Of a stretch of 64,000 nt of DNA, positions 1 through 64,000 are shown one piece after another. The stretch spans positions 7,068,001 to 7,132,000 of the forward strand of contig NC_135664.1 of the NCBI RefSeq assembly GCF_964188315.1, in the 5' to 3' direction. The position numbers were made by a program, and so were the translations under genes. Each line of letters begins with the position of its first letter. Positions within the stretch are counted from its first letter, which is position 1. The stretch is from Podarcis muralis. Its lineage: Eukaryota. The notes under the pieces were generated by a model. It was not told where the DNA came from, did no database searches, and was given only the letters and a program-made list of their open reading frames with translations.

Positions 1-1793
1 GAAAGGTATCAACAAGGGCAGTGAGCATTTGCACACCAGTGCAGTACAGGTTTTAACACACAGTTTGAGACAAGAGAGGTTAACGTTCACTCTAGGCTAT
101 TAGTAGTCATGCTACCAGGACCAAAATAGAAGGGAACCCCCAAGGATCCATTTGTCTTCATAATTTACATCATAAATGACATACAAACTCTGCAAGTAAT
201 CACTTATTTTTCTTTTAGGTCACAGTTAACAAGTAGCTAAGCTTGAAAATATCTACAGGCGATACCAGACAACAGTTTCTATTTGAGCAGGTCCCAATCA
301 ACTAAACGTTCTTGAAGTCCTAATTAAATCAATAAAACTACTTTATGTTAAATCTCTGTCACAAGGACGTAGCCAGCAGCACCTGTCTTCTTTCCCCTTT
401 ATTAATTAGGATTTTTATCCCACCCTGCCTGTCACGAAGTCTTGGGGTAGAATACAATATAAAATACTCCCACGCACTCTCAGACAAGCAGCAGTGTTTA
501 AAATCATTCTGGGCTTTGAGGCTACAGCTGGACCGACACTGTGATCCTAAGCATGTTGAGTCAGAAGTAACTCCTACCAAGCTTTAGGACATGTGTTACC
601 CTCCAAGTAAGCATGCAAAAGTACTTTGTAGTAAATTGCACTGAACTCAATGGAACTTTTCCCAGAGTAGATGTGCTTAGGTTCATGCTGCATAGATCCC
701 AAACAGAACAACCAAAATGTTCCCTCTTAAACCCACCACTCCCCCAAACTATCCCAATACGCAACCCACATACCATGTAAATTAATAAGGGATTATAATA
801 GTTTATGAATGAATTTATGAGGAATTATTAGCTAATATTTCATGTACAGCATTTTTAATGGCATCCAACTTCCAGATAGTTCATGATGGTGTTAGGAAGA
901 TAAAAGAAGAAGGTGAAAACCATGTATATCCCCCCTCACGTAGTTTAGTGGGTAGCCCAAAGTCATTCACATGAACTTCATGGCTTAACATAGATTTGAA
1001 CCCAGATCTCGCTGCCCCAATTCCAGCACTCCATCAAGCCAATACAGCATAATAGCTTTTTATCATAAATCTTTTATTTGAAATAAAAACACATTTAAGA
1101 TTGAAAAACACATTTAAGAATCAATAAATTAACCCCAAACACATAATCTGAAACATCACACAGCATTTAAAAATAAATAAATACCAAAGGACACTGGAAT
1201 CATTGTCCTAAGCACAAATGCAAATGCAGGATTTCCTCTTGCCATTCCACAATGTCACCTTTCCCCATCACTAACCCCTCTGCTCTAGAGACAAAGCCTC
1301 TCAGATTTGTGGCAAACAAGAGGGGGGAAAGTAGTGTAATCGATTTTTGAAAAGTTTTCTAGGCTGCAGATTAAGGGATGGAGATAACAGGGTGTCTCGA
1401 CTTCATTTTTTAAGAGGAGAAGCGCGCAAAAGCTCTGAAGACAAAACTAGGAAGCGAAGAATAGGAGCGACGGGGATGGGGGGCTGATGGGAGACTGGCG
1501 CTGAGAACAAGGGAAGAAACCAAATTCGTTGCCCAAAAATGACTTGGGGGGCAGGGAGTACTTCGGGTTAGCCCACATGAATCCATTTCCTCTTCCCGTC
1601 AAACCAACTGACAGGCTTGCTTCGGCGCCCCCCCCCCCCGCAAAGCACTAGATCCAGCCTTAGCCAGGCTAAACCCATTGAAATCAACGGGATGTAAGGT
1701 GGTCGTGGCAGAGCCCCACTCCTTTCCTATGGTGGGTTTTTTGTTCCGCGCAAGTCTTCGTCTGCTTCCTGCCCCAAAATCAATGAATGAAGG

Positions 1794-1920
1794 CAGTGGC
1801 GTAGCGTGGGTTGTCAGCACCCGGGGCAAGGCAAGTAATTTGCGCCCCCTAACCCTAAGCCCCAGATGTTGCGCCCGGTGCGGCCGCCCCCCCCTGCACC
1901 CCCCCCACGCTACGCCACTG
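1794..1920. mobile_element. hAT-type MITE (127 bp) in RELN intron 1
   Basis: 17-bp TIR CAGTGGCGTAGCGTGGG / CCCACGCTACGCCACTG. Perfect 8-bp TSD AATGAAGG. Confidence 0.9.
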
Positions 1921-2264
1921 AATGAAGGCACAGGCTCCCCCCTTACGCACCCAGACCCAGAAAGAGCCGGGGGCAGAAGCCGCGAACCGGCCGGGGAAGG
2001 CTGCCCAAGTGGCGGCGGCGGCGGAGGAATCCCACGGGCGCCGCGCAGCCTGGACCTGCGCGCTCCGAAGTGGCCCCTTCTCTGAAGTGCGGCGCGCCGG
2101 TGTCGGCGGCGCAACACGCGCCCGGCAGCAACAACGCCGCCCCCCGCCCCGAACTCTCTTTCTTCAGGCAAAGAGCAGCAGCCGAGACCCGGAGGAGCAG
2201 CTCACAGGTGCTTTCCATGGACGAGAAGCATCGCCCCCCCCCCCCCCCGCTCCCGGACCCTTAC

Positions 2265-2529
2265 CGTGGTATTCCTGCCCCGGCACGTAGAAGGTGGGGT
2301 TTCCCGCGATGTGGAGGGAGATGAGCACCTCGCCCTGCTCGCCGTCCCCTTCCAGCTCGCCGTGGTGGGTGCAGAGGAAAAAGAAAGGCGAGAAGCGCGG
2401 GTAGTAGCCCGCGGCGCCCTGGGCCACCTGGGACGACGCCCAGAGCATCACGCCCAGCAGCAGCAGCGCCCCGGAGGGGAAAGTCCGGCGCCGGGGCCGG
2501 GGGGCTGGCGGGGTCCGCTTGGGCTCCAT
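2265..2529 (-). CDS. RELN: Reelin, coding exon 1 (signal peptide and start of reeler domain)
   Basis: Translation ends in [48 protein letters not shown], the reelin N-terminus. ATG at 2529 has a strong context (agcATGG). Donor is CACG|GTAAGG (phase 1), 88 codons + 1 nt. Confidence 0.97.
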
Positions 2530-3405
2530 GCTCGGCTCGCTGCTCCGGTCGCCGCCAGCTCCTCACGGTCATCCAGAGGCGGGGGGCTCCCCCAAGAAAG
2601 AAGCGGAGGCGGAGAGCGCCGCGCGCCGAAGGCGGGGAGCGAAGTTTTGACAGGAATTGGGGCAGACCCAGAAGTTTGGCGCCGCCGCTGCCGCTGCCCC
2701 GCGAGCGACTCCCCGCCGCCGACAGAGAGAAAGACAGAAATCGCCTCAGACGCCTCAGCAGCAGCTGCTGCCACCTCCTCCTCCTCCTCCTCCTCCTCTC
2801 CGTCTCCCTCCCGCGCGCCCGCTCCCCACACCTTCTTAAAGCCGCGCGCCGGTAGCTTTGATTGGGAAAGGGAGCGGCGAGGAGAGAGCGCGCGCGCGAG
2901 GGAGAGAGCGAGAGAGAGGTTCGTCTTTCCCGCCCACCGCGCCCTCTGCCCTCCCGGGGGCAACGTGAGGGGCGAGCGGGGCAAGGCGAGGAGAGCGCCC
3001 GCCTGGAGTCCGACGAAAGAAGCAGGCGCTGAGGCGCTGAGACAGAGGGAAAAGATGAGGCAGAAAAGCGCCGGGGCTGGAAAGAATGGATTCCCCTTGG
3101 CGGCTGAGGGGGCAGCTCTCCCCGCTTGGTTGTAGTTGCTGCTGCTGCCCGTGAGGAAGAGGCGGGCAGGGAGCTGGAAGGGCGACTCGAGCAGAGCCAC
3201 TTGGCTGTGGCTTTGTCTGGGCTGCTTGGGCTCCCTCTTTCTTTCTCTCTTTCTCTCTCTCTCCTCCTTCCCCCTCTCCCTTCTCTCCTCTCTTCTTCTT
3301 CTTCCCCTCTTATAAACTAAGCCGGATCATGGACCCAAGGGCACTCTTTCGGCCAGGGATGAGTCCCACAGAAACTTCAGCTGCACCTGCTGGGGAATAA
3401 AACCC

Positions 3406-3446
<41 letters not shown>

Positions 3447-3450
<4 letters not shown>

Positions 3451-3590
3451 AGATAGGTAGCCGTGTTGGTCTGCCATAGTCAAAACAAAAAAATTCCTTC
3501 CAGTAGCACCTTAAAGACCAACTAAGTTAGTTCTTGGTATGAGCTTTCGTGTGCATGTACACTACTTCTTCGTGTGCATGCACGCTTCTT
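3447..3590 (-). mobile_element. Penelope-like (PLE) short element with a scrambled 5' end, inserted in a (TAT)n tract
   Basis: Near-identical to the copies at 8994 and 42291. (TAT)n on both sides. The CTGAAGA hammerhead core is missing. Confidence 0.75.
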
Positions 3591-6475
3591 TATTATTATT
3601 ATTATTATTAGTGCAACTACTGATAATTATAAACCTTTCGAAAAAAGGTAGTTTACAGCCTTGGTATGATTATCCCAGAAGCAAGAGCAAATGTCGTTCT
3701 TTTGAGCATTGCCCTCCTCTTCATGTCTGATCTTTTTTAAAAATGTGATCCCCCAGCCCAGCCCACACACACATACAAAAAGGAAAAAGCAAGACTGGCA
3801 GTAGCATTACATTGCACTGACCCTACTCTTAATTTCTCCAATTGCCAGGCTCACAGCACCAGAACTTACTGGAGTGCAAAATATCATTATTGGTATTTAA
3901 CGTCCGAAAGAGTTGAGTGGGCAATTGGTAACAATTAAAAGGGGGGGGGGGGGAAGAGCTAAATGTAATTAAATTGGCAGCTTCTTGCTCACATAGTTTT
4001 ATTTCTTTTGCTCTGTGTGTTTGTGCAGGGACATTTCCTCGCCATCCCTTCAGCCCAGACCTGTGTAACCGAAAGAGCGATATCATTGGGAAAAAGAACA
4101 GATGCACCGAAGGAGGGGAAAACGAAAAGCCAAACGCAGAGCTTGGGCTGGAGGAATATTTCGTAACAAAGCAGTTGCTTTCAAACATTCAGGATGCCCT
4201 GGCAGGAGGACCTCGGCACCAGGAGGCAGAGGCCAACCTTCCAGGCTTTAATGTAGCTTTCTTGGTCCCCTACCAGCAACCCGACAGAACCAGTGTGAGC
4301 ATTCAGAACATGATGTAATTCGAAATGATAGCATACCTGCCAGCGTTTCTGAAGCGCAAGAATGGTACAGTTCAGGAAGGTCCCTCTTGAATTACTCTCA
4401 TTGCAAAGGGAAAGATATCCTTCCTTTCTCACCTCCCCATGCCAATTCCCACCCCACCCCCCAAATCTCAAGGAAGAACAAGCTGATCACATGGAACGCA
4501 TCTTGTGGCTGGCCTACATCTTTCCCTTTCCTCGCACAGGCAGACTGCCTCTCTGGCCCATCTCCCACACATCTGATGTGTATTCTACATACCAGGCCCA
4601 AGGGAGGCCATTGCCATCTGTTTTACCTGGAAGCACTGCCAAATCTGTACCAAACCACAGCTCACCTGCTAGAACTTTTCCTAAGAACGTTTCTCAATTT
4701 TCCCCAGCTGTGTTGATTGAGGGGGTATTTAAAAACACTGTATTTTTTTATTTTATTTTTGACAGGGCTGGATGAGAACGTGAAAAATGCACAGTCCAAC
4801 ATAGGCATTTCCAACACAGCGAAGGTAAATGGGGCGTCCTGCAGTGAAGTAGCAGTACACAAGCCCATTCCAAAAGTCTAATGCCTTGGAAATGGAAACC
4901 TTTGAAAGTCACAGATGAGAATCAAGCTGGCTCCGTTCTCACCATTAAAAAATAAATAAATAAATGTCAATCCCATGAATCTCAGTGCTCATAAACATGA
5001 CAGGCTAATAACACCATTTTTACTGCCAAACAGAGTGCAGGCAAATAGCCTTTCACATAACTTTGCCAGCACAACCCATTCTGAGTACATTTTCCTAGCA
5101 TGCTCTCTGGCCTGCCAGCACAGATATTCCAAAATGGGCCAAATTATGCAAGGTAACAAACATTCCCTCCTTGGCATGCCAATACGCAGAACTAGCAATA
5201 ATTTGAGTTGGGGGGGTGGTGGACCCATGAGACATTTAGGAGGGATGTCTACATGTATCTCATGCATTGTATACTTAACTAAACATATAGTGGAGGGAGG
5301 AGGAATTTCTGTAACACCACCTGCTAACAATGCAGCAAGAGGAATGGACTCCAGCTGCTTCTGCTTGGATATGTCTGATCTAGCCAGTGTTACCTTTTTC
5401 AGCAGACAACCCTACAAATAAGCTGGAGGAAGGATGATGCAAAGTCTGCAGATCTATCAGAGGGATTCTAATCCCTGCTGAAGTCAACGAGAGTACTTCC
5501 AAAGCTTTCTCGGGGCTGTTCAGTTTTACCTTAATTTTTCTCTCTAACTCCACCTTATCAGCATCCATCCACAGCATTTTCACTACCCCATACTATCGCT
5601 CTCCCTTCCTCCCTCATGTCAGCTCTTTATCTTGTATCTCCCTCTTCATATTACCTTCTTTATTTACAACCTCCCCCCAGAGCTCCATGTGGGTTTGAAT
5701 GTGTAAGCTTTGTGAATCTGAGCCTTGATGTACAAAGAAACCCAATGTAGTCCATATCTGGAATGGACAATTGAGACATACCTATATATTTGAGAATATA
5801 TATTATGACAATTCTAGTAATTATATTAATTATGAAAAGCATACACCAGTAGCTCAAGTTTTGGCAAAACCTATCAATGCATACTGCTTTTACCAGACTG
5901 GATTCCCATTTATCTTACATGCCACCTGAGCCTGCTGTTGATCAACATTAACTTGCATTCTGATAATAAAAAGTGCTGTATAATCACTGTGCTAGCTGAA
6001 CATTTTTTACTTCCTTCCTTTTGCTATCTAACTATGTTGTATACTTCAGTTCTTGAACTCTCTACAGCCTGGGAGTTCAGAGTCTTTCAATTTAAATTTT
6101 GTTGGTATTACCCTGCACTGAAAATAATAGAAACTTAATTTTAAAATAAGAATATGGAAAGCTGCCTTATACCAAGACAGATTAGTCGTCCATCTAGCTT
6201 AGTGCTACCTACTCTTGACTGCTAGTGGGTCTCATGGGTTTCAGATTATTCCAGTCGTTCCTGAAACCTGGGAGCTTTTGCTTGCAAAATGTGTTCCATC
6301 ACTGGGCACAGTTCTTAGGGTTAATAAAACAGAATAAAATGCCACACAAAAATGGTTAGCAAACAAAATTTGGGAGTTAACACTATCAGCATTAGAGCAT
6401 CACAGATGCGTCAACTTACGAATGTAGATTTCCGTTTCACAATAGTCATTAAACTGTCCACTGTTCCATTTATTG

Positions 6476-6688
6476 TCGTGGTTCCCAAACCCTTTTCCCA
6501 CGGACCACGCAGAAATCGATGAGCATCTTTCTTGGTGGACCACTTAATGATTTTTTTCTGCCTGTTGTAGCAATTGCAATATTGTGTTAAATGCTGCATG
6601 ATTTTTAATTGTATTTTTACAGACATGCCAAGAATTATCTGGATGAAGGTAGTGGACAACTAGTGGCCCACAGGTTGGGGACCCCATA
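6476..6688. mobile_element. Degenerate non-autonomous hAT element
   Basis: GTGGTTCCCAAACC at the left and GGTTGGGGACCCC at the right. No clean TSD. Confidence 0.5.
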
Positions 6689-7326
6689 TCTATTGCACCT
6701 GAACTGAAAAACAGAATATAAATAACACCAAGCAAATAAAATTCAAGTCACATCTCTACCCATGTCTGCACTTGAAAGGGTTGCACACATTTCTTCCTTT
6801 TCTCCTCCCCTTGATATTCCATCCTTACACACTTTCCTGCCTGCCATCAACTGATTATGTGCTGCCGCATCTCTCACACTCTGTAATAATGTCAGCATAA
6901 TAAAGACAGCCTTAATCTAGTTTCTAAAATGGCAATAAAGATGAGTTATCTATTAAGCAGCTACATGTTCTAACGGGTCATCAAAATCAAAGCCTTTGAT
7001 ATCTTTATCTGAGTTTGCAAGGCCTAATAACTCTTTCGGCAGGAGCTATATGTTGTTGATCCCCCATCTCCAGCTTAAAGCATGATTTGCATTAACAATG
7101 TTCTGCCTGCTCAGAGAATCATTAGAGGCTGGTGATGAGGGGAAACTCCATGATTCCAGGTACATCAAAACCTCCTAAAAATGAACTCAAGAAATGATTG
7201 TTAAAATGATATAATGGTGTAAAAGGCAGTATGGAATTTCTGTGCCTACTTAGAAATCTGCCAAAGGAGGAATGCAGTTGGGAACTAAAGTATTCTCACT
7301 TAAAATACTTATCTTTCAAGTTTAGG

Positions 7327-7666
7327 TAGCGTGGACTATATCTGAAGGAGCGTCTCCACCCCCACCGTTCTACCCGGACACTGAGGTCCAGCACCGAGGG
7401 CCTTCTGGCAGTTCCCTCACTGCGAGAAGCCAAGTTACAGGGAACCAGGCAGAGGGCCTTCTCGGTAGTGGCGCCTTCCCTGTGGAACACCCTCCCACCA
7501 GATGTCAAAGAGAAAAACAACTACCAGGCTTTTAGAAGACATCTGAAGGCAGCCCTGTTTCGGGAAGCTTTTAATGTTTGATGTATTATAGTATTTTAAT
7601 ATTCTTTTGGAAGCCGCCCAGAGTGGCTGGGGAAGCCCAGCCAGATGGGCGGGGTATAAATAATAA

Positions 7667-7714
<48 letters not shown>

Positions 7715-7716
7715 TA
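7327..7716 (+). mobile_element. L2 LINE 3' fragment with (TAA)n tail
   Basis: Encodes YLKERLHPH...RAFSVVAPSLWNTLP...HLKAALFREAFNV*, an L2 ORF2 C-terminus. Confidence 0.85.
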
Positions 7717-8585
7717 AGAGTTAGGCACGTGTAAGTCTTACTGATTTCATTGATACTTAAGTGCATCTACCTACATTAGATTGAAGACAAGACATGGATG
7801 GCATAGGAAATGGCTGTCGCATGAGAGCCACTTAAAAGTGCTTCATATGGCAATTGCCTCCTCACACGGTAACATCGTAGGATCTGGGACATAGCTGGAA
7901 AAGCCACAGCTTTTACTGAACAGTATTGGTTGTGGAGAGAGATTTGACGGTATTACAGAGGAACGGGTGCTGCAAACCTTTAGTTTTTGCAGGCACTTTC
8001 TGCCTTTGAAAGGTGCACGGAAGGCATCGAAGTAACTATAGCTCCACTAAGGGTGGAATTTGGTAATAGTTCATAATATGGCACCCTGAGTGAGGCCAGA
8101 ATTTGGCGCTCTGAGATGAATCGCCTCCATCATGGATCTTCTCAATTTTGCACCCCCTCAGCTCTTGGCACCTTTTGCAGGAGGACCGCCCAGGCCACCT
8201 TAGCTCTGGCGCTGGCTCCCCCTTTGCCACACACTCCCCTGTACTGTTATACATTACTTCGGTATGCTTGAAAGGCACAAGAGCTCTGCTAGAATTTCCA
8301 GCATGGTTGCTTCGAACAGCCGTTGCAGAATGGATTTTCAGGTCTCTGGTGCAGAGAATGTTTGCATTTTCATCTCAGGGTTGCCACTTCAGGCTTCAGG
8401 AGGTGGGAGCAAATCTATTTCTGTGTGTGCTGGCAACAATTAGAGTTGTACACTTGAACAGATAGCCACTATATTTTGAAAACATTTGCTGTACCTAATA
8501 ATGACCAGGAATATAGATACTCCAGCACAATAATTACATCAAGTCTGAAACACAGGGTATGTAGGTATGTGTGGATCCTTTCCCC

Positions 8586-8737
8586 ACACAGAACCACAGA
8601 ACTGTAGAGTTGGAGGCTACCCTGAGGATCATCTAGTCCAACTACCTGCAATGCAGGAATATGCAGCTGTACCATATGGAGATTGAACCTTCAACCTTGG
8701 TGTTGCCAGCACCACACTCTAACCAACTGAGCTATCC
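8586..8737 (-). mobile_element. tRNA-derived SINE with CR1-type tail (Squam2-like)
   Basis: GGATAGCTCAGTTGGTTAGAG head and GGACTAGATGATCCTCAGG tail on the minus strand. Confidence 0.65.
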
Positions 8738-8764
8738 ATCTGCATATGTTCCAGGAGAGTTTGT

Positions 8765-8915
8765 CGTTCAGTCGTAGAGCACATGCTTTCCATGCAAAAG
8801 GTCCTAGATTCAAAACTTGGCATCTCCAGGTAGGGATTAGGAAAACTGGCTTGAAAATCTGCGCACCCCCTGCCAGTCAGAGACAATACTGAGTTGGATA
8901 GATCAACAGCTTCAC
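8765..8915 (+). mobile_element. Old tRNA-derived SINE with CR1-like tail (related minus-strand relics at ~6152-6310 and ~47218-47405)
   Basis: Degenerate A/B boxes. GACAATACTGAG..AGAT tail shared among the copies. Confidence 0.55.
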
Positions 8916-8992
8916 CACATACAGGGTGAGTCTTTTAAAAGAGGCTCTGTGGAACATGTGTACTCTGTATCCACGCGGCCTCTTTTAAAGGA

Positions 8993-9202
8993 ACAGATGG
9001 GTAGCCGTGTTGGTCTGCCATAGTCAAAACAAAAAAAATTCCTTCCAGTAGCACCTTAAAGACCAACTAAGTTAGTTCTTGGTATGAGCTTTCGTGTGCA
9101 TTTCGTGGTATCTGAAGAAGTGTGCATGCACACGAAAGCTCATACCAAGAACTAACTTAGTTGGTCTTTAAGGTGCTACTGGAAGGAATTTTTTTTGTTT
9201 TT
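8993..9202. mobile_element. Penelope-like element remnant with an inverted pLTR-type arrangement
   Basis: 75-bp perfect inverted repeat (9026-9100 / 9127-9201). Flanking 12-bp direct repeat TCTTTTAAAGGA (8981-8992 and 9203-9214). Confidence 0.8.
9106..9147 (+). ncRNA. Minimal type I hammerhead ribozyme motif (PLE-associated)
   Basis: TGGTAT-CTGAAGA-A-GTGTGCATGCACAC-GAAA-GC-TC|ATACCA. 6-bp stem I, palindromic stem II, minimal AGCU stem III. Predicted cleavage after C9141. Confidence 0.7.
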
Positions 9203-12200
9203 TCTTTTAAAGGACTCACTCTGTATATAACACAGTTTCCATGTTATTAAATGGAATCCTTAGTTAACTTGCCCTGTGAAGGCTTACTCCCCATTTGGAG
9301 TAAGATAGTCATTCCTGCCTTGACTTGGGAAAGTATATTCTCGGAAATAATGTGCCCATTAAATTTGGAACTTGGCATGCTGATATGGGTGGAAGTTATT
9401 AGGTTTTTTATGTGTCATTCAGAGTGTGCCGGTAAATGATGCCCATTCATTGTGGCAATCGAGGCAGGAACAAAAATCAGTTTGTAGAAGTGATAACATC
9501 CTTACGCTGAGTCCTTGCAAATGTGTGAAGATTGTGTTGGAACTTACAGATTTATGGTTCTTTTTACAGGACTTCTCTAACTTGTGCTCTGCTATTCTAA
9601 TTACATCTGAGAACTCGTTACTTCTGTTTCATCTGCTGCATAAAGAATGTTGGGAGTTAGTAATGCAAAACAAGTATGCAATGGATAAATATACTAGAGT
9701 GCAAGCGCTACCCGTAAAACTTTAGTTTTAGAGTGTGAACATGCTTTTACTGAGTACTTCTGTCACCACATCCTGAAGGCAGGTAACAAGATCAAATATA
9801 TGTATTTAAGAAAGTTATAGTGAAATTCTGTCGGTTCCTATGGAATCTACCACACATGTATCCTATTCATGGCCATGAAATGCCAGCTAGAATAATAAAC
9901 TTTAAAAATGCTGTGGGCCAAACTAATCGTGATGTTAATCACATGGCTGGCCCTTGCATGCCTGTTTTTTCTTTACTAAATAACAGCCATATTGAAGGTA
10001 GAGAAATATGGATTAGGGCAGTAGCATGAGGGATGGGATTTCAACACTTTACTCCTACCATTCTTCCAATCCAAATCTCCCCACTGCAGCTGCTATCAGG
10101 AAATGTAAGGGGTCAAAGAAGTATCATTTTCATTTTGTATTGAGCAACCATTTCTGGTTTCTTTTAAAAAAATAAAATAAATTAGGCATTCACACACAGC
10201 TAGGCAACACACAGGGAGAGGAGGTTTAACCCCTTCCATCACTTTGGTGATCCCAATAAAAATAATTCCCAAGTTGCAATTAGCCTTTGGGAGGGAATAA
10301 CACCCACTGACACCAGTGGGAGAGTTATTCCTAATGATAATTGTGTGAGAGAAGTAGGGGTTAAAACTCACTTCTCTGTGCAGTGCTGATGAAAACCAGG
10401 GAACCTGACCCTAGAATTAATTTTTGAAAAACCAAATGCAGTCGCTGAGCATGAAACAAAAGTAACATATATCTCAGCCCTGAGAGGAGACAACTACCCT
10501 TCTAGTCATCTGTCAAGTGTCCACTAGGGGGGCAGCATTAAATACCTCTCTGCTCTTGCAGTCTTAGCTTGTCACATGGATGAAGAAAGTAGGTGGTGCT
10601 CTCAAATTTTCTCAAGGCATTGTGAAGCATCATATGAGCAGAGCCAGCAACCTTCCATATGTAGAGCAAAATTTGTCTATGTCTTTATCACAGGGTGGAA
10701 GGCAAATGCAGCCATAAATATGGTTTCAGGTGAAATTCATATATTTTTTCTGGTCTTTTTCACAACTTGCTCCTGCTCTCTATAAGTGCCAAATAAGGGA
10801 TCCAAGAAATTAGAGATCTCTGAGATTTAATTAAAATTACTACTTCTGCTGTTACAACTGCCACCACCAGTAGGACACCAAAACACATGTCCGTCTCAGA
10901 ATTCCACTGTCTCTCAACACATAATTCAATCGTTTTGTGTATTTGTGGTGCGCTCCTGTAATCGTGTGTGTGTGTATATGTCGGTGGCATGTTATTGTGT
11001 TCACATGAAATGCTTGCCAGGATTATAAGGGCTTCTTAGGAAGTCACAAGTATTTTATCCTTCAGCCACTATCTGATTTTTCTTATTTTTATTTTGGCAA
11101 ATGTCACTGCCCACACAAAAAAGCCCTCAGAGTGTTCATGACCTAATTTATTTCTCCTCTTCACTAATGCCTACTGTAATGTCCTCAAGGGGACCTAAGG
11201 TACACATGGCAAACAGCCTATGACAACTTGCACAGTGTTTACCTTTTCAAGGAAAGCAGAAGTCTGATCTCCAGCAGCTCTAAAAGATGCACCTCATTTT
11301 CTGCACAATGTTTGCCAAGGACAGGGGAAACCTGAAACCATATTGTCTACTCTTTGTAAGTTGAAAATATTTTCTTTCACATTAACATGTTTTCATGTAG
11401 AAACCATGGCAAAACTTAATGCATGTAACAGTGGCCCCTGACCTTGGGGTTCCCCTTTTCTTCTCAGTGTCCCCTGCTTCCCACCTGTCAATCATCTGAC
11501 ATCACAATGACTCCAGGTACCGTGTTTTCATTTGCCCACACAATCAAACCATGTGGACAAAGGCACAGGTAATCATTAGCACTTGCAAAGTGACTTTCCA
11601 GTCAGCTGACACAACTTCAAATTAATGTAAATACAGTATACACACACTTTAAATATATCTGCATGATGACACAACTGCTGCATATTTTGTGCCAGTCAAG
11701 ACCCAGTCAAGTCCCTCACTGCTTCTTCTTGCTGTTGGCATCCAGACACAAAGACACCCCCCCCTGTATCTTCTACTTCATGTGTATAAAGACATTGTTT
11801 CTAACACCAGCTAATGTGTGGTCCCTGCAGCCGGTTAGAATTCAGATGTGCCCTAAACTAGTCTAGTAGTGCTGACATTACAATTAGTCCAAAGTTGTAA
11901 ATGGCTGGTGATTTGGGGGCAGGAGGAGGGTTAATAAAACAGAGTTGCAAGAAGGGTTATGGTGGGCTTCATGAGACACCATCTGCCATCTGTTCGGGCC
12001 ATTACAATCGATTTAAGTTCTACTGAAGGCATTAAAGTCATGCCAATCTTTTTGAGGCTGTAAGAACATTGGTGTGCTTTAATAAACTGGAGCCAAGTCT
12101 CAAGCACTTCTCCATTCAGAAAGCAGAGTTTTTGAAAGGTCAGAGGTCACCACAGACAGCATCCATTCCCTCCAGTCACCCTTCTGCCAAGAACTAAGAC

Positions 12201-13127
12201 CTCCATGCTCTGTGACCTAAGGTTAGAAAAAAATTAAACAAGCAGAATAGGTCATGGACTCCACAACTTAAAAACCTCCAGCATCTTTACTTCTCGGGAA
12301 ATGGACCAATGCCTGATGCCTAAATATAAGACCTTAAAAGGTGGTGAATAACCCCTTTCACCCCAGAAATCCAAAGATGAAATGTACCAATTATTTGCTT
12401 TCAACTTTGTTCCCAAGTCCGCAGGCTGCTACAATGGCCCAAATAGAATCCCTGATGGAGAATCCATTTGCCTTTGAATGGCTGAGAAAGCCAACACTCT
12501 GTGGTGCTTCTTCATTTATTTATCACATTTGCATTCCACTTTGCCTCCAAGAAACTTGGGGAAGGATATGTGGAGTTTCTCGTTTTATCATCACAAAAGA
12601 AACCCCTTTGAGGTTTGAAGATTGCTACTGGCCCAAGCTCCCTAACAGAACTTCAGGGTTCTGCAGAGTTTTGAACACAGGGTCAGCATGGTCCACATCC
12701 ACTATGCTCCCTGGCACACTGTACTGGCTCTTGTTGGTGTGTCGTCCCTGTAAATGCTGCTGTTGGCCGAATGTCATTTGTGCAGAAGTTGTAAGACAAG
12801 CTGGCCTGGGACAGCAAAAAATAGCTTGAGGAGCTCTCAGTCATGACAGATGGTCCCAGTACCTTCCTCTTAGCTGTGCTTGCTTCTTGGCCTGTTTCTT
12901 GCAACGGCTCAACATTTATTCTTGGTGGGCCATATCCCCTCTCACTCAATTAGTTTATGTCTAGGGATTTTGTATGCTTTAGGACCCAACTGGTTCACTA
13001 GGAGGGGTCAATTCTCACAATTCATAAGGAAGGAATAGAGTACATCAGAAGCTGTCTTGTGTTGAGTCAGATCATTCCTCCATGTAGGCCAATATTGCCT
13101 GCAATGACAAGTCATGTCTCTTTAGGG

Positions 13128-13264
13128 CAGGCAGGGCCAAACTTGGCCCTCCAGCTGTTTTGGGACTACAATTCCCATCATCCCTGACCACTGGTCCTGT
13201 TAGCTAGGGATGATGGGAACTGTAGTCCCAAAGCAAGCTGGAGGTACCAGTTTGGCCATGCCTG
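13128..13264. mobile_element. Palindromic hAT (Charlie-like) MITE, inserted in an older CR1-tailed SINE relic (~13035-13355)
   Basis: CAGGCA...CCATGCCTG ends. TSD CTTTAGGG / CTTTAGGA. Internal hairpin ACTACAATTCCCATCATCCCT...AGGGATGATGGGAACTGTAGT. Confidence 0.8.
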
Positions 13265-13402
13265 CTTTAGGATATCAGACCAAAGTGTCTCTTAACCCTG
13301 CCTGGAGGTGCTGAGGATGGAATCCTAGCAAATCATGTGCTCAGCCACTCAACTTTGAGAGTGCCTATGATCCAGGGTTGGGGCAGTTCTGGTGAAGGCA
13401 AG

Positions 13403-13444
<42 letters not shown>

Positions 13445-13505
13445 GTGTGTGGTTATTGCTGAAGGAAGAAGAAGTGGTTCCATGTCTCCAGGTACAATGG
13501 ATGTA

Positions 13506-13748
13506 CAGTGGTACCTTGGTTCTCGAACTTAATCCATTCCAGGAGTCCAGTCAACTCCAGAAACCGTTCAAAAACCAAGCCGCGGCTTCCGATTTGCTGC
13601 AGGAGCTTTCTGCTCTCAAGCGGAAGCAGCACCAGACGTTCAGCTTCCAAAAAAACAATCGCAAACCAGAACACTTATTTCCAGGTTTGCAGTGTTCGGG
13701 AGCCGATTTGTTCAGCAACTAAGCCATTCGGGAACCAAGGTTTGACTG
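13506..13748. mobile_element. Tc1/mariner (Tigger/pogo-like) MITE
   Basis: TA TSD. Ends CAGTGGTACCTTGGTT / AACCAAGGTTTGACTG. Confidence 0.8.
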
Positions 13749-13798
13749 TACTACAAACCACTATAGCTGCCACTTCTCAACTTTTCACCTGCACAGTA

Positions 13799-14024
13799 CA
13801 GTGGTACCTCAGGTTACATACGCTTCAGGTTACAGACTCCGCTAACCCAGAAATAGTACCTCGGGTTAAGAACTTTGCTTCAGGATGAGAACAGAAATCG
13901 CGCAATGGTGGCGCAGTGGCAGCAGAAGGCCCCATTAGCTAAAGTGGTGCTTCAGGTTAAGAACAGTTTCAGGTTAAGAACGGACCCCTGGAATGAATTA
14001 AGTTCTTAACCCGAGGTACCACTG
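13799..14024. mobile_element. Tigger-like MITE
   Basis: TA TSD. TIR CAGTGGTACCTC(A/G)GGTTA. Same family as the copy at 60033. Confidence 0.85.
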
Positions 14025-17000
14025 TACAGTAATTGAAGATGGAGGCCCACTTTCTAGAACCAGATGTTCAAAGTCTGAGAGTGGCTTAGGACAGTCTCTC
14101 TCTCTCCTCCTTTGTCCCTCTCCTGCCTTCCTTCACCTTGCCTCTTCTCTACTTGTCACTGACTCACCCTCAGAGTTTATTCTCCACAGTTCCTCTCTGC
14201 TACAGATACATACACCTAACTAGAAGCAAAGCAGAGGAGATTCCTTGTCCTTTCTAGCATTCTTCCTTCATCCCCAGCAAAATCTTCTCTTCCGGCTTCT
14301 TGTTTCCACATCCTCACACTTTATTTGGAAGTGGACCATGCAATGTGGACCACAGTTATAGTATTTTTCAGTCAGCTGTCCAGGAAAGCCTGAAACCAGA
14401 GGAGGCAAACTTACAAACCACAATGAAAAGCTGGTTAAAGCTTGCCTTTTGATCATTGTTATTAACTTATTGGTGATGATGGGATCAGATGTTTTGGCTC
14501 TGATTGAAGGCACAAGATATATTGCGGGAGCCAAGGCACCCCTCAGCTCAACTGATTTTAAGAACCATTGCCCTATATTACTAGATGCCCATAGAAATGT
14601 TGCAAAGCGAAGCACATACACGTACACAGCCAAGCGCATAGACTGAAATGCCAGAACCAAATCACACATAGTAGCCTCCCAGAGATAAAACTGGGCAATG
14701 TTTCAGTAACAATTAGACAAACTGTTTTGAAAAGATGGGGGAAGGTACCAGGAAGTTTGAGGTTAAGAAAAGAAAGCTTAATTAAACCTTTTAAAATTGA
14801 GCCACGATAACAAATTAAACTTAACTGACGTATTGAGCATTGCGTTATTCTGCAGGCTTTCATAATTTCCCTTCTTTGCAGGGAATTCATGCAGATAGAC
14901 AAACACTTGCCACATTCACTGGGTTACAATAGCATATTGTAGGCTTTTGACATTCTATTTGGCTCCTGTGCATGTCATGGGGTGTTATGTTCCATTCAAC
15001 CCTACAGTTGATTATATTTTCTAACTTAACACTAAAGATACAGACTTCAGATAAGGAAGAAGAATATTTCCATAAATTGTAACAAGTTTGCGTAACTCTT
15101 GCTTAATTTCGTGTAGGTAAATACTTGTGGGTTTTTAACAAAAATCTAAAAAAAAAATACATAGACCCAGTGCTTTTTTTTCTGGGGGGATACCCCTAAA
15201 CATTTTGTGAATCTAAGTTTGGCCTCATTGAGGGGAAGTATTTCAATATGAGTAGGAAAATGAGTATCCCTGATCATTTTTAAAGAAAAAAAGCACTGCA
15301 CAGACCCAGTTCCCAAACCATTATTTAGAACAAGTGAAGGAGTCTGTGAGCTTCTGGAGAGGAGATCGTAACCGCTTTGCTCCTCTTCCAAACCTGCTGT
15401 GCTGTGCTGCTATGAGTGTTTGCAAAAACCGGTCAAGGGAGTAGCAAAATTAGGAAGAACACTGAGGTCCCCTTCTGCCTAAGAAGCAGAAAGAACTGCT
15501 AGCAGGTTTTATTGACAGAGTGCAATCATGTGCAAGTCTTTGGAGCAAGGTTTAGGTAAAAAATAACCATGGCTCTTGTTGACCTGTCTTAAAAACATAA
15601 CAAAAATGCTTCTCAGGACCTGGGCATCCAACTGACCGAAAATAAAAATCTCTATCTGGAATTTTATGTTGTCACAATCCCACACACCTTTATCAATCCT
15701 TTCTTGCTATATTTAGGGACAGTTTTGTGATTTGCTATTTGGGACCAAATTCTGTTTTTCCTCCCGCTTCCTTTCATTAAGTTTCCAGCAGGAACTGACT
15801 CACCGCCATAGTGTCTAGCACAAACACCGACAGACAACTCCAAACAAAGTGAAAAAGCAGATGATTAGCTGCAAATGCCTCTTTCCTGGAGTTACTGGAT
15901 GCCATGCTGTTCATTAAGTCTCACAGACATATTGAATCAATGTTTGAAAATTCGGCTTGCTCCGGTCTCAAGATGATGTGGGGGCGTAGACTAATATTAA
16001 TTCCACAAGTGAGAAACGACTTGATAATTTATGGATTGTAAACGGAAAGGCTTGCCATTTGGGCTTTTTCCCTTCCTTGGGGAAGGTGTAAGTGTCTCAG
16101 TGCTACATGTTGGAGACAACACACTCCTCTTTTAATGGCTCCCTTTGATTTTTAATTTGAAATTGGTAGACATTTGCCGATACAATTTTCATATTGAAGT
16201 TTCATGCTATTCTGGCAGGTTGCATATTTTCCTCCTTATGTTCTTAGGGACTCATTTGAATCGCAAAAAAACCACTTTGTATAGTTCTTGTGAAGGAGAA
16301 TTTGGGCTCATTCCCATAAATAAACAAAACGGTGTTAGAGAAAGTTGCTTTCAAAGCCCAAATGCTTTATGTGGTTTTTGTAAGTGTATTTATATGAATT
16401 TCTATTCATAACCAGTTATTACAAAACATTTTAAGTAAGGACATAAATTAGCAGACGGAGAAGGAGAGTGAAGTTTTTCAAATTAATTTGAAAGAGGCTT
16501 AAGCCTTCCATCAGCATACCACTATTTATTCTGGATTAGCCACAAAGTGTTTTTATTAAAATATATATTCTTATAATAAATACCTCACACTGATTAAATG
16601 TAGTGTAATGTTTTACCTCAGTGAGTATGAGTCAAGATTATACTTATGATTCAAGATTAAAAATTGGGGAAATTCTTGACAGATGGCTATGTGCTAGAGA
16701 TTGGCACAGATGTGGGATTACAGACCATAATGCATCTATAATGTAAGTGGCTTGATGCTTTGAGTCTCTTAGGGCAATCATTCATTGTTGACATCCAGTT
16801 CAAGGATGCAAAGATCAATGGGTTCACGAGTTAAACAGGACCTTGCATTCACCTCTTGCTACTGACTTCTGGGTGTTTGTGGCTCTTTGACTTGGCAAAA
16901 ATAAATTGCTTCCACATAGCTGAAATGTAGATGCTTCAACCCTTCTAGTAAACCTTAGCCTTCCTGCAGATAAGATTTGAAGAGAGGGAGTGGTGGGGGG

Positions 17001-18287
17001 GGGGAGGGGAACACCTAACTATTTTTAATGTTCCTATTTGGCTTGAAAGAACCTTTTGAGCTAATATTTGTAAGTATCGACTGACATAAATCATATGGCA
17101 TTATCTTCTAAGCATACAGTATGTCAAGACTGACAGGAAAGGCTTTGCAGGGTCACTGGGTTCTGGTTCATATCAATGAGGTAATTATTAATCCCATGGT
17201 AAACAGAACTTTGATCCCATGTTTATTTTTAGATGACTGACACCCACCTTTAAATAAATGTGTCATCCCTGATATTTATACAAAGGAAACACAGCATTTT
17301 ACATTTTTATGCTACTTTAGCAGAATACATTTTCCCAATAGCTTTATCTGTTTTTTAAAAAAATGTACCTTATTATCAGTAGTGCAAATATTTTTACAAG
17401 CCAAGAAGCCATCTTGGAAGGAGGAAGAGTCAGAAAGAGGAGAGGTCCTGTCCTTTTCTAACTGGCAATGCTTAACCAAACTAAATGCAACACGAGTGAA
17501 CCATGGATCTCCAAGTCGCTCCTCCAAATAGCAATCTCAGGGGATGAGTGGATTGGAGGCAAAACGGGTCTACTGAGAAACAAATGGGAGGCATCTGCAT
17601 GTTTGGATGAGACTCAAGGTTTGGATAAGTATCAGGGGGAGGGATCTTAAGGAGGAAACTCCTCACAAAACCCAATGAAGACTCAGCATGCTCAGCAGCT
17701 GCAGAATATTGAGTATCAATTGGAAAAGAAAATAAGTTAGCTGGGGTTGGGAATGGAATGGGCAGCCTGGACTAGGGCGTGGCTGGCACCCTAAACAGGT
17801 GCACTCGGGACTTAAGGGTACCCGACAGCATTTTCTTACAGGCCCCTCTTGTTGTTTATTTTTATTTTGTAATATTTCTATACCACTTGATTATATACCT
17901 CAAAACATATCTCTCTCTCTCTCTCTCTTGTGTGAAGCCAGTAGTTAGATAAGGTCACAGTGTTGAGTGAGTGAATTAATGTGTCATTTCCCCATTTTAA
18001 ATCTCCCTCCAAATTATCCTACTTGCTTATTAGGGGAGGAAAACTTCCAGTATCTGTAATTTTTCCCAAATGGAGCAAGGATCAGCTGGCAGGCACATGG
18101 TTTAATCCCTCCTCCACCACCAGGTTCGTAAACCAAATCAGTGGGTTTGGGGCTGTGGTTTAGACGAGATCCAGTGACAGATTCCCATCGTGTGTTATTT
18201 GGCCCAGAAAGGTGCCAGAACTCAAACCTATCAGGAAATCACAGGCTCTGACCTGAGAGCAATTCCCCCAGTGAGTAGCTTCTAGCT

Positions 18288-18423
18288 CAGGCATAGGCAA
18301 ACTCGGCCCTCCAGATGGTTTGAGACTACAATTCCCATCATCCCTGACCACTGGTCCTGTTAGCTAGGGATGATGGGAGTTGTAGTCCCAAAACATCTGG
18401 AGGGCTGAGTTTGCCTATGCCTG
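18288..18423. mobile_element. Palindromic hAT MITE (same family)
   Basis: Long TIR CAGGCATAGGCAAACT... / ...AGTTTGCCTATGCCTG. TSD TTCTAGCT / TTCCAGCT. Confidence 0.85.
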
Positions 18424-19370
18424 TTCCAGCTTCTAGCTACTCACTCACATCAGCTGATGAAGACACAAGAGAAAGAAAATCTGTTCCTGCTCTCTTCAGC
18501 AATTCAGGCACCAGGAATAAGTGTCACCCGAGAGCCCAAATTTTTGCATTATTAAACCATCTTATATTTTATTATAGGATCACAGCTTTATTCTGTAGGT
18601 CCAACTCCGAATGACAATAAAGCATTAACTCTTCAGCTGCGGGGTGTGGGGTGTGTGTGTGTTAATTTTGTTGATCAAAGCTAATGCTAATTGTGGTGAG
18701 ATAAAGTGGGGACCTGTGAAAATAAATCATCATTTATTTGTATGCTGCCTTTCCGTAGATAAACCACAGTCAAGGTGGTTGACAAAATAACTTGCTTTTT
18801 TGCATAATTCACTCTTAAGAGTTGCAGAAATATAATGGAATTTAAATAGGCAAACAATAAACTGAAGAAAACACCACAGCAAAAATAGAATAAAATTAAA
18901 CAACCCCCACATAATGAGGTCTAACAATAAAACTATATTTTAAAAAATCAACAACAGCAAAAATAATGCACCTCCAAAATTAAAGCTTGGCCCCCAGCAA
19001 AAACTCCTAAACAGACCCCTCCTTGAGAGTCTCTAGACATCCTGAACAGCAGGTCTTTCTGCACTAACAGCAAGATGGTCTCTGGTAGCAGCTGCAGCAG
19101 CTTTTATACTTGAAGTCAGTCAGGGCCCAGCTCTCCCTCGTAATACAATTTAAACAAAACAATTCATATCTAACTTAACAAGCTCTCAAATTCAAATGCA
19201 ACATTACATATACGATAACATGAGGATATTCCTATGGGAGTCTCAGCCAGCAACCTCCCTTTCATCTTAATTGGTATCAAAAATTGCAAATCCATAACCT
19301 GGATTTGGTACTAATCTCTTTCTATTACTATATTCAATAAACTTTGCCCATCTTAGCCAAATATTATCCT

Positions 19371-19425
<55 letters not shown>
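19371..19425. repeat. (AAAG)n microsatellite
   Basis: Perfect tandem array. Others: (TAT)n at 3407-3449, (CA)n at 13404-13443 and ~36908-36940. Confidence 0.95.
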
Positions 19426-19651
19426 GCCACAAATTCCCATATTTTGTCAAACCATTCCTTAATGGAAGATGTAAAGCGTAGTACTCTGACTGCTGCTAAC
19501 ATATAGTAAACTAGTTCTTTATGCTCTAATCTCACTAAGCCTTCCTTATAATTACGTAAAAAGAACACAGAGTGTCATGGGATGTTACAGTCTAAGATTT
19601 CTTTTATTTGACTTCTCAATTACCTCCAATATCCCTTTGATATATTGTACC

Positions 19652-20227
19652 TGTGCTGGTCCCGGGGGGAAGGTTACTGTTGACGTAGTCGAAGTCCGGT
19701 CCTGGGTCACTAGCCTGGAAATAGTTCGCAAGGAGCAGGGCGAGGTCCGAAGCAGGAAGCCGAGTGGGGACAGGAACACTGGAGGGTCAGGTCTGGGTCC
19801 AGACAGGAGCAGGTACTCAACAACGACGTTGCTCCTGCAACCTGGGACCGGACTGACTGGCCTTTATCTTCTCTGAGGCCAGGGGCGGTCCCGGCCCCCA
19901 GGAGCCCCGCCTCTCCTGGCCTTAAGGTGAGCACTCCTCCTGGGAGAAACCAGTTCCCTTCGCCTCTCTGCCCTGAGCCTCTGCAGTTCAGGAGAGGCTG
20001 AAGGGTTACTGGGCCCAGGGGGAGACTCACCTGTAGGCACTGAGTCCTCAACCACCTCTGGAGCCAGAATGGATTCACCTGGTGCCTGCTCCTGAGGATC
20101 CGGCACAGGTGCAGGCGCCTCAGAATCAAGGCCCTGCCCCAGTTCAGCCGGCCCTGGAGGCGGGGACTCCTGTGCAGGCTGGGGTTCCTCCGGTTCATCC
20201 TCTGAATCGGATTCCCAGGCCATCACA
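19652..20227 (-). mobile_element. Solo LTR (576 bp, probably Gypsy-type)
   Basis: TGTG...CACA termini and a perfect 5-bp TSD GTACC (19647-19651 and 20228-20232). Contains an intact 119-codon ORF on the minus strand. Confidence 0.85.
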
Positions 20228-20245
20228 GTACCTTCATCATCTGCT

Positions 20246-20376
20246 GGAATAGCTCAGCTGGTGAAACACGAGACTCTTAGTCTCAGGGTCATGGATTCAA
20301 GCCCCACATTGGGTAAAAGATTCTTGCATTGCGGGGGGTTGGACTAGATGACCCTCGTGGTCACTTTCAACTCCAT
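20246..20376 (+). mobile_element. Short Squam2-like SINE
   Basis: ATAGCTCAGCTGG head and GGACTAGATGACCCTCGTGG tail. Confidence 0.65.
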
Positions 20377-20681
20377 GTGCCCCCTCCACAAGAGGTCCCG
20401 CGGTTGGCAGCACAAGAACAGGCCTTTTCTGCAGTGGCTCCCCGTTTGTGGAATGCTCTCCCCAGGGAGACACGCCTGGCACCTTCACTACATATCTTTA
20501 GGCACCAGGTGAAAACATTCCTCTTCTTCCAGGCCTTTGGCTAATTAAATAATCCATGACCTTTTAAACTTTGTGTTGGGGCTTATTGTTTTGTCTGTCA
20601 GTGTGTTGTGCATGTTTGTGTTTTTATATTATATACTGTCCTGTGATCTTTGGATGGTGGTATATAAATTTAACAAACAAT
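20377..20681 (+). mobile_element. L2 LINE 3' fragment (different subfamily)
   Basis: QAFSAVAPRLWNALP...FRHQVKTFLFFQAFG*. Confidence 0.78.
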
Positions 20682-21920
20682 AAAGCAACATCTTATATCC
20701 AAAAATGGTTTAGAATATACAGCTATACTAGTAACAAATTATTTCATTTGAATTATTTATCCACTAGACATAAATCAGGTCCGTTTTTGAAAAACAAACA
20801 TCCTTTCCCACAAGCCCTCCAGCTCTGATGTTCATAAATTGCTTGCTGAATCTTCAGAAGAGAGTTAAAATAAAGTGAAAAAGCATCTATCTGCCCCTGC
20901 ACCTTGGTACAAGGCAGGCAAGCAGCGCTGATACTATTACTTCTGTATTTAGCAAACTTTGGAAAGATTTCCACCAGGAAACTTAAATCAGCTTTACCCA
21001 TGTTTCATACAGTTCTTACGGAGAGCGCATTCATGTATCATAAACGGCACCTACATCTATGCACTTCCAGCACTGACAAGACCACAAGTGCTTCATTCTA
21101 CCTACAATGTTTCAAGCAGCCATACACTATAGGGAATTTTTTTAAAAATTCAGAGCTTTCCAAATTTTCTGCTCTGCTTATCTAGAATTGACTGTCTGGC
21201 CCTATGCAGCACTACATCCGGACAGTCCTCCCCAACATAGCTCTGTTTATCTGAACCCTTGATAATCCAAATGCTCTTTAGCATAGCCCCATGCACTGCG
21301 CCGCACTGTACATAGTAATAGCTCCTGCATATCACAGCAAGCCATATGAATGCCTGCTGTGGCATATTTATTGTTGATGATTGATAATGGGATTACTGCT
21401 CCTATACATGAATCACAGAGTCAGAATTCACCTGCTCTCGTTGGTGACAGAAAGGCAATGATTGCTGTGTTCTGACTTATCAACCCCAGACACAGTGTTC
21501 TCTCCATATTTCTATGAGGTCTAAGAACACATTATCAAGTCCCGTGCAATTAATGTACCATGCGCCGCTGCAGCCATATGTCAAGAAGACGTCTGATGCT
21601 GAGTTTCTTAGCAATAATATATTGAATGCTGATGGTACACCTTTTTACTAAAAAATATGAAGGTTCCATGAATTATAAAGGCATGGAAAAATATTATCTA
21701 TTTAGTATATTTATAAAAATCATAAGGATAGGGAAGAACAAAGGTACAGTACTGAACTACAGCTAAAATATCCCAAGTCATAATTGAAACTAATGATCCT
21801 GTTAAATGATATCAGTTGAGAGGGTTTTCGTGTGGGAGTTTCTTCCTTAAGACTAAGAATCTGTTTTCAGTCTAAACAAATAGTCCCAGAGTATAGAATT
21901 ATATTCTGCAGAGCATGGGA

Positions 21921-22167
21921 GAAGAAGAGGAGTTTGGATTTGATATCCCACTTTATCACTACCCTAAGGAGTCTCAAAGCAGCTAACATTCTCCTTTCCC
22001 TTCCTCCCCCACAACAAACACTCTATGAGGTGAGTGAGGCTGAGAGACTTCAGAGAAGTGTGACTAGCCCAAGGTCACCCAGCAACTGCAAGTGGAGGAG
22101 CGGGGAATCGAACCCAGTTGACCAGATTACAAGTCCACTGCTCTTAACCACTACACCACACTGGCTC
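21921..22167 (-). mobile_element. tRNA-derived CORE/MIR-like SINE (Squam3-like)
   Basis: A box TGGTGTAGTGG, B box GGTTCGATTCC, CORE-like body, L2-type tail. Confidence 0.75.
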
Positions 22168-22489
22168 ATGAGTCCTCCACTGCCATACATTGAGGCTTCG
22201 GAGAGTACATGTCTACTCAGAAGAAAGTCTTACTGATTTCAGTAAGGATTATTTCTATGCATGCAAGGACAAAATTTCAGCCCAAATGTGAAAAGACCTG
22301 CACACATACAAATGCTTACTTGGGCAGGCTTTTCCTGTTAGATCCATCCACTGTTTAAAAAGCAATGGGTAATATGGTAGGATCTATTTGCATAACAAAG
22401 GCTTGCAAACTTTTGTTCACATTAATGTTTCTGTGCATAGAAGCAGAGAATGCTGGGATGGGGAAACTGTAGCTCTTCAGATGTTATTG

Positions 22490-22721
22490 GATCTCCCACC
22501 TCTGAGGGCAGAAAGAGGCTCAGTGACAGGAGGACACTTTCCTGAGAACCCATCAGCCCCTCTCCAGGATCCAGTCCTGTGCTCTCCTGTTCACAGACCT
22601 TCGCTGGCTTTGCTGTTTCTTGGGGTTCTGAAAGAGCCCTCCCCAGACCCAGGGTCCTCAGACTCCATTTCTCCTTCTGATTCAACCATCACTCCATGAC
22701 ACCTCTGCTGGGCTCATGACA
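22490..22721 (-). mobile_element. Truncated LTR-like fragment
   Basis: The minus strand starts TGTCATG and has acidic coding potential (MVESEGEMESEDPGSGEG) like the other LTRs. The far end was not found. Confidence 0.5.
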
Positions 22722-23497
22722 CAAGAGACGTCAGGGGGAACAATGGAACCAATCAGGACTGCAGAATTTTATCCCATCAAAATCACTATTTCAAATCTGA
22801 AAATCAGCGGGGACCCGTCACAGATGGAGGCATTCCAGAAGATATCCTGCAAACTCTGCAACATGACTGACCATTCATAGTTGTGGGAGGAGAAGACCAA
22901 ACACGATGTGGAGCATCACTTAGTTTTGGGAATTGTTTTGCCTTTACTGTTGTCACTGCTGCTCTGCACAGCTTGTGGAAAAGAGCATTCTAAAATCAAG
23001 GATGACTGTTCACTGTTATGAAAAGTTATAAAAAATACTTTTGTGAATCAATCTGTAAGAATTGTGCGTTTCATAAACTGTTACTCCCCACCAAGACTAC
23101 AAAAAATAGCAAGCTATTAGCAGGTATGCCTACCCTATGATTATAAATGTTCACAATTCAGACGCATAAGGTTAAAGATGGGCTTTCCTCCTTCATAAAT
23201 AACTTCTGTAGCTCAAGTGAAGTGGCAAACATAGAGAGCATGCTGCTTATGAATATCAGGCAAGAAAGCCGAAGGGCTGATGTTGTTGGGAATTAACGCC
23301 ATTTATCAGATTTTTAAAAAGTTAAAGTATGTTTTCAAAGTGTCGTATTAAAGAGATGGAACTCATAGGTGGTGAATTACCAGTGCAGAACGCTACCACC
23401 ATTGTAGGGTGTAAAGGGGAAGAGAACAATGGCTATGAGCAACAATGAATTTGAGGCTGGCCCCCATCTTTAACAGTGAATCAGACAGGATTTTTTA

Positions 23498-23856
23498 GGA
23501 TGTAGTAAGAGGGTAAAACCTCAGTGCCTAGGACTGCTGATTGTAAGGTCGGTGGTTCGAATCCCCGTGGCGGGGTGAGCTCCCGTCGTTCGGTCCCAGC
23601 TCCTGCCCACCTAGCAGTTCGAAAGCACCCCTAAGTGCAAATAGATAAATAGGGACCGCTTTATAGCGGGAAGGTAAACGGCGTTTTCGTGTGCTGCTCT
23701 GGTGCAGGCTCGCCAGATGCAGCTTCGTCACGCTGGCCATGTGACCCGGAAGTGTCTTCGGACAGCGCTGGCTCCTGGCCTCTTGAGCGAGATGAGCGCG
23801 CAACCCTAGAGTTGGACACGACTGGCCCGTACGGGCAGGGGTACCTTTACCTTTTT
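23498..23856 (+). mobile_element. Sauria SINE (divergent subfamily)
   Basis: B box GGTTCGAATCC, body shared with the copies at 47424 and 51164, TACCTTTACCTTT tail. Confidence 0.8.
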
Positions 23857-25270
23857 AAGAGGCATACTAGAGAATTTGGCACTCTCAGAAGGAAACCTCT
23901 CAAGATTTTGAGTATATTTTTTTCAGTGACCTTGTCAAACTTACTATAACTGTCAATTGAGCATAAATGGCTTAAGTATATTTATGTATGTTTCCATAGG
24001 TTTGCGTGTTTAACTCTCTTCAATTCAGGTTTAGAAAAATCTGGATTCATTTACTTTTCACCAAGAAGCAGAACAGCATGCACACATTGTCTAATCTTTT
24101 CTCTGCAACCATGATAGCCAAGACCATTAAACAATATCTTCAGGATGTTGAACACCACATTGTTCGGCTGACTTTAGCCTTATATGGGGTTATAGTTCTG
24201 TTAATAAAACTGTGCAATGACTTTTGTGCGAAAGGAATGACGAGGACGTATAAAAGGCTGCTAAATCAGACTCAGAAAACTGTACATCCACTCTGCAAAC
24301 AGAAGCCGTGATTTTAAAAAATGCAGCAGGATAAAGAAGATAACACAGGCCCAATGGGAAAATAATTCAATATGTTTGCTAAAACAATTTAACAAGGGAG
24401 CAAGCCCAGTTGAATTCAGTGGGCCTTCTTCTAAGCAAGCGTGATTAGAACTGACAATGCTTGCTGAATTATGTCCAACATAGATAATCATATTATATAG
24501 CACTTTGTAAAAATACAGTATATAGTAGCTATTTTTATTTTTGATTCTCACACAACATCATGCAACACACACAGTAGGGGAGGGCCAGCTTTACTCACCT
24601 GACCTTACTGCTGCCGCTGAAGCCAAACACTGCAACACCACTGATAGAGGCAGAAGCTGCAGATACATTCCAGCCTTTTTCTTCTGCCTCTGTTTCCCTC
24701 CTTCTCCCTTCCTCTCTCTTCTCAAGGTCACTTCCCCACAGGTTGAGGCAGCCGAGGGAGCTGGTTGCTGCTGCCTACTCTCTCCTCCTTGCCACAATCC
24801 CTGGTATCTTGAAACATTAGGTTGTGCTTGGGAACACCCCAAGGCCCTCCTACCTCTCCTACCTCTCAGTAAGCTGCAGTAATGTGTGTTAACAAGGTGA
24901 GAAGGGCAACAGCAACAGCATCCCCCCATGCAGATTGGTATATTGCGTTTCATAAGAACTTCTCCCTGTCTTGTGACCTCTTCCCTCTTGCAGTCATCTC
25001 CTTGATATCTGACTACTTGACTGCTGATACCATTGGCTCATGTGCTCTGATGTCACAGCAGGTCTGTGCAGAAATATTACAGGCCCTCTGGTTGCTATCG
25101 GGTTAGCTGCACTGAATTTCCAAGATCCACGAGCAAAATTCCTGAAACTTATCTTGTGCACCGTGGACTTTCAAGTATACTTTGGCTGGACCTAGACACA
25201 TCAGAGAAGCGTTTCAGGAAAACGTGTTGTAACCTTCATAGTGGGAAATCACATTGAAGACGGGACTCCA

Positions 25271-25286
25271 CAGCGCCCTCTGGTGT
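25271..25286 (-). promoter_or_regulatory. Candidate CTCF site
   Basis: ACACCAGAGGGCGCTG versus consensus CCACCAGRGGGCGC. Confidence 0.55.
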
Positions 25287-28168
25287 TGCAATGTTATAAT
25301 GCATCTAAAATGATTTTTCTTTACTAATGTAGCTGAGTCCTTTGTTGGTCAATAATGGTTTACTGTGCATGTAAACCAGTCAGACCTTTAGATAGTAAAG
25401 AGGTATATAAATGGAAATAACGAAAGAATAATAAAATAATCCGTTTTCACAGGTTGCTGGACATGTCATGCTTAAACCCTACAGTAGCCTATGCTGGGGG
25501 AAAACACCATTAAACAATTCCACTATCTTAGATTTCGATGATATGCTACAATGTAAAAAAAATCAAATATTTTTCAGTCTTCATAATGCAGGAGGTGCAG
25601 GTGTCCATGCTCAACTTCAACTGGTGTTCCTTGTGTGCCGTTTACTCCCCTCGCAACTTTCTGTGCCAGTCACAGATACTGAATTTGATTTCAAATCAGA
25701 TATAAAGTGATTCTCAATCCTACAACGCATTAAAAAAACCATAAAGTGAGGACAACCTCACTTTAGCATGAATCCAAGATTAAATGCAATGCAGTGTTAG
25801 CTGAAAATTGCAAGTCACTTGACAGCACCAGACTGATGAGTATCATTTTGTTATAGAATTAAGCTCAGCGGTGTGGCAAATGCTCCGTCACCCAATAATT
25901 CATAGCTCTCTGTTTCTATAAAGGCAACAGTTCTGCAGCCTGAAGCATGCAGCTGATGTGAAAGAGGTTTCTGATGTGACCAAAACCACTGATGGCTGGA
26001 GGGTGCTTTTTTCCATTTCTACAGTACAGCCAAAAGAGAATGCATTTATACAAGGTAGATATTCCACACGTGTGTGTAGATTCGGCACCTTGCCCTGCAA
26101 GTTCTCAATCAGACATTATAGAAGTCCACTAAGCAAAGGGGGGAGGCTTCAGACACTTATTTTAAATGTTGCAGGTCTTTTGGCATGGCAAGGGCTTAGT
26201 GGTATAAATTATTGGCTGCGCTGGTGCCCACAGAGCCCATAAAGTGATATTTATTGCCTATGACAACCTTTGCCTGCCTATTGATTGCAGAACTTGTTCT
26301 AGATTCTACCAGAGTGGAATGAATCCAGTCTTTACTCTGGCAAAACTTTTTCACATGGAATCATCAATGCAGGCAAGGCAAACTCATCCCTCCTGCTAGT
26401 TTGGGTGACAGAGGTTGTGTACAGCTCACCTTCTGTGATTGAAGCAACCCTTTCCTCAATCTACTAAAGTAACATGGAGCTTGGGGCATCACTATGGCTT
26501 CTTGAAATTTCTCTAAGACCAGGAGACTCACTTCTAGAATAATTGGCAAGTCCATGGATTTCTTTTCAGCTCTATTGGTGGTGCAGGGATCCTCAGCACT
26601 GGTTCTCTGTGCGTATTTGCAATTCTGCTTAAACAATGGAACTGGAGGCACTGAGCTGACTTGTGGCTCTTTGTGGATGCTGGTGTCACTGACAACAGAT
26701 CTCAAGGGAACTGAGCCAAACACAAGACATTGGTCTTGGTAGCTTTAGAAGATTTCTCAAGATGACCAATTAAGAAGACTTTGGTACCTGCTTCTAGCAC
26801 CACTGAAATTACTTCAGGATTCTGTGTGTTTTATGAGCGGCTATCTCAGCACGGACAGTGCCTTTTAAATGACATTTCCTTACGCCCCTGACCTTCTTAA
26901 GTAAATATTGGGCACAAAGGATGGTCTCCAAAGTCACATTCTCCTCTCAAGGAAGTCAGGCACAACGTCTCCATCCAACTGAGCCATTTCCCCCCAAACT
27001 CCACACTTCTAGAGTCCATATTGTGCCACAAAAAAACCAGAAGGCAGGGCTTTTCTCCTGCTTTCCCAGACAGAGTGTTCCCTAGATAAAGATTTCAAGA
27101 GTAAAGTAAGTTTGAAAGAGGCAGAAAAAATATCCAGCTCTAAAGAGAAATAGACTTTTCACTCCAGTGTCAAAACAAAAAAACAGAGCTGGCAAGGCAT
27201 TCTTGCCGCCCCTCAACTGACAACTAGCAGAAAAGGCATTTGACAGAAGTCACTTCAAGCTTCAAATCAGGAGTGACTGGTTTAAAACTGACAATGAGCC
27301 ACCAACAGCGGTCTGCCCCCTGACAGCATCCCTAAGCCCTTCCTCCTTTACCTTGAGCACTTGAGTCCACTCTGTCTCCCATGTTATAACCACCCATTCT
27401 CCACCTTTCTCGCTCCCCTTCTAGAAAGAAAACAACAGCTTTACTCATGCAACTGTCCATAGAAAAAGGGTGGGAAAGTGAAGGTGGGTTGTGTTGTTTT
27501 GTTTTAAAGCAGGGGAAGGGAACCGTGGCAATATTGTTTGGTTTCTGTGCTAGGAGAAGAGTACTTCCATTCCTGCAGCGTAGAAAAACTGCTCTCCACT
27601 CCTTAACCCCTCTTATTTCTGCATCTTCCCAGCTCTTTTTTCCTTCCTCTTCTCACTCCTTAGCATTGTTGTTCTGCTCCTCCCTGCCCCTAGCTCTGCC
27701 TGTTGTAAGCTCTGGTTCCACCTACTCCTAGCTCCACCTGCTAGTAGCTGCTCTGCCCTTCACTCCACCAGGCCCAAAGGATAGCCACCACTGTGTCAAA
27801 AGCTACAGAACAATCCACAATTTGACTAATGGTAATTGTGATATGTTTTCCTTCTCATGATGTATGTGTTTACCACAGAGAGAAGATCCCTGTGCAGCAA
27901 AACTCTGGAAGCTGCCCCAGAGTTCCTACCTCTCTTCTCCAGGCTAGATAAGCTTATTATTCTTTCCAATATTACATGACAGTGTATCTTTAGAGAAGAG
28001 AGCAATTTGCCAAAGTGCACTCTTGTCCGAATGTAATTGCAACAAGCAACAGTAAGAACTGGGTGGTTAGTGAAAAAATAGATGGTATTTATAAATCTGC
28101 TCTAATAGTGAATCTACAAATAACTAGACAGGATCTAGGAATGAAAGATAAGCAGCTTGGTTTTTAAG

Positions 28169-28174
28169 TTTATT
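28169..28174 (-). terminator. Candidate ORC5 polyadenylation signal AATAAA
   Basis: tttatt on + strand, about 470 bp downstream of the ORC5 stop. Usage is not verifiable from sequence. Confidence 0.45.
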
Positions 28175-28645
28175 GTATTTTCTATTCCAATTTCTTAAAA
28201 GGTGGCCTTAGGACCGAGCTGTTTTGGCAGACAAATGCAAAAGGTTCCCATGGAGAGGAAGTGAAAGGACTGGGCATACAAACAAGGCTGCTGCCATGTT
28301 CAAAGCACAGGGGGAGACCTTCATCATAGCACAAAATACACTCCTTAGTAAAATGGGTTTCAGGCAATTTCAGCGTTAAGATAACATCATTAAGAGCAGA
28401 ACAGATTGTGCTTGGTCCCTGCTGTTTATAATTAACACGTTCTTTCCAAATACTCCAGGGTCTTGGGTAAATAGTCCTCAGCTCAGATCCATCCAGACCA
28501 ACTCGTGTTTTCATCAGATCCCATGCTGAGCCAGCACCTGTTTTGGACAAATCCAATAGAGCCCAAAGTCTCCTCTCGCTGGATGGCTAAAGTAGATAGA
28601 GGAACACCAATTGCCTTAGTTGTCATCCCAGTGTCCAGATGGTCT

Positions 28646-28691
28646 TCACAGGAAGTCATACAAGTACTTTATGATGTCAAAGTTCACAGTC
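28646..28691 (-). CDS. ORC5: ORC5 last coding exon
   Basis: ttttacAG|G ACT GTG ... CTG TGA encodes (R)TVNFDIIKYLYDFL*, the ORC5 C-terminus. Phase 2 matches the preceding exon. Confidence 0.95.
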
Positions 28692-29330
28692 CTGTAAAAC
28701 AACATAGTATGTCAGTTTACTTAAATCTCTACTCCTCTTTGGGAATGGTCAGGTCACCTGGAGCACCTTTGAACTGAGACCTCCATGGTAGTAAGATTGC
28801 GAAGTTTGAATTCTGAATGTAACAAGGCCTAGTTCTAAAATATTAAAGGTTGGAACATTGAGGTCGAGGCTCACAGACTTCTAGCACTGCTTTTTCTACA
28901 GTGGAGGAACTGGTTGCTTGCCGTCATTCCACCGGCAGGTGAGGACCTTCTTGTTCCAACAGTTTTTTGGGAACTGACTGCTTTTAATGAACAGCTGTGC
29001 TGCTTTTATTCTAATTACTTCTATGTTTAAACAGATTTTATATATGTACATAGTTTTAACTCTATTAATGTTTACTTGCTTTTATTGTATTTTCTGTTTT
29101 TTTGAAGATTTTTATTATTATCTGTAGTCATCATCATCCAACTCTCCACCCCATAGACAATACATCCTGTGACGGAGAGGCTCCACATCTAGGCCTCTAT
29201 GTGCCAAATCTTGATTGTATGCTTTGAGGGTGGAGGGAGAGAGAAGAGGACGAAAGGAGGAAGGGGGAAAGAATGCACAAATTAGGGTTCTGTGCGTCTG
29301 AGCCTCTATGTGATGCGTCCAGATCATATA

Positions 29331-29542
29331 CAGTCAAACCTCGGTTCCTGAATGGCTCCATAAATGCTCTGGTAAATGCTCCAGTTTTTGAATGTTTTTC
29401 GGAAGCCGAACGTCTGACGAGGCTTCCGCTTGAGTGCAGGAAGCTCTTGCAACCAACCGGAAGCGGCGCCTTGGTTGTCGAATGTTTTGGAAGCTGAATG
29501 GGCTCCTAGAACGGATCACATTTGACAACCAAGGTTTGACTG
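29331..29542. mobile_element. Tigger-like MITE in the ORC5 last intron
   Basis: TA TSD. TIR CAGTCAAACCT(C/T)GGTT. Body related to the element at 13506. Confidence 0.82.
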
Positions 29543-32500
29543 TATGTTGTTTCGGTGGTTTACAGCAGCTACTTGCCCCAGCTGCTACACCATCGGCCCA
29601 GATGAATGAATGAATGCACCTGAATCTTCTCGTTACACAGCTTTCAAAGACTATCAAACATTTAAAGTTGCTCATTCTCAGCACTGAAGCTTTAAAACAA
29701 ATTTAGCTCAAGAATAAAAGAGAGGTTTTTTTTAAAAAAAAATTAAAAACCAACTCTAGTAAACATGGCACACTGTTTGGAAATGCAAAGCGGCAATCTT
29801 GTCTGCTATTGAACATTCTGTTATTCGTCCAAACCACCTGTTTCAGCATTATGTATGGCATAACTCCTTCATCTGTACTAATTTGCAGTCTGCATTCTTT
29901 CTTTCTTGACAGTAGTTGACCCATGCTTTTTAACTAAACTTGAACAATCCAAGAATACTCAATAGGACAGAAGATTTGAATGTATTTTTGTGCTTTGTTA
30001 GAATAAAGAATTATACACCAAGGGAGTAAAACACAGAATTCATTTTTCCTCCTTTCCAAATACATTCTGATGTATTGTATTAACATTCTTGCACTGGGGT
30101 TTCCTTTTATATAAAAATGAGAAAAATTACAAGGTATGACAAAAATGAAACAATTTTAGAAATAATGTGTTTTGCATAAAGTAACTGAAATTGGAATTCT
30201 AAAGACTAATTGGATCTCTTATTTGCCAAGGGAGTTGGGTCTAGCTCATACACAATTTTCAAATCCATGCTTTTATTCATCATCTCTAAGGAAGTATGAT
30301 CCAGAGTACATGGAAGTGTCAAATATTATCTAGCCTATTACAATACTTAAAAGGTATGCACTTAATTAGCACATTATACATTTTAAAGATAAATGCCATC
30401 TCGTGGTTAACATGTTAGACCTTCATTACAGAGGCTTAAAACTATATTCACTGGCAAAGGTTAAGCTTGCTACACAAACACCACAATCAATCATTTGGCC
30501 TAACTAGCACCAATAATGACTCCGTAAGATGTTTTGTCCAATTAACTGACATTTCATATGCTAGCCACTTGCACTAGTGTAGGAGAAACCTAACTGTATA
30601 AGAGAAGCAACTCCACACTGAACTTCCCCACCAAGTCAAAAGCAACTCATTTTTGAAGATTAAGAATCCAGAAGATCATTAAAAAAAATGAAAGAAATAC
30701 AACTCTCCATGTAGTCACAGTTTTGAATCAGGACATAGCCTTAAAGGATCTACTACAAAGCAGTTGTACACTTTCCAATTTACATCAGTGGAGAGTACAG
30801 CTGCACCTAATCAGGACTGACCCCTCCGCAGAAAGTGAAAAGTATAAGCTACTGGAGGAGCCCTTCTGTTTCCAAGGAACTGGTACAGCAGAATGAAGTG
30901 TATGTTAGGAGGTAAAATAATAGAAAGCCTCTATGGCCCTCCAAAGTGGTTAGACCATCACCCTTGACCATTGCTAAGAGAAAGAGAAAACAGTCAATGA
31001 TATAGAAACTTAACTAGTAATTTCAATATAAGATGATTTCCCATAAACGGATCATTCCTCCTTTTTTTAACCCTTTCTACCCATCCACTACCTTTCCCTC
31101 AGTCCAAATAGAACGGCCTTTCTACTTCACTCTGCTTTGCTATTGCAAAAAGAAAACCACTGTTACATATTTGCAAGTTGTGATTCAAAATGGTTTTAAT
31201 CTCTTGCTTCCAAAACAGGAAACAAAATCCAACCATAGGCTAAGGACAGACCAAGGATATCCCTACTTAATGAAGTACCTCTTGAAGTACCCAAGAGATG
31301 CAGTATAAATACAATTTGTGGGTAATTTAAATGTGGGATAAGACATTTAAACATTGTTTCTGAAATCCTTTGGGATTTTGATTTTAAAAAATGAATTCTC
31401 GAAGTAATAAAAACATATTGGAAAGTAGATATTCTAGCATTCTGATTGAACATTATGCAAATCTTGTTCTTTTATTTTCTTCAAAGTCAAGTCTACATTT
31501 AAAGGGTTTCCAATGGTGAACCCTAAACTAATATAAATCGGGTGATTTTTCTATGTACAATTTCTCATTCTTAGCTAAGCTAATTTTGAATGAAGCGGAA
31601 GGACTAATCATTTGTGGCAGGCAACAAATAAGCAAAGGGCTAGGAAAACAACATTCTGCCTCAACATTTCCTAAGCTTTGTACAGCATGAAAAATATTAG
31701 CAGAAGCAGAGGAAAGAGGTTTTCACTCCAAATGAAATCTAAGTTTATAAATAAAAGTAACGGATAACTGCCATCACTGCAAAACCTACATCCTCATTTG
31801 ACCATCATGGTAAGTCAGTTTCTCCTAAATTATTTCACGAATGCCTATCTCTTGCCACTTTCGTGCTCGCACAGCTCAAACTAGCCACGCTATGTCTTGT
31901 TGTGTTGTATGAATATGGGCCGTGGTTTGTCTCAAACAAGGGTGGTGGCGGGGATCCTTTTGATACCTATCTCTCTTGAAAAGCTGCTTCATTTGCTTGG
32001 AGGGACACATTAGCAACCCCTTAGTTGGTATCTGTAAGTGAAATGAAGCCTAAGAAATGTAAACTTCATTTGCTGACTTTCATTCCTTTACTTCTCCTTC
32101 TCACTTCCTCTGTCTGGCATTCCCCTTACCTAATTTACACGACCATGTCCTTCAGACACGGCCCTGCCTTATTATTTTATGACATTCCATAAAGCAAGGT
32201 GGCTAACTAGATATTGAGACCTCTAGAAATTGTTGGGCGGCAGGTTATCACCCCGGACAGAAAGTATCAGTTACAACTGCAGTGCTCTGTGTAAATGCAA
32301 ACAAATGAGCAAACTCAATATAACAGATCCTCCAGAGCAAGGATGAGGAATCTGGGGCCCTCCAAATATTGTTGGGACTCAGAACTTCCCCCAGCCCCAG
32401 CCAGCATGGTGGGTGTTGCAGTCCTACAGCAATACAACAAGGTCACTGGCCTATGGCAGGTGTGACCCACCAAGCTAAATGTATTCCGGCAGCCATGTCA

Positions 32501-32791
32501 TGAAGCTAAGGAGGGGAATACACCTTTGGCCTGCTTGTTGTTTTGCCAAGCACATGTCAGGCACAGCTACTGAGCTGAATTTTGCTTGGAAGGTCACACA
32601 AATGGTGCATGTTTGCACTTCACTTTACTGCGAGATTTACAATCACTTTCATTTACTTATTTTGCAGCCGGTTTTTATTCACCCTCCGCCATCCTAAGAT
32701 GCACTTTCCTGTGAATGGCTGGGAAATATATATATATTTCTATTTTGAGAATTTGTTCAAGTAGCATAAGAAGGCCGTGAATGCAGCTTAC

Positions 32792-32904
32792 CTCGAAATG
32801 GATCTGATAAAATCTAGAGAAACACTGCATTTGTATCTTGGTCCATTGAGCTGGTCATCGTGGCCTACTAATGAGAGGAGCTGTAGCGTCACAAGGGAAG
32901 TGAT
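32792..32904 (-). CDS. ORC5: Origin recognition complex subunit 5, penultimate coding exon (113 bp)
   Basis: tttctAG|ATC...TCGAG|GTAAGC. Encodes [37 protein letters not shown](R), matching the ORC5 C-terminal region. Confidence 0.95.
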
Positions 32905-33314
32905 CTAGAAAAAGAAAACGGGGGGAGAAACATTAATTGGCTTTATGTTAATCAGGGCAGCCTTCACTACATTAACAACATACCTTTCCAACTGGCTAGC
33001 CGGTTTTACACAATAAAGCACCTGCTCAGGTCTAAACCAAGTTTAGACTGGAGAGACAAAGATGGTCAGCAAATGTAAAACTCAATTCACTGAAACAAAC
33101 AATAAAATACAGAATTGACTAAAACCCTAAGGAGTTAAAATTCTAGAGTCCTAGCTGCTCCAGCATTGTGTGCATCCTATGGCGTGGATGCCACAAGGAG
33201 GATTTTGTTGGCAAGAGTGCCATTGCCCTGGCTGTGGCACAAACCAGCACTGTACTCCAAGCTGCCTCTCCCACAGCCTGTTATTACCTGTTCCCCTAGT
33301 TGTAAGATGTAGGC

Positions 33315-33450
33315 CAGGCTTCCTCAACCTCGGCCCTCCAGATGTTTTTGGCCTACAACTCCCATGATCCCTAGCTAGCAGGACCAGTGGTCAGGGATGA
33401 TGGGAATTGTAGTCTCAAAACAACTGGAGGGCCGAGGTTGAGGAAGCGTG
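33315..33450. mobile_element. Palindromic hAT MITE (same family)
   Basis: Near-perfect TIRs and perfect TSD ATGTAGGC. Confidence 0.87.
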
Positions 33451-34423
33451 ATGTAGGCAAAGTCACACCAAGACAGACGCATCATGTCCAATCAAAACCA
33501 TTTGTCCTATTAGCTGGCATGGAGAAATGACTTGGTAAGTGTTATAATTTAGTAAGATATCAGAAAATTCTGTTTAAGAACTGACAGCTACAGTATAGTG
33601 GCTATAAGTTTTGTTTTCAGGTGCAAACACCCTATGTCTCCTATCTTTTGTTTTGTTTTGAGCGTATTTCATTTGTAGAAAACAGAAATGAAGCACATTT
33701 AGACATGTTAAAGTACAACTTGTTTTATTTTTTACAGTTAAGTGAAAAATTTGCTTTTCCACGTTCAATAAAAGGTTGCCAATTTCTTTACATTATCTTC
33801 CTTCTTTTGGCAGTATCTTCTTACCATTTTTGTGTTCCTTCAAACTGTAATCTAAACTGCCAAAATGAGAAACGTCAATAATGCCAAGTATTCAAATATA
33901 TTGTCAGGGTCTCTTTCGCTTAATTTGAGAAGAACCCCCATTCCTAAAATTATGTTTGAAAATTCTCATTTTAAACCAGTCATTCATTCAGCTAATGGAA
34001 AATTATTTAGGATCAAAGAAGAGGTTTCTTTTAAGGAGATAAATTAAGCCACACACGAATCCACAAATGCACCAAAAAGCACAGAAATTTTAAGTTATAC
34101 AGCCATACAGGTCTGGCTGGACCCTTTTTAGTGGGGATGCCAGGGACTGACCCTTCCGTCTTCTACATGTAAGACCGTGATTCACCACCTAGTTATGACC
34201 AAGGCAGCAGCCAACCGCCAGCAAACAGAAGTGGTTTCTTGACCTCAGGCTGGTCACACAATGTGACTGCTGCGTTTGTAGGTCACAAGTTGTACAGGCT
34301 GGCCTCAATGACCCATCTAGATATGATAGTATAGTATTGTATATTTTCTGACACAGCCTGAGTAATGTACACAGTGCATTATTATTACAATTTATTGCTT
34401 GCCTTCACCCTAAGGCCCCAGGG

Positions 34424-34969
34424 CGTCAGGGCTGGAATGAGACACAGGTCAGCACGAAGAAGCAGAGCTCCATTGTCAGTGAAATTTTTTATTCAAGGAA
34501 ACGGCATACAACTCAGCAACACTTCCCAGCGGATCTTAGCCCCTATGGAGCAGTTGCCAGGACTGAAGGTCTTCCAACCTTTCTAAGACTCCTCTTCACC
34601 TGGATGTTTCTCAAACTGTGTCTGCCCACCTTTGATCTCTGTTGCGCTCTCCTCATTAACCTGCACCTTCTTGGAGACCAGGGAGGGAGGGAGCTTGTTA
34701 CAGCAGGAGAGGGAGATTCCCTGGATTCTTCAGCAGTCTTTTGACCCCCTCCTCTGCTTCAGCCTCAGAATCTGCACTGCTCCCTGCCACAGGCTCTTCC
34801 TGCTCACTAAACCCTGTTGCCCCTTCAGCATCCAGCACCTCCTCCCAATCCTCTCCCCTGACCTTTCCACAGTGTCCCACCACCAACCCCCAGCTCTGAG
34901 CCTTTCTCCTCTGGGGTTTCCCCAGCTGGTACTTCCCACCATTTCTTGTCATCCAGCCAGTCCCTGACG
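34424..34969 (-). mobile_element. Solo LTR-like element (546 bp) with CG...CG termini
   Basis: 8-bp terminal inverted repeat CGTCAGGG / CCCTGACG and 5-bp TSD CAGGG (34419-34423 and 34970-34974). AATAAA on the minus strand near 34485. Frameshifted acidic/basic ORF. Confidence 0.75.
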
Positions 34970-37900
34970 CAGGGTGGGTTGTAACAGAACTTTATAGAAC
35001 TTAATTTTTTTTTTATTGTTTGGAGGCAATAAACGGAAGCTAAATCAGATATGTTCCTAAAGTGGTTAAATGTTTTGCAGCTACTCTCTTTAAAAGTATG
35101 TCTGAGGTGAAGGAGGTTGGCACCAGGAATCTGAGTTCACTTGACGGTTTGGTTAGATCTGTAATGTGCAGAGGACTCGTCTCTTTTATCCACTCTTTGC
35201 TAGTAGACCTTCAGTCCCCACCCTATTCCTCTGAAATCTGTTGGGGAGATGGATCTTTGAAGTGAATTGGATAACGTGCTATGGGGAAAACTATGGCTTA
35301 CTCCCCCTTTTAGATTAACATCCACAAATATCAGAGAAAATTCCTTCAAAATAACCCATTGATGGTTCTTGCCTCCAGTTTGTCTTGCACAAATATCATA
35401 TTAACTGCCATTTCTGAAATATAGTTTTCTCTCAATGTGTGCAGATTGCATTGTTACGAAGACAAATTTAATTAAAGTGCTATAGATTATCCATTAACAT
35501 ATTTTTTACATATAGTGGATCATGCTCAACGAAGTCTGACAACTCACCTAGATGAACGTTTTAAAATGGGGAGGGGAAGGCCACCACGAAGATCAGATTA
35601 GTATGAGAAGCAGCAACCTAAAATAAAATTGTGACTTATCCAATCCAAGAAAAGTTAGCTGCATTTAAGAGTAAATGGGACAAGTTAGTGACAGCTAATT
35701 TGAGTAACACTAATGTCAACAGGGTATAAATATATCTAATTTCCTCCAGGCTTGTTCTATAGGGCTTGGGAACAGCAGTATTACCACACAGGTGGTACAA
35801 GGTCACCTCAACTTGGTCACCTCAACCTTTTAGTGATGTTTCCACAAAGTGATTGTATGTGTGCATTATAATGTTCACCAATTAAACTGTTAAGATGCTT
35901 TTACTAATGTGGGACTGTGTTGTACTCTGCTGGTTTTTGCTATATATAATCTTACAAGTCTGGATAGTCACATTTTAAATTATTTTGCTTATTTACAGCA
36001 ACAAATCTCTACAAGTTTACAAAACAATTGTCCACAGAACACAACTAATGATGTATGCCTGGCGCTTTAGTAAAGGAAAACAGACAGAAATGGGCCCAGA
36101 CTGCTTTTCAGAAATTACTTTTACTACAGAAATTTTCTTGTATGCCTCCTAAATTTCATAGGGTTACTTTTTCTATTTAAAAAAAGGTATTTTGAACCCC
36201 TAAAGTTAAAGAGGAAAATTACTCTTCATTCACTCAGGCCCTTATTCAGTCAACGATGAAGCATAATGGAGTAATCTGTTATTACAACTGCTCTTTTACA
36301 CCCCAGTGCACCATTATTGGCTAATCATTTTTGCAGGGTATGCTTGCAGCTGGCCTCTTACACTCTGCGACTACCGATGAAAATAGGTCATATTCCACAG
36401 CAGGAATGGCATGAGGCTCATAAAAGCTCCCAGCAAACACACCAGCTTAGATGACTTGGAGTTGGACCCATCTAAATATTATGGAGAATGCAGATTCAAA
36501 AATGACCTTGCTGTTGCATTACAAATGTGCCAGCCACTCTGTTAACAACAATGGGGGACGGGGGACGGGGAGACTGTGACAAATTTCCTCTTCTTTTCTC
36601 CAAATGCAGTAAAATGGAACAGAAGGTCAGTATTGTAAAATTGCTCCCTAAATCTTACGGCTATAAATCTGAAATGGTGTCAAACCTGGATATGAAATTT
36701 CTGATTAACGTTTTAAGCATAACATGGTAGAGTAGATACAAAGACTTTGGCCATCGCTTACAGACAAGGTTACTTATCTGGGTAAACTGCAGCCCTAGTC
36801 ACCTGGTTTGATTCACGCCATTCTGGAGTAATAAGAACTCAAGGTAATTCATACATGAAAAAGTATCTCATGCCCTGTTCGTTCTCTCTCTCCTTCTCCC
36901 CCCGACTCACACACACACACACACACACAAACACACATACACCACCCACCCACCCACCATGTTAATGAAGCAAATCAGTCTTTCCCCTTCTGAGCAAAAC
37001 TGGTAGGTTTCTTTATGATTTGCTGTAATGGATGGAACTTCTGTGAAAGGTAGGAAAAAAGTAACACATCCCAATTAATGCCATATCTGTTTACCATACT
37101 GAAGATTTATCATAGTCCAAGCTTACCCAAAGGATTCAGGGTGCATTAAGTAATCATGTGCTGTCAAATCAACACAAAATCTCAAGCTTCACCTGTGACA
37201 TTCTACCCACAATAAGGGAGAAGGGTAAGAAAAAGGGGAAACGTGAGGCTGCGGTTCAAACCAAACCCACTATGGATATAGTCCTGGGAATGAGCAATTG
37301 AACATGTCCTCAGTAGCTAAAATACTGCATAAAATTAGTATGCGGTATTATCAGCAGCCATGTTCCTTCAGCTCTGCTTCTTGCACCCAAAGTTGGGCAG
37401 ATCTGAATCCCATCTGAAGATTGGGAAACTAATCTCGTGGGGGAAATCTATCCAAAATTCAAGAGGAAATGGCTCAGAGAAAAAACATTGTACTACATTA
37501 GGAAAATGATAAATGCAATGTCAAACTAACTGTGCCCCTTGGTAGGGGAAATAAACTCCCAAAGTCTCAATTGTTACAGAGCTGTTTTTCCTTTGTGTCA
37601 TATACTATACTCACAGTATTTCATTGTCACGGTATACCATAACACACATCTATCTACAAGGACAGACTTGAAAATAGCTTTAAAATGGTATAACCTTAGA
37701 TATATATATATATATGTTTAAAATAAAGAATCTTTAAGCAGCAAATAACTAGAATATTATATACTTAATATATAGAGATTTCTCATTCATGAAATGCAAG
37801 TATGAGAAACATGCCTTAAGGAGGGAAAGAAAATAGTGTTGGGACTACTAATGAAAGAAGAGGCACTGGCTTGCACAGTAAATGGCTGTTGAGTTTTCAA

Positions 37901-40030
37901 TTGGAAATGTAATCCAGTCAAATAACCACTGTGGAAGAAAAATTATAGGCAGAGGTGCTTCGTGTTCATTGCCAGCATGAAAATCCAACATTATTTGGCG
38001 AGCATAAAAGAGTGAACAGCTGAGAAGGCCTGGTTTCGTATCTAACAAACAAATACAGATAAACAAATTTGGGTATGCATTGATTAAAATACAGAGAATG
38101 TGGCTTAAGCTCCCGGCTTGTTCACATCTAGTAACCATGGTTTCCTAGTTTTGACCTAACTAGAAACTATGATTAATGGAAGATTTGTTGTCTTATTACA
38201 GTGTATGAAGGGGCAGCACGAAGACTGAGCATGGGCAAAGCTATCCAAACCAGACCTAAGTCACCACATAAACTTTGCAAGGGGCTTCCAGAGAAGGAAA
38301 TCAAACAATTGTTGGTGCTAGCTGTAGTTTGATGTTATATCTCAAAGCACAAACCACAGTTACTGCTGTTGGTCTGTTACGAAAGATGGTACTATAGAGA
38401 TAAGACTTGCTCATTCTCAAGAGACAGGAGTGGGTTTATGAAGCTGGGTGCTGAACAGATGGAAAAACAAATCGAGGCAAGCAGCTCTAAACCATGGCTT
38501 GGGATGAAATCTGCATATAGCCACGGTTAAATACTGATACAACAAAAGTATAGACATGAACCAGAGTTGATATCACAAAACTCCTATGCTCTAGATTTTA
38601 CATTCTGTTATGTTCACACATAGTTTTAGTTCTTTAATATATCATTCCTTTATCTGCCACATTTGAATCCTGGGAAAACAAATAAATACATCACAGATTA
38701 TTGTTTTTTTCAAAAAGATAAAAGAGAAGAGGGAGCTGGCTGACTGACAGGAGAGCTATACATAACTTAAGTGAAGAATGGCATTGGGAGACCTATAAAT
38801 AAGTTACAGAGTTACAAGCACAGAGCAACTGTCTGATATTCTGTAATAAAATACAAACAACAGAAAAGTTGTGTGGTCATTTAAGGCAGGTATCTCCAAC
38901 GTTTTCAGACCCAGAACTCACTTTTAACCCAAACATACATTTGGGGACTCATTTCTTAATCATTTACTATATATTTGCACAGTGGCAGGGCTCTTGTTGC
39001 AACCAATTTGGATCAGGCCACAACACTTTGAATCAGATTGAGACCCACCAATTGAAGACCAATAATTTAAGGCAAATCACTGTCACAAGATCTCTTATGG
39101 AGCAGCCCACAAACCCCAGAACAGACATGAAACAGGCAGAAAGCAGAAGCAAATCAGATGTACTGTACTAAAATTGCCTAAAGAGCACGTAACTCCGTTT
39201 GATGAAAGGAAGTGAATGAAAGCATATGCCACAGGGGAAGACATAGGCTGAACACCATTGGGAACAATATGGTACCAGCATGAAATAACAGTTGATTCAA
39301 CCTGAAGTTTTAAAATTTCTTAGGTGTATCTCTGTCATATTATGCACTTGTCTAATTCCAAAGGTTAAAAACATCTTTTTAGACTTAATTACAACATGAT
39401 TCTGAGCCCCCAAGACATACTGAAACATACTCTACTGTGAATATCACGTCTTCAATGTTTTCAGTCATTCTACACTATCTTAAAACTCTCAATTGTTTGC
39501 AGTGTCATCTATGTTCAGCTTTTATTGCTCTTTAAAAAGCAGTGCAAAATTAGTCTTTTGGCTGCATGTGTACAAAACCCACTGCTGCTGGTACTTAAGT
39601 TCATACAGATGTTAAAACCACTAATATGTAGCAAAAAGCACTTTGAAAACCAGATGTCATTTTGAAAACACATTTCAGACAGAATGTGCAGAAGTAGCCT
39701 CTTGGAATTAAATTCAATGATGCTTGCACAAATTATGTTGGCATAAAAATCCACTTATGTAGTGAGCAGCAAAGCTAACTTATGCTGGGGAGGGGGTGGT
39801 ACTGACTGTTTCTCTAAAAACAAAAATATGTTTTTAAAATATATATTTTTTTCTCACAATCACTGGCGAGGCATCCTACGGATTAAGAAATATGGAACAG
39901 ATATGAAAATACCTTATATAAAAGCCTAAGATCTGTCAGTAAAGCAACACTTAAAAGATTACTTGGAATCTTGAGTTCTTAGTAATTCAAACCCCTGAAT
40001 ACTTAAATACAAGGCTGCAATCCTATACCT

Positions 40031-40247
40031 CAGAAATGTCCAACAGGTTGATCACGATCTACCGGTTGATTGCGGTAGCAAGTTATTGATTGCCTTTGTG
40101 TGTAACCCCCCCAAAAAAGCTCAACAACTTTGGTCAACCCTCCCCTAAAAAATGCTCAACAATTCCTGGCAATGACAATGGGTAGATCACAGCCGATCTT
40201 TTTATACTGTGAGTAGATCACAGTATCTTGGGAGTTGGACATGCCTG
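40031..40247. mobile_element. Non-autonomous hAT element
   Basis: CAGAAATGTCCAAC / GTTGGACATGCCTG ends and perfect TSD CTATACCT. Confidence 0.8.
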
Positions 40248-40635
40248 CTATACCTAAATTCTATCTGAGAATAAGCTCTGTTGAAAATGCTTCCTTCTGA
40301 GCAGACATATGTAGAATTGCACTGATAAATCTGATAACACACACAACTTTAATGAGGACTGCAAAATATTCTGTCAAGTGCAAGGTGTGTCACAGAGGGT
40401 GTGTGGGTACTGGAAAGGGGTAAACTCCCCTTCCCTTGGAGGTACCTCCCCATTTCCAGTTGATGGCATCTAAGCCATGTGGCAGCTGTGGAACAAATAA
40501 CTGCAAAGGAAGGAAACATCTCAATGCAATGTAGATTCCTCTCTGCTTAGAGGTGCATGCGAGGAGGCAAGAGGAGAGGAAAGAAAGTATGTCATTTAAT
40601 ACACAGCACCAGAGTACAGGAAAGTACCTCTACCC

Positions 40636-40772
40636 CAGCCTTTCTCAACCTGCGGGTCCCAGATGTTGTTGAACTACAAGTCCCATCACCCCTAGCTAGC
40701 AAGGCCAGAGCTCAGGGATGATGAGAGTTGTAGTCCAACAACATCTGGGGACCCACAGGTTGAGAACCGCTG
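40636..40772. mobile_element. Palindromic hAT MITE (related family)
   Basis: CAGCCTTTCTCAACC / GGTTGAGAACCGCTG ends and perfect TSD CTCTACCC. Confidence 0.85.
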
Positions 40773-42290
40773 CTCTACCCAGACCTTGAAATTCAGGCTT
40801 AGCTACTTGAAATTAAATAGAATAAAAAAGTTGTGTACGTGCCATCAATCTGTCCACTATGACTCTAGAAATAATTTGGCCATAACAGCGATATAAGATG
40901 CTCTGAAAATCCGACAGTAATATGCCCTACTCTAGTCTTCTGACAACACACTGTCAAAGGGCAAGTCATGACAAAAAACAAAAACCAAAAGCAACTATCT
41001 GAAGCTTCAAGCACCATACAGAGACAGAACTTGGGAACCCATGAAGATTGTTTCAGGTAATTTGTTATTCTCACATAGGCATACAAAACGGGGGGGGGGG
41101 GGGATGCACACCACACTTTCCAGTAATTGTATTATTCATTAAAAAGTGTGGTAAACAATATTCATCCCATTACTAGCCAAGAGGTGGGCTTAAGAACTGG
41201 ACTGAAAGCACGCTGAGTTCTCAGTATAAAATAGGCTTCAAATGAAAATGGCTGCTTTTTATGAGACCAACAGAGGTCATACCTCACCCACAATGTACAA
41301 AGGATATTTCATTTACTGGTTCAGGGTCAAAGATGCCAGATTGATTCAATCTTGATTAAAGTTTAATCAAACCTCCACTAGTGTTTTGCCTGATTTTTAT
41401 GAATTACTAATTTGTAAAGTTATCAATTGTCTTCCAGTATCCCCTTCTACTATTCTTCATTTTCTCTCTCTCTAAAGTATCACCATTATGAAAACAGGAC
41501 TAAACTTTGTCATTTTTAAAATCATAACTATTATCTCCTTTTTCACTTACTAATGAAACCTTTCCTTTCCACATTATATCTTCAGACACTGAAAATTGAG
41601 AGGAAAGCCCAATTTTCATAACATTTTCAGATAGTTAACATTAACTCATCCAGATTCATATTTTGCACCTGCTTATATATTCTCACTGATTCATATGAGG
41701 CTTATATATTTCTTTTAGATTTGTTGTTTAATATTTATTTTATTCATCTTCTGCTCTTATGTACGGTTCCCAGTGGTCTCACATCCAGATTACTGATCCA
41801 CATCTCTTAGCTTTAGTAATGTTAATGCTTAACTGTTTCTAGAATCCAGTTACTGGGACTTATACATTTTTTCTGTGCCAATGTCTTTAACGCTACAGAA
41901 CTTGATGTCTAGATACCTTAGTGCAGGTGTGGGAAACCGTGGCCCTGCAGATGTTGCTTAGACTAAACCTCCCACCATCCCTGACTGTGAAATGAGGCTG
42001 ATGGAAGTTAGAAGCCCAACATCTGAGGGGCTATATAGGCTCCCCAATCCACCTGTCATTCACCAAAAAACAGGCAACTTACACATGCAAGCCTATGTAC
42101 CTGTCACTATGCAGTTTTGAATGAGAATGCATGACAGCATGATAACATATTGGCTTTAATGAGACAGTATGTATATCAAGGTGGTATTGGGATTCCACTA
42201 TTTATGGAGGCTGGAAAAAGCAACCACTGTTGTGGAAATGGCCGTTGGATTTGAATGGCTTCTGCACACTAGGGTGACACATTTTGGCAT

Positions 42291-42420
42291 AGTTACAGAT
42301 AGGTAGCCGTGTTGGTCTGCCATAGTCAAAACAAAAAAATTCCTTCCAGTAGCACCTTAAAGACCAACTAAGTTAGTTCTTGGTATGAGCTTTCGTGTGC
42401 ATGCACACTTCTTCAGATAC
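42291..42420 (-). mobile_element. 130-bp PLE-derived element with a minimal hammerhead motif at its 5' end (42381-42420)
   Basis: 14-bp TSD ACACATTTTGGCAT (42277-42290 and 42421-42434). The minus strand reads GTAT-CTGAAGA-AGTGTGCATGCACAC-GAAAGCTC-ATAC. Confidence 0.82.
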
Positions 42421-43671
42421 ACACATTTTGGCATGTTTAGCTTCCAATATGGAAGGACGAGAATAGCTACATATCCCTCTTTGATTCAAATATTAGATGT
42501 AACATGCCATCATGAATAGCTATACATGTTTAAACTTTAGAGTTTTACTCTTAAGTGGAGCAGAATGCTTTTAAGTTCAATTTCAGGCCATGGTTTATTT
42601 TAGAATTTTCACCTAGCCTCTAACTGAACCCAATGATGCATCCCCTAGTAATTATACCACATACATTCTTTAAAGCACGGACATATTGACATCATTAGAA
42701 GACTATAGAAAACTGGATATGCTTCTCAATATTAGGTCTGCACACTTCTAAACAAAATTACATTTGTGCAAAATTATGCTTAGCGTATACAGCTTTCATT
42801 TTCTAAATGGTGTTAGAAGCATGTGTTAATTGCTGTCTATTTTAAATGTATGATAATTAAATGTTGAAAGGGTATTGATCCAATCTGGCACAGGGAAGCA
42901 AGATATTAACAAGGCCTAATTACCCAATACCACCCACACACCAACAAGAGATGGCTGCTTATGTGTTTTGAAATATAGATTTTAAAAATGCTGTATCACA
43001 GGAAGACACACACACACCGTGTGGGAGCTTTGTTTAAAATGTGACACTTCAACATAGAAAGAACTACCATGTGCTATTTCCTCTCTCAATATTTCCAAAA
43101 CAAATTAAAAATAGGAAAAATGCTTTTGATCATACAGCATCCCTAATGTTTTCCTATGGATCAGCATACACTGATTACGTGTACATATACATTACATTAT
43201 GTGCACATAAGTTAGTTATGTATGTATGACTATCCAAAAAAGAAACAAAGAGGAAGAAATTTAGAACCAATGTGATCCAGACAGACAACTGGAGAATTAA
43301 ATTGCTGGTTGAAGTGCAGCTTAGCCAAAGATTGCCTGGGTTGGTCAACTGCAGGTCAGACTGCAAAATGGCAATGATCCACCCAGTTCTTAAGTAAAAT
43401 CATATTTTAAAAGATGCTGTTTACATGCATGGAAAACAGAAGAGAAACTGAAGGAGAAAACATTTTTCCTAGAGTTGTTTTTTTTAAAGGAGGCACCCAC
43501 CAAAGTTCATTTGCTTATGGCATTCGTTAAGACCTCCCAAATCCTAGAAGAAGCTTTATATCAAACCATTACAAAACCATCAGAATTTCCAATATGACTT
43601 GTTAAAGTGAACGTTTCTATGGAGATAGGCAGAGCTGTAGAAGCCAGAGACACCTAATTAAACTAAATTCC

Positions 43672-43677
43672 AAATAA

Positions 43678-43725
<48 letters not shown>

Positions 43726-44012
43726 TTATTTGTACCCCGCCCATCTGGGCGGCTTCCACAAATACCAAAAATACACTAATATGTCATACATTAAAAACTT
43801 CCCTGAACAGGGCTGCCTTAAGATGTCTTCTGAATGTCAGGTAGTTGTTTATCTCTTTGACATCTGATGGGAGGGCGTTCCACAGGGCGGGCGCCACTAC
43901 CAAGAAGGCCCTCTGCCTGGTTCCCTGTAGCTTTGCTTCTCACAATGAGGGAACCGCCAGAAGGCCCTCGGCGCTGGACCTCAGCGTCCGGGCAGAACGA
44001 TGGGGGTGGAGA
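43672..44012 (-). mobile_element. L2 LINE 3' fragment (same family as 7327)
   Basis: High similarity to the reverse complement of 7345-7660, with a trinucleotide tail. Confidence 0.85.
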
Positions 44013-44345
44013 TAGTTAGCATGTTGCATCCAAAACATCAGGAGTCCTGTAGGAACCTAACATTTTGACATATGACTTATCATAGGTTACATATTATGAG
44101 AATTAAGGTCCAATTCTGGACAACTCTCACTGAAATGTGTGTAGGTAGCATGCAGCAGTAGTTCATGGTGCATTAGTCTCCTAAAGTTACCTGGCTTCAT
44201 CCACAAAGAGCTCCAAGACAAGGATTACTGTGTGTACTTCCCTAGTGTGGGAACCTACACCCCTACTGTGTCTGGTCTATTCCATCTCCTAGCACAGCTT
44301 ACCCTTCATGCTTAATGTATACAGCTTTCATTACTTTATAATGCA

Positions 44346-44538
44346 TAATAATAATAATAATAATTTATACCCCGCCCATCTGGCTGAGTTTCCCCAGCCA
44401 CTCTGGGCGGCTCTCAATCGAGTATTAAAAACAATACAGCATTAAATATTAAAAACTTCCTTAAACAGGGCTGCCTTCAGATGTCTTTTAAAAATAGGAT
44501 AGTTGCTTATTTCCTTGACATCTGATGGGAGGGCGTTC
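44346..44538 (-). mobile_element. L2 LINE 3' fragment (shorter)
   Basis: Same 3' end as the copy at 43672. Confidence 0.82.
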
Positions 44539-47423
44539 AAAACGAACAAAAACTTTTTACCTCTTCATTTTACTCCCGTGTATAGGAAGAAAAGCACTCC
44601 AGCCAAACTTACAGAGTGTTTTAAATATGCTGGCAAGGACTATTCTTCATCAGCAACCACCACAAAATTGTTTGGCCCTGAAACACACACAAGGCAAGAG
44701 CAAATAAATGCTTTAAGGCCTGGAACTTGGTTGGGACTCTGAACTAAGATTTTGTGTCTCACTTGCCAATCTGGGCATGAAATTCCCTTTCAAGGGAGTC
44801 TCCTGGGTGCAAAGAGATATACTTGGGCATAATTCTCATTAAATAATTATTTTTTATCAGAGAGAAGCAGAAAGACATTGTGTAAAGTAGATTCACCAAA
44901 ATGAAATTCAGATTATGACAGAAGCCGGACAACCAAGAAAATGCTGGAAGATGCAAGTTCTGTCAAGGCCAAATGGCCACAAGCCTGAGCCTATGTATTT
45001 TATTGAAGTCTGTGCCATCCTAAACCCTAGGGAAGTGATACCTGCATGTGGTGTTTTTCCTTATAACTGGAAAAAACGGACTTGGTGAGCCAACCTTGTT
45101 ACAATCAGCACAAGCAAGGGGTATAGGAACCAGACCTTTCTTAAAGTGCACATGTATTCTGCAGGGGGTTCACATTAATAGCAACCACTTCTAAAGTAAT
45201 AACCACCTTCCGTGATGTAAAGCTCTTGGTCCCGCTTGTACTAATTAGCCATGAAATATTAATAGCAGTTTAACCTCCTCATCTCCTTAAATACACAAAC
45301 ACAGCACATAATTGGAAGACAATTGAGAATAGCCTCTCAAATGAAAGCCTGTTGAAAAGCAATCTACTTGCTATCAGTTGTCCACCATTCCATTTTATTT
45401 TATTGGCAAAAGCAGGTTATTACTATCACATAGAGGGATGAAACTCAACCCGCACTTCATTCAACAGTTGCTATTCTTCAGGTGCTACTTGGTTTGTTGG
45501 GATTCCATCTGTTTAGAACACATTCCCCTTCAAAAAAAATACTTTACAAATGCTCATCAAGTCTAGCATACATTACACCTTTGCATTTCTCCATCTTAAA
45601 TGTCAACAAATCAATAAACCTCTCCTAAAATTCTACCATAGGCATCCGTTTCCTGTATTTCTCAATTGACTTGATCTTCATATGCCATGCCCACTAACTT
45701 CTGCAAAGCACCATACAAACTGAGTTTGTGACTTTACCCCTTATTTCCAGACCAACCGTGCCTTACAAAGATGTCTGCAAGCATGACATTAACCCCACCA
45801 TGTGGAAATCCCTTGCAGATGACCATCGTATCTGGAGGCAGTCATTCATTCATTCAATTTCTATGCAGCTTTTCACTCACACGAGTCAGTTACCAGAGGA
45901 GGAATGACCGCTGGGAGGAGTGCAGAAAGAACAAACTTCATGGTATACCTGCATGAGCATAACAGGACACCTTTATCTGTCCTAGCTGTAACAAAACATG
46001 TCTCTCCTGTACTGGTCTCTCAACTACAACAGGCGCTGTAACTCTCCAACACTTCACCCCCGAAGCTGCAGTCGTCCACTCTCTTCACTGCACTGACATT
46101 CCAATTATGACTCAAATCCCCACATGCACAAGTGGGGGGGGGGGGGATTAAATGAGATAAGTACTTTGTTCATGTTCTCTTTCCTGAGCGCTTCTGTAGA
46201 ACATGTGAAATGGTTTATAATGGCTAGCAGAACAGAAATAGTAAAAAATGCAGCGTGGCCTTAGTAAAGTATGTCTTTCAGGAATATAGCCCTGAAACAC
46301 TTATTGCAAAGCTTTCTCCCTCCCCCCTGCTCAATCACAAGGTTGCTTGATGCTATTTTAATTTGCACTTCCGGATGTAGTAATGTGGTTATTTTCCCCA
46401 CCATGTAACTAAGGCAAAATTCATGCAAAGAATATAAAGTATGGAACAATAAAGTAGAAATACATATGAATATTCACTGAAACTTCAGTCTAGCAGTTTA
46501 TTATAGGCCTGGAATCCAGCTGTGCTTATATCTACTTATATACTTGCTGACTATAAAATAGTCAACATGTGGGCACATCTGAAAAGATTGTGTTGCAGAG
46601 CAGCAACCAATTCACATTTAAATCTTGAATGCTATATGGGACACATTCCCTGGCAGTCATTCTTCAGACACCTGTAAATGCTTTGTTTGTGCACAAGACA
46701 TGCAGAAAAACAAGAATTTGTTTAATTTGGATACTTCTGAGTTTTAAAGAGACACTCCAAAAAGCAATGAGTTTTTTTTCTGAAACTTCTAGTATTCTTT
46801 CCTTTTTATTATATTAACAATTATACTATTTAAAAAAACCAAGCAGAAAACTGCTATATTTATATAGCAAGTCTTTGCATATCACATTTTTTCTGAAGAA
46901 ACAAGAAAAGAACACTTATGGTGTTAAATCAATGCATTTATAAATATGTTTGGAGAATGATGAGTTATGTGGTTCTATTTAAGTTATTCAGACTGTGGGT
47001 AGTTAGTTCCCATTAAGAATGAAAATATACAGGTTGGGAGCGTACCTCTAGAAGCAACATTGTCACTTGAGGTCTGTGAAGGGGCACCTGTCTCAATATC
47101 TGTCATTTGTTATGAAGAAGAGATTTTAGGTACCCTCCAATTGTCGGACAAGTTGATTCACCTTTGGACTGTTGGATCTTATCATTCACTAGAAATGTGG
47201 TACTGAATATATGGAGGATATAGAAAGCTGCCTTATACCAGGTCAAAATATTTGTCCATGTAACCCAGTACTGTCTGCTTTGACTGGAAGCAATTCTCCA
47301 GAGTTTCAGGCAGAGATTTCTCCCTCCAACTGCTATCTGATCCTTTTAACTGGAAATGTCAGCGATTGAATCGGAGAACTTATGCATGCCACTAAGCTAC
47401 CATCCCTGGAACTAATATATACT

Positions 47424-47774
47424 GGACGCGGGTGGTGCTGTGGGTTAAACCACAGAGCTTAGGACTTGCCGATCAGAAGCTCGGCAGTTTGAATCCCTGC
47501 GACGGGGTGAGCTCCCGTTGCTCGGTCCCTGCTCCTGCCAACCTAGCAGTTTGAAAGCATGTCAAAGTGCAAGTAGATAAATAGGTACCACTCTGGCGGG
47601 AAGGTAAACGGTGTTTCCATGAGCTGCTCTGGTTCGCCAGAAGCGGCTTAGTCATGCTGGCCACATGACCCAGAAGCTGTATGCCGACTCCCTCGGCCAG
47701 TAAAGGGAGATGAGCACCGCAACCCCTGAGTCAGCCACAACTGGACCTAATGGTCAGGGATCACTTTACCTTTA
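47424..47774 (+). mobile_element. Sauria SINE (Squam1/POM-like)
   Basis: GGACGCGGGTGGTGCTGTGGGTTAAACC head and (ACCTTT)n tail. Confidence 0.85.
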
Positions 47775-50417
47775 TACTACAAAACACATAAAGATGAAGC
47801 TTCCAAGACTATCAAAGCAAACCCCACAAAAAAGCCTAGGTTATTGTAAAACAAACAATCACACAAATAAGAGGTTAGCTGTACACATACATTGAATCCC
47901 ATCCTGTTTACAATGCTACCAACAACAATAGTTAAAACCTTACTATCTTTGCTTTTAATATTTTTCTATAAATGGTAGCTTTCAGCACAGCACACACTTT
48001 CTGCACATTTCCCTCTCACTATTGAATTTACTTCCTCACTAGCAAAATTAAAGTCGGGGGGGGGGGGGGGAGGAACACATCTCTCAGTTTCCAACAATAA
48101 CCATCAAGGTTGACAGACGTCAGTTCTTCCTCATATAAGTCTTGAAAGTGAGCACTTCTGTGCAAGTACAGCAATTTCAGCAGTGGTTAGAGATCATTTT
48201 AATAAATCAGATGTTTAAAATTTGAATCGAGAGCTGTTTAACATATGCCCCTTTTTATTTATAATTATGTTACAGCAGATATAAATTCAAGAAAAGGCTA
48301 AACCTACACTTACGATCTCAAACTGAAATACAGGCCCTTTATCACACAAACTAAAGCCTGCCTTTTATGTAAACAGATATAGTCAAATATTTATTTGTTT
48401 CTTTGTTTATTTAGAGCATTTATATTCCAAACCTCTAGTCAAAGATACTTACAATATATAAAATCACAATTCCATGAAATCAGTGCAAAACCACAAAAGA
48501 GAAAGGGTCAGCAGCTAAAAAACTGATTTTTGAGTTGCATAAACATTGCATTTAGAGTTTAGTTTCTGACTCAGGCTCTGGTCACGACATCACAGAAGAC
48601 ACTGACCCCTGTTGTCTCAACACGGTCATTTCCTGGGCCATTATTTAGTACTGTTTATTATGTCTTCCAGTTACTTGATCTTTGCAGCATGTTCAAGCAA
48701 TCTAGTTTTCAATATTTATGACTATCAAAGATATTTACTTTTGCTATTGTGGAAAGACACTGTTCTGTCCAGTAACAAGCAGCCCTTTCCAAAACACTGT
48801 AGGCATCTCATCTTGCTTAGCGTCTCTCCATATGTAAGGGGGTCAAAACAAAAACAAATTTCACAATCACAACACACCTTTTCTCCAAACAAACATAATT
48901 CTGAAATTTGTGTGTGTGTGTGTCTCTCAGTCTCTCTCTCTCTCTCTCTCAATATATTTCTGATTTATCATGGGGCATGGTTAACAAGATTACCCTGCAC
49001 TACCTCTTATGCATTAGCAACACCAAATATCCATGTGAATTAGAGTGTATAATAGGTCGTTATGGAATTTATCTTACTGATTCTATGGTAAAACTTGGCT
49101 GGGAATGAGTATTTTATGGCATTTTAATACATTTTTATTGTGTTCTAGCCGATTTTTGCAGCTTAAAAACTAAATACTCTGTCTAATCTGTCTATTTTAA
49201 AGTCACATAAATTTTGTTAAACAAATACCACTCCTTAATGATTGCCAAATGCTGTGGTGGAGGGATATCAATAACACGTTTCTCAATATATTGGAAAGAG
49301 AAATGAAAGTGAGTAAGGGAAAAGGCAATTAATCATGGAATATTCTGTTTTTATTACAATTACTGTATCAAAGGCAAGATTTAAAGCAGAACAGAGGAAG
49401 TAAGGATCAAGGTTAATGCCTATTCTGAAGAGAATTTACATAAATTAGGCTGTGCTACTGAACTGAGAGGCTCATTTTGCCAATTTATTCTATGTGAGAT
49501 CACAGAAACCAGTGACAGAAAATTTATATTTACAACACCTTCCCTCTTCTCCCTCCAGACACATTCACAATATTCAAAGTTATGTTCTCCTTTGAGTCAG
49601 AATCATTTACTTGTTCCAAATGTGAAGTTCCTCAATTTTCTCCACCCCTTTGGATTTACAACCTCAAAATGTTTGTTGAGACAACCAAAAGTGCTTTTTA
49701 GTTGAACTAACAAAAAACAGGTCATTAAGCTTCGCAGGGAAGATGGAAGGCCACCATCGTTCTTCGTTTTTGTTTTAATCCCAATCTATCAACTGGAAGC
49801 ATAAGCACTCAGAGACCTATTAGACAGCTGAAGAGTTTTCATTAAAGACACCTGCCTTATTTATTCTGTATTAGGTGGCAGGACAAGATCACCAACAATG
49901 TAGCCGAAGAGCGCTAACCGTGTAAACACAGAGGCCGTCATAATCGACACTCAGCTGGGAAGGACACATTGTTCAGATGCATGACATCAGAACGGAGCAG
50001 GTGCTGAGCTGGCAGGTGGTAGAAAGCAGCAAGTAAGCGGCATAATACAAGCTATAAAAAGGACTTCAGTGAAGAGGTTTCTGTGGGATGCAAGAGGGAT
50101 ATTTTATATCAGGACACTCTTGTTTGTCAATGGACAAGAAGTGAAGCGCTTCAAAAAATGTAATCCCCCCAGCATTATCCATGGCTCTCATAAACCTCCC
50201 CTCTCTTTGTCATAACTGTTTCCACTGCCAAATTGTAGACTGCAAGGTACCATCAGCTCTGCTTAGTAGGAAAGTGTCCTATGCCCTGATAATGCTACTG
50301 GTCCCTCCTCCCACTTTGCAATGGGTGGGTGTACAAACGATGATCTGAGTCTTTCATTTTCATGGCTTCCCAGTCTCCATACAACCAATCCCCAAAACTG
50401 GCAGTGAAGATTGCACA

Positions 50418-50663
50418 TAGTCATACCTCGGGTTAAATATGCTTCAGGTTGAGCATTTTCAGGTTATGCTCTGCGGCGACCCGGAAGTAACGGAACGCGT
50501 TACTTCTGGGTTTCGCCACTCGCACATGCGCAGACACTCAAAATGACGTCACGCGCATGTGCAGAAGCGGCGAAACGCGACCCGCGCAGTCGCGTGTTAC
50601 GTTCTACTCAGGATGCGAACGGGGCTCTGGAACGGATTCCGTTCGCATTCAGAGGTACCACTG
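50418..50663. mobile_element. Tigger-like MITE with a CpG-rich interior
   Basis: Left end TAGTCATACCTCGGGTT, right end GAGGTACCACTG followed by TA. Confidence 0.72.
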
Positions 50664-51163
50664 TATACGCATTTGGGCAGGGTGACAGAGATAGAGGCCA
50701 AACAGAATACTAAATTTTAAGAACGTTAAAGAAAGGCAACAAAACCTTGCTGCATTTGGGTAGAATATGAGGTTTTAACTTATGCCCCAATTATTCCTAG
50801 CAGGTATTTGGTTTTGACACCAAGAACCTCAAAGACTGAGATTGAGTCCTAGTCTGGTGAGGAAATGAGACTGTGGTCACTCAGTTCTCAAATCTCCTCC
50901 AGGCACCAAAGGAAACGCTAAGCATTGTCCCTGCAACTGTCAAGTAATTTGAAGCATCTGGTTTGGATTAACCTGGTATAAATACTAAGAATCTGTATCT
51001 TCTCCACTTTCAATGGTCACAGATCAGTATCATCAGCCTTCTGCCTGAGATCTATTTGCTATATCCCAAAAATAATCCGAAGGATCCTGGGAGGAAATAA
51101 GCTAAAGATTTCTGCGATGATCTTGTGTTTCCCCCCCTGTTTTTTAGAATATTTTGTGTTGTA

Positions 51164-51511
51164 AGGTAAAGGGACCCCTGACCATTAGGTCCAGTCGGGG
51201 CCGACTCTGGGGTTGCGGCGCTCATCTTGCTTTACTGGCCAAGGAAGCCGGAGTACAGCTTCCGGGTCGTGTGGCCAGCATGACTAAGCTGCTTCTGGCG
51301 AACCAGAGCAGCGCACGGCAATGCCATTTAACTTCTCGCCAGAGCAGTACCTATTTATCTACTTGCACTTTTTGGTGTGCTTTCAAACTGCTAGGTTGGC
51401 AGGAGCAGGGACCAAGCAACGGGAGCTCACCCCGTTGCGGGGATTCGAACCGCCAACCTTCTGATCGGCAAGTCCTAGTCTCTATGGTTTAACCCACAGT
51501 GCCACCCGCAG
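51164..51511 (-). mobile_element. Sauria SINE
   Basis: Reverse complement of the 47424 family, with 9-bp TSD TGTGTTGTA. Confidence 0.87.
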
Positions 51512-52854
51512 TGTGTTGTACACTGCCTCAATATTTTACATGAGTGGTACATACTTTTAAAAACAGAATAAATAAAATTATTCCCCAGTCTCAAACTCAG
51601 TTATGCATTCCCATGATCTCAGCATTGAACTTACAATGCCCAACAAACAAGAAACTCAAGGTCCTCCACAATAATTCAAAGACCATTATAAGGCCAACTT
51701 TGACTACTTCTATTTTTTAGTGTGAAATTCAACAAGGAAAGAGTTTAAGTAATGACTCAAGCAAGTAATGAAGGACAGAGTTACTAAACCAAGAAATGAG
51801 CAAACCCATGTACCCTAGAGAAATATTTGCATGTGAAATAAATTGTTCCTAGGCCCAGAAATCACTATGTCTGGATCTAATTTATATTTCCCCCTGGACT
51901 GCCTCTCAGTCACATATCTCAGGTCAAGATACACAGTCTTAGATGACACTTAAAATAGTTTTACTAAGATAAAAAAGGTATAATCAAATTTGAACAGCAG
52001 ATACATAACTTATAAGGAATGCTCAGAGCAAAAACAATTTAAAGAGAAAAAATGTTCAATCAGATAATAATTGAAATAGTGTAACCTTTTAAAAGCATCA
52101 GTTATAGAGGTTACATATTATTTCCTAAGAGTTACAAAGAAAAAGATATAACCAAAATTAGGCTTCTCTAGGGTGTGAGAATGTCTACTTTTGCCATATA
52201 TTAAAAGCCTTTTTATTCCCATTAACCACAAAGTTATAATATATGTGGGTCTAATTATCCAAATGAGATTTAAGTGGTCATAATACAGATAATCATGTAG
52301 TTTCCAATTACTCTAAATCCATTAATTTCCTTATTTAGCAAAGCCACTGGCTTTGCAATTTCCATTTCAAAGGTCAAGCCTACCTGTCTTACAAAGGCTC
52401 AGGCCTTGTACTGTGCTGTTGCTGTGCTACTTATAAAATTTTCTCAAGTTACTCATCCCAATTTTTTTCTGCTTCAAATATCGTTAGCTGAACATGATAC
52501 ATAGGCCTTCCTTCATGCTGTAAATTTGACAAGGGTTAGAAGTCTGGAACACTTCTAAAATAATAGCTGCTTTGGCTTCGGTTCCAGAATGACTGCTACT
52601 GACCTTAATATTGGAATATTTGGATATATGCATATCATTCTCAAGCATAAACTCGCCACTCTATACTTGCAGGCTCCTTCAGTATCAGATCCCTCAGAAA
52701 TACTCTCTCCCTGAAATAAATGTGATTTTTTTGCTGACATATGCTATAGTTTTATCAATACAGTGCACACAAGTCCTAAAAATGAATTTAAAAAAGAGAG
52801 AAGACTGCCATGTAGGCAATAGCATGAAACCAGCAGGTTTGCTGAAAATTAAAA

Positions 52855-52974
52855 CTGTATTGTTTTAATTAGTGTTTTTATAGTTGTTTTGATTTTGTGT
52901 GGAGTGCCCTACCTGGGTGGATGGAGCAGCCAAGTAATTTCGTTGTCCCCGAGAGGGGGCAATGACAATAAAGA

Positions 52975-53012
<38 letters not shown>
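52855..53012 (+). mobile_element. LINE 3' end (Rex1/Babar-like) with (ATT)n tail
   Basis: AATTTCGTTGT...CAATGACAATAAAGAT followed by (ATT)n. Confidence 0.55.
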
Positions 53013-53013
<1 letters not shown>

Positions 53014-56000
53014 AAGCGAACTGGCAGTGACTTTTCAAAGTGCATAGAGTAACACCTAAACAGTCTTGAGATATATATGAAAATACCTCTATATTGCTTA
53101 AAGAACACATGTGAGTAATCCACAGTAGCTGAATTTGCCCAATCCTGAGATTCTAAGCTCAATGGCCTGATTCACATGTCACACTAAGCCAGGCTTCTAG
53201 AGAGGAAATGGAGGCCACTTTGCTCTGAAATAGCTGTTCAGCTGCTGGGCTGAGGTAAGCCATGGTTTGGTTTAGCATGTAGTCTGAAGCTGGGCTTGTG
53301 TTTCAGCTATTTCCTGGCAAACCATAAACTATAATCAAGGTTTGTCCTGTGGCTTGTGATATACTATTTATAAGCAAAAGAGGTAATATTTACACCTTCT
53401 GTTTCTTAACCCAAATATTTTTTTTATTTTCATTTGCATAACAGCATCGTCTCTTGAAACATTTGTTTATATGTAATCATACAGTATGTATTATTAACGT
53501 TTAGAATTGCACAAAAGACCAAATGCTGGTATATGGGATGAACACTATAATCTGAAGATTTAAACACAGAATTATTACTATTAATCTGTTATTAGTGTTC
53601 CGTCTGTGGGTAGCAGCAGGGTAACTGAGATTATCTTCCTTCAAATACTTAACGCGGCCCCATTAGGTGCTATAGGAAAATACTCTTTAAATGTGGGAAG
53701 CCACATTTGCATTCTGTCCATCTGATCAATCAAGCACTGCCTTAAAAACACTTAAGCTGTTAATTGCGCCCAAAATGCTTCTATGAATCAACTCTCAAGG
53801 TTGCATATTTAGCTCTTCTTTTTGCTATTTGCAGGAAGTGAAATGTCCTTGTTCTCTTTACATCTAGCTGTCACTTTCTGGGAGGGTGACTGATCAATTG
53901 CAGAATACTGTTCAAATAGGTGAAACAGGTGTGAAGAGGGGAGTCGCTAGCAGAGTTGGGCGCCCAGAGAGGCTTGCAAGAGCATCCTTAATGGAAACAG
54001 GCAAGGCCAGGACAAAGAAGAGAGCCTCAGCTGCGCATGGCGGTGCTTTGTTGCACAAAGTCTGGCCACAGGAAGGGAACGCTGAACAGGGACAGTAATG
54101 GACAGTGAGCCATTTCAGTGGAAAGGATACAGCATCACTCCCATCACTATCATAACCCAAGGGCTGTGTGGAGGTGGTACCACTCCCTCCCATAAAGGAC
54201 CTGCTAACAACAGCCAGGAGCTCTCAAAGTCAAGAAACAAGGTAATAACTGTTCTGATGCTGTTCCTGGGAAACTGAGGAAAATCTAGTATTTTTACTGG
54301 GATTGTACTATAAAACAACAGTGTAGCATTTATACAGTCATTTCAAGTGCCTAAAGCCCTTCACATGATCTCAGTAATTTTTTCAACAATCCACAAAGCT
54401 AGAGGAGCATTATCACCCCCATACAGCATATGCAATTTTTAGGGCAAGAGAAAGATATAAGCTGAACAACTTGGTGACCAGGTTGTTGGTTTCTGTCTGT
54501 CTCGAGACACTGGAGTGTGCCTCAAAAATGTTACACTTTTAAAAAGCTTGGGACAAATCTATTCTTTCTTTACCAAAATGGGTATCTTCATTTACAAGTC
54601 CTAAAGACAAGCTTCTGCAAGCCTTTTTGAATAGTGTTAACTTGTTCTATCATTTCAAGGAACAGGATTTCATTTAATTTCAAAAACTTTGAAATAAAAA
54701 AGGCTTCCTGAATTCCAGAAAACCCATGAACAAAAATATTCCCACCCTCAACTGAAAGAGAATTTTAACAACCCCTCCAAACCTGTCAACAAAACTACAA
54801 GAGGCATCTAAGTGACAGATCTCTTTTTTCTCATTTTCAAGCTTGCTTTATTTAGAAGAGTTATTAAGAAAAGTTGCACCATTACCACTTAATTAATCTT
54901 TGCTCTACTAAGAGATAAACCAGATGTGCTATTACGGTCTTTGTTCTTGTCTACATAAGGATGAGCCGATTATTTAGCTCCAAACAATAGGAGCTTGTAT
55001 TTAACAGCAAGATTAAAAAAAGGCAGTAAGTAACAAGCTTCAGCTGGATTTGTTTGATATAAAAACATAGGCACAACAGAAAAGAACAGGAGCTGCCCAA
55101 CTATAGCTCAGTTAAAGATATCACACCAATTCATTGTTCGTACTAATCTTAATTTAGAATGCAAAGCACTGTTTGAGCTTCCAAAAGTACAGCACAAAAC
55201 CCAGTTTGTCTGCTTCTGTTTCCCATCCTCTGAGTATTCCCCTTCATAATTTCATGATAGTCTCCATGATCCAGCAGCCTCTGGAAGTGCAGCAATAGCT
55301 GTTAACTACAAATTTATCATTTCAGACATCACACAAAGCAACAGATAACCTTCCTTGACCATGGTGTGTGTTGCCTGTACGGAGTTATGCCACTTACATA
55401 AAAACAAACTGAGCAAAGCTAATCAGTAAACTGGGGTTTCTCCTCTGAACAGCAGGCTTCCAAGCATGACCTTGGGAAAAATGCCCCCACTCATGGAATT
55501 AAAAAAAACCACTTTCTGCAGACTCCAAGACTAGTTCTACTGAAGTACATGAATGAGTTAATACACAGAGAAAAGTCAGCTCAGAAATGCAGTCAAACAC
55601 CATTAGCAAATGCTTTCACTTGAACTTCTATCAAGGTTTGGAGCAGAAATGTTACCAGAATTTAATTGCTGGCTTGCAACTGGAAATCCATATATAAGAG
55701 CAGGGATGAACATCCTACGATTCTAATTCTTAGGGACCAGCATCTATTTTTACGGTATTTTGCTGAGAAACTGTAAGAACTAAATAATGGTGATTTTCCA
55801 TCATTGCTCTTTCCCAGGCTTCGTGTAACCAAAGGTCAACAAAATCTTCATTTGCTGGTAACCAAGTAGATCATATTCACCAAAAACAAAATAAAAATAC
55901 AATATTAAGACATACCACCCAGAAAACTTACACTCCCTTGATAATATAAAATGGTACAATCTGCAGTTTCCAAAGTAGTCAGATAATCTTTCGTCTGTGT

Positions 56001-59000
56001 AAAATTTCCAAATGTCCATTAATTTCTACTAAAAATAACAAAATACTGAGATCACTTGTGAGAATCTTAGTAAATAGATGCAAAGTGACAACATCAGTGA
56101 ATTGAATAGAAATATGCATCATAATATGTAGCACATTACATTTAATAAAGTCTGATTAGCTGCAAAACATAAACTAGGAAAAAAGCTTCCATTTTCAGAA
56201 GAGGAAAAAGGTTTAAAATCAATTAAAATGACTACGACTTATTAGTGACTGCATCTCATCACCTTTAATTTGTTTTTTTAAAATAAAACATTCTAATGGG
56301 AAATATGGTGTTTTTCTCTTTTCTTCTTTTTGTTCACACCAATGGCAAGCCTTGACATTCTATTAGTAATTTGCTATAAAAAGTACAGCCTGCTCATTTT
56401 CTTCAGTGCAACAGCAGGTTCTCTGAAAGTGCCACATTTCATACTGAAGTGCTAACCAAAGCTACCATGCTGCGCTTTCTACACGTCTAACTTGAATGTT
56501 CTTGCCACATTTGTCACAAGTGAAAGTTTTAAAGAAATAACAAGAAAATTATGGCCTTTTAAACTTCTTTCCATCCCCTTTTCTCCCTCTGAAGTGCAAG
56601 GTACACTTCAGCTGAATGAGCTGGTGACAACTCATTCCATCTGGCCTAAGAGGTGGATTTTATTATCAGCTATCAAGGCAAGACTTGCAGAAAACCTTGT
56701 TTTAAAGAAAGAAGCTCTTAGTCAATTCAGAATCCCTTGTCCATTCTAATTTTTCAACAGAATGACTTAAGACTGACCAACTATATAGGCATGTACATTT
56801 ATAGACAAAATTTATAAACACCTAAATAGCCTATTCTTCCAGTAGTTGTCTGAAAAGTGAAAGGGGACTGACCATTTTTTGGGACAAGCCATAAAAAAAC
56901 TCACCAAAACAATACCATTGTGCACAATCTGATGGGATTTTTTGTTCTGCTCAAGAATCACTGGAATTATGGAAACTACAGAAGTTTATCCATGCTCTTA
57001 TGTGGTGGTCTCCATTCATTTCATACCAAGGAAAATACTCCAGGAATCAGTTTGGGATGTAATTTACAGAACCAGTGAAAAATAAGGATAGTTATAGCCA
57101 TGGCAATGCTTGGTAGAAGACTATAACTATTAAATTGACTTATTTCTTCAACAGAGAAACACAACAAGTAAGGTTCCTTTCCAGCCTATGTAGCTGACAC
57201 CACAGACTCTTCCCATGGGGAAATGAGTCAAAAACCCCTAAACCTTAGACCTTATTTTGGAAACAACAGTTTATTTAAGTTCATCAAGCCCTTTGGTTTG
57301 GAAAATATCCCTATATTTCTGTGATGAGTTGTTAGACAAGTCTCTCGCTGGATTTAATCACTACATAAACTTTGGACAATAATTAAGAGCACAGTAATTG
57401 GAGCTTGCCAGGTTCAATCCATTTGAAACAGATAAGAAAAGTCGTGACAGGGGGATAATCTGTCACATTGTCCCTCCTTCAAAAGCCCAAACATTTTGGT
57501 TGTTATTCAAACACAGTCCCTTTGGCTCTCTCCAGCTGGAAGCATGGTGAAAGTAGGGCTCATTATTTTGACTGAGTCACATCATATTAGCATTCAGTAT
57601 TTCGGTCTAAGTGATACAGCTGTAAGTGCATTCTTAATCAAATCAAAAGCTTAAGTTATACCTCATGGCCAAATTTTGGTTAGAAACTGTGATATCCAGG
57701 ACTATGCCTTGCTGAGAAATCTTTGTCCCTATGACTAAAAGAGATAAGTTCCAGACAGCACCATTTTGATAATTATATGGTACACTCTACTCCATGACTA
57801 AGGTTTGTGGTGACTTTGTGGAAACTCAGCTGCTTGCTCCGGGGGCTTTCAAATTCTTAAACTGAGATTTATCTATGTCAAGGTTCAAGAAAAGCAGTCT
57901 GGTGAGCTACCACCAGCTCACAGTGGTGGCCCCTCTGTCCCCTACCTGCCACCACAGGGATTTCTGAAGGATCATCTTGGCCTGAGGAAAGCAGAAGTCA
58001 AAGCTTGCACTGTTCTGCTTCCCTTTTTATACTAACATTTAAAAAACCCCAACAACTGACACTGATTGCTATCATAGTCTTTTGTGAAATCAATGCTATA
58101 AAGGAGGAATGGGGAACCTGTGGCCCTCCAAATGTTGTCCCATCATCCATGGGCTTTGACCATCTTGGTTGGGGTTGATAGGAGTTAAGAGTCCAACATT
58201 ATCTGGAGTGCCAAAGTTCCTCATCTCTGCTGCAAATCGTCAACTTATTAAGTACTGGGACTTAAAGAGTTTGACAGTAGTATACTACAGAAATACTACT
58301 AATTTTATCCAGCAAATTAAATAGACATTATATGTGTATCTAAGCAGGACAGATGCCTTCTCCTTATCATAAATATTATGAAGGGAACTGTAATGCTACT
58401 TGGTATGTAACATGATCTGCCCTTTCCTGTTGCTAGCACAGTGTAAACAAATGCAGTTCCTCATGAGTAAATACAGTGAACAACCAAGGTCCTTCCTTTC
58501 GATGCAACAGTCACTTTAATATGATGTAGTGGACAGAATGCTGTCCTAGAACCTGCAGGATCCAGGTTCAAATTTCTACGTGGCCATGAAGCTTGTGTCA
58601 GTCACTATCTTTCAGCCTATTCTGCAGCTCAGGGTTGTCGCAAGGACAAAGTGGGCAAACTATATAGAAGTTCTTTTCAGCACCTTTGTGGAAGGTCGAT
58701 ATGAATGTGGAAAGACAGATAGCTCCTTTTATGATCAACTCTTGGTCAGACTAATCACACAGGGGCCCACTTATCTTCTCTACACCTGTTCTTAAATGTA
58801 TTTGTTATTTCTGTAGGAAGGAACCTGTTTATGTAATATACCCTGTAATTTGGGGCACTAATACATTCACTGGGCAGATTCCAGTAGAGCAGAGCACAAT
58901 TCTTTAGGGTCCGTTAGTTAAACATTAACAAACAGTGCATGTAATCTTATCAAGAATTTGTCCAGTATTTCTTCTATCCACCCCCAGAATGTAGCAAAGA

Positions 59001-59336
59001 TTTAGTGCTTGTCATCTAACTCCTCTAGCCTAAACTTCAAGATGCTATCTCCTTGTAGGAAATGAGTTCAATGACATGTAACGGAAACCACAAAAGGAAT
59101 GATTTAATAGCCATACAAAATATACTCACTTTTCAATTTCCAATAATAACTTCTCTTCTCCTTTGCAATGATCCAGTCAAAAGTGACAACACATCAAGGT
59201 AAAAGTTGGACAGTTTCTAGAGTACATAATCACCAGGGAGAGGAATCCTGCATCACTTTTATCACATATGAACGTTCTTAGTGAAGGATTATCAAACTTT
59301 CTATCCACAGGTCATATCAAATTGTCTTCTGAGAAG

Positions 59337-59870
59337 CCAGGTGGGTCCAGGGAGTAGTTAATGCCTCACTGTGAGAAGCAGTGGTACTAGCTTCATTAAA
59401 GGAGGTGGTGGAGGATCCCCTCCTTAAGAGGATCTCCCTGGACCCAGAAGATTGCGAAAACATCTCCGCTCAAGGGGGTGGTGTCCGTGCAACTTGAAGT
59501 TTGTTTTAAAGAAGTTTATTATCCTGACCCATTTCAATTTTAGCATTGAAAGAGCTTTGGTTGCCCTAACCAATGATCCGCATTGGGAGAGAGGCAGGGG
59601 GAATGCAACTCTGTTGGTTCTCCTTGATCTCTCACTGGCTTTGGATTCCATTGACCAAGGTATCCTGGATCAGCAATGCAGACTGTGAGTTTGAAGCACA
59701 GTGTTTCAGCAGTTCCACTCCTACCTACAAGTAGGTTTCAGGGAGTGACCATGGGGAAGCGGGCTTGCTTGGCTCACTGGCAAGTCCTACAACACCCATA
59801 TGAAGCCACTGGAAGGGTGATCTGTGGAGTGGTATTATCAATATGCAGATGAGACCCAGTTTTCCCTAGA
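59337..59870 (+). mobile_element. Decayed L2 reverse transcriptase fragment
   Basis: VVNASL, LKEVV..PLLKRISLDP, ALVALTND...TLLVLLDLSLALDSIDQGIL and a YADET remnant of YADD. Confidence 0.75.
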
Positions 59871-60032
59871 ACAGTTTTAAAACCACTCTGGAGCGTGGTC
59901 CTATCTGCAGCATAGCAGGACAGAAGCAACCCTGTACTTTCTCTAGCACAGGTACAAACCTATATCAAGATGTTAGAGGGAAGTGGGACAGCTTAGCTTC
60001 TCCTCTCTCATGATAAACTAGTGTTTTAACTA

Positions 60033-60274
60033 CAGTGGTACCTCGGGTTACATACGCTTCAGGTTACATACGCTTCAGGTTACAGACTCTGCTAACCCAG
60101 AAATCGTACCTCAGGTTAAGAACTTTGCTTCAGGATGAGAACAGAAATCGTGCTCCGGCGGCCCGGCGGCAGCGGGAGGCCCCATTAGTTAAAGTGGTGC
60201 TTCAGGTTAAGAGCAGTTTCAGGTTAAGAACGGACCTCCGCAACGAATTAAGTACTTAACCCGAGGTACCACTG
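60033..60274. mobile_element. Tigger-like MITE
   Basis: TA TSD and perfect TIRs. Internal 16-bp tandem duplication GGTTACATACGCTTCA. Confidence 0.87.
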
Positions 60275-61455
60275 TACTGTGGAGCACGTCTTTTCTTACA
60301 ACAAAGAAGAGGCCAGGATCAGGCTTATTATCTGTAGACTTCAATCCTAAATAAGTTCTACACCACATATTGCAAATGGTGCTATGGTAATTTTCTCTTC
60401 TAAGATATTTCTGTGTTGTATGAGGGAGGCTAGGGATCTCTGGCAGAGAAATCTGATAGTTGTTAGGAGCAAGTTGAATTATCAAGATGCATAATAACCA
60501 GTCAATACACAAATTCACGTCATGGAAGCTGTGCTCATAATCTATCCGTGAAGACAAACTAGTGTATATTTTCCTGTCGATATATATAATTTCTAACAAG
60601 TCTTGGGGAATGTGCATATTCTCAGTTGCATTTTGTACATTTTCTAAGCAGTATGTAAATATCTTAGTGGTTCTGATGATTAAGCAGATTTAAATCCTGT
60701 TAAATAAAATAAGATATGCATAGTGTCCAAGAAACACTGCAGAATGTGAATACTTCAGCCTAATTTGGTCATTTTGTGCTTCACCCATGCAATAAGGATA
60801 GTCTCCAAGTAACCTCCGATAATGTGCAGGAAGTAGCTATATATGAAGGAATTTTGTATATTGATCATTCAACATACACTGTCCACCAGTAATGCTTGGA
60901 AATGTTCATAAATAACCAATAACTGTGCAGATTAATCTGAAGGCCTGACAGAATTCTACACACTGGTTCCACCTAGGAATCAGTCTGGCTCTAAGCACTC
61001 ACAGAATGGAAAATAAAGCTGACCTCTGGGATTATAAAAAATATAGCTCACATACAGCTTTCTCAGTGGGCCTTTAAAGCAATGCTTTAAAGGTTCCAGG
61101 AGAAGAAGTAGGCCATGTTGCCAGAGAAATCAATCTGACTAGGTGCAAGCAAAGATTGAGGAGGGAGCAGCAGGTGTCAAAGGAAAGTAATGATCAGTGA
61201 AAAGTGAGGGACAAAGTTATTTTTATGACTCACTCTCCAAGAAAACATAGACCTAACTCACTTCTCTGTAAGCCCAAACAGGCTATTTTTACAGAAAAAC
61301 AAGCAACTAACACTGACTAGGAAAATGAAAATAACCAAGAAGAGTCTTATTGTAGAATCTTATTTTTGCTTCTTTCCGATAGCAATGACTTCCAATTTAG
61401 CTCTCTCACTGCCACATTACTACAGTGATATTATCTGTATCTTGCTAAAAGATGC

Positions 61456-61860
61456 AGAGTTTTAGCAAGCAAGAATGCAAAAGTTGCAGACAATCTGATG
61501 GACATTTTCACTACTTTTGGAGATCCTAGTATTTTGCAGACTGTTAATGGGTGTGCCTTCAGCAACAGAGTAGTAGAGAAATTAATGGTAATGTGGCATG
61601 TCTTGAAAATCATTTATAGCAAGGCTTGCTCCTCAGGACTCTTTTGAGAGGGCAAACATATAAAACAGGTTGATCATTTGGCTACAAACCGAACAGACCT
61701 AAAAACAGGCAAAAGGACTGAAATTGTGCAGTTCATTATGCCCCATGCTTATCACATTTGGTTTAAACGGAGCCCACGACTGGCTTGAGAACCCTGATAT
61801 CTCACAAATTCTTGAAACAGAAGAGGAAGTAGAAAATGTTGTTGAACAGAAAGAGGGTGA
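61456..61860 (+). mobile_element. Decayed Ginger/GIN-type (KRBA2/SCAND3-like) DDE integrase fragment
   Basis: Translates as RVLASKNAKVADNLMDIFTTFGDPSILQTVNGCAFSNRVVEKLMVMW..KII, then after frameshifts ERAN (61646-61657), WLQT, KGLK and VQFIMPHAYHIWFKRSP. This matches the family motifs DIFTxFGAPxILQSDNGREF, VERAN and AYHSGIKRSP as I recall them. Confidence 0.75.
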
Positions 61861-61905
61861 AACTCAAAACATTACAAAAAACAGGAAATGGAAGTTGTAG
61901 CTGCA

Positions 61906-62220
61906 ACCAGTAGCACCAGCTACATGGGGCTGAAGGGGCCCCCTCAATATTTTGAAGCAGGGGGTCTAGCTCCCCCAATATTGAGGGGGCCGGCAATCCC
62001 CACTGCTGCTGGGCGCCCTCCGTGAACCACAGCCCCTGCCCAGAATCCCACAAGGGGGCTGGGACAAGTGAGGGCGATCTTTGCCTCTGCTTCTCCCAGC
62101 CTCTGCCTGGCAGCCTGGGAGGGAGTTGGGACAAGTGAGGGTGAAGACTGCCCTCCGTGCGTCCGGCCCCCACCTGGCACATGCCAAGTGTGGAGCCCAG
62201 TGACTTCGCTTCTCCTCCTC
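61906..62220. mobile_element. Truncated GC-rich TE fragment between the integrase relic and the PSMA2 retrocopy
   Basis: Abrupt composition change. 14-bp inverted repeat (61938-61951 / 61977-61990) and a repeated GGGACAAGTGAGGG. No second end or TSD found. Confidence 0.45.
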
Positions 62221-62221
62221 T

Positions 62222-62831
62222 GGCTTGCGAGCTGTTGCCACAGGAGCCCCATCAGTTGGAATTGCTGCTTAAATGGCGTGGTACTGGCAACAGGGAAAAA
62301 GCAGAAATCCATTCTGTATGATGAATGAAGCGTATGCAAAGTGGAATCCAAAATCAAACACATAGGCTTGGTATATGGCTGCTGATTACTGAGTACTTGT
62401 CCACACAGCACGCAAACTGGCCCAGCAGTTCTACTTGGTTTATCATGAACCTATTCTAACAGCTCAGCCAGTGCAAGGGGTTGTTTCTGTAATGCAAGAA
62501 TACACACAATCTGGGGGTGTATGCCCATTTGGTGTATCATTCCTATTATGTGAGTGGAATGAGGGATGACCATATTTATTTCAGCCTAATCCATCTGGTG
62601 CTTATTTTGCATGGAAAGCAACTGCAATGGGAAGACAACCATGTGAATGGGAAGACATTCCCTGAAAAGAGGTACAGGAAGACTTGGAGCTTGAAGATGC
62701 TATTGACACTGAAGGAAAGCTTTGAAGGACAAATGACAGAAGATAACATAGAGGCTGGCATCTGTAATAAGGCAGGATTGAGAAGAATCACTCCAACTGA
62801 GGTTAAGGATTACCTGGCTGCAACTGCCTAG
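62222..62831 (+). pseudogene. PSMA2: Processed pseudogene of proteasome subunit alpha type-2, lacking the first ~25 codons
   Basis: Intronless and collinear with PSMA2: [97 protein letters not shown] at 62326 and 62567 where PSMA2 has Arg, plus several frameshifts and deletions. Probable 3'UTR continues to about 63730 (ATTAAA and a short A-run). Confidence 0.93.
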
Positions 62832-62843
62832 TATGCATTAAGG

Positions 62844-63520
62844 CAGTGTTTCCCAACCTTTTTTGGGCAAAGGCACACTTGTTTGATGAAAAAAATCTCG
62901 AGGCACATCACCATTACAGCCCCGTGACGTCAGCGCGCAGCGTCACGCCGGGAGGGAAGGGCGTCGGGGCGCTGCTGCTGCCGCCGCCGCTCCCGGCAGG
63001 CATGGGCCCAGCTGAGGCGGCGGCGGCTGTTGTGGTGGTGGCGGCGATAGCGGGCGGAGGAGGGGGCGGCGGGGCCGAGGTGGCCGGCGGCGGCGGGGGA
63101 GGCGGCGGCGGGTGGAGCAGGAGGGCGGCCGAGGCCGGTGAGGGAGTAGGGTTGCCCGGGGCTTGAGGAGCCGTCGCCGGGAGTTGCTGCTGCTGTTGTT
63201 GCTGCTGCTGCCCGGACATGCCGGCCTCCTCCTCGTCCGCTGTCTCGCGCTCCTCCCTTTTGCGCGCGCTGCCCCGCCGCCGCCCCATTGGCCGGGTCCT
63301 GTCAGCTGATCCTGTGTTATTTCCTGTGTGTGTGTGTGAGGGGAGAATGGAGAGAGAAACCTCGGCACCACCACCGCGGAGCCGCCCCCGGCTCGATGCG
63401 GATCCTCGCCGCCGCCGCCCCGCCTCTCGCCGCCCGACTCGCCCGCCTCCCTCCCACGGCACACCAGGCAACGTCTCGCGGCACACTAGTGTGCCGCGGA
63501 ACACCGGTTGGGAAACACTG
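62844..63520. mobile_element. Non-autonomous hAT element (677 bp) with a GC-rich, gene-like insert
   Basis: Perfect 15-bp TIRs CAGTGTTTCCCAACC / GGTTGGGAAACACTG. Perfect 8-bp TSD CATTAAGG (62836-62843 and 63521-63528). Confidence 0.92.
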
Positions 63521-64000
63521 CATTAAGGAAGACTGCTTCGATATATACAAGGATCTTTTAAAAATATTTGGCTTCTGCAATCTCATTTCTACTTTATCTG
63601 CTAGATATTTTTTTTAAAGAAATATTATGGATTCAAATACTACTGTCCTAATATTGAAAATGTGGAATTATTGTTCTTTAAAATATTAAACACTGTACAA
63701 GAATACACAATATGATTTTTTTAAAAAAAAACCAAACAAATTCAAATGGCACCTTCACCTTTCTCATGCGTGCAAGAAAATATTACTTTAATGAAAACCA
63801 ATTCTAACACAACATATATAGAATATCTGCCATGTAAGCGGTTGGTATTACTGTTGAGTCACTCTCAGGAGGAAGTTTGAAGTGATACACCATATTTTCC
63901 TCCATCCTGCAAGGAACAGTACTAGAGAGAGGTGAAGCAGAAGCAGGCAAGGTGAGAATGAAAGCTCTTGTCCTTGGGAGTGGATGAGGAAACAGCATGA

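What the first reader, a model, noticed from the sequence alone, without database searches (positions are those of the whole stretch)
62844..63520. Intact hAT element carrying an apparent captured host promoter and first coding exon (Pack-TE-like transduplication)
Seen: perfect 15-bp TIRs, a perfect 8-bp TSD (CATTAAGG), and ordinary hAT subterminal sequence at both ends enclosing about 500 bp of CpG-rich DNA. On the minus strand the insert reads like a gene 5' end: GC boxes, a CCAAT (63287-63291), a purine-rich leader, then gccggcATG at 63219. That ATG opens MSG(Q)9LPATAPQAPGNPTPSPASAALLLH(P)9ATSA(P)7AIAATTTTAAAASAGPMPAGSGGGSSSAPTPFPPG, 101 codons that end in transposon-derived sequence. An in-frame upstream ATG lies at 63288. 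Known: gene-fragment capture by non-autonomous DNA transposons is well documented in plants (Pack-MULEs, Pack-CACTA) and reported far less in amniotes. Inference: this is a captured N-terminal poly-Q/poly-P exon of a regulatory gene. I could not identify the donor.
Basis: partly seen in the sequence, partly recalled or inferred. Interest (0 to 1): 0.85.

Follow-up and report, generated by a model that had tools for sequence, protein, structure and literature searches.

The report
Lizard hAT transposon carrying RANBP9 start
This is a recently inserted 677-bp cut-and-paste (hAT) transposon whose middle is a copied piece of the start of the host gene RANBP9; it is one copy of a family that appears to number in the thousands, far more than has been reported for gene-carrying DNA transposons in vertebrates.

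Summary
The element has perfect 15-bp inverted ends, a perfect 8-bp target duplication, and about 494 bp of CpG-rich filling.

The minus-strand ORF is the RANBP9 N-terminus, codons 1 to about 90. It is colinear with RANBP9 exon 1 of another squamate, whose product matches human RANBP9 (E 1e-41). It is 27/29 identical to a Podarcis muralis protein that runs on into the conserved pre-SPRY sequence.

This is not a one-off capture. Filling sequence lies at about 3,000 or more times flank depth in two related lizard species. At least nine P. muralis database "proteins" are RANBP9 exon-1 pieces, and four of them are fused to the transposon end with different flanks.

Contigs from two other species show the precise empty site, and CpGs are undecayed, so the insertion is young.

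The 232 bp upstream of the ATG could not be shown to be the RANBP9 promoter. There is no evidence that the 101-codon ORF or the filling has any function.

The scan has already reported this same family on other DNA of this genome (13 notes). No paper on it was found.

The parts
62836..62843 (.). Left copy of the 8-bp target-site duplication CATTAAGG
   Evidence: The empty-site contigs keep a single copy (joint 62833->63519, 10 shared letters).
62844..62858 (+). Left terminal inverted repeat, 15 bp, CAGTGTTTCCCAACC
   Evidence: With the following T it matches 15 of 16 positions of the Anolis hAT-N3_AC TIR listed in PMC3014272.
62844..62957 (+). Transposon-derived left arm (114 bp), shared with the filling-free members of the family. 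It holds one GGCACAC subterminal motif (62872), a degenerate one (62902-62908), and a small hairpin with a CRE-like TGACGTCA (62925-62932).
   Evidence: loose ends: 15-33 contigs per DNA run match up to 62957 and then continue with AT-rich family sequence (CGCACGAAAGTGTAAG...). Summed depth is 10^4 times the flank. At 62908 nearly all copies read C where this copy reads T (table 3).
62946..62957 (-). Junction overlap: about 12 nt that fit both the transposon arm and the RANBP9 coding sequence (TCCCTCnCGGC). Read as microhomology at the seam (inferred).
   Evidence: Family homology runs up to 62957. Homology to RANBP9 exon 1 of L002 runs down to 62946.
62958..63219 (-). RANBP9 coding fragment: ATG at 63219, then codons 1 to about 88 (homology to codon 91). 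Contains MSG, poly-Q, LLLH, poly-P ... SSSAPTPFP.
   Evidence: P0002 and the P. muralis protein P0003, 27/29 identical in the overlap. (P0002 against 7nsc_A, Ran-binding protein 9, E 1.1e-41). (blastn against L002, 74% over 303 nt, E 1.7e-52).
62914..63219 (-). 101-codon ORF plus stop. The last 10-13 codons (VTLRADVTGL) are read from the transposon arm.
63220..63451 (-). 232 bp upstream of the ATG: a CpG-rich leader with CCAAT (63287-63291) and an in-frame ATG (63288). Probably the RANBP9 5' UTR or promoter, but the origin is not verified.
   Evidence: It is contiguous with the ATG without a seam. CpG observed/expected is 1.02. A 191-nt contig in an RNA-labelled run covers 63216-63405 with 1 mismatch (record 11). 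It does not align to the distant squamate locus L002 beyond 8 nt upstream of the ATG.
63280..63360 (.). About 81-bp segment missing from a minority of family copies
   Evidence: joints 63279->63361 and neighbours, seen in X1, X4 and X5. About 2% of depth in X4.
63403..63451 (.). Outer 49 bp of the filling. It is shared with a roughly 3-4 times more abundant sub-family whose interior differs.
   Evidence: loose ends 'before 63403' in 23-44 contigs per DNA run. Depth steps from 0.37 to 1.32 million in X4. P. muralis proteins P0043, P0051, P0056 and P0063 begin with this segment's translation (GGERRGGGGEDP) joined directly to EKELKRRL.
63452..63520 (+). Transposon-derived right arm (69 bp) with three GGCACAC motifs (63458, 63480, and 63489 on the minus strand)
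   Evidence: loose ends 'before 63452' (AT-rich family interior)..
63506..63520 (-). Right terminal inverted repeat. It translates as GWETL.
63521..63528 (.). Right copy of the target-site duplication CATTAAGG

Best explanation
The element at 62844-63520 is a non-autonomous hAT transposon. It consists of a 114-bp left arm, a 69-bp right arm and 494 bp of filling.

The filling is a copy of the 5' end of the host gene RANBP9: its first roughly 88-91 codons plus 232 bp of upstream leader, oriented on the minus strand.

The capture did not happen at this locus. An ancestral element acquired the RANBP9 5' region at least through the end of exon 1. The likely route is template switching during double-strand-gap repair or replication at a transposon copy (inferred, as proposed for Pack-TIRs in PMC8277862). 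The loaded element was then mobilised in trans by a hAT transposase. It spread to roughly 10^3 or more sites and diversified into deletion derivatives. This 677-bp form is one of them, with a seam at a roughly 12-nt microhomology.

This copy landed recently in non-coding DNA. It most likely does nothing, and its 101-codon ORF is a by-product.

Shown here: the transposon anatomy, the RANBP9 identity of the coding part, the multi-copy status, the empty site in other lizards, and the absence of a transposase.

Inferred: the capture mechanism, mobilisation in trans, RANBP9 origin of the leader, and neutrality.
For: Transposon anatomy: (TIRs, TSD). One search gives a 15/16 TIR match to Anolis hAT-N3_AC; the TSD CATTAAGG fits 5 of the 6 specified positions of the NYYTARRN target motif listed there for related families (hAT-N3_AC itself is listed as NYYYRRRN, also 5 of 6). 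One search finds no Pfam transposase in any ORF. One search finds four GGCACAC subterminal motifs in 183 bp of arms, against 10 in the whole 64 kb.

Donor identity:
- The peptide hits P0002 (E 3.5e-15) and the P. muralis protein P0003.
- P0002 matches PDB 7nsc_A, Ran-binding protein 9, at E 1.1e-41, including the LLLH-poly-P block. It matches RANBP10 only over the later 50 residues.
- blastn of the element against the squamate RANBP9 locus L002 gives 74% over 303 nt, E 1.7e-52, starting 8 nt before the shared ATG.

Family:
- In organisms B and C the non-repetitive leader bins 63269-63382 have summed word depth of 308,000-557,000, against 47-98 in the single-copy flank.
- Between 6,000 and 16,000 distinct contigs were laid per DNA run.
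- Organisms B and C hold 0.71-0.75 of the element's words.
- Nine P. muralis UniRef mini-proteins carry RANBP9 exon-1 pieces. Four of them end ...HYKG-WETL followed by D, T, I or V. WETL is the translated TIR, so these are four different insertion sites.

Recency:
- A precise empty-site joint 62833->63519 appears in X4 (2 contigs), X5 and X15.
- Only one majority difference from the family was listed inside the element, at 62908, among the differences shown; 36 further listed differences were not shown.
- CpG observed/expected is 0.89-1.0 inside against 0.22 outside.

Decay in sister copies: replacements at residues identical from squamate to human (P->L twice, Y->H, G->D), plus frameshifted and deleted forms.
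Against: The RANBP9 locus of this genome itself was never seen. The window is the only genomic DNA available, and P0003 has no contig on record. The exact breakpoints and the RANBP9 origin of the 232-bp leader are therefore unproven. A scan note (s1-175884) suggests a second CpG-island piece may be stitched in.

The tool states that summed contig depth is not a calibrated copy number.

The flank exists in two versions, 4-9% different from the window, in the runs laid. The empty-site contigs may therefore be orthologous or paralogous. The X15 contig of organism A is probably the paralogue.

The hint that the insertion segregates within the species rests on one sampled word.

BLASTP with composition correction scores the peptide against P0002 only at E 0.009, because the sequence is low-complexity.
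Confidence: 0.88

Rival explanations
1. Single local transduplication: the gene fragment was copied into a transposon sitting at this locus (gap-filling without transposition). This is how most animal Pack-TIRs arise, and it is what the first reader implicitly assumed.
For: In PMC8277862, 98.6% of animal Pack-TIRs are single-copy, and most fit transposition-independent gap filling.
Against: Filling sequence lies at about 3,000 or more times flank depth in two other species. Four P. muralis proteins show an exon-1/TIR junction with four different flanks. The empty site lacks the whole element, not just the filling.
Confidence: 0.02
2. The GC-rich interior is intrinsic low-complexity transposon sequence, and the resemblance to a gene start is chance.
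For: The interior is highly repeated. Open frames occur on both strands. Composition-corrected BLASTP is weak. PDB phmmer with the peptide alone found nothing relevant.
Against: The DNA is colinear with RANBP9 exon 1 of another squamate, starting at the shared ATG context, at E 1.7e-52. Sister copies continue into the invariant [37 protein letters not shown]...HYKG sequence of RANBP9. Canonical family members have an AT-rich interior instead (loose ends).
Confidence: 0.02
3. The copy, or the family, has been put to use. The CpG island would act as a dispersed promoter or first exon producing chimeric transcripts or a 101-aa poly-Q/poly-P peptide, or antisense/small RNAs would act on RANBP9. 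This can be true in addition to the best explanation.
For: CpGs are undecayed. A CCAAT box and a good ATG context are present. A contig in an RNA-labelled run covers 63216-63405. PMC8277862 reports that many Pack-TIRs are transcribed as chimeras.
Against: Undecayed CpG is equally explained by youth. With thousands of copies, RNA contigs are expected from intronic read-through. Sister copies carry replacements at invariant residues, frameshifts and deletions. The insertion is absent from related species, so it cannot be a conserved function. The ORF ends in transposon sequence.
Confidence: 0.07
4. Assembly chimera, or the reverse direction of transfer (the RANBP9 N-terminus derived from the transposon).
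For: None specific. GC-rich repeats are prone to misassembly.
Against: A perfect TSD and a precise empty site in independent runs. Independent runs hold 0.66-0.86 of the element's words. The poly-Q/LLLH-poly-P N-terminus is present in human RANBP9 and in gecko and tuatara fragments, which is far older than this young family.
Confidence: 0.01

Closest known systems
Pack-TIRs of animals (Tan et al. 2021, Nat Commun 12:4280, PMC8277862), especially the multicopy Pack-hAT-N8_XT of Xenopus tropicalis that carries 291 bp of the CAPSL 5' UTR
   Same: A non-autonomous hAT with intact TIRs and TSDs. Its interior is a GC-rich 5' piece of a host gene, it has been moved to several loci with distinct TSDs, and no function is shown.
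   Different: That survey of 100 animal genomes found 370 Pack-TIRs, only four of them multicopy (three in frog, one in alligator). The example given for the frog has three copies. Here depth suggests thousands of loaded copies, shared by several lizard species and probably still young or segregating. No occurrence of 'lizard' or 'Anolis' in that paper's main text.
Pack-MULEs / Pack-CACTA of plants
   Same: Gene-fragment capture between transposon ends, a preference for GC-rich 5' gene ends, amplification after capture, chimeric ORFs, and families of deletion or rearranged derivatives. The plant properties are recalled from established literature; the GC preference is also stated in PMC8277862.
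   Different: A different superfamily (hAT: 8-bp TSD and short TIRs, against Mutator or CACTA). A vertebrate host. One donor gene dominates a very large family, rather than many donors at low copy number.
Anolis carolinensis non-autonomous hAT families hAT-N3_AC and SPIN-like (Novick et al. 2011, PMC3014272)
   Same: TIR CAGTGGTTCCCAACCT against CAGTGTTTCCCAACCT here (15/16). 8-bp TSD with a TA-centred palindromic preference (NYYTARRN is listed for the SPIN-like families, NYYYRRRN for hAT-N3_AC). Length 600-800 bp. Hundreds to thousands of copies.
   Different: The Anolis families are described without host-gene filling. Sequence relatedness beyond the TIR was not tested here.

Membership tests
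hAT superfamily (non-autonomous member) | 8-bp target-site duplication | tested here: met
   CATTAAGG on both sides. A single copy remains at the empty site.
hAT superfamily (non-autonomous member) | Short terminal inverted repeats beginning CAG/TAG, similar to described hAT families | tested here: met
   A perfect 15-bp TIR. 15/16 identical to the hAT-N3_AC TIR in PMC3014272.
hAT superfamily (non-autonomous member) | Target-site preference of the Charlie/SPIN-like group (NYYTARRN) | tested here: inconclusive
   CATTAAGG fits 5 of the 6 specified positions (position 2 is A, not Y). One site cannot establish a preference.
hAT superfamily (non-autonomous member) | An autonomous partner encoding a hAT transposase with the same ends exists in the genome | not testable with these tools
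   Only this 64-kb window is available. No other TIR match in it. No transposase domain in the element's ORFs, as expected for a non-autonomous copy.
Pack-TIR (gene-fragment-carrying TIR transposon) | Interior derived from a host gene rather than from the transposon | tested here: met
   The RANBP9 N-terminal coding sequence. Canonical family members have a different, AT-rich interior (loose ends at 62957 and 63452).
Pack-TIR (gene-fragment-carrying TIR transposon) | Parental locus identified in the same genome, without TIRs, with homology running past the captured piece | not testable with these tools
   No genome-wide search is available. P0003 is not on record as a contig. The parent is known only by homology to RANBP9 of other species and to longer sister copies.
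Pack-TIR (gene-fragment-carrying TIR transposon) | For the multicopy class: the same loaded unit at several loci with different TSDs | tested here: met
   Depth about 3,000 or more times the flank for filling bins. Four P. muralis proteins with the exon-1/TIR junction followed by different flank residues. Absence at this site in other lizards. Actual TSDs of other copies were not seen.
RANBP9 as donor (rather than its paralogue RANBP10) | N-terminal MSG, poly-Q, ...LLLH-poly-P extension preceding the ALNEQEKEL...HYKG segment | tested here: met
   P0002 aligns to human RANBP9 residues 62-193, including LLLHPPPPPP (145.6 bits). It aligns to RANBP10 only over residues 100-150 (82 bits). The window peptide is colinear with P0002.

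The most novel reading that the evidence does not exclude
Wall lizards carry the most strongly amplified gene-fragment-carrying DNA transposon yet seen in a vertebrate. It would be a hAT family still mobile in living populations, which has scattered thousands of unmethylated copies of the RANBP9 CpG-island leader and poly-Q/poly-P start codon region through the genome. There, some copies would act as ready-made promoters or first exons for neighbouring genes, or feed small-RNA regulation of RANBP9.
Probability: 0.25. Interest if true: 0.8.

Novelty: new member of a known kind. Interest (0 to 1): 0.5.

Why it matters
Gene-fragment capture by DNA transposons is a major source of exon shuffling in plants, but is held to be rare and almost always single-copy in animals. 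The survey in PMC8277862 found four multicopy cases among 370 Pack-TIRs in 100 genomes.

A hAT family that carries a host CpG-island 5' end to thousands of sites in an amniote, with insertions young enough to be absent in sister species, would be a natural system for three questions:
- how capture happens;
- whether dispersed CpG islands create new promoters or exons;
- how the host silences such copies.

There is also a practical point. These copies already contaminate protein databases as Podarcis 'uncharacterized protein' or 'RANBP10' entries, and they will mislead annotation of RANBP9 paralogues.

This particular copy is probably inert.

Tried and rejected
- PDB phmmer with the 101-aa peptide: only a spurious ABC-transporter hit at E 1.2. 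Low complexity defeats it.
- Exhaustive representative search: a single hit, P0001. Its contig L001 shares only the first 161 nt and then runs into a different CpG-island-like sequence with no TIR. It was not usable as a donor.
- Look-up of the P. muralis protein P0003: no contig on record.
- Third protein search, with the 196-aa ORF that includes the leader's translation: nothing new. The leader's origin stays open.
- MAFFT and blastn of the leader against the upstream 1.5 kb of the squamate RANBP9 locus L002: no alignment beyond 8 nt before the ATG.
- Alternative plus-strand reading (ATG 63002 ... GGTGAG 63137, which looks like a signal-peptide exon): rejected. It is the antisense of the RANBP9 coding sequence.
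- A 62-base junction query for sequencing runs: too short for the index. The 90-base query had only 4 sampled words.
- Pfam on all element ORFs and on P0002, P0004 and P0005: no domain.
- Literature searches for RANBP9 with hAT, transposon, lizard, Podarcis or Lacertidae: no paper links them.

Full report
OBSERVATION

CAGTGTTTCCCAACC lies at 62844-62858. Its exact reverse complement lies at 63506-63520. These are the only two matches in the 64-kb window even at two mismatches; chance expectation is 0.1. The element is flanked by CATTAAGG on both sides.

The interior has 68-78% GC against 25-43% outside. It also shows no CpG depletion: observed/expected is 0.89 in the filling and about 1.0 in the arms, against 0.21-0.23 in the flanks.

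On the minus strand, the CCAAT at 63287-63291, the ATG at 63219, the in-frame ATG at 63288 and the 101-codon frame ending at the TAA 62914-62916 are all present. The open frame alone means little. Five other frames or strands of the same DNA are open for 102-196 codons.

WHERE TRANSPOSON ENDS AND FILLING BEGINS

I laid the contigs of four public runs on 62300-64000. Dozens of contigs per DNA run follow the window from the left end up to 62957 and then continue with AT-rich sequence. Dozens more come out of AT-rich sequence and join the window at 63452.

The transposon-derived arms are therefore 62844-62957 and 63452-63520, and the filling is 62958-63451 (494 bp).

The arms hold four GGCACAC motifs out of only ten in the whole window. 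A fifth at 62902-62908 is spoiled by a T where nearly all other family copies read C (table 3). I read these as subterminal transposase-binding repeats. That is an inference from how hAT elements are generally built.

No ORF of the element has a Pfam domain, so the element is non-autonomous.

The TIR plus the following base matches 15 of 16 positions of the TIR of Anolis hAT-N3_AC. The TSD fits 5 of the 6 specified positions of the NYYTARRN target motif listed for related families, in PMC3014272.

THE DONOR

A note from this scan suggested RANBP9 for similar elements elsewhere in this genome. I treated that as a lead and tested it.

- The 101-aa peptide found three proteins. P0002 is 153 aa and comes from a Logan contig of another squamate (E 3.5e-15). 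P0001 is described below. P0003 is UniRef A0A670IX10 of Podarcis muralis.
- P0002 starts MSGQQPQQLPATTP...ASAALLLH-poly-P, colinear with the window peptide. It runs on into [53 protein letters not shown].
- Against solved structures, P0002 hits 7nsc_A, 'Ran-binding protein 9', at E 1.1e-41. The alignment includes the LLLH-poly-P block. RANBP10 matches only over the later 50 residues.
- At the DNA level, the element aligns to the RANBP9 exon 1 of that contig (L002) at 74% over 303 nt, E 1.7e-52. The alignment runs from 8 nt upstream of the shared GGCCGGCATG down to 62946.
- P0003 is identical to the window peptide at 27 of 29 overlapping residues and also continues into the ALNEQ... sequence.

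The coding part of the filling is therefore the RANBP9 N-terminus, codons 1 to about 88-91. Exon 1 ends at ...VHYKG, about codon 143 by P0002.

About 12 nt (62946-62957) fit both the transposon arm and the RANBP9 sequence. I read this as seam microhomology (inferred).

A FAMILY, NOT A LOCAL EVENT

In organisms B and C (runs X4, X5) the single-copy flank has word depth of 47-98. The non-repetitive leader bins 63269-63382 sum to 308,000-557,000, and the arms reach 1-2.9 million. The tool warns that summed depth is not a calibrated copy number. I take it only as 'about 10^3 or more loaded copies among about 10^4 family members'.

Between 6,000 and 16,000 different contigs were laid per DNA run. 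Organisms B and C hold 0.71-0.75 of the element's sampled words. They could not reach that share without the filling.

A profile search returned at least nine small P. muralis UniRef 'proteins' made of RANBP9 exon-1 pieces.

- Four end ...VHYKG-WETL followed by D, T, I or V. GWETL is the translation of the TIR. These are four insertions in four different flanks, in a sub-family where the end of exon 1 abuts the TIR.
- Others continue past HYKG with a shared sequence, perhaps intron 1.
- Others join the outer filling segment (GGERRGGGGEDP, which is 63403-63440 here) directly to EKELKRRL.

The ancestor evidently held all of exon 1. The present 677-bp form is one of many deletion derivatives.

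One search shows two further variants. An approximately 81-bp deletion (63280-63360) is present in about 2% of depth. There is also a frequent breakpoint at 63403. Beyond it, a sub-family 3-4 times more abundant has a different interior.

Sister copies carry replacements at residues that are identical from squamate to human (P->L twice, Y->H, G->D), as well as frameshifts. That looks like neutral decay.

AGE AND PRESENCE/ABSENCE

Contigs that join 62833 directly to 63519, with ten shared letters (TG plus the TSD), occur in X4 (two contigs), X5 (one) and X15 (one). No contig in X4 enters the element from this flank.

Among the differences listed (36 further listed differences were not shown), only one position inside the element, 62908, differs from the family majority. 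CpGs are undecayed. The insertion is therefore young and is absent from two related species.

Two caveats apply. First, the flank itself exists in two versions that are 4-9% apart. The X15 contig, from organism A, carries the version farther from the window, so it is probably a paralogous rather than an allelic empty site. Second, a 90-base junction query had only four sampled words. Three organism-A runs held three of them, and all others, including organisms B-H, held two. That is a weak hint that the insertion segregates, and no more.

WHAT REMAINS OPEN

The 232 bp upstream of the ATG is contiguous with the coding part. It is covered from 63216 to 63405 by a 191-nt contig in an RNA-labelled run.

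I could not reach the RANBP9 locus of this species, and the leader does not align to the distant squamate locus.

Its outer 49 bp belongs to a more widespread sub-family. Scan note s1-175884 suggests a second promoter island is stitched in.

'Captured promoter' is therefore plausible but unproven. Part of that stretch may be 5' UTR, or foreign to RANBP9.

MECHANISM

Most likely (0.88): template switching during repair or replication at a hAT copy copied the RANBP9 5' region into the element. This is inferred, on the models discussed in PMC8277862. A hAT transposase supplied in trans then moved the loaded element, which amplified and shed internal pieces. This copy is a recent, probably neutral insertion in non-coding DNA. 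No ORF with family support lies nearby.

COMPARISON AND NOVELTY

The kind is known. PMC8277862 lists 370 animal Pack-TIRs, 208 of them hAT. Only four are multicopy, and the example given for the frog has three copies. That paper also notes that multicopy Pack-TIRs favour GC-rich pieces.

A loaded family at 10^3 or more copies in an amniote is far outside that range. No paper in the library links RANBP9 with lizard transposons.

The scan itself has already reported this family on other DNA of the same genome (13 notes). This window adds one more young copy and some family anatomy.

I rate it a new member of a known kind, interest 0.5.

Noticed in passing
window 62923-62947: The transposon's left arm carries a perfect CRE-like palindrome TGACGTCA (62925-62932) inside a small hairpin (CGTGACG ... 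CGTCACG). It lies in the part shared with the whole family, so on the order of 10^4 copies would spread potential CREB/ATF sites.
   Followed up: no
window 62391-63715 (flanks of the element): The flanking DNA occurs in two versions in organisms B and C, with two contigs of about equal depth. A version 5-9% different from the window is very deep (588-720) in an RNA-labelled run of organism A. The insertion site therefore lies in a low-copy duplicated segment whose other copy is transcribed.
   Followed up: partly
window 63520 -> 62843 (table 5c): Contigs in organisms B and C join the right transposon end back to the left end with only 6-7 letters (CCTAGA, ATATAGA) or 40 letters between. These could be neighbouring head-to-tail copies sharing a target site, or end-joined excised elements.
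   Followed up: no
L001:1-1751: A Logan contig (ERR14042001) in which the RANBP9 start (15 nt before the ATG to codon about 49, with a 15-nt poly-P deletion) runs into a different CpG-island-like sequence that has its own ATG and GTGAGT. There is no hAT TIR in the remaining 1.6 kb. It may be a larger composite element or an assembly join.
   Followed up: partly
UniRef entries of Podarcis muralis (P0003, P0005, P0009, P0017, P0043, P0051, P0053, P0056, P0063): At least nine short 'uncharacterized protein' or 'RANBP10' entries are gene models laid on transposon-borne RANBP9 exon-1 fragments. Several end in the translated TIR (GWETL). These are annotation artefacts.
   Followed up: partly
window 61900-62300: A second GC-rich patch (60-66% GC) sits 600 bp to the left. 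It begins with an inverted repeat (GGGGCCCCCTCAATATT ... AATATTGAGGGGGCC, about 61935-61992). It is probably another repeat element and is unrelated in sequence to the hAT element.
   Followed up: no
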